This document shows, piece after piece, positions 1 through 5,260 of a DNA stretch of 5,260 nt; the first letter of the stretch is position 1; every line of letters starts with the position of its first letter. The stretch lies in the IMG/VR virus record IMGVR_UViG_2667527608_000018. The stretch is one strand, 5' to 3'. This DNA is from a virus (lineage: Duplodnaviria > Heunggongvirae > Uroviricota > Caudoviricetes). The position numbers and the translations under genes are program-made. The notes under the pieces are model-generated. The model ran no database searches. It was not told the origin of the DNA and worked only from the letters and a program-made list of their open reading frames with translations.

Positions 1-189
1 ATGGAAACGTTATTACCAAACGTTAATACGTCTGAAGGTTGTTTTGAAATTGGTGTCACTATCAGTAACCCTGTATTTACTGAAGATGCCATTAACAAGA
101 GAAAACACGAACGGGAGCTATTAAATAAAATATGCATTCTTTCAATGCTGGCCCGTTTACGTCCGATACAAAAAGGATGCTGGCAATGA
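1..189 (+). CDS. Hypothetical small protein (62 aa); the window starts at its ATG, so it may be full length or the tail of a longer gene
   Basis: Open frame ending at TGA 187-189; its stop overlaps the ATG at 186-188 of the next ORF (ATGA overlap, typical of translational coupling). No motif recognised. Confidence 0.35.
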   Translation: METLLPNVNTSEGCFEIGVTISNPVFTEDAINKRKHERELLNKICILSMLARLRPIQKGCWQ

Positions 190-377
190 ATACAGCATTT
201 GCACTTGTTCTGACAGTTTTTCTTGTTTCCGGAGAGCCAGTTGATATTGCAGTCAGTGTTCACAGGACAATGCAGGAGTGTGTAACTGCAGCAACCGAAC
301 AGAAAATTCCCGGTAACTGTTACCCGGTCGATAAAGTTATTCACCAGGATAATAACGAAATCCCGGCAGGTCTTTAA
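186..377 (+). CDS. Hypothetical small protein (63 aa) with a hydrophobic N-terminus (MNTAFALVLTVFLVSG), possibly a signal peptide or single membrane helix, and two Cys in the C-terminal part
   Basis: ATG at 186 preceded by AAGGA (172-176) at 9-nt spacing; stop TAA 375-377. In-frame alternative starts at 177 and 132 have poorer ribosome-binding-site spacing. Confidence 0.45.
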   Translation: MNTAFALVLTVFLVSGEPVDIAVSVHRTMQECVTAATEQKIPGNCYPVDKVIHQDNNEIPAGL

Positions 378-469
378 AACAGTTCCGTAATAAACATCCG
401 ATTTCATTCTTATATGCCAGCAATGGCAGGGATTTGTTCACCCTTAAATCTGTAATGAGGTAAAACAAA

Positions 470-2341
470 ATGAGTAAAGTCTTTATTTGCGCCGCCATTC
501 CGGACGAACAGGCAATAAAGGAAGAAGGTGCAGTCGCTGTAGCCACTGCCATTGAAGCCGGTGATGAATGTCGCGCCCGCGCAAAATTTCACTGGCAATT
601 CCTGGAACATTATCCGGCTGCTCAGGACTGCGCTTATAAATTTATTGTCTGCGAGGATAAACCTGGCATACCCCGCCCTGCCCTCGATTCATGGGATGCT
701 GAATATATGCAGGAAAACCGCTGGGATGAGGAGTCTGCTTCTTTTGTCCCGGTTGAGACTGAATCCTATCCGATGAACGTCACTTTTGACAAGCTGGCCC
801 CTGAAGTACAGAACGCTGTCATGGTTAAGTTCGACACATGTGAAAACATCACCGTTGATATGGTGATTAGCGCACAGGAATTGTTGCAGGAAGACATGGC
901 AACATTCGACGGACATATCGTTGAAGCGTTGATGAAAATGCCAGAAGTTAACACCATGTATCCGGAGCTTAAGTTGCACGCCATTGGGTGGGTTAAGCAT
1001 AAATGTATTCCTGGTGCTAAATGGCCCGAAATTCAGGCAGAGATGCGCATCTGGAAAAAACGTCGCGAAGGTGAACGCAAGGAAACCGGAAAATACACGT
1101 CTGTTGTTGATCTCGCCCGCGCCAGAGCCAATCAACAGTACACTGAAAATTCAACAGGAAAAATCAGCCCGGTCATTGCTGCCATTCATCGCGAATACAA
1201 GCAGACATGGAAAACACTGGATGACGAACTGGCCTACGCTCTCTGGCCTGGTGATGTGGATGCCGGAAACATTGACGGCAGCATCCATCGCTGGGCAAAA
1301 AATGAAGTTATCGACAACGGCCGCGAAGACTGGAAGCGTATCTCGGCATCAATGCGCAAACAGCCTGATGCCCTTCGCTACGACCGCCAGACTATTTTTG
1401 GCCTTGTCCGTGAACGTCCGATCGACATTCACAAAGATCCCGTAGCACTGAACAAATATATCTGCGAATACCTGACGACAAAGGGCGTGTTTGAGAATGA
1501 AGAAACAGACCTGGGCACTGTTGATGTTCTCCAGTCATCAGAAACACAAACTGATGCAGTGGAAACTGAGGTATCTGATATCCCAAAAAATGAAACCGCG
1601 CCGGAAGCTGAACCATCTGTAGAGCGTGAGGGGCCGTTCTACTTCCTCTTCACCGACAAGGATGGCGAAAAATACGGTCGCGCAAACAAACTTTCTGGTC
1701 TGGATAAGGCGCTGTCTGCTGGGGCTACTGAAATCACGAAAGAAGAATATTTCGCCCGCAAAAACGGTACATACTCAGGTTCACAACAAAATACTGGTGC
1801 ATCTGACACGACCGCACAACCAGGGTCAGTAAAAGTTACCGCTGACGAAGTAAACAAAATTATGCAGGCAGCCAATATCAGCCAGCCTGACGCCGATGAA
1901 CTGCTTGCAGTATCACGTGGTGAATTTGTTGAAGGGATTAGCGACCCGAATGATCCGAAATGGGTTAAGGGGATCCAGACCCGCGATTCTGTGAACCAGA
2001 ACCAGCAAGAAACGGAACAGAACGACCAGAAAGCGGAACAAAACAGCCCAAATACGCAACAAAACGAGCCAGAAACGAAACAACCTGAACCAGTAGTGCA
2101 ACAGGAACCGGAAAAGATCTGCACCGCCTGCGGTCAGAGCGGTGGCGGCAACTGCCCTGATTGTGGAGCGGTAATGGGTGACGCAACCTACCAAGAGACA
2201 TTCAACGAAGAAAGCCAGGATGAAGCCCGGAAAAAAATCCGGAGGAAATGGAAAATGCCGTGCTCCCGAATAAGCAATGCACCGAAGGCGATCAACATGC
2301 CAATGGCAATAATGAAACAGGCGAGACAGCAAATCCCTTAA
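470..2341 (+). CDS. Large hypothetical prophage early-region protein (623 aa) with acidic Q/N/E-rich low-complexity linker and C-terminal CxxC-x7-CxxC zinc-ribbon-like motif; function unknown
   Basis: Uninterrupted 1872-nt ORF; GAGG (457-460) 9 nt upstream of ATG 470; Cys codons at 2120, 2129, 2153 and 2162. It sits upstream of exonuclease-xis-int, the slot occupied by Ea22-like accessory genes in lambda-family phages (recalled synteny, not sequence similarity). Confidence 0.8.
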   Translation: MSKVFICAAIPDEQAIKEEGAVAVATAIEAGDECRARAKFHWQFLEHYPAAQDCAYKFIVCEDKPGIPRPALDSWDAEYMQENRWDEESASFVPVETESYPMNVTFDKLAPEVQNAVMVKFDTCENITVDMVISAQELLQEDMATFDGHIVEALMKMPEVNTMYPELKLHAIGWVKHKCIPGAKWPEIQAEMRIWKKRREGERKETGKYTSVVDLARARANQQYTENSTGKISPVIAAIHREYKQTWKTLDDELAYALWPGDVDAGNIDGSIHRWAKNEVIDNGREDWKRISASMRKQPDALRYDRQTIFGLVRERPIDIHKDPVALNKYICEYLTTKGVFENEETDLGTVDVLQSSETQTDAVETEVSDIPKNETAPEAEPSVEREGPFYFLFTDKDGEKYGRANKLSGLDKALSAGATEITKEEYFARKNGTYSGSQQNTGASDTTAQPGSVKVTADEVNKIMQAANISQPDADELLAVSRGEFVEGISDPNDPKWVKGIQTRDSVNQNQQETEQNDQKAEQNSPNTQQNEPETKQPEPVVQQEPEKICTACGQSGGGNCPDCGAVMGDATYQETFNEESQDEARKKIRRKWKMPCSRISNAPKAINMPMAIMKQARQQIP

Positions 2342-2397
2342 TTACGGTGAACGGTCATCACGTTATCACATCCACCAGCAGGACGTGTGACCATCTA

Positions 2398-2940
2398 ATG
2401 ATCGACCTTAAAACCATGGGAAAAAATCCTGATGCCCCGATTATCTCAATAGGTGCAATATTTTTCGATCCGCAAACCGGAGATATGGGACCGGAATTTA
2501 GTAAGACTATCGATCTGGAAACTGCTGGCGGAGTCATTGATCGGGACACCATTAAACGGTGGCTTAAGCAATCACGCGAAGCGCAATCTGCCATTATGAC
2601 CGATGAAATCCCGTTAGATGATGCACTGTTACAATTGCGGGAATTTATCGACGAAAACTCCGGTGAATTTTTTGTTCAGGTCTGGGGAAATGGAGCCAAC
2701 TTCGACAACACGATTTTGCGCCGTTCATACGAACGGCAGGGGATCCCCTGCCCGTGGCGTTACTACAACGATCGCGATGTACGCACAATCGTTGAGCTGG
2801 GGAAAGCCATAGACTTCGATGCCAGAATGGCTATTCCATTCGAAGGTGAGCGCCATAATGCACTTGATGACGCCCGTTACCAAGCAAAATACGTTTCAGT
2901 TATCTGGCAAAAACTGATCCCGAGTCAGGCTGATTTTTAA
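2398..2940 (+). CDS. DnaQ-like DEDDh 3'-5' exonuclease family protein (prophage exonuclease); start uncertain (in-frame alternatives GTG 2347, ATG 2248)
   Basis: Translation shows Exo I-like MIDLKTMG at the N-terminus, Exo II-like VWGNGANFDNTIL and Exo III-like ERHNALDDARY (H-x4-D). Stop TAA 2938-2940. AGGA at 2380-2383 is 14 nt from ATG 2398, which is weak spacing. Confidence 0.65.
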   Translation: MIDLKTMGKNPDAPIISIGAIFFDPQTGDMGPEFSKTIDLETAGGVIDRDTIKRWLKQSREAQSAIMTDEIPLDDALLQLREFIDENSGEFFVQVWGNGANFDNTILRRSYERQGIPCPWRYYNDRDVRTIVELGKAIDFDARMAIPFEGERHNALDDARYQAKYVSVIWQKLIPSQADF

Positions 2941-2955
2941 TGTTCAACCCTAATT

Positions 2956-2981
2956 GCCGCTAACCGTATATAGTTAGCGGC
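2956..2981. repeat. Perfect 9-bp inverted repeat (GCCGCTAAC / GTTAGCGGC) with 8-nt AT-rich loop in the exonuclease-xis intergenic region; candidate stem-loop or palindromic protein-binding site
   Basis: Read directly: gccgctaac-cgtatata-gttagcggc. There is no downstream U-tract, so it is not a canonical intrinsic terminator. Confidence 0.5.
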
Positions 2982-2998
2982 GGTTATGAGATATAGCT

Positions 2999-3202
2999 AT
3001 GAGTAGCTTATTTTTAACCGAAGATGAATTGCTAATATTAACGGGCTGCAAATATGCAAGCCACCAGCGAAAATGGTTAACGGAAAACGGGCTTCCGTTC
3101 TATACCAATCGTAGTGGCAAACCGATTGTCAGCCGGGATCTATTTACCTGCAATAAAACTTTACCACCACGCGAGGTAGAGCCGAATTTTGGTGCAATCT
3201 GA
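2999..3202 (+). CDS. xis: Small excisionase-like / recombination directionality factor-like protein (67 aa), resembling the DUF4224-type proteins found immediately upstream of prophage integrases
   Basis: Small ORF directly upstream of the integrase; its stop TGA (3200-3202) overlaps the integrase ATG (3202-3204) as TGATG. The N-terminal LTEDELLILTGCK pattern matches my recollection of DUF4224-like proteins. Confidence 0.55.
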   Translation: MSSLFLTEDELLILTGCKYASHQRKWLTENGLPFYTNRSGKPIVSRDLFTCNKTLPPREVEPNFGAI

Positions 3203-4227
3203 TGGGAAGACGAAGGAAAAATCCTGAACACGAAAAACTACCTCCAAATGTATACCCAAATAAATATAGTTATGTATGGAAACCAACATCCAGAGAATCT
3301 GTCACACTAACCGCCATCAAGGATGGTTTAGCTGCTTTATGGAAAAGGTATGAGGAAACTGTAAATAATCGCGATCGCGCAATGACATTCGGTCGCTTGT
3401 GGGAAAAATTCCTCGCCAGCGCCTATTACAGTGACCTCAGTCCAAGAACACAAAAAGATTATCTACAACATCAAAAAAAGTTGCTTGCCGTATTCGGTAA
3501 GGTGCCGGCAGATTCCATAAAACCAGAACACATCCGTCGATACATGGACAAGAGAGGGGAGCAGAGTAAAACGCAAGCCAACCATGAAAAAAGCAGTATG
3601 TCCCGCGTTTACAGTTGGGGGTATGAGCGAGGGTACGTGAAAGGTAACCCATGTGCAGGTGTAAGTAAATTCAAGGCCAAAAACCGCGAACGATATGTAA
3701 CCGACAAAGAATACCAGGCAGTATTAAGCGTTGCACCTCTTCCTGTTTTTATCGCAATGGAAATTGCCTATCTGTGTGCAGCGAGGGTTTCCGATGTGTT
3801 ATCGCTGAAATGGGAGCAGATTGGAAACGACGGAATCTTTATCCAGCAAGGGAAAACAGGAAAAAAACAGATAAAAGCATGGAGTCCACGATTACAGGCG
3901 GCGATCGAAAAAGCAAAACAGTTACCAACATCCGCCTATGTAATCAGTAATCAATACGGCAACCGATATATGTACAAAGGCTTTAACGAAATGTGGGTAG
4001 AAGCAAGAAATCGCGCAGGCAAAATTTCAGGTATTTTAACCGACTTCACCTTTCATGATCTGAAGGCGAAAGGAATTTCAGACTATGAAGGAAGCAGTCG
4101 GGATAAGCAACTTTTCTCTGGTCACAAAACCGAGGGGCAAGTGCTAATCTATGACAGGAAGGTTAAAGTTTCACCGACACTTGATGTCCCGTTACCTGAA
4201 AATATTCCAAGAAAATATTCCAAGTAA
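3202..4227 (+). CDS. int: Tyrosine recombinase, lambda-family phage integrase (341 aa)
   Basis: N-terminal MGRRRKNPEHEKLPPNVY resembles the lambda Int arm-binding N-terminus (MGRRR...LPPNLY). Catalytic-domain landmarks are present: AARVSD (Arg I), QQGKTGKK (beta-hairpin Lys), FHDLK (His plus the position of Arg II), GHK and LIYDR (catalytic Tyr codon 4150-4152). Confidence 0.9.
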   Translation: MGRRRKNPEHEKLPPNVYPNKYSYVWKPTSRESVTLTAIKDGLAALWKRYEETVNNRDRAMTFGRLWEKFLASAYYSDLSPRTQKDYLQHQKKLLAVFGKVPADSIKPEHIRRYMDKRGEQSKTQANHEKSSMSRVYSWGYERGYVKGNPCAGVSKFKAKNRERYVTDKEYQAVLSVAPLPVFIAMEIAYLCAARVSDVLSLKWEQIGNDGIFIQQGKTGKKQIKAWSPRLQAAIEKAKQLPTSAYVISNQYGNRYMYKGFNEMWVEARNRAGKISGILTDFTFHDLKAKGISDYEGSSRDKQLFSGHKTEGQVLIYDRKVKVSPTLDVPLPENIPRKYSK

Positions 4228-4234
4228 TTCCAAG
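4198..4234. repeat. Tandem direct repeats at the integrase 3' end: 13-bp unit GAAAATATTCCAA twice (4198-4210, 4211-4223), with the 8-bp core ATTCCAAG present three times (4204-4211, 4217-4224, 4227-4234); candidate integrase arm-type binding sites
   Basis: Read directly from the sequence. The repeat copies fall in different reading frames of int (encoding ENIP versus KYSK), which argues for conservation at the DNA level rather than the protein level. Confidence 0.5.
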
Positions 4235-4279
4235 TGTGATTTTTGTCACTGACTTAATGATGTATAAGTGATTGAATTT

Positions 4280-4369
4280 TGGCGGAGAGAGGGGGATTTG
4301 AACCCCCGGTGGAGTTGCCCCCACTCCGGTTTTCGAGACCGGTCCGTTCAGCCGCTCCGGCATCTCTCC
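4280..4369 (-). tRNA. serU: tRNA-Ser (anticodon CGA), 90 nt with long variable arm
   Basis: Reverse complement reads GGAGAGATGCCGGAGCGGCTGAACGGACCGGTCTCGAAAACCGGAGTGGGGGCAACTCCACCGGGGGTTCAAATCCCCCTCTCTCCGCCA: 7-bp acceptor stem, anticodon loop CTCGAAA, T-loop GGTTCAAATCC, encoded CCA end. It matches my memory of E. coli serU. Confidence 0.93.
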
Positions 4370-4404
4370 GTTCAGATGGTTGCCATGATGCCAGGAAATT
4401 TGGC

Positions 4405-4413
4405 ATTTTAACA
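4405..4413 (-). promoter_or_regulatory. Possible extended -10 element (TGTTAAAAT on the - strand) for the tRNA-Ser gene, lying in the divergent serU/mtfA intergenic region
   Basis: TGnTAAAAT motif about 35 nt upstream of the tRNA 5' end on the - strand; no good -35 at 17-bp spacing. Pattern match only. Confidence 0.2.
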
Positions 4414-4462
4414 GTCCCTGTCCGTGCAATTTTGTTCAAGTGACGAGTTTGCGAGCAAAACG

Positions 4463-5260
4463 ATGATTAAGTGGCCCTGGAAAGTACAAGAATCAGCACA
4501 TCAAACTGCCCTTCCCTGGCAGGAAGCACTATCGATCCCCCTTTTAACGTGTCTGACGGAACAGGAACAAAGCAAATTAGTCACTCTTGCCGAACGTTTT
4601 TTACAGCAAAAGCGGCTTGTTCCTTTACAGGGCTTTGAACTGGATTCATTAAGAAGCTGCCGGATAGCACTTCTATTTTGCCTACCCGTTCTGGAGTTAG
4701 GACTGGAATGGCTGGATGGTTTTCATGAAGTCTTAATTTATCCTGCGCCATTTGTGGTCGATGATGAATGGGAAGACGATATCGGTCTGGTGCATAACCA
4801 ACGTATTGTTCAGTCAGGTCAGAGCTGGCAGCAAGGGCCTATCGTTTTGAACTGGTTGGATATACAAGATTCTTTTGATGCTTCTGGTTTTAACCTGATT
4901 ATTCATGAAGTCGCTCATAAGCTGGACACCCGTAACGGCGATCGCGCCAGCGGAGTTCCCTTTATTCCGTTGCGTGAGGTTGCTGGCTGGGAACACGATC
5001 TTCATGCTGCAATGAACAACATTCAGGAAGAAATCGAATTGGTTGGCGAGAATGCGGCGAGCATTGATGCTTATGCTGCCAGTGATCCTGCTGAATGTTT
5101 TGCCGTACTTTCTGAATATTTCTTTAGCGCCCCAGAACTTTTTGCTCCTCGTTTCCCTTCATTGTGGCAACGTTTCTGCCAATTTTATCAACAAGATCCT
5201 TTGCAGAGACTGCATCGCACTAATGATACAGACTCGTTTTCGGCGACGAATGTTCATTAA
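4463..5260 (+). CDS. mtfA: MtfA (Mlc titration factor A), zinc-dependent peptidase with HExxH motif (265 aa); host gene
   Basis: Translation from ATG 4463 begins [20 protein letters not shown] and contains [10 protein letters not shown] (HExxH). The length and sequence match my recollection of E. coli MtfA/YeeI, which neighbours serU. The ORF track's upstream ATG at 4424 adds 13 residues and is probably not the true start. Confidence 0.9.

Follow-up and report, generated by a model that had tools for sequence, protein, structure and literature searches.

Positions 470–2940 (plus strand) of the window, by which we mean the whole 5,260-nt stretch of prophage DNA analysed here, most likely represent a single gene, broken by the loss of one nucleotide from a run of eight adenines (A8), and not a case of programmed recoding. 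We put the probability of this reading at roughly 92%. The ancestral gene would be an “exonuclease” of the phrog_2082 type with 823 codons, of which the window carries 2471 nt instead of 2472, as indicated by the open reading frames (ORFs) of homologues, a single indel and the match of the repaired protein. The gene itself is already known, and the frameshift is either a mutation or a homopolymer sequencing error. For annotation, this means that 470–2940 should be treated as one frameshifted (pseudo)gene, and not as a 623-aa protein followed by an overlapping 230-aa exonuclease.

The gene is embedded in the early-left region of a prophage. On the plus strand, it is preceded by the cell division inhibitor gene dicB (1–189, identical to positions 2032–2220 of the related prophage L013, annotated as DicB) and by a DUF1482 (ydfD-like) gene (186–377, identical to L013 2217–2408). 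It is followed by a gene for a DUF4224 protein in the excisionase position (2999–3202, from the ORF list and the comparison with L013), a tyrosine integrase gene (3202–4227, 341 aa) and mtfA (4463–5260), the host gene flanking the prophage. The attachment site adjoining mtfA is a tRNA-Ser(CGA) on the minus strand (4280–4369), recognized by Rfam among other evidence. This placement agrees with that in relatives, where the gene lies between ydfD/dicB and xis/int of a lambdoid prophage. At this position, mEp460_ev081, HannyBb and STEC prophages have an uninterrupted 2472-nt ORF (823 aa, annotated “exonuclease”). Of 5426 complete E. coli genomes, 3535 carry all or most of the gene.

Intact homologues consist of one ORF of 805–823 aa, with either A8 or no run at all at the site. 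Adding one A to the window yields an 823-aa protein which matches phrog_2082 over its entire length (1–823/823, 1803.6 bits, E = 0), while in the unrepaired window the match is divided between two frames. Aligned with the syntenic intact gene of L013, the window shows a single indel across the gene, located at the A run. Because the relatives have A8 or no run, together with a single 805–823-aa ORF, the frameshift is probably mutational and not a recoding event. The sequence-only reading had proposed to look in relatives for single-A length variation and for a continuous fusion ORF, and both are there (A8 versus A7). We regard as established the ancestry as a single gene, the exact place and size of the indel, the recombination patch described below and the fact that the run is not conserved.

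The frameshift site, identified by alignment, allele tallies and an allele survey, is the A7 homopolymer at 2231–2237 (plus strand), where the upstream ORF and the exonuclease frame part company. As now read, the upstream ORF (470–2341, plus strand) encodes 623 aa and ends in ...EARKKIRRKWKMPCSRISNAPKAINMPMAIMKQARQQIP*. In the -1 frame, a TGA at 2221–2223 is followed by an open stretch as far as the TAA at 2938–2940, reading SPEKNPEEMENAVLPNKQCTEGDQHANGNNETGE...HLMIDLKTMG. The zero frame crosses the run as CGG AAA AAA ATC, with the phasing AAA AAA A, the context of the run is GATGAAGCCCGG(A)nTCCGGAGG, and the alternative junction peptides are ...EARKKNPEEMENAVLPNK and ...EARKKIR. ATG codons are present at both 2248 and 2398. 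What the sequence-only reading stated about the letters, namely the ORF ends, the -1 frame open from the 2221–2223 stop, the A7 run and the two ATGs, all holds.

The exonuclease frame (2224–2940, plus strand), defined by translation, PF16473 and codon statistics, comprises an acidic, N/G-rich linker (2224–2397) and a DEDDh domain. The latter is a Rv2179c-like/DnaQ-like 3'-5' exonuclease domain (2398–2937, plus strand), as indicated by the Pfam match and by alignment to PDB 8kel. PF16473 (Rv2179c-like 3'-5' exonuclease) matched residues 57–228 of the 2224 frame (1e-63, profile positions 2–177 of 177), which places the Pfam domain start, residue 57, at ~2392. Its Exo I motif is D-L-K, not D-L-E, with the Lys codon at 2410–2412 (aligned to IDFETMG of 8kel). 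Just 5' of the linker, the translation contains a CxxC...CxxC motif (CTACGQSGGGNCPDC, 2120–2164, plus strand), kept in homologue fragments, which may form a zinc ribbon. The 823-residue lambdoid-prophage protein would consist of a RecE-N-terminal-like region, the CxxC...CxxC motif, the acidic linker and the C-terminal DEDDh (Rv2179c-like) domain.

By our own arithmetic, 58 open codons have a chance probability of (61/64)^58, or ~0.06, which is only mildly unusual. The openness of the exonuclease frame upstream of Exo I is not due to chance, because in every homologue examined this frame is open and continuous with the upstream protein. Codon log-likelihood ratios and GC contents by codon position in 2239–2338 fit the exonuclease frame (+6.4 bits; GC1/2/3 0.64/0.39/0.48) and not the tail frame of the upstream ORF (−3.2 bits; 0.39/0.48/0.61), the gene-wide GC1/2/3 being 0.60/0.40/0.48. 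This comparison, which had been suggested from the sequence alone, favours the exonuclease frame in the overlap. Past the run, translation of the upstream protein would continue out of frame for ~35 codons, up to a chance TAA at 2339–2341, and produce a K/R/M-rich tail, as translation and codon statistics suggest. This would strand the linker and the exonuclease domain in the -1 frame, where they have no convincing start codon of their own. Every allele keeps the exonuclease frame open, and in each the tail frame closes after 33–36 codons, an accidental open stretch even in the intact ones. A search with the tail protein retrieved only broken pieces of this linker, frameshifted at varied positions, and no conserved tail. 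None of the homologues combined A7 with a C-terminus conserved in the tail frame, the pattern which the sequence-only reading had set against a fusion. One entry, P0123, was considered as a second “ARKKI” case and rejected, since the assembly it comes from is noisy, contains an error in a G run and lacks A7.

The presence of both ATGs, and of a GGAGG at 2241–2245, could also point toward two separately translated genes, a large protein ending at 2341 and an exonuclease starting at ATG 2248 (94-nt overlap) or at ATG 2398 (MIDL). Databases do contain “exonuclease” entries of 180–183 aa and 230 aa, beginning with MIDL or with MEG/MEN. However, these short entries trace back to contig ends, where the frame runs open off the contig, or to decayed genes that follow ~2 kb of uncalled sequence, and intact homologues are always fusions. 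The stand-alone MIDL-start exonucleases were rejected as a class: P0116 lies at contig ends, its frame meeting no stop before the edge, P0089 behind a ~2 kb decayed gene, and P0092 is without a contig on record. Moreover, all alleles keep GGAGGAAATGG as coding sequence, which reads P/L-E-E-M-E. ATG 2248 is the internal Met of this conserved P-E-E-M-E linker, and the gap between the GGAGG and this ATG is only 2 nt, which argues against the start at 2248 that had been considered from the sequence alone. An independent start at 2398 fares no better, with no Shine-Dalgarno sequence before this ATG and with MIDL proteins being contig-end or pseudogene remnants. Two genes are therefore a very improbable arrangement. 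From the three options of the sequence-only reading, both separate starts lack support, and the fusion of the large ORF with the exonuclease through a frameshift at the A run stands, in the mutational sense only.

Among the closest alleles, the site is CGG AAA AAA AAT CCG (R K K N P), an A8 in frame. Complete E. coli genomes with the patch allele have A8 and an intact exonuclease annotation in 16 of 17 cases; the remaining one, 377323_2f, has A7 and is labelled “frameshifted” by PGAP. A8 was also found in all six other contigs with this allele (five from IMG/VR and one metagenome), which brings the tally to 22 of 24 sequences, A7 being present in the window and one genome. We searched for A5–A10 variants of the exact site and retrieved only A8 (five contigs in IMG/VR, none in GTDB representatives, one in JGI metagenomes); beyond the window and the one complete genome, these three collections showed no A6, A7 or A9 polymorphism. 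Other alleles read cagaaaaatgatc, caggaagatgatcc, caggaaaatgatcc or cgggaaaaagatcc at this site, without an A run, which indicates that the run is recent and not conserved.

These tallies bear on whether A7 could act as a programmed slippage site, through transcriptional insertion of one A or a -1 ribosomal shift on tRNA-Lys, to make the 623-aa protein and an 823-aa fusion in a set ratio. The fusion would be restored exactly if the mRNA gained one A or if the ribosome slipped by -1 on AAA AAA A. Furthermore, A/T runs are known transcriptional insertion sites in E. coli, with a frequency that rises exponentially with run length (PMC5574713). Yet, most alleles lack the run, and the closest ones have A8 in frame; among homologues, neither the site nor a two-frame layout is conserved. 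At 7 nt, the run is below the length threshold, since both selection against slippage and its genic use are seen at ~9 nt in many bacteria, and at 8 nt in a few IS elements (PMC1088944). The zero-frame phasing AAA AAA A is not an X XXY YYZ heptamer, and the frame statistics of the tail are non-coding. No downstream stimulatory RNA structure was detected (83 nt at −14 kcal/mol, z = +0.39 against shuffles), an Rfam scan of the window returned the tRNA and no other element, and there is no Shine-Dalgarno-like stimulator or GGAGG upstream of the run. Programmed recoding is already largely refuted by the comparative data, and we give it hardly any credence. The earlier view that programmed frameshifting is not strongly supported is reinforced by the unconserved run, the annotation of the A7 copy in the complete genome as a frameshifted pseudogene and the missing stimulatory structure.

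With the one-gene reading, the origin of the run can be traced. Except for three SNPs and one patch, the window is the serU/mtfA prophage of STEC strains. Compared with L013, it has 70 differences, all within 2167–2430, in addition to SNPs at 2557, 2883 and 4714; the gene is 97.1% identical to that of L013, and identical beyond the patch. From 2143 to 2821, the window matches the L005, L006 and L011 alleles base for base, save for A7 versus A8. The comparison with L013 and L005 delimits a recombination (gene-conversion) patch of at most 2143–2821 (plus strand) and at least 2167–2557. This patch was in all probability copied from the paralogous exonuclease gene of a rspB-site prophage, and it carries both the A run and the Glu to Lys change of Exo I. 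The A8 tract is young and confined to one allele lineage, and would have entered the serU-site prophage within this 391–679-bp patch. Replication slippage at the homopolymer, or an under-call in the assembly, would then have turned A8 into A7, and CGG AAA AAA AAT CCG into CGG AAA AAA ATC C. The exact mosaic of L013 backbone and L005 patch was found in none of the collections searched, with no second independent observation, and the three possible window proteins had zero exact matches in a collection of 15 billion proteins.

As a sub-case of one gene, the A7 may be artefactual, the true genome having A8 and an intact 823-codon gene in which the homopolymer was under-called. Even the patch may stem from reads of a second prophage copy polishing the serU-site copy. 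A8 in 22 of the 24 allele sequences fits such an error, as does the absence of the exact window proteins from the public collections searched. In addition, the gene family is multi-copy, in up to 8–10 places per genome, and donor-type and recipient-type copies occur together in one strain, the setting for mis-polishing. One noisy assembly, L022, exemplifies homopolymer errors in this same gene and in ompW. On the other hand, the identical A7 allele is present in the finished genome 377323_2f, and the window has no sign of low quality, its remainder being identical to L013 bar three SNPs. Lambdoid prophages are well known to exchange sequence by gene conversion. The same gene is also independently frameshifted or IS-interrupted in other genomes, and such genuine lesions are common in it. 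Taken together, we consider an artefact possible, if rather doubtful. The independent frameshifts and IS insertion agree with the decay that has been documented for lambdoid prophages in EHEC (PMC2669165).

If the A7 is real, the split would be expected to inactivate the gene functionally. The run is slippery, and a small full-length fraction may be made, which would probably arise only by rare, non-programmed transcriptional or ribosomal slippage. It is conceivable, though very unlikely, that A8/A7 works as a reversible mutational switch of the contingency type, or that slippage supplies a low, constant amount of full-length protein. In either case, the prophage would alternate between making a tethered exonuclease and making a truncated RecE-N-like protein. 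The sole hint of such a switch or slippage is the recurrence of A7 in two prophage contexts, the window and 377323_2f. The locus illustrates three routine processes, none of them new: the patchwise recombination of co-resident lambdoid prophages, the origin of a fragile homopolymer by point substitution and its contraction.

A literature search on Rv2179c and prophages returned no paper, and no experimental work on the protein family was found. The closest known system is the phrog_2082/RefSeq “exonuclease” (WP_000048403.1, 823 aa; mEp460_ev081 VUF53467.1; HannyBb XNS40216.1), which is the same gene, with the same order dicB–ydfD–exonuclease–xis–int and the same length once the A is restored. 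The window copy lacks one A, hence its split, and carries the paralogue patch, including the Glu to Lys change in Exo I. In the Rac prophage, RecE (exodeoxyribonuclease VIII) has a homologous central region (NF007259 positions 271–603 of 877, 263 bits) and the same location within the early-left region; the Rac-SA53 recE is 83% identical to the window gene across 332 nt. An equivalog would have to score 1269 bits, far more than the 263 reached here, so that the window gene is not a RecE equivalog. Moreover, it has the DEDDh Rv2179c-like domain in place of the C-terminal RecE nuclease domain, and no adjacent recT.

The donor-type allele for 2143–2821 is represented by WP_000990639.1, an 805-aa exonuclease of the rspB-site prophage in O103/O45/O121 STEC with the same A tract. 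In contrast to the window, this type has a different N-terminal part (with a Pfam Exonuc_VIII match), a linker shorter by 21 nt and another integration site. The 377323_2f copy (E9097_RS12460) has the very same A7 as the window, and its existing annotation is that of a frameshifted pseudogene. Finally, genes rescued or regulated by transcriptional slippage on A/T runs, such as Thermus dnaX (A9), Shigella mxiE and those of IS elements, resemble the window in having a homopolymer where two frames overlap, so placed that a single A added to the transcript would fuse them. Those runs are 8–9 nt or longer and conserved together with the two-ORF layout (PMC1088944), whereas the run of the window is 7 nt, lineage-specific and predominantly found in its in-frame A8 form.

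The two overlapping reading frames that the sequence-only reading had described around the A7 run proved correct in every detail when the window was re-read. The upstream ORF (470-2341, 623 aa) ends in ...EARKKIRRKWKMPCSRISNAPKAINMPMAIMKQARQQIP before its stop codon, while the -1 frame, following a TGA at 2221-2223, has no further stop until 2940 and translates as SPEKNPEEMENAVLPNKQCTEGDQHANGNNETGE...HLMIDLKTMG. A7, at 2231-2237, is the exact point at which they diverge. In Pfam, PF16473 (Rv2179c-like 3'-5' exonuclease) covers residues 57-228 of the 2224 frame (E = 1e-63), the domain starting at the MIDL methionine. The feature is real in the sequence, but ordinary. A7 lies within a recombination patch and is either a pseudogenising one-base homopolymer contraction or a base-calling error; whether mutation or error, the locus is one gene, without recoding.

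Homologues consist of one continuous gene. By megablast, at least 80% of 1800-2950 is covered in 21 phage-genome records, and in the annotated records among them a single feature lies beneath the entire match. An 823-aa product encoded by one 2472-nt CDS is found in mEp460_ev081 and HannyBb, flanked by dicB/ydfD-like genes and xis/int, and in L013, the syntenic tRNA-Ser/mtfA prophage of STEC strain 2011C-4251 (WP_000048403.1, intact), which supports the earlier suggestion of a fusion between the large protein and the exonuclease domain. PPompW phages carry this CDS as an annotated pseudogene, "frameshifted by deletion". The window counterpart (470-2940) measures 2471 nt versus the 2472 nt of L013, and multiple alignment with the intact genes revealed one indel, located at the A run. 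With one A added, the window encodes an 823-aa protein matching phrog_2082 ("exonuclease") over 1-823 of 823 (1803.6 bits). At least 80% of the gene is present in 3535 of 5426 complete E. coli genomes, usually with the product name "exonuclease" or "3'-5' exonuclease". The locus belongs to a prophage exonuclease family that is already known and widely annotated, and for which our literature search found no experimental work on protein function.

Codon usage and GC periodicity, proposed earlier as a check, gave the same picture. Across 2239-2338, the exonuclease frame has a coding pattern (GC1/2/3 0.64/0.39/0.48, codon log-likelihood +6.4 bits), in line with the rest of the gene (0.60/0.40/0.48), whereas the frame of the upstream ORF's tail does not (0.39/0.48/0.61, -3.2 bits). 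In every allele the exonuclease frame runs from the linker into the domain without a stop, and in the alleles compared the tail frame meets a stop after 33-36 codons. This identifies the K/R/M-rich tail as out-of-frame read-through.

Programmed frameshifting or slippage at A7 would also join the two halves, yet the site lacks conservation, its phase is AAA AAA A and not the X XXY YYZ of a slippery heptamer, and the 83 nt that follow are no more stably folded than shuffled sequences (z = +0.39), in agreement with the weak support that this option had been given. Rfam elements in the window were limited to a tRNA. In genome surveys slippage matters from about 9 nt, or 8 in some IS elements (PMC1088944), and the frequency of transcriptional insertions grows exponentially as runs lengthen (PMC5574713). 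Rare transcripts with an added A (+1A) would again yield the fusion, as incidental leakiness and not by design. Neither separate start that had been considered for the exonuclease held up: ATG 2248 encodes the Met of a conserved P-E-E-M-E linker motif and follows GGAGG by only 2 nt, and ATG 2398 (MIDL) has no Shine-Dalgarno sequence. The MIDL-initiated database entries of 180-183 aa (contigs L019, 1-783, and L021, 1508-4043) are artefacts and not independent genes, being either contig-end truncations, as in P0116, whose frame is open to the edge, or what is left intact of a decayed full-length gene, as in P0089, preceded by about 2 kb of decayed sequence.

The single-A length variation that was to be looked for in the run was indeed found. 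The A8 form, CGG AAA AAA AAT CCG GAG GAA ATG (R K K N P E E M), is in frame with both halves. It occurs, in genes annotated intact, in 16 of 17 complete genomes at least 99% identical to 2167-2330; the seventeenth, strain 377323_2f, has A7 and is "frameshifted" according to PGAP. In RefSeq the identical lesion already carries a frameshift flag. A gapped-pattern search allowing A5-A10 retrieved A8 throughout, in five contigs from IMG/VR and one from a metagenome, with no match in GTDB representatives. Since other alleles lack the run, reading cagaaaaatgatc, caggaagatgatcc, caggaaaatgatcc or cgggaaaaagatcc at this site, the A8 tract is young and lineage-specific, made by substitutions from GGGAAAAAGAT to GGAAAAAAAAT, and A7 is best read as its contraction.

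A sequencing or assembly error may also have produced A7: homopolymer runs invite errors, the gene exists in multiple copies, the exact window mosaic was found nowhere else in the collections searched, and one noisy assembly contains comparable errors. However, the same A7 is present in the finished genome of 377323_2f, and genuine independent lesions of the gene are common, including +T in L014 (near window 1797), +A in L015 (near window 1607), the PPompW deletion and an IS3 insertion. The gene either decays often or is often mis-assembled. Many frameshifted fragments of the linker were also seen in the protein collection.

Over all 5260 nt the window and L013 differ at 73 positions, 70 of them inside 2167-2430, the remainder being single SNPs at 2557, 2883 and 4714. 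Within 2143-2821, the window equals the rspB-site prophage exonuclease gene (L005/L006/L011; WP_000990639.1, 805 aa) base for base, with the sole exception of A7 versus A8. The window gene is therefore of the L013 type, with a recombination patch taken from an L005-type paralogue and measuring 391 nt (2167-2557) at minimum and 679 nt (2143-2821) at maximum. Both gene types are present in strain 2011C-4251, and the patch is due either to gene conversion between prophages residing in the same host or to a chimera introduced by polishing. Beyond the patch, only 4714 (mtfA) and 2883 differ from 2011C-4251, the latter a private synonymous SNP (CAA versus CAG, Gln) absent from L013-type and L005-type copies. 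The L013 integrase, "frameshifted" according to PGAP (1051 nt), is identical in sequence to window 3202-4253, yet the window's integrase ORF (3202-4227, 341 aa) aligns collinearly with an integrase of equal length that is annotated intact in L018.

At Exo I, the window and all A8/A7-lineage alleles read MIDLKTMG (Lys codon 2410-2412), as opposed to MIDLETMG in every other allele and IDFETMG in the solved homologue 8kel. Judging from this motif, the lineage allele may be catalytically impaired even at full length, and the Glu-to-Lys exchange at this catalytic position suggests that the donor allele was already under relaxed constraint.

A CxxC-x7-CxxC motif (CTACGQSGGGNCPDC, 2120-2164), a putative zinc ribbon, directly precedes the acidic linker and is kept in homologue fragments. 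The N-terminal region of other alleles matches Exonuc_VIII or YdfE_N/YdfE_C, and the window's own had no match in the local Pfam copy. Within window 470-2100, the RecE-homologous central region of the protein spans residues about 246-626, corresponding to the non-catalytic part of RecE.

The common lesions of the gene are in line with the genetic defects documented in EHEC lambdoid prophages (PMC2669165). The central part of the repaired 823-aa protein resembles positions 271-603 of the RecE equivalog NF007259, but its 263 bits fall far short of the cut-off of 1269. The window gene occupies the same prophage position as Rac recE, though without recT, and carries a DEDDh domain in place of the RecE nuclease domain.

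What the first reader, a model, noticed from the sequence alone, without database searches (positions are those of the whole stretch)
2398..2940. DEDDh exonuclease homologue with Lys at the Exo I glutamate position (D-L-K instead of D-x-E)
Exo II (NFD) and Exo III (H-x4-D) look intact, but the N-terminal Exo I motif reads IDLKTMG, with the K codon AAA at 2410-2412. In DnaQ-like 3'-5' exonucleases the Exo I D-x-E carboxylates coordinate the catalytic metal ions, so an E to K change (a single GAA to AAA transition) would be expected to inactivate the nuclease. It may be a pseudo-enzyme retained for binding, a decaying prophage gene, or a sequencing variant. The uncertain start codon fits with a gene under relaxed or altered selection.
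Basis: partly seen in the sequence, partly recalled or inferred. Interest (0 to 1): 0.45.

Follow-up and report, generated by a model that had tools for sequence, protein, structure and literature searches.

The report
Broken prophage exonuclease with dead active site
The lysine is real, but it sits in the tail domain of a large E. coli prophage exonuclease gene that is also split by a one-base deletion here, so this is most likely ordinary decay of a redundant prophage gene rather than a new kind of enzyme.

Summary
Observation confirmed. Window 2398-2940 encodes a DexA-like/Rv2179c-like DEDDh domain (Pfam E=1.6e-62). The modelled fold is closest to T4 DexA. Codon 2410-2412 (AAA) puts Lys where the Exo I Glu lies; D3, D103, H153 and D158 are intact.

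The "uncertain start" has a simple cause. The domain is the C-terminal module of an ~823-aa RecE-like lambdoid prophage protein. Here that gene is split by a 1-nt deletion in an A8 run (A7 at 2231-2237); adding one A restores an 823-aa ORF.

Both lesions lie in a 679-bp patch (2143-2821) identical to an annotated frameshifted allele in another E. coli strain. The flanks match the tRNA-Ser(CGA)/mtfA-adjacent prophage allele of a third strain, which has Glu, so this copy is a recombinant.

Lys is not a sequencing error. It occurs in 33 of 5,426 complete E. coli genomes, against 6,147 Glu copies, at four or more integration sites, mostly in intact ORFs. It is absent from 50,697 phage records and from all 77 readable species-representative loci.

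Family-wide, Glu is nearly invariant (219 E, 3 K plus the query). Lys arose independently in Klebsiella, Citrobacter koseri and one metagenomic lineage. The last two also lost further catalytic residues.

Most likely reading: a loss-of-function allele in a redundant, decaying prophage gene. A retained pseudo-nuclease is a minority reading.

The parts
470..2341 (+). Upstream ORF (623 aa). It holds the first ~589 native residues of the large prophage 'exonuclease', a RecE-like non-catalytic region, followed by a 34-aa out-of-frame tail.
   Evidence: One search lists the ORF. It matches phrog_2082 'exonuclease' positions 1-591 of 823. It matches NCBIfam NF007259 RecE profile positions 271-566. 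Sequence is identical to L003 up to 2166. The out-of-frame tail is shown.
2120..2164 (+). CxxC-x9-CxxC motif (CTACGQSGGGNCPDC), a probable zinc ribbon just before the linker.
   Evidence: Located by motif search and conserved in L001-L009. Zinc binding is inferred, not tested.
2143..2821 (+). Mosaic patch identical to the allele of E. coli 377323_2f (L002). It carries A7, Lys5 and Arg54(CGG). The sequence on both sides matches the tRNA-Ser(CGA)/mtfA-adjacent prophage allele of strain 2015C-3163 (L003).
   Evidence: There are no differences from L002 across 2143-2821. Against L003 there are 67 differences, all inside 2167-2557, plus a private one at 2883. The left breakpoint lies in 2143-2166 and the right one in 2558-2821.
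2231..2237 (+). A7 homopolymer, the site of a 1-nt deletion relative to A8 in the intact 805-aa allele. It shifts the downstream exonuclease domain into the -1 frame.
   Evidence: Inserting one A gives an 823-aa ORF with no internal stop. L002 has the same A7 and is annotated 'frameshifted'.
2248..2940 (+). Downstream ORF (230 aa from ATG 2248), made of linker plus DEDDh domain. It lies in a different frame from 470-2341.
   Evidence: The same residues are internal to the intact proteins of L001 and L003.
2398..2940 (+). DexA-like / Rv2179c-like DEDDh 3'-5' exonuclease domain (180 aa).
   Evidence: PF16473 E=1.6e-62. Aligns to T4 DexA 8kel. The AF2 model searched with Foldseek gives DexA as the top hit.
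2410..2412 (+). AAA = Lys5 at the Exo I Glu position. Nearly all relatives have GAA here.
2557..2559 (+). CGG = Arg54, where most family members have Trp. This Trp aligns with DexA W67, the equivalent of REXO2 W96.
   Evidence: and the legend of supplementary figure 7 of PMC12153337. Arg54 encoded by AGG is common on the Glu background (20 of 77 IMG/VR loci), so this is not a lesion specific to the Lys allele.
2704..2706 (+). GAC = Asp103, the Exo II aspartate in the NFD motif. Intact.
   Evidence: The column is D in 253 of 261 homologues.
2854..2871 (+). His153-x4-Asp158 (HNALDD), the Exo III motif. Intact.
   Evidence: H153 is H in 252 of 252 and D158 is D in 250 of 252.
2999..4227 (+). Context: a DUF4224 (excisionase-position) gene at 2999-3202 and a tyrosine integrase at 3202-4227. 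The exonuclease is therefore the last early-left gene before the integration module.
   Evidence: Pfam hits and the annotation of syntenic L003.
4280..4369 (-). Context: tRNA-Ser(CGA), lying between the integrase gene and host mtfA (4424-5260), so presumably the prophage attachment site.
   Evidence: That it is the attachment site is inferred from position.

Best explanation
The region is the C-terminal nuclease module of a large (~823 aa) lambdoid-prophage early-left protein. That protein joins a RecE-like non-catalytic N-terminal and central region, a Q/E/N-rich linker with a CxxC...CxxC motif, and a DexA-like DEDDh 3'-5' exonuclease domain. In this copy the gene carries two independent loss-of-function lesions. 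(1) A 1-nt deletion in an A8 run (A7 at 2231-2237), 56 codons upstream of the domain, puts the domain out of frame with the first 589 residues. (2) A G-to-A transition (2410) replaces the Exo I glutamate with lysine. In DEDDh enzymes that glutamate, with the neighbouring aspartate, holds the catalytic divalent metal ions, so the change should abolish or severely cripple hydrolysis. Both lesions arrived together in a ~0.4-0.7 kb recombination patch. The patch is identical to a frameshifted allele at another prophage site in another strain; the rest of the gene matches the Glu-bearing allele next to tRNA-Ser(CGA)/mtfA. The Lys allele is a rare segregating allele in E. coli. It had one origin, shown by a shared ~100-nt upstream haplotype. 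It then moved by recombination among the several co-resident lambdoid prophages that each carry a copy of this gene. Redundancy (up to 7 copies per genome), plus expression presumably only on induction, leaves any single copy under weak selection, so inactivating alleles persist and decay further. Shown here: the lesions, the mosaic structure, the allele frequencies, the independent recurrences and the further catalytic losses in other lineages. Inferred: loss of activity, timing of expression, and relaxed selection.
For: Architecture. The syntenic intact genes are single CDSs of 823 aa and 805 aa. Repairing A7 to A8 gives an 823-aa ORF. The RecE profile NF007259 matches positions 1-603 of 877 in the 805-aa type and 271-566 in the window's N-terminal ORF. 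PF06630 is present in the 805-aa type.

Frameshift. L001 has A8, while the window and L002 have A7, and L002 is annotated as a frameshifted pseudogene.

Mosaic. See the difference lists.

Catalytic position. DexA alignment, Pfam and fold search. DexA catalytic residues correspond to epsilon D12/E14/D103/H162/D167 (PMC12153337).

Rarity. There are 33 Lys places in 33 genomes against 6,147 Glu places in 3,932 genomes. The Lys 38-mer finds nothing in 50,697 phage records. In that collection the three closest phage copies were read and have Glu. None of the 77 readable GTDB species-representative loci has Lys. Two of the 77 closest IMG/VR loci do.

Single origin and spread. All 8 examined Lys copies from complete E. 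coli genomes share the upstream haplotype PLITVNGHH(V/L)ITSTSRTCDHL. They sit next to rspB, yccA or potC (the window next to tRNA-Ser(CGA)/mtfA) and carry three downstream haplotypes.

Redundancy. Lys-bearing genomes hold 2-6 copies of the gene but exactly one Lys copy.

Decay signature. Among the Lys copies, L002 and the window are frameshifted and L007 is split by IS1. In Citrobacter koseri the Lys alleles also carry D103A and about 13 fixed amino-acid changes in the domain, including the conserved NDRDVRT changed to NNRDVQT, and one also has the catalytic His changed to Tyr. P0131 combines K with D103N and D158G. Most catalytic-site deviants seen are amino-acid changes reachable by a single transition (E>K, D>N, D>G, H>Y), as mutation-driven loss would give; only E>K was checked at the DNA level.
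Against: Most Lys copies are still full-length open reading frames: 6 of the 8 examined copies from complete E. coli genomes, and the exact 805-aa Lys protein is on at least 1000 contigs. A 2.4-kb ORF staying open is not what fast neutral decay predicts, although clonal sampling of O103:H2-type STEC can explain it.

Lys is the only replacement ever seen at this column and arose at least four times. That could hint at selection for Lys specifically.

Loss of activity was not measured.

The A7 run could be a homopolymer sequencing error in both the window and L002. If so, this copy would be a full-length Lys allele rather than a split gene.
Confidence: 0.68

Rival explanations
1. Retained pseudo-nuclease. 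The E-to-K change converts the DexA-like domain into a catalytically dead but folded module kept by selection. It might bind DNA 3' ends. Or, since T4 DexA works as a dimer or tetramer with active sites built from two subunits, it might act as a poisoning or regulatory partner of the active copies encoded by co-resident prophages.
For: Lys alleles are mostly intact full-length ORFs. E-to-K arose independently in at least four lineages, and no other residue is seen at that column. In C. koseri five distinct full-length sequences carry K plus D103A. Genomes with the Lys copy also hold Glu copies. DexA's dimer/tetramer organisation and its inter-subunit active-site residue W152' are described in PMC12153337.
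Against: In this window the domain is cut off from the protein by a frameshift, and another Lys copy is split by IS1. The C. koseri Lys clade accumulates changes at otherwise conserved positions and shows more amino-acid polymorphism than the Glu clade (7 sites in 5 sequences against 4 sites in 9). One member even loses the catalytic His, which looks like relaxation rather than a new constraint. The allele is very rare (0.5% of E. coli copies) and absent from deposited phage genomes and species representatives. E>K is simply the G>A transition product of GAA.
Confidence: 0.14
2. Sequencing or assembly artefact. The Lys codon, the A7 run, or both, are errors in the source assembly, and the real gene is an intact Glu-bearing or at least full-length exonuclease.
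For: Homopolymer runs of 7-8 A are classic sites of indel errors. The exact window ORFs are not in a 15-billion-protein collection. No complete E. coli genome is identical to the window (best 98.7%).
Against: The Lys codon is present in 33 independent complete genomes and on at least 1000 contigs. The whole 679-bp patch, including A7, is base-for-base identical to an independently assembled genome (L002). For A7 alone an artefact remains possible, since only 2 of the 3 loci I hold with this linker type have it.
Confidence: 0.08
3. The gene is still expressed as a full-length protein. The A7 run is bypassed by -1 ribosomal slippage of tRNA-Lys on AAA-AAA-A, or by transcriptional slippage that adds an A. 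Either gives low-level or phase-variable synthesis of the 823-aa (Lys5) protein.
For: A -1 shift, or one added A, at 2231-2237 restores exactly the reading frame and residues (…ARKKNPEEMEN…) of the intact 805-aa allele. Runs of A are known slippery sites in E. coli; this rests on established knowledge and was not tested here.
Against: There is no conserved stimulatory element. A7 occurs in only 2 of the loci examined, while the intact relatives encode the protein directly with A8 or with a different linker lacking the run. So this is a mutation, not a conserved recoding signal. Even if bypassed, the product would carry the Lys.
Confidence: 0.06
4. Lys-bearing enzyme that is still active. The lysine amine substitutes for one metal ion or re-tunes metal or substrate preference, so the domain remains a nuclease.
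For: All other catalytic residues are intact in the E. coli Lys alleles. The recurrence of K specifically points the same way.
Against: The Glu is nearly invariant across about 300 homologues in two independent samples. Lineages that acquired Lys go on to lose other catalytic residues, the opposite of what an active enzyme would tolerate. From established knowledge, and not tested here, substitution of the Exo I carboxylates inactivates the well-studied DEDD exonucleases such as the Pol III epsilon subunit and the Klenow fragment.
Confidence: 0.03

Closest known systems
Bacteriophage T4 DexA (exonuclease A; PDB 8KEL/8KEN) and the E. coli DexA homologue EcD ('HREX' defence), Kang et al., Nucleic Acids Res 2025 (PMC12153337)
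   Same: Closest solved structure by sequence (phmmer E=4e-5) and by fold (Foldseek E=2e-9, TM 0.77). The N-terminal motif is the same (IDFETMG against IDLKTMG), and so are the WW helix and the Exo II and Exo III residues. EcD shows that E. coli DexA homologues can be active 3'-5' DNA exonucleases.
   Different: Identity is only about 20%, and DexA has extra loops. DexA and EcD are stand-alone proteins, whereas this domain is fused to a ~640-aa RecE-like region. EcD is a different gene: its cloning primer encodes MIDTET…. The window has Lys at the Exo I Glu and Arg at the DexA W67 position. Specificity for 5hmC DNA was not tested, and DexA W152 aligns with Tyr123 here.
Rv2179c-like 3'-5' exoribonuclease domain family (Pfam PF16473), within the DEDDh/DnaQ-like superfamily
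   Same: Strong full-length profile match (210.8 bits, cut-off 27). DEDDh-type Exo II and Exo III motifs are present.
   Different: The Exo I Glu is replaced by Lys. Preference for DNA or RNA is unknown for this subfamily. M. tuberculosis Rv2179c itself was not retrieved by the sequence search of the PDB at E<=1.
RecE (exonuclease VIII) of the Rac prophage (NCBIfam NF007259; Pfam PF06630 for its N-terminal region)
   Same: Same genomic position, at the end of the early-left region next to xis/int. The long non-catalytic N-terminal and central region is homologous: the 805-aa type matches RecE profile positions 1-603 at 1022 bits, and the window's N-terminal ORF matches 271-566. These genes are widely annotated 'exodeoxyribonuclease VIII'.
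   Different: The RecE C-terminal region that carries its 5'-3' exonuclease (profile positions ~604-877) is absent. It is replaced by a DEDDh 3'-5' domain, so the score is below the RecE cut-off of 1269 bits. No recT-like gene lies in the window.
DnaQ-like 3'-to-5' nucleases of lambdoid phage Rec modules, and the 'RecE-2' proteins lacking a nuclease domain, noted by Zheng et al., Genome Res 2025 (PMC12315714)
   Same: [quoted passage not shown] This places both the intact gene and its nuclease-less derivatives among known types.
   Different: The survey does not describe active-site substitutions. The role of these nucleases in the phage life cycle remains unknown.

Membership tests
DEDDh (DnaQ-like) 3'-5' exonucleases, catalytically competent members | Exo I motif D-x-E, with both carboxylates present | tested here: not met
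   D3 is present, but the E position is K5 (AAA, 2410-2412). The register is fixed by Pfam, the DexA alignment and the 265-sequence column.
DEDDh (DnaQ-like) 3'-5' exonucleases, catalytically competent members | Exo II aspartate | tested here: met
   D103 in WGNGANFDN (2704-2706). The column is D in 253 of 261.
DEDDh (DnaQ-like) 3'-5' exonucleases, catalytically competent members | Exo III H-x4-D | tested here: met
   H153-NALD-D158 (2854-2871). H is invariant and D is found in 250 of 252.
DEDDh (DnaQ-like) 3'-5' exonucleases, catalytically competent members | DnaQ-like alpha/beta fold | tested here: met
   AF2 model with pLDDT 88.7 and pTM 0.85. Foldseek top hits are DexA, RNase T, REXO2 and Orn, all at probability 1.00.
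DEDDh (DnaQ-like) 3'-5' exonucleases, catalytically competent members | Metal-dependent 3'-5' exonuclease activity | not testable with these tools
   Needs an enzyme assay of the Lys5 protein against a K5E revertant.
Pfam PF16473 Rv2179c-like domain | Profile score above the gathering threshold over the full domain | tested here: met
   210.8 bits against 27, with residues 1-170 matched to profile positions 4-177 of 177.
T4 DexA / EcD 'HREX' 5hmC-DNA exonucleases | All five catalytic residues conserved (D7, E9, D119, H186, D191 in DexA numbering) | tested here: not met
   The Glu equivalent is Lys. The paper states that the catalytic residues are fully conserved in EcD and the homologues it shows. 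Its figure legend prints E12; the D-x-E Glu in the chain is E9.
T4 DexA / EcD 'HREX' 5hmC-DNA exonucleases | 5hmC-recognition residues (DexA W152 from the partner subunit and D169) | tested here: inconclusive
   W152 aligns with Y123 in the phmmer alignment, although W120 lies three residues earlier. The alignment ends before D169. No residue-level structural superposition was available.
T4 DexA / EcD 'HREX' 5hmC-DNA exonucleases | Protection against T4-like phages or cleavage of 5hmC DNA | not testable with these tools
   Requires an experiment.
RecE / exonuclease VIII (NCBIfam NF007259 equivalog) | Full-length match above the curated cut-off, including the C-terminal region that carries the RecE nuclease | tested here: not met
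   The window's N-terminal ORF scores 235 bits, the intact 823-aa relative 272 bits and the 805-aa relative 1022 bits, all below 1269. Matches stop at profile position ~603 of 877.
RecE / exonuclease VIII (NCBIfam NF007259 equivalog) | RecE N-terminal region (Pfam PF06630) | tested here: not met
   There is no Pfam hit in window 470-2338. PF06630 is present in the 805-aa relative. The family therefore has at least two unrelated N-terminal modules.

The most novel reading that the evidence does not exclude
E-to-K at the Exo I glutamate may be a recurrent, selected 'off switch'. It would turn the DexA-like domain of prophage RecE-like proteins into a folded, nuclease-dead subunit. Such a subunit could bind 3' ends, or co-assemble with and poison the active copies made by co-resident prophages. 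The observations behind this reading are four. Lys is the only replacement ever seen at this column. It arose at least four times. It spread to four or more prophage backbones in E. coli. It is kept in full-length ORFs, including a Citrobacter koseri clade with a second catalytic substitution.
Probability: 0.08. Interest if true: 0.55.

Novelty: new member of a known kind. Interest (0 to 1): 0.2.

Why it matters
There are three practical points for annotation. First, thousands of E. coli prophage genes labelled 'exonuclease' or 'exodeoxyribonuclease VIII' are in fact RecE-like N-terminal regions fused to a DexA-like DEDDh domain. Second, a small fraction of them, including RefSeq protein WP_000990639.1, carry a Lys at the metal-binding Glu and should not be assumed active. 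Third, 180-230 aa 'stand-alone' exonuclease calls in E. coli can be the downstream halves of frameshifted genes, as this one is.

Biologically the case illustrates how loss-of-function alleles travel between co-resident lambdoid prophages in short recombination patches. It would matter more if the recurrent E-to-K change proved to be selected, for example as a dead subunit that modulates active copies. The present evidence does not favour that. Because DexA-family enzymes have recently been tied to phage attack and defence on modified DNA (PMC12153337), knowing which prophage copies are catalytically dead is useful for anyone testing that idea.

Tried and rejected
(1) I tried to count A7 against A8 alleles in complete E. 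coli genomes with a 58-nt query across the run. It returned no match, probably because of the low-complexity filter. The A7 frequency therefore rests on the 3 loci I hold with this linker type: window and L002 with A7, L001 with A8.

(2) I considered W54R a second active-site lesion linked to Lys. I rejected this because Arg54 (AGG) occurs with Glu5 in 20 of the 77 nearest IMG/VR loci and in protein cluster P0005. Only the CGG form has so far been seen exclusively with Lys.

(3) I asked whether the experimentally studied EcD is this prophage domain. It is not, since its primer encodes MIDTET.

(4) I looked for a compensating acidic residue that could replace the Glu. None exists. The Lys and Glu alleles differ in the domain only at E5K, the R/W54 polymorphism and synonymous sites.

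(5) The PDB sequence search did not retrieve Rv2179c itself at E<=1, so DexA is used as the structural reference.

(6) PADLOC gave only a weak generic hit to the CRISPR-associated DEDDh model (E=2.6e-5), and no defence-system model matched the N-terminal region. I do not treat this as evidence of a defence role.

(7) I did not attempt dN/dS on Lys lineages. The E. coli Lys copies carry too few private changes, and DNA for the C. koseri alleles could not be fetched under the tool restrictions.

(8) I examined the idea that A7 is a programmed recoding site. It is kept only as a low-probability rival, because intact relatives encode the protein without any shift.
Full report
**1. What is in the sequence**

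The window is the integration end of an E. coli-type lambdoid prophage. In order it holds:
- dicB (1-189)
- a DUF1482 gene
- a long ORF at 470-2341
- a second ORF at 2248-2940, in another frame
- a DUF4224 gene in the excisionase position (2999-3202)
- a tyrosine integrase (3202-4227)
- tRNA-Ser(CGA) on the minus strand (4280-4369)
- host mtfA (4424-5260)

The finding's coordinates are right. ATG is at 2398 and TAA at 2938-2940. The peptide starts MIDLKTMG, and AAA is at 2410-2412.

**2.

The 180-aa product is a clear member of the Rv2179c-like DEDDh domain family. PF16473 gives E=1.6e-62, at 210.8 bits against a cut-off of 27. It aligns with T4 DexA (PDB 8KEL/8KEN) so that IDLKTMG lies on IDFETMG.

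An AlphaFold2 model built on 42 homologues has mean pLDDT 88.7. Its best structural matches are DexA (TM 0.77), then RNase T and REXO2/oligoribonuclease.

The DexA paper equates the DexA catalytic residues with D12, E14, D103, H162 and D167 of the Pol III epsilon subunit (PMC12153337). Its legend prints 'E12' for the Glu. In the chain the D-x-E Glu is E9.

In an alignment of 265 homologues from two protein searches the columns read as follows:

| Position (window residue) | Residues seen in the homologues |
|---|---|
| Asp3 | D in 222 of 222 |
| Glu5 position (Lys here) | E in 219, K in 3 |
| Asp103 | D in 253 of 261 |
| His153 | H in 252 of 252 |
| Asp158 | D in 250 of 252 |

**3. The 'uncertain start' is a broken gene**

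In close relatives the domain is not a gene of its own. It is the last 180 residues of one CDS, annotated 'exonuclease':
- 823 aa in the syntenic prophage of strain 2015C-3163 (L003)
- 805 aa in a prophage next to rspB in strain 2011C-4251 (L001)
- 824-830 aa elsewhere

The window runs 2,471 nt from 470 to 2940, one base short of a multiple of three. L001 reads CGG-A8-TCC where the window reads CGG-A7-TCC at 2231-2237. Adding one A gives an uninterrupted 823-aa ORF in which the domain starts at residue 644.

The window's gene is thus split. One product is 623 aa (589 native residues plus a 34-residue out-of-frame tail). The other is a downstream fragment that could only be made by re-initiation at ATG 2248 or 2398.

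Neither start looks favourable. GGAGG lies only 2 nt before ATG 2248, and AGGA lies 14 nt before ATG 2398. That much can be read from the sequence; whether either is used is unknown.

**4. What the whole protein is**

NCBI's RecE (exonuclease VIII) model NF007259 matches the 805-aa relative over profile positions 1-603 of 877, at 1022 bits and below the 1269 cut-off. It matches the window's N-terminal ORF over positions 271-566. Pfam's RecE N-terminal family PF06630 is present in the 805-aa type but not in the window's type.

These proteins are therefore RecE-like in their long non-catalytic part. They end in a DEDDh 3'-5' domain in place of the RecE C-terminal region that carries its nuclease. 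A CxxC-x9-CxxC motif (2120-2164) and a Q/E/N-rich linker precede the domain.

A recent survey of lambdoid Rec modules records DnaQ-like nucleases and nuclease-less 'RecE-2' proteins in this genome region (PMC12315714). An E. coli DexA homologue, EcD, has been shown to degrade 5hmC DNA and protect against T4 (PMC12153337). EcD is a different gene, because its primer encodes MIDTET.

In the syntenic strain the gene lies at the distal end of the early-left region of an otherwise fairly complete lambdoid prophage. That prophage has an IS600 inserted just upstream of dicB. Expression from the early-left promoter on induction is my inference.

**5. This copy is a recombinant**

Against L003 the window has no difference before 2167. 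It has 67 differences in 2167-2557 and then one private synonymous change at 2883.

Against L002 (strain 377323_2f, same allele type as L001 but annotated 'frameshifted') it has no difference across 2143-2821. It differs at seven sites after 2821 and heavily before 2143.

So a patch with its left end in 2143-2166 and its right end in 2558-2821 carries A7, Lys5 and Arg54(CGG) together. It sits in a backbone whose own allele has Glu5 and Trp54.

**6. How common Lys is**

| Sample | Result |
|---|---|
| 5,426 complete E. coli genomes, 38-mer with AAA | 33 places in 33 genomes |
| Same genomes, 38-mer with GAA | 6,147 places in 3,932 genomes |
| Same genomes, whole gene | 8,115 places in 4,070 genomes, up to 7 per genome |
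| 50,697 phage records, AAA 38-mer | no match; 24 records carry the gene, and the three closest, which were read, have Glu |
| 77 closest IMG/VR loci | 2 Lys/Arg, 20 Glu/Arg, 55 Glu/Trp |
| 77 readable GTDB species-representative loci | 77 Glu, 0 Lys |

Genomes with the Lys copy hold one Lys copy and usually several Glu copies. The exact 805-aa Lys protein is on record from at least 1000 contigs, so the codon is not a sequencing error.

**7. Origin and spread in E. coli**

I examined eight Lys copies from complete E. coli genomes. They lie next to rspB, yccA or potC; the window lies next to tRNA-Ser(CGA)/mtfA. They have different N-terminal modules and three different downstream haplotypes.

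All share the ~100 nt immediately upstream, encoding PLITVNGHH(V/L)ITSTSRTCDHL. That fits one mutation carried into several prophage backbones by recombination. Six of the eight are intact ORFs. One has the A7 frameshift and one is split by IS1.

**8. Other lineages**

Lys also occurs in three other places:
- a stand-alone 185-aa protein of Klebsiella oxytoca, whose three cluster mates have Glu
- 752-aa proteins of Citrobacter koseri
- a 641-aa metagenomic protein

Each has Glu-bearing nearest neighbours, so these are separate events.

The C. koseri Lys alleles also have D103A and about 13 fixed amino-acid differences within the domain. These include changes in the conserved NDRDVRT motif, and one member has the catalytic His changed to Tyr. 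The N-terminal 570 residues show almost no fixed differences. The metagenomic protein has K plus D103N plus D158G.

Across the sample about 3% of complete sequences deviate at some catalytic position. Most of these are amino-acid changes reachable by a single transition (E>K, D>N, D>G, H>Y). Only E>K was checked at the DNA level.

**9. Interpretation**

The simplest account is loss of function followed by drift. The Exo I Glu is a metal ligand in DEDDh enzymes. This is established knowledge for epsilon, Klenow fragment and RNase T; I did not test it here. Lys at that site should kill or cripple catalysis.

The gene is redundant within genomes and probably silent in the lysogen. Dead alleles can therefore persist, recombine into other prophages and pick up further damage. 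The window shows that second step, the frameshift in the A run, just as the C. koseri and metagenomic lineages show further active-site losses.

The main alternative is a nuclease-dead domain kept for binding or for modulating active copies. Three observations keep it alive: most Lys alleles are open full-length ORFs, Lys is the only substitution seen, and it recurs. Clonal over-sampling of STEC lineages and the G>A mutational bias can explain those points. I give this alternative about 0.14.

An artefact explanation is excluded for the Lys codon. It remains possible for the A7 run only.

**10. Novelty and verdict**

The family, its architecture and its position in lambdoid genomes are known. 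The Lys allele is already in RefSeq under the name 'exonuclease', without comment on the active site.

The finding is real but ordinary. It is a rare inactive allele inside a frameshifted, mosaic prophage gene. Interest is low, with a small chance that the recurrent E-to-K change means more.

Noticed in passing
window 2557-2559; L001, L002, L005, L007-L009; IMG/VR loci L013-L092: Trp54 is conserved in about 92% of homologues and aligns with DexA W67, the equivalent of REXO2 substrate residue W96. In E. coli it is replaced by Arg through two different codons. AGG is common and occurs with Glu5 in 20 of the 77 nearest viral-contig loci. CGG has been seen only with Lys5 (window, L001, L002). This looks like a convergent W-to-R change at a substrate-contacting position. 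It might alter substrate preference.
   Followed up: partly
window 470-2166 compared with L001 776-2470: The same C-terminal linker and DEDDh module is fused to at least two unrelated N-terminal modules. One is a RecE N-terminal type (PF06630, MNADKEE…/MSTDKEE…). The other is the window's type (MSKVFICAAIPDEQ…, no Pfam hit over residues 1-245). Both share the RecE-like central region, at profile positions ~271-603.
   Followed up: partly
window 2120-2164: A CxxC-x9-CxxC motif (CTACGQSGGGNCPDC) lies between the RecE-like region and the nuclease domain and is conserved in all relatives examined. It is a probable zinc ribbon of unknown role.
   Followed up: no
window 3202-4227; L003 4203-5253: The window's integrase ORF is 341 aa and the sequence is identical to that of strain 2015C-3163. 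There the annotation pipeline calls a 1,051-nt 'frameshifted' pseudogene running 26 nt past the ORF's stop. A deposited phage record (vB_EcoS-689R5) annotates a 341-aa integrase of the same length. Whether the integrase is truncated or complete is unresolved.
   Followed up: no
L093 (NZ_CP027219.1 1776600-1800000), upstream of the region syntenic to window position 1: In the strain whose flanks are identical to the window, an IS600 sits immediately upstream of dicB, between the early-left genes and the repressor region of an otherwise fairly complete lambdoid prophage. It probably cuts these genes off from the early-left promoter. The window starts at dicB, so the same insertion cannot be checked here.
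   Followed up: partly
proteins P0017, P0022, P0023, P0026, P0028: Many database entries for E. coli and E. albertii are 180-aa or 230-aa 'exonucleases', exactly the lengths of the window's two possible downstream ORFs. This suggests that split or truncated copies of the large gene are common and get annotated as small stand-alone genes. P0017 (28 member sequences) additionally has D103N.
   Followed up: no
L095: A contig binned as a Veillonella parvula MAG carries a 98%-identical copy of this E. coli prophage domain. This is most likely a binning contaminant rather than a transfer.
   Followed up: no
PMC12153337, legend of Figure 5A: The DexA paper lists the catalytic Glu as E12, whereas the D-x-E motif in the deposited chain is D7-F8-E9. 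This is a probable misprint, worth keeping in mind when citing residue numbers.
   Followed up: no

Follow-up and report, generated by a model that had tools for sequence, protein, structure and literature searches.

Among the more than 12,000 recombinases surveyed by Gibb et al., 2010, the position known as Arg II is occupied by arginine in 99.1% and by lysine in 0.5% (PMC2943603). Enzymes with lysine at this position have been described. [quoted passage not shown]

Three described elements, the Sp14 prophage of Escherichia coli O157 Sakai, the Salmonella phage ST64B and the Pectobacterium phage ZF40, encode integrases related to the one reported here. Asadulghani et al. judged the Sp14 integrase to be intact and detected circular Sp14 DNA by attP PCR and quantitative PCR, only after treatment with mitomycin C (PMC2669165). 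The circular form was much rarer than that of other Sakai prophages, and the same authors considered the Sp14 excisionase possibly non-functional, doubting that it binds DNA (PMC2669165). Excision of ST64B has been measured by attP quantitative PCR (PMC12455584), and its known defect is a frameshift in a tail gene only, not in the integrase (PMC5322425). ZF40 is a plaque-forming temperate phage, and its record gives the source as an 'induced lysogen'.

The locus described here lies in a stretch of 5,260 nucleotides from a virus (IMGVR_UViG_2667527608_000018), the whole of which we refer to as the window. On its plus strand, at 3202-4227, the window carries an integrase gene encoding 341 amino acids plus a stop codon, as supported by the ORF itself, Pfam, phmmer and an AlphaFold2/Foldseek comparison. 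The ORF is uninterrupted, its product is colinear with its homologues from end to end, and the exact protein is found on at least 1000 public contigs. It is a lambda-type tyrosine recombinase with an N-terminal arm-binding, a core-binding and a catalytic domain. In Pfam the protein matched PF00589 (Phage_integrase) with 43.8 bits against a cut-off of 27.1 (E 3e-11), together with PF22022 and PF14659, which represent phage-integrase central and SAM-like domains, and it matched PHROG 1 'integrase' with an E value of 1.6e-53; NCBIfam returned sub-threshold Xer matches only and no specific family name.

Structural comparison led to the same family. When all PDB chains were searched with phmmer, only lambda Int entries were recovered (1z1b, 5j0n, 1z1g, 1z19, 1p7d and 1ae9), the best with an E value of 1.6e-12 and residues 1 to 313 aligned, and a profile built from 33 homologues aligned to lambda Int positions 1-319 (E 2.9e-21) with no other match in the PDB. 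The AlphaFold2 model, with a mean pLDDT of 85.7, begins with a three-stranded sheet and a helix (residues 17-58), followed by a helical core-binding domain. Its top Foldseek match was full-length lambda Int (1z1b_A; 349 aligned columns, E 3.6e-16), ahead of the Tn1549 integrase, XerA and the phage Brujita integrase and, lower down, XerD, IntI, XerH and Cre. The alignment with lambda Int from residue 1 and the model together give the lambda-type heterobivalent layout, an arm-binding followed by a core-binding domain, with arm-site binding predicted. Assignment to the IntBPP-1 subgroup, which has an active integrase with lysine at Arg II, was considered and rejected: the protein has no DUF3596 match in Pfam and is matched by lambda Int from its first residue. 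The integrase belongs to the tyrosine recombinase superfamily (PF00589), and the presence of a residue other than arginine at Arg II does not exclude it from that superfamily.

An earlier, sequence-only reading of this DNA had placed a lysine where the second catalytic arginine is expected, and translation, phmmer and MAFFT all bear this out. Box II reads H-D-L-K on the plus strand (4054-4065), with His II at H285 (4054-4056) and Lys288, encoded by AAG (4063-4065), at the Arg II position. That reading assigned the whole of FHDLK to 4054-4065; HDLK is indeed there, but the phenylalanine is encoded by the preceding codon, at 4051-4053. In the phmmer alignment 'tfHDLKakg' is set against lambda 'TFHELRSLS', so that K288 falls on lambda R311, and in the MAFFT alignments with lambda Int the two residues again share a column, with H285 on lambda H308.

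The remaining active-site residues, all encoded on the plus strand, are canonical. Arg I is R195 (codon AGG, 3784-3786), which corresponds to lambda R212 and is invariant in all aligned relatives, whether these carry lysine (Lys-type) or arginine (Arg-type) at Arg II. By alignment, Asp198 (3793-3795) corresponds to lambda D215 at the Glu/Asp I position, the catalytic Lys218 of the beta hairpin (3853-3855) to lambda K235, His III, H308 (4123-4125), to lambda H333, and the tyrosine nucleophile, Y317 (4150-4152), to lambda Y342. The catalytic set is therefore R-K-H-K-H-Y as against the usual R-K-H-R-H-Y. The spacing of nine residues from the histidine of the GHK motif to the tyrosine, which had also been claimed, holds, since H308 to Y317 equals H333 to Y342 in lambda Int. 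Among the relatives, 81 of 82 sequences of the Lys-type and 34 of 36 of the Arg-type keep the tyrosine of Y317. In the modelled catalytic domain, a single helix (residues 285-294) carries both H285 and K288, and the segment around the tyrosine (residues 314-318) is of low confidence.

Lysine at this position is widely shared. Our close set consisted of the best 120 homologues, 55-99% identical, from a search of 5.8 billion proteins, and in the MAFFT alignment all 120 have lysine at the Arg II position. These homologues come from Escherichia, Salmonella, Klebsiella, Citrobacter, Dickeya, Pectobacterium, Sodalis, Hamiltonella, Gilliamella and other genera; the motif FHD[LI]KAKG[IV]SD is almost invariant among them, and K288 itself is invariant whereas its neighbours vary. 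A wider set was drawn from an exhaustive HMMER search and comprised 120 rows, namely the query and 119 full-length representatives of 50%-identity clusters, 32-62% identical. Here both states occur, with lysine in 82 rows, arginine in 36, and asparagine and glycine in one each; the Arg-type relatives share the motif FHD[LI]RAK. On a neighbour-joining tree of 121 tips, Fitch parsimony required four state changes with arginine at the root, two of which are the asparagine and glycine singletons, suggesting that lysine arose once or twice and was then kept.

The codons point in the same direction. At 79 genomic loci, which represent about 70 species, the lysine is encoded by AAA (45 loci) or AAG (34 loci) and an arginine codon never occurs, in a sample that is biased towards lysine because DFTFHDLK was one of the six peptide patterns with which it was gathered. 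The species belong to the Enterobacterales, Aeromonadales, Alteromonadales and Vibrionales, plus one Pseudomonas. The use of both codons indicates that synonymous changes have continued while purifying selection preserved the residue. At those of the loci for which a tRNA gene was identified, this gene follows int on the other strand, mostly no more than a few hundred bases away, and the 3' ends that neighbour Lys-type int genes are those of tRNA-Ser(CGA), tRNA-Ser(TGA) and tRNA-Leu(TAA), which speaks for many independent successful integrations. The sites themselves appear as a series of target switches: the closest Lys-type relatives are found at tRNA-Ser(CGA), relatives of about 54-65% identity at tRNA-Ser(TGA), and those of about 44-53% identity at tRNA-Leu(TAA), where a leuZ-cysT-glyW-like cluster ends.

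Judged by this conservation, Lys288 is evidently an ancient, selectively maintained trait of a large gammaproteobacterial clade and not a mutation of this prophage. The sequence-only reading had offered two interpretations. Its first, an impaired integrase in a cryptic or locked-in prophage, finds no support in a residue that is shared by 120 of 120 close homologues, is encoded by both AAA and AAG across the 79 loci and is present in ST64B, ZF40 and the circularising Sp14. The second, that this lineage tolerates lysine, agrees with the conservation among homologues and with the mobility of relatives that carry it. As for whether homologues at serU have arginine or lysine, Sp14 Int, at 97% identity, has lysine. 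Active close relatives with lysine, which that reading had itself named as evidence that would count against impairment, exist in Sp14, ST64B and ZF40, and active lysine variants of other recombinases are on record in the literature. Lysine at Arg II is thus real and ordinary, and natural lysine variants at the position had already been published.

The surroundings of the gene are those of an integration module. Immediately upstream, at 2999-3202 on the plus strand, lies a gene for a 67-residue DUF4224 protein, predicted to be an excisionase-like directionality factor (PF13986, E 2.8e-16; PHROG 1266 'excisionase', E 2.4e-21), the stop codon of which overlaps the start of int in the sequence TGATG (3200-3204). 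ST64B and ZF40 have an annotated excisionase at the same position. Downstream, on the minus strand at 4280-4369, lies the integration target, the tRNA-Ser(CGA) gene serU, identified with ARAGORN and by the serU annotation in Sakai, with its 3' end facing int. Beyond it, at 4463-5260 on the plus strand, is mtfA, a chromosomal gene flanking the prophage, which matched Pfam Peptidase_M90 and occupies the equivalent position in E. coli O103:H2 str. 12009 and in Sakai. A scan of 2900-4450 for promoters and terminators found nothing above the expectation from shuffled sequence.

A segment of 61 bp in the 3' part of serU (4280-4340) recurs in O157 Sakai beside yodB, at the opposite end of Sp14, where 59 of the 61 positions are the same, the location of Sp14 at serU being that of the Sakai genome record. 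This repeat defines the identity segment of the attachment site. The duplicated core is thus seen through Sp14, as the window stops short of the other end of the prophage that it belongs to. The two mismatches of the Sp14 far-end copy (GGTAGAG...CCCCTAC versus GGTGGAG...CCCCCAC) form a complementary pair in a tRNA stem, and this pair could help to locate the crossover point within the core.

The region from 2900 to 4430 is 100% identical in strain 12009 and in many other EHEC genomes, and 1094 of 5426 complete E. coli genomes contain a single match over at least 80% of this query. Escherichia phage vB_EcoM-606R7 (ON470580.1), whose integrase is 99% identical, was considered as proof of an excising phage and rejected. 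Past the integrase, its 'partial genome' (4082-7023) continues into serU, mtfA, asnT and a salicylate synthetase (siderophore) gene, and a record that runs into chromosomal genes is no evidence of precise excision; it represents either a prophage prediction or DNA packaged by lateral or specialised transduction.

Taken together, we are confident that the gene at 3202-4227 is the intact integrase of a lambdoid prophage at serU, that it comes from a natural lineage in which lysine at Arg II is the normal state, and that it should be competent for integration and excision, the activity of this particular copy being what its relatives lead us to expect. The prophage is inserted in the 3' end of serU and is of the same type as Sp14 of Sakai and CP-933U of EDL933, with an integrase related to those of ST64B and ZF40. 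We propose the following model. In the active site, Lys288 would take the place of Arg II by supplying a positive charge and a hydrogen bond to a non-bridging oxygen of the scissile phosphate, as has been modelled for Cre R292K. Integration and excision would then proceed normally at the 61-bp serU core, with the participation of the upstream DUF4224 excisionase-like protein.

The alternative that survives best accepts that the Lys-type enzymes are functional and would have their mechanism shifted, with slower ligation or a longer-lived covalent intermediate, and with residues of the surrounding shell (Cys192, Ile/Val292 and Ser306) compensating for the lysine or exploiting it. When co-variation with Lys288 was scored across 118 relatives, the strongest was that of Cys192 (3775-3777, plus strand), three residues before Arg I, a position held by cysteine in 71 of 82 Lys-type and by threonine in 34 of 36 Arg-type sequences. 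The position four residues after Arg II (Ile292, 4075-4077) has isoleucine or valine in the Lys-type and alanine in the Arg-type, and that two residues before His III (Ser306, 4117-4119) has serine in the Lys-type and leucine in the Arg-type; the states at these two positions match an alternative arrangement that Gibb et al. describe for the packing about the tyrosine (PMC2943603). Cys192, Ile292 and Ser306 are possible compensatory residues. The behaviour of Cre R292K, active yet accumulating the covalent intermediate, which is a ligation defect, likewise suggests that lysine may carry a kinetic cost. However, the Lys-type sequences form essentially one clade, so that the co-variation is confounded by phylogeny and may be purely phylogenetic. 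We give such a shifted mechanism a minor, though real, chance of being correct. That the integrases of the Sp14, ST64B and ZF40 clade constitute a mechanistically distinct lambda-like subtype, in which the balance of cleavage and ligation or the regulation of the active site is altered, seems to us rather unlikely. If it were true, the clade would be a natural experiment on the replacement of an arginine that is 99% conserved. The possibility of a co-adapted, kinetically distinct active site in this clade is all that we regard as being of residual interest.

It is highly improbable that the lysine is an artefact of alignment, such that K288 lies outside the active site and the true Arg II is another arginine, either close by or displaced in the structure. 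What could be said for this is that the segment around the tyrosine has low confidence in the model and that two arginines lie in the general vicinity, R300, 12 residues downstream of K288, and R319, two residues past the tyrosine, the latter conserved in 74 of 82 Lys-type sequences. No arginine lies within 10 residues of K288, these two being the nearest. Both were considered as compensating residues and rejected. R300 is arginine or lysine among the homologues and lies in a loop that most representatives do not have, and the position of R319 is arginine in 19 and lysine in 9 of the 36 Arg-type relatives as well, which makes R319 no compensation specific to lysine. Moreover, three independent alignments keep K288 on Arg II, the H-x-x-R/K register and the spacing from His III to the tyrosine are those of lambda Int, and K288 is invariant where its neighbours are not. 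The proposal that Arg II might come from a neighbouring residue finds no support in these data.

Two observations could suggest that the gene or its prophage is decaying. The first is an annotation by PGAP in RefSeq: strains 12009 and RM9872 have the identical int, and there it is labelled a 'frameshifted' pseudogene. The int end annotated by PGAP, at window position 4252, is that of a 349-residue variant ending in ...SNSKCDFCH. Around 4199-4224 the int tail contains a 13-bp tandem repeat in two copies, gaaaatattccaa, and the tail exists in forms of 341 (...PRKYSK), 345 (...PSNSKCDFCH), 346 (...PRKYSKCDFCH) and 349 residues, the variable part starting about 16 residues past the catalytic tyrosine. 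Since more distant homologues, at 62-89% identity, end in ...YSK like the 341-residue protein of the window, the latter is not truncated, and the 'frameshifted' flag stems from comparison with the 349-residue variant of a tail that is polymorphic downstream of the tyrosine.

The second observation concerns the neighbouring exonuclease. Its ORF at 2248-2940 reads MIDLKTMG, where the serU prophage of 12009 and Sb30 of ST64B read MIDLETMG; the lysine codon, AAA at 2410-2412, falls in DEDD motif I and gives D-L-K for D-L-E. Of the 69 differences between the window and 12009, 66 fall within a mosaic patch at 2167-2430, and this patch matches the paralogous exonuclease of a prophage at the rspB site of the same 12009 genome, which is annotated as intact and also reads MIDLKTMG. 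The exonuclease lysine is therefore not a private mutation, as it lies in a patch shared between prophage paralogues. Comparison of these sequences suggests that the patch was likely imported by recombination, and the whole paralogue lineage may be catalytically altered. The suggestion of two G-to-A changes at catalytic positions in adjacent genes is not supported, given that the exonuclease lysine is common to an intact paralogue in 12009 and that the integrase lysine is the state of its lineage. Relative to the rspB-site paralogue, the window is without one A near 2230, and the gene is split into ORFs at 470-2341 and 2248-2940; the 12009 exonuclease is a single ORF of 823 residues. The exonuclease allele shorter by 1 bp is flagged as frameshifted in strain 377323_2f. 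None of the complete E. coli genomes searched in RefSeq had the exact mosaic, and the best identity over the whole window among them was 98.7%. In the 12009 serU prophage copy (NC_013353.1, 14523-15736 and neighbours) an element of the IS3 family has inserted in the early region, and several genes are frameshifted or partial; what makes this copy defective has nothing to do with its integrase.

That the lysine is a recent inactivating G-to-A change (AGG to AAG), which has crippled the integrase and locked a decaying prophage into serU, is scarcely credible, for all that Arg II is 99.1% conserved across tyrosine recombinases (PMC2943603), that decay is visible elsewhere, in the frameshifted exonuclease of the window and in the IS insertions and pseudogenes of the 12009 copy, and that PGAP labels int a pseudogene: no arginine occurs at the position among the best 120 relatives, down to 55% identity, both lysine codons are in use across about 70 species, inducible phages and the circularising Sp14 prophage carry the same lysine, and the PGAP flag concerns the C-terminal tail and not the active site.

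The reading of Lys288 as the normal state of its lineage has consequences for annotation. Thousands of prophage integrases in E. coli, Shigella and Salmonella carry lysine at Arg II, and a non-canonical 'catalytic' residue is no ground for calling an integrase or a prophage dead without a check of the lineage. For enzymologists, the Lys-type clade offers a natural set of enzymes in which Arg II has been exchanged for lysine, complete with candidate co-varying residues.

Among known recombinases and related enzymes, lysine at Arg II with retention of recombination or cleavage activity is shared with Cre R292K, vaccinia TopIB R223K and Pal_Y-Int_1 (PMC2943603, PMC12884075). Cre R292K and TopIB R223K are engineered single mutants in an Arg-type background and show a ligation defect, whereas the lysine of the window integrase is native to its clade. 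Pal_Y-Int_1 belongs to another integrase class (Y-BPP1Arm).

The nearest of the described integrases is that of Sakai Sp14 (ECs_2773; the CP-933U type of EDL933), which is 97% identical, has the same FHDLKAKG motif and lies in the same xis-int-serU-mtfA order; it differs by ten substitutions and a one-residue deletion in the arm-binding region. The prophages otherwise differ, the window being only about 90% identical to Sakai over 414-5260. The integrases of ST64B (Sb28; 59% identical) and ZF40 (gp02; 50% identical) both have FHDLKAKG and an excisionase gene directly upstream, and ST64B additionally has an adjacent 3'-5' exonuclease gene; in contrast to these likenesses, the two phages have different hosts.

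Lambda Int (1z1b, 1z1g, 5j0n and 1ae9) is homologous over the full length of the protein, from the MGRRR...LPPN arm-binding N-terminus to the catalytic tyrosine. The two proteins share the three-domain fold, Arg I, the aspartate, the lysine, His II, His III, the tyrosine and the spacing between these residues. At about 21% identity, the window integrase differs from lambda Int in having Lys288 for Arg311, C-A-A-R for T-G-Q-R in box I, isoleucine for alanine four residues after Arg II, and serine for leucine two residues before His III. Its target differs as well: it is a tRNA gene with a 61-bp identity segment, unlike that of lambda, whose attB lies between gal and bio.

Follow-up and report, generated by a model that had tools for sequence, protein, structure and literature searches.

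The window, that is, the whole stretch of 5,260 nucleotides analysed here, is the int-bearing end of a lambdoid Escherichia coli prophage and adjoins the tRNA gene serU. A RecE-like/3'-5' exonuclease region (470-2940) is followed by a Xis-like gene of the DUF4224 family (2999..3202, + strand; Pfam PF13986, E 2.8e-16), the product of which is the presumed recombination directionality factor. This gene overlaps the start of int in an ATGA, and int itself (3202..4227, + strand) is an open reading frame for a lambda-type tyrosine integrase of 341 aa with matches to Pfam PF00589, PF22022, and PF14659. The integration target, tRNA-Ser(CGA) encoded by serU, occupies 4280..4369 on the - strand (ARAGORN; Rfam RF00005), and mtfA lies downstream of serU at 4424-5260. 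Most of the relatives examined have a DUF4224 gene immediately upstream of int; for Chris1 and Evi, no such reading frame was recovered. Of 5426 complete E. coli genomes, 1152 contain this int together with its arm, as determined by megablast, and prophage-free genomes align to the window only from ~4264 on. When viral contigs were scanned with the integrase, all loci obtained were 99% identical or more and were uninformative on divergence. Relatives were collected as complete phage genomes by tblastn (Int 47-62% identical), in which the attP regions were read, and closer relatives were obtained via the protein database, in which attL or attP was read.

The 3' end of int carries a cluster of short repeats. 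Pattern search found ATTCCAAG exactly three times on the + strand, at 4204-4211, 4217-4224, and 4227-4234, in agreement with the original prediction of three copies at 13- and 10-bp spacing, and no further exact copy was present in the 5,260-nt window. Tandem Repeats Finder reported GAAAATATTCCAA in 2.1 copies with 100% matches (4198-4224) and ATTCCAAGTA, a 10-bp repeat, in 1.9 copies (4217-4235). The perfect 13-bp tandem, two units of GAAAATATTCCAA at 4198..4223 on the + strand, indeed holds copies 1 and 2 as had been proposed, spans the int stop codon, and varies in copy number between genomes, as read directly from the alleles. The stop codon itself (TAA, 4225-4227) sits between copies 2 and 3, so that copy 2 ends on the base just before it and copy 3 begins with its last base. 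The last nine residues of the integrase (ENIPRKYSK) are encoded by copies 1 and 2, and the reading frame (..AAT ATT CCA AGA AAA TAT TCC AAG TAA TTC CAA G) places the three copies in three codon phases, which bears out a further claim of the prediction. In first-order Markov simulations of the window (n=3000), a non-trivial 8-mer occurred three times within 40 bp in 7 of 3000 runs and a perfect 13-bp tandem in none of the 3000.

The position of these repeats relative to the point of strand exchange was derived from two comparisons of the window, one to a serU locus free of prophage (L004) and one to the two ends of a complete related prophage (L005) of strain AR_0013, which is 99.0% identical to the window over 2990-4440. 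A block of 62 bp (4280..4341) is common to attL, attR, and attB and constitutes the phage-supplied 3' part of serU. Two bases within it, G4311 and C4322, are specific to attL, whereas attB and attR have A and T there; the two positions form a compensatory pair within the tRNA's variable arm. The DNA up to at least 4322 is thus phage-derived, which confines the exchange to 4323-4341. This interval is the anticodon stem-loop (CCGGT TTTCGAG ACCGG), with the stem at 4326-4330/4338-4342 and the loop TTTCGAG at 4331-4337, centred on 4334. As judged from these att sequences, strand exchange is in the serU anticodon stem-loop, the sequence of which, CCGGTTTTCGAGACCGG, is unrelated to the arm motif ATTCCAAG. 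The repeats had been predicted to lie 46-76 bp from the tRNA's 3' end, and this distance is right as such (the copies start at 76 and end at 46 bp). However, since the crossover is in the anticodon loop, the distance that separates the sites from the crossover is 100-130 bp, with the outermost copy (site 1, P'3-like, an exact match) at -130, site 2 (P'2-like) at -117, and the core-proximal site 3 (P'1-like) at -107 from the crossover centre.

Matching motifs had been expected near the other prophage end, outside the window, and they were found there. The distal arm was taken from the related AR_0013 prophage, another genome than that of the window, where a search of both strands over 49.9 kb gave five copies of ATTCCAAG, all confined to the att arms: three at attL next to int and two in the phage arm at attR. 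Relative to the crossover centre, the latter are CTTGGAAT in inverted orientation at +47 and AATATTCCAAG in direct orientation at +112, so that the attP rebuilt from attL and attR carries direct sites at -130, -117, and -107, an inverted site at +47, and a direct site at +112. Within the distal arm's first 200 bp, at least two exact copies of ATTCCAAG are expected by chance with a probability of ~2.6e-5 from composition and were seen in 3 of 200,000 shuffles. A second genome, 2011C-4251, is identical to the window over 2990-4440 and contains tandem prophages with an IS3 at the junction and a rearranged end; its distal arm was not found within 50 kb.

Further elements lie between the arm sites and the core. 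An H'-like match to the IHF consensus, ATTCAATCACTTA on the - strand at 4265..4277, is located between the three repeats and the core and differs from WATCAANNNNTTR by one mismatch, and the corresponding TAAGTGNTTGAAT at 4265-4277 is invariant at 12 of 13 columns in the seven attL arms compared. In the rebuilt attP this one-mismatch element is at -69, and perfect matches to WATCAANNNNTTR are at +25 and +80. All three are consensus matches, at which IHF may bind. The element at -69 occupies the same place in Chris1, ST64B, KpF5, and P0010, which carry other arm motifs, and similar consensus matches at -69, +24, and +79 were found in most relatives. A CRP-like palindrome, TGTGATTTTTGTCAC at 4234-4248, matches the CRP consensus TGTGA-N6-TCAC at 9 of 10 positions, but was rejected as a conserved element because only its GTGTGA is conserved in the seven attL arms and its right half is not. 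No promoter- or terminator-like sites were found in 4050-4480, and no RNA families besides the tRNA were detected with Rfam.

The arrangement of the sites is widely shared. Counted from the anticodon-loop centre of the tRNA fragment in each attP, positions -130/-117/-107/+47/+111 are kept within 1-2 bp in most relatives examined, across eight motifs, with site 1 at -130/-131, site 2 at -117/-118, and site 3 at -106 to -108. Agreement within 1-2 bp was seen in nine complete relatives and several attL loci. In serU, KpF5 and ST64B both carry TTTTCTCA at -131, -118, -108, +47 (inverted), and +110, Chris1 has ATACCAAG/C at -131, -118, -107, and +112, and P0010 (Int 69% identical) has ATTCCAAG with single-base variants at -130, -117, -107, +46 (inverted), and +111. 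BUCT708, integrating in serT, has ATTCTAAG at -131, -118, -107, and +46 (inverted). In the three leuZ phages the tandem sites are further out, at -134 to -165: mEp390 has four tandem copies of ATGGCGAA along with +46 (inverted) and +111, ZF40 has ATTAGGAA at -155, -143, +46 (inverted), and +110, and Fostie has TATTATGA at -156, -143, and +47 (inverted). The exact motif was absent from the other 3-4 kb of the locus in every one of these relatives. ST64B, KpF5, Chris1, BUCT708, Evi, ZF40, mEp390, and Fostie belong to the same integrase family (47-62% identity), mostly have a DUF4224 Xis, and target the anticodon loops of serU, serT, or leuZ. They differ from the window in that each subgroup has its own arm motif, following the N-terminal domain of Int, and in that their sites lie mostly past the int stop codon and not across it.

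The last difference is instructive, as the sites persist whether or not int reads through them. In P0003, P0004, P0006, P0010, and P0012 (Int 89-68% identical) the int frame enters the sites as in the window. In P0009 (Int 76%), int ends in ..LPLVKTS and the three sites begin directly past its stop codon. In ECL27829, the Int of which is 96% identical with a nearly identical N-terminal domain, an ImmA/IrrE gene and a hypothetical gene have been inserted past int, and the three sites are found in non-coding DNA 1.1 kb further downstream, yet their distances from the serU loop, -130/-117/-107, are unchanged. Phage Evi has its entire attP in inverted orientation with respect to int, which puts the three sites on the side away from int. 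The trio is therefore conserved independently of coding, P0009, ECL27829, and Evi being the cases in which it is non-coding. When seven attL arms were compared without gaps, anchored at the end of the tRNA, the footprint was concordant, with 6 of 8, 8 of 8, and 6 of 8 invariant columns in sites 1, 2, and 3, respectively, but only 6 of 29 in the spacer 4235-4263; the GTGTGA directly after site 3 is invariant.

A candidate reader of these sites is provided by the integrase itself. In phmmer (E 1.6e-12), its alignment with lambda Int begins at residue 1 (MGRRR..LPPNxY), and a family profile aligns to lambda Int residues 1-340 (E 5e-21). AlphaFold modelling, both of the full protein and of residues 1-68 on their own, predicts strands at 17-19, 23-26, and 34-38 and a helix at 43-58 with pLDDT 72-88. 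In Foldseek searches, the best match of the full model was full-length lambda Int (335 columns), and the isolated N-terminal domain had as best PDB match lambda IntDBD(1-64) on P'2 DNA (2wcc; TM 0.50, 65 columns, prob 0.82, E 0.16) and as second match lambda Int in the excisive complex (5j0n_F). Searches with the sequence of the domain alone gave weak results: PF09003 matched the domain below its cutoff (15.7 bits vs 22, residues 1-20 only), phmmer against 1kjk gave E 1.4, which is below threshold, and at their own thresholds Pfam and NCBIfam left the domain unrecognised.

Much of this organisation is shared with phage lambda, for which the general biology was taken from PMC4880445 and the arm-site structures from PDB 2wcc, 1z1b, and 5j0n. 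Arm-type matches on the lambda genome (NC_001416) are at -141 (P1, +), -111 (P2, -), and +55/+65/+76 (P'1-3, +), and P'3 overlaps the int stop codon, so that the original comparison with tandem P' sites lying over the end of int proved correct. Both systems have five sites in a 3 + 2 pattern, a tandem trio next to int with its outermost site at or over the int stop codon, and another arm with an inverted core-proximal and a direct distal site. They also share the order int, P'3-P'2-P'1, H', core, H2, P2 inverted, H1, P1, IHF-consensus elements between arm sites and core, and an Int that starts with MGRRR..LPPNxY and has a sheet-plus-helix N-terminal domain, as modelled here. On the other hand, the lambda motif is (C/A)AGTCACTAT compared to ATTCCAAG here, the crossover lies in a tRNA anticodon loop, the DUF4224 family supplies the Xis, and the Int is only ~20% identical to that of lambda. 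The trio is 100-130 bp from the crossover compared to 55-84 bp in lambda, because the P'-type arm also carries the 54-bp 3' part of the tRNA. The two-site arm, in turn, is shorter (+47/+112 vs -111/-141), and a lambda-like Xis/Fis block would not fit between core and inverted site.

On this evidence, the three copies of ATTCCAAG are very probably the int-proximal P'-type arm-type sites of a lambda-like attP, belonging to a lambdoid prophage in serU. The proposal that they are candidate binding sites for Int is supported by the copies on the distal arm and by the retention of the repeats in relatives, both of them sequence comparisons. The integrase would be heterobivalent like lambda Int, with catalytic and core-binding domains acting at the serU anticodon stem-loop, and with its small N-terminal domain (a three-stranded sheet plus helix, residues ~1-60) binding ATTCCAAG in the arms. 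Bends introduced by IHF at -69, +25, and +80 would bring the arm-bound N-terminal domains back to the core. Physical binding by Int and IHF is a step that we infer, as is any role of individual sites in integration versus excision. The overlap with int would be incidental, the reading frame running into the sites and giving a disordered tail, and slippage of the 13-bp unit would alter the number of sites and the tail together.

The most serious competitor to Int as the protein that reads the motif is the excisionase-like DUF4224 protein. Sites for directionality factors, such as X1/X1.5/X2 of lambda, are typically short direct tandem repeats separated by roughly one helical turn. With its 13- and 10-bp spacing the trio resembles such sites, and the DUF4224 gene is the immediate neighbour of int. 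However, Xis sites are expected on a single arm, between core and closest arm-type site, and to change with the Xis protein, whereas ATTCCAAG is present on both, in both orientations, and in the 3 + 2 pattern of lambda Int. Nor does the motif track Xis: BUCT708 and ZF40 share 68% identity in Xis but have wholly different motifs (ATTCTAAG vs ATTAGGAA), while the window and BUCT708 share only 40% in Xis and yet have motifs one base apart. The behaviour of Int is different. Compared with the window, ST64B and KpF5 Int are 65-66% identical in their C-terminal parts but 35-37% in their N-terminal domains, and their motif is unrelated; P0010 and P0012 Int are 68% identical in the C-terminal parts and 70-75% in the N-terminal domains, and ATTCCAAG is kept, in P0012 even though the target is serT and not serU. 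Taken together, the identity comparisons indicate that the motif follows the N-terminal domain of Int and neither the catalytic domain nor Xis, and we consider it improbable that the repeats serve the DUF4224 protein instead of Int.

Explanations that dispense with a recombination protein fare worse. The repeat might be a functionless micro-duplication at the end of int caused by replication slippage, and slippage does occur here, given the perfect copies of the 13-bp unit in the window and its range of one to four copies among E. coli genomes. It accounts for variation in copy number, though not for the existence of the sites: the trio at -130/-117/-107 is the family norm even with non-identical units and other motifs, the motif is also on the distal arm, and the 8-mers form conserved islands between variable spacers. 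This makes a purely mutational origin very unlikely. Hardly better are the prospects of another role, such as terminating the transcription of int or serU or serving as a site for a host regulator like CRP, to which the 9/10 match of TGTGATTTTTGTCAC, the invariant GTGTGA in seven relatives, and the fact that serU transcription reads into this arm might be taken to point. The lack of terminator- or promoter-like sites in 4050-4480 and of any RNA family but the tRNA, together with the unconserved right half of the palindrome, speak against such a role, which would also leave the distal-arm copies and the covariation with the N-terminal domain unexplained. That the repetition reflects a repeated peptide required in the C-terminal tail of Int, finally, is scarcely credible. 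The tail ENIPRKYSK is encoded by sites 1 and 2, but the copies are in different frames, the residues read from the sites (334-341) have a pLDDT <50 in the AlphaFold model, the int of close relatives stops before the sites (..LPLVKTS, ..LPLVKKEG) while the sites are kept downstream, and natural alleles produce four different tails. The earlier statement that a repeated peptide is not the cause is thus confirmed by the differing frames and by the non-coding sites of P0009, ECL27829, and Evi.

Arm-type sites make lambda-type integrases directional and controllable, but few phages have had theirs mapped. With the reading of the repeats as Int sites, the present analysis offers a base-precise attP map, in which five putative Int sites and three candidate IHF sites are placed around a crossover in the anticodon loop of serU. 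It concerns a prophage family present in about one fifth of complete E. coli genomes, including O157:H7, O111, and O145 strains, with relatives in Salmonella (ST64B), Klebsiella, Citrobacter, and Pectobacterium. Although the kind of system is well known, this set of sites and the map across the family appear to be undescribed in the literature searched. In the open-access papers searched, the arm sites of this integrase group are nowhere described, and a 2025 paper on ST64B used its attP with the arm sites unmapped. A partial parallel is IntS of KplE1/HK620 (argW), where, according to PMC2951348, arm-type sites likewise lie inside the sequence space of the int gene and recombination signals share DNA with int expression or coding. 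In that system, however, the sites overlap the intS promoter and mediate autoregulation, whereas here they are at the 3' end and stop codon. Since the positions are fixed and the motif changes with the N-terminal domain, the family is a ready data set, usable for studying how arm-binding domains read DNA and for the design of orthogonal integrases.

The 13-bp unit is polymorphic in natural populations. A single unit was found in at most 8 genomes (e.g. strain 114; L096), with an Int of 345 aa ending in ..PENIPSNSKCDFCH; two units, as in the window, in ~1065 genomes (341 aa, ..PENIPRKYSK); three units in ~80 genomes (EC4115; L095; 360 aa), many of them from the O157:H7 EC4115/TW14359/SS17 lineage; and four units in at least one genome (Z1323HEC0355; L094; 358 aa). 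These counts among ~1150 genomes were cross-checked with three queries and are approximate, because BLAST identity bands are confounded by two-piece matches joined at 100% identity. Since the family norm is a trio of sites spaced by 13 and 10 bp, the two-unit allele is the canonical state. Each step of one unit frameshifts the disordered tail of Int. Since there are natural alleles with two, four, or five tandem sites as well, either a precise number is perhaps not critical or many of the prophages may be defective.

The repeat-number polymorphism is natural, and its effect on prophage mobility is open to experiment. A speculative reading, which we regard as unlikely, is that the 13-bp unit acts as a contingency-type switch, in which slippage changes both the number of P'-type sites and the Int tail and so tunes or disables integration and excision across E. 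coli lineages. If true, the mobility of the serU prophage would be lineage-dependent, with three units being common in the O157:H7 EC4115/TW14359 lineage. Separately from this switch, the family may offer a natural recognition code for arm-binding domains, with fixed positions and at least eight specificities. A more practical consequence concerns an annotation habit that the present data correct: the commonest int allele is flagged by PGAP as 'frameshifted' only because its reading frame enters the variable repeat, and this flag reflects the choice of reference and not damage to the gene.

The DNA between the three tandem arm sites at the end of int and the serU tRNA gene holds further elements that resemble binding sites of host factors. 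Immediately after the third arm site lies a CRP-consensus-like sequence, TGTGATTTTTGTCAC (window 4234-4248), which matches 9 of 10 consensus positions; its GTGTGA part is invariant in seven relatives, while the right half is not conserved. An IHF-consensus-like element follows on the minus strand at 4265-4277, 69 bp from the crossover centre in the serU anticodon loop (-69), and the related complete prophage of AR_0013 (L005) has two more matches to this consensus at 2383-2395 and 2438-2450, corresponding to +25 and +80. The positions of these three IHF-like elements are kept in most relatives irrespective of the arm motif. In phage ST64B (L086), the DNA separating the trio of arm sites from the IHF-like element contains an 11-bp inverted repeat, ACGTGATTTTC ... 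GAAAATCACGT (~2557-2592), to which a further factor, for example Xis, could bind. Relatives that target serT (L087, L090, and L105) carry a strong GC-rich hairpin (e.g. AAGGGGTTACC..GGTAACCCCTT) just outside the 3' end of serT, in the stretch from the trio to the end of the tRNA, a place occupied by the IHF-like element in serU-targeting phages.

The arm sites are not always found at the end of int. In E. coli ECL27829 (L097/L098), int is separated from the arm sites by two inserted genes, one for an ImmA/IrrE metallopeptidase and one hypothetical, and Int ends in another short tail (..LPLVKKEG*); the arm sites still adjoin serU. In the serT-targeting phage Evi (L090 2540-2800), attP as a whole has the opposite orientation with respect to int: the trio (CTTGGTATA x3) lies beyond the serT fragment, and a single site adjoins int.

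Alleles of int with different copy numbers of the 13-bp unit are also annotated differently. NCBI's annotation pipeline treats the commonest, two-unit allele as a frameshifted pseudogene (L003, E. coli 2011C-4251, 996-2046; L005 48146-49196), and the one-, three-, and four-unit alleles as intact. The three-unit allele, with four tandem sites and a 360-aa Int (L095, EC4115), is common to many O157:H7 genomes from the EC4115/TW14359/SS17/SS52 group and could thus be used as a lineage marker. No normal distal end of the first prophage in 2011C-4251 was found within the 50 kb read, which is explained by a second, similar prophage in tandem at serU (46424-50000; truncated int, DUF4224, exonuclease) and an IS3 element at the junction.

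Integration also alters serU itself. At window positions 4311 and 4322, where the empty site reads A and T, the lysogen carries G and C derived from the phage; the two bases form a compensatory pair in the variable-arm stem of the tRNA, so lysogens express a slightly different tRNA-Ser(CGA).

Within the window, the RecE-like/3'-5' exonuclease gene (470-2940) consists of two overlapping ORFs (470-2341 and 2248-2940). Its length of 2471 nt, compared to a single 2472-nt gene in relatives, together with a diverged mosaic patch from ~2167 to 2400, indicates that it is probably frameshifted here. The same gene contains a 21-bp coding tandem repeat (1993-2083; 4.3 copies, 74% matches), whose product is a Q/N/E-rich low-complexity stretch.
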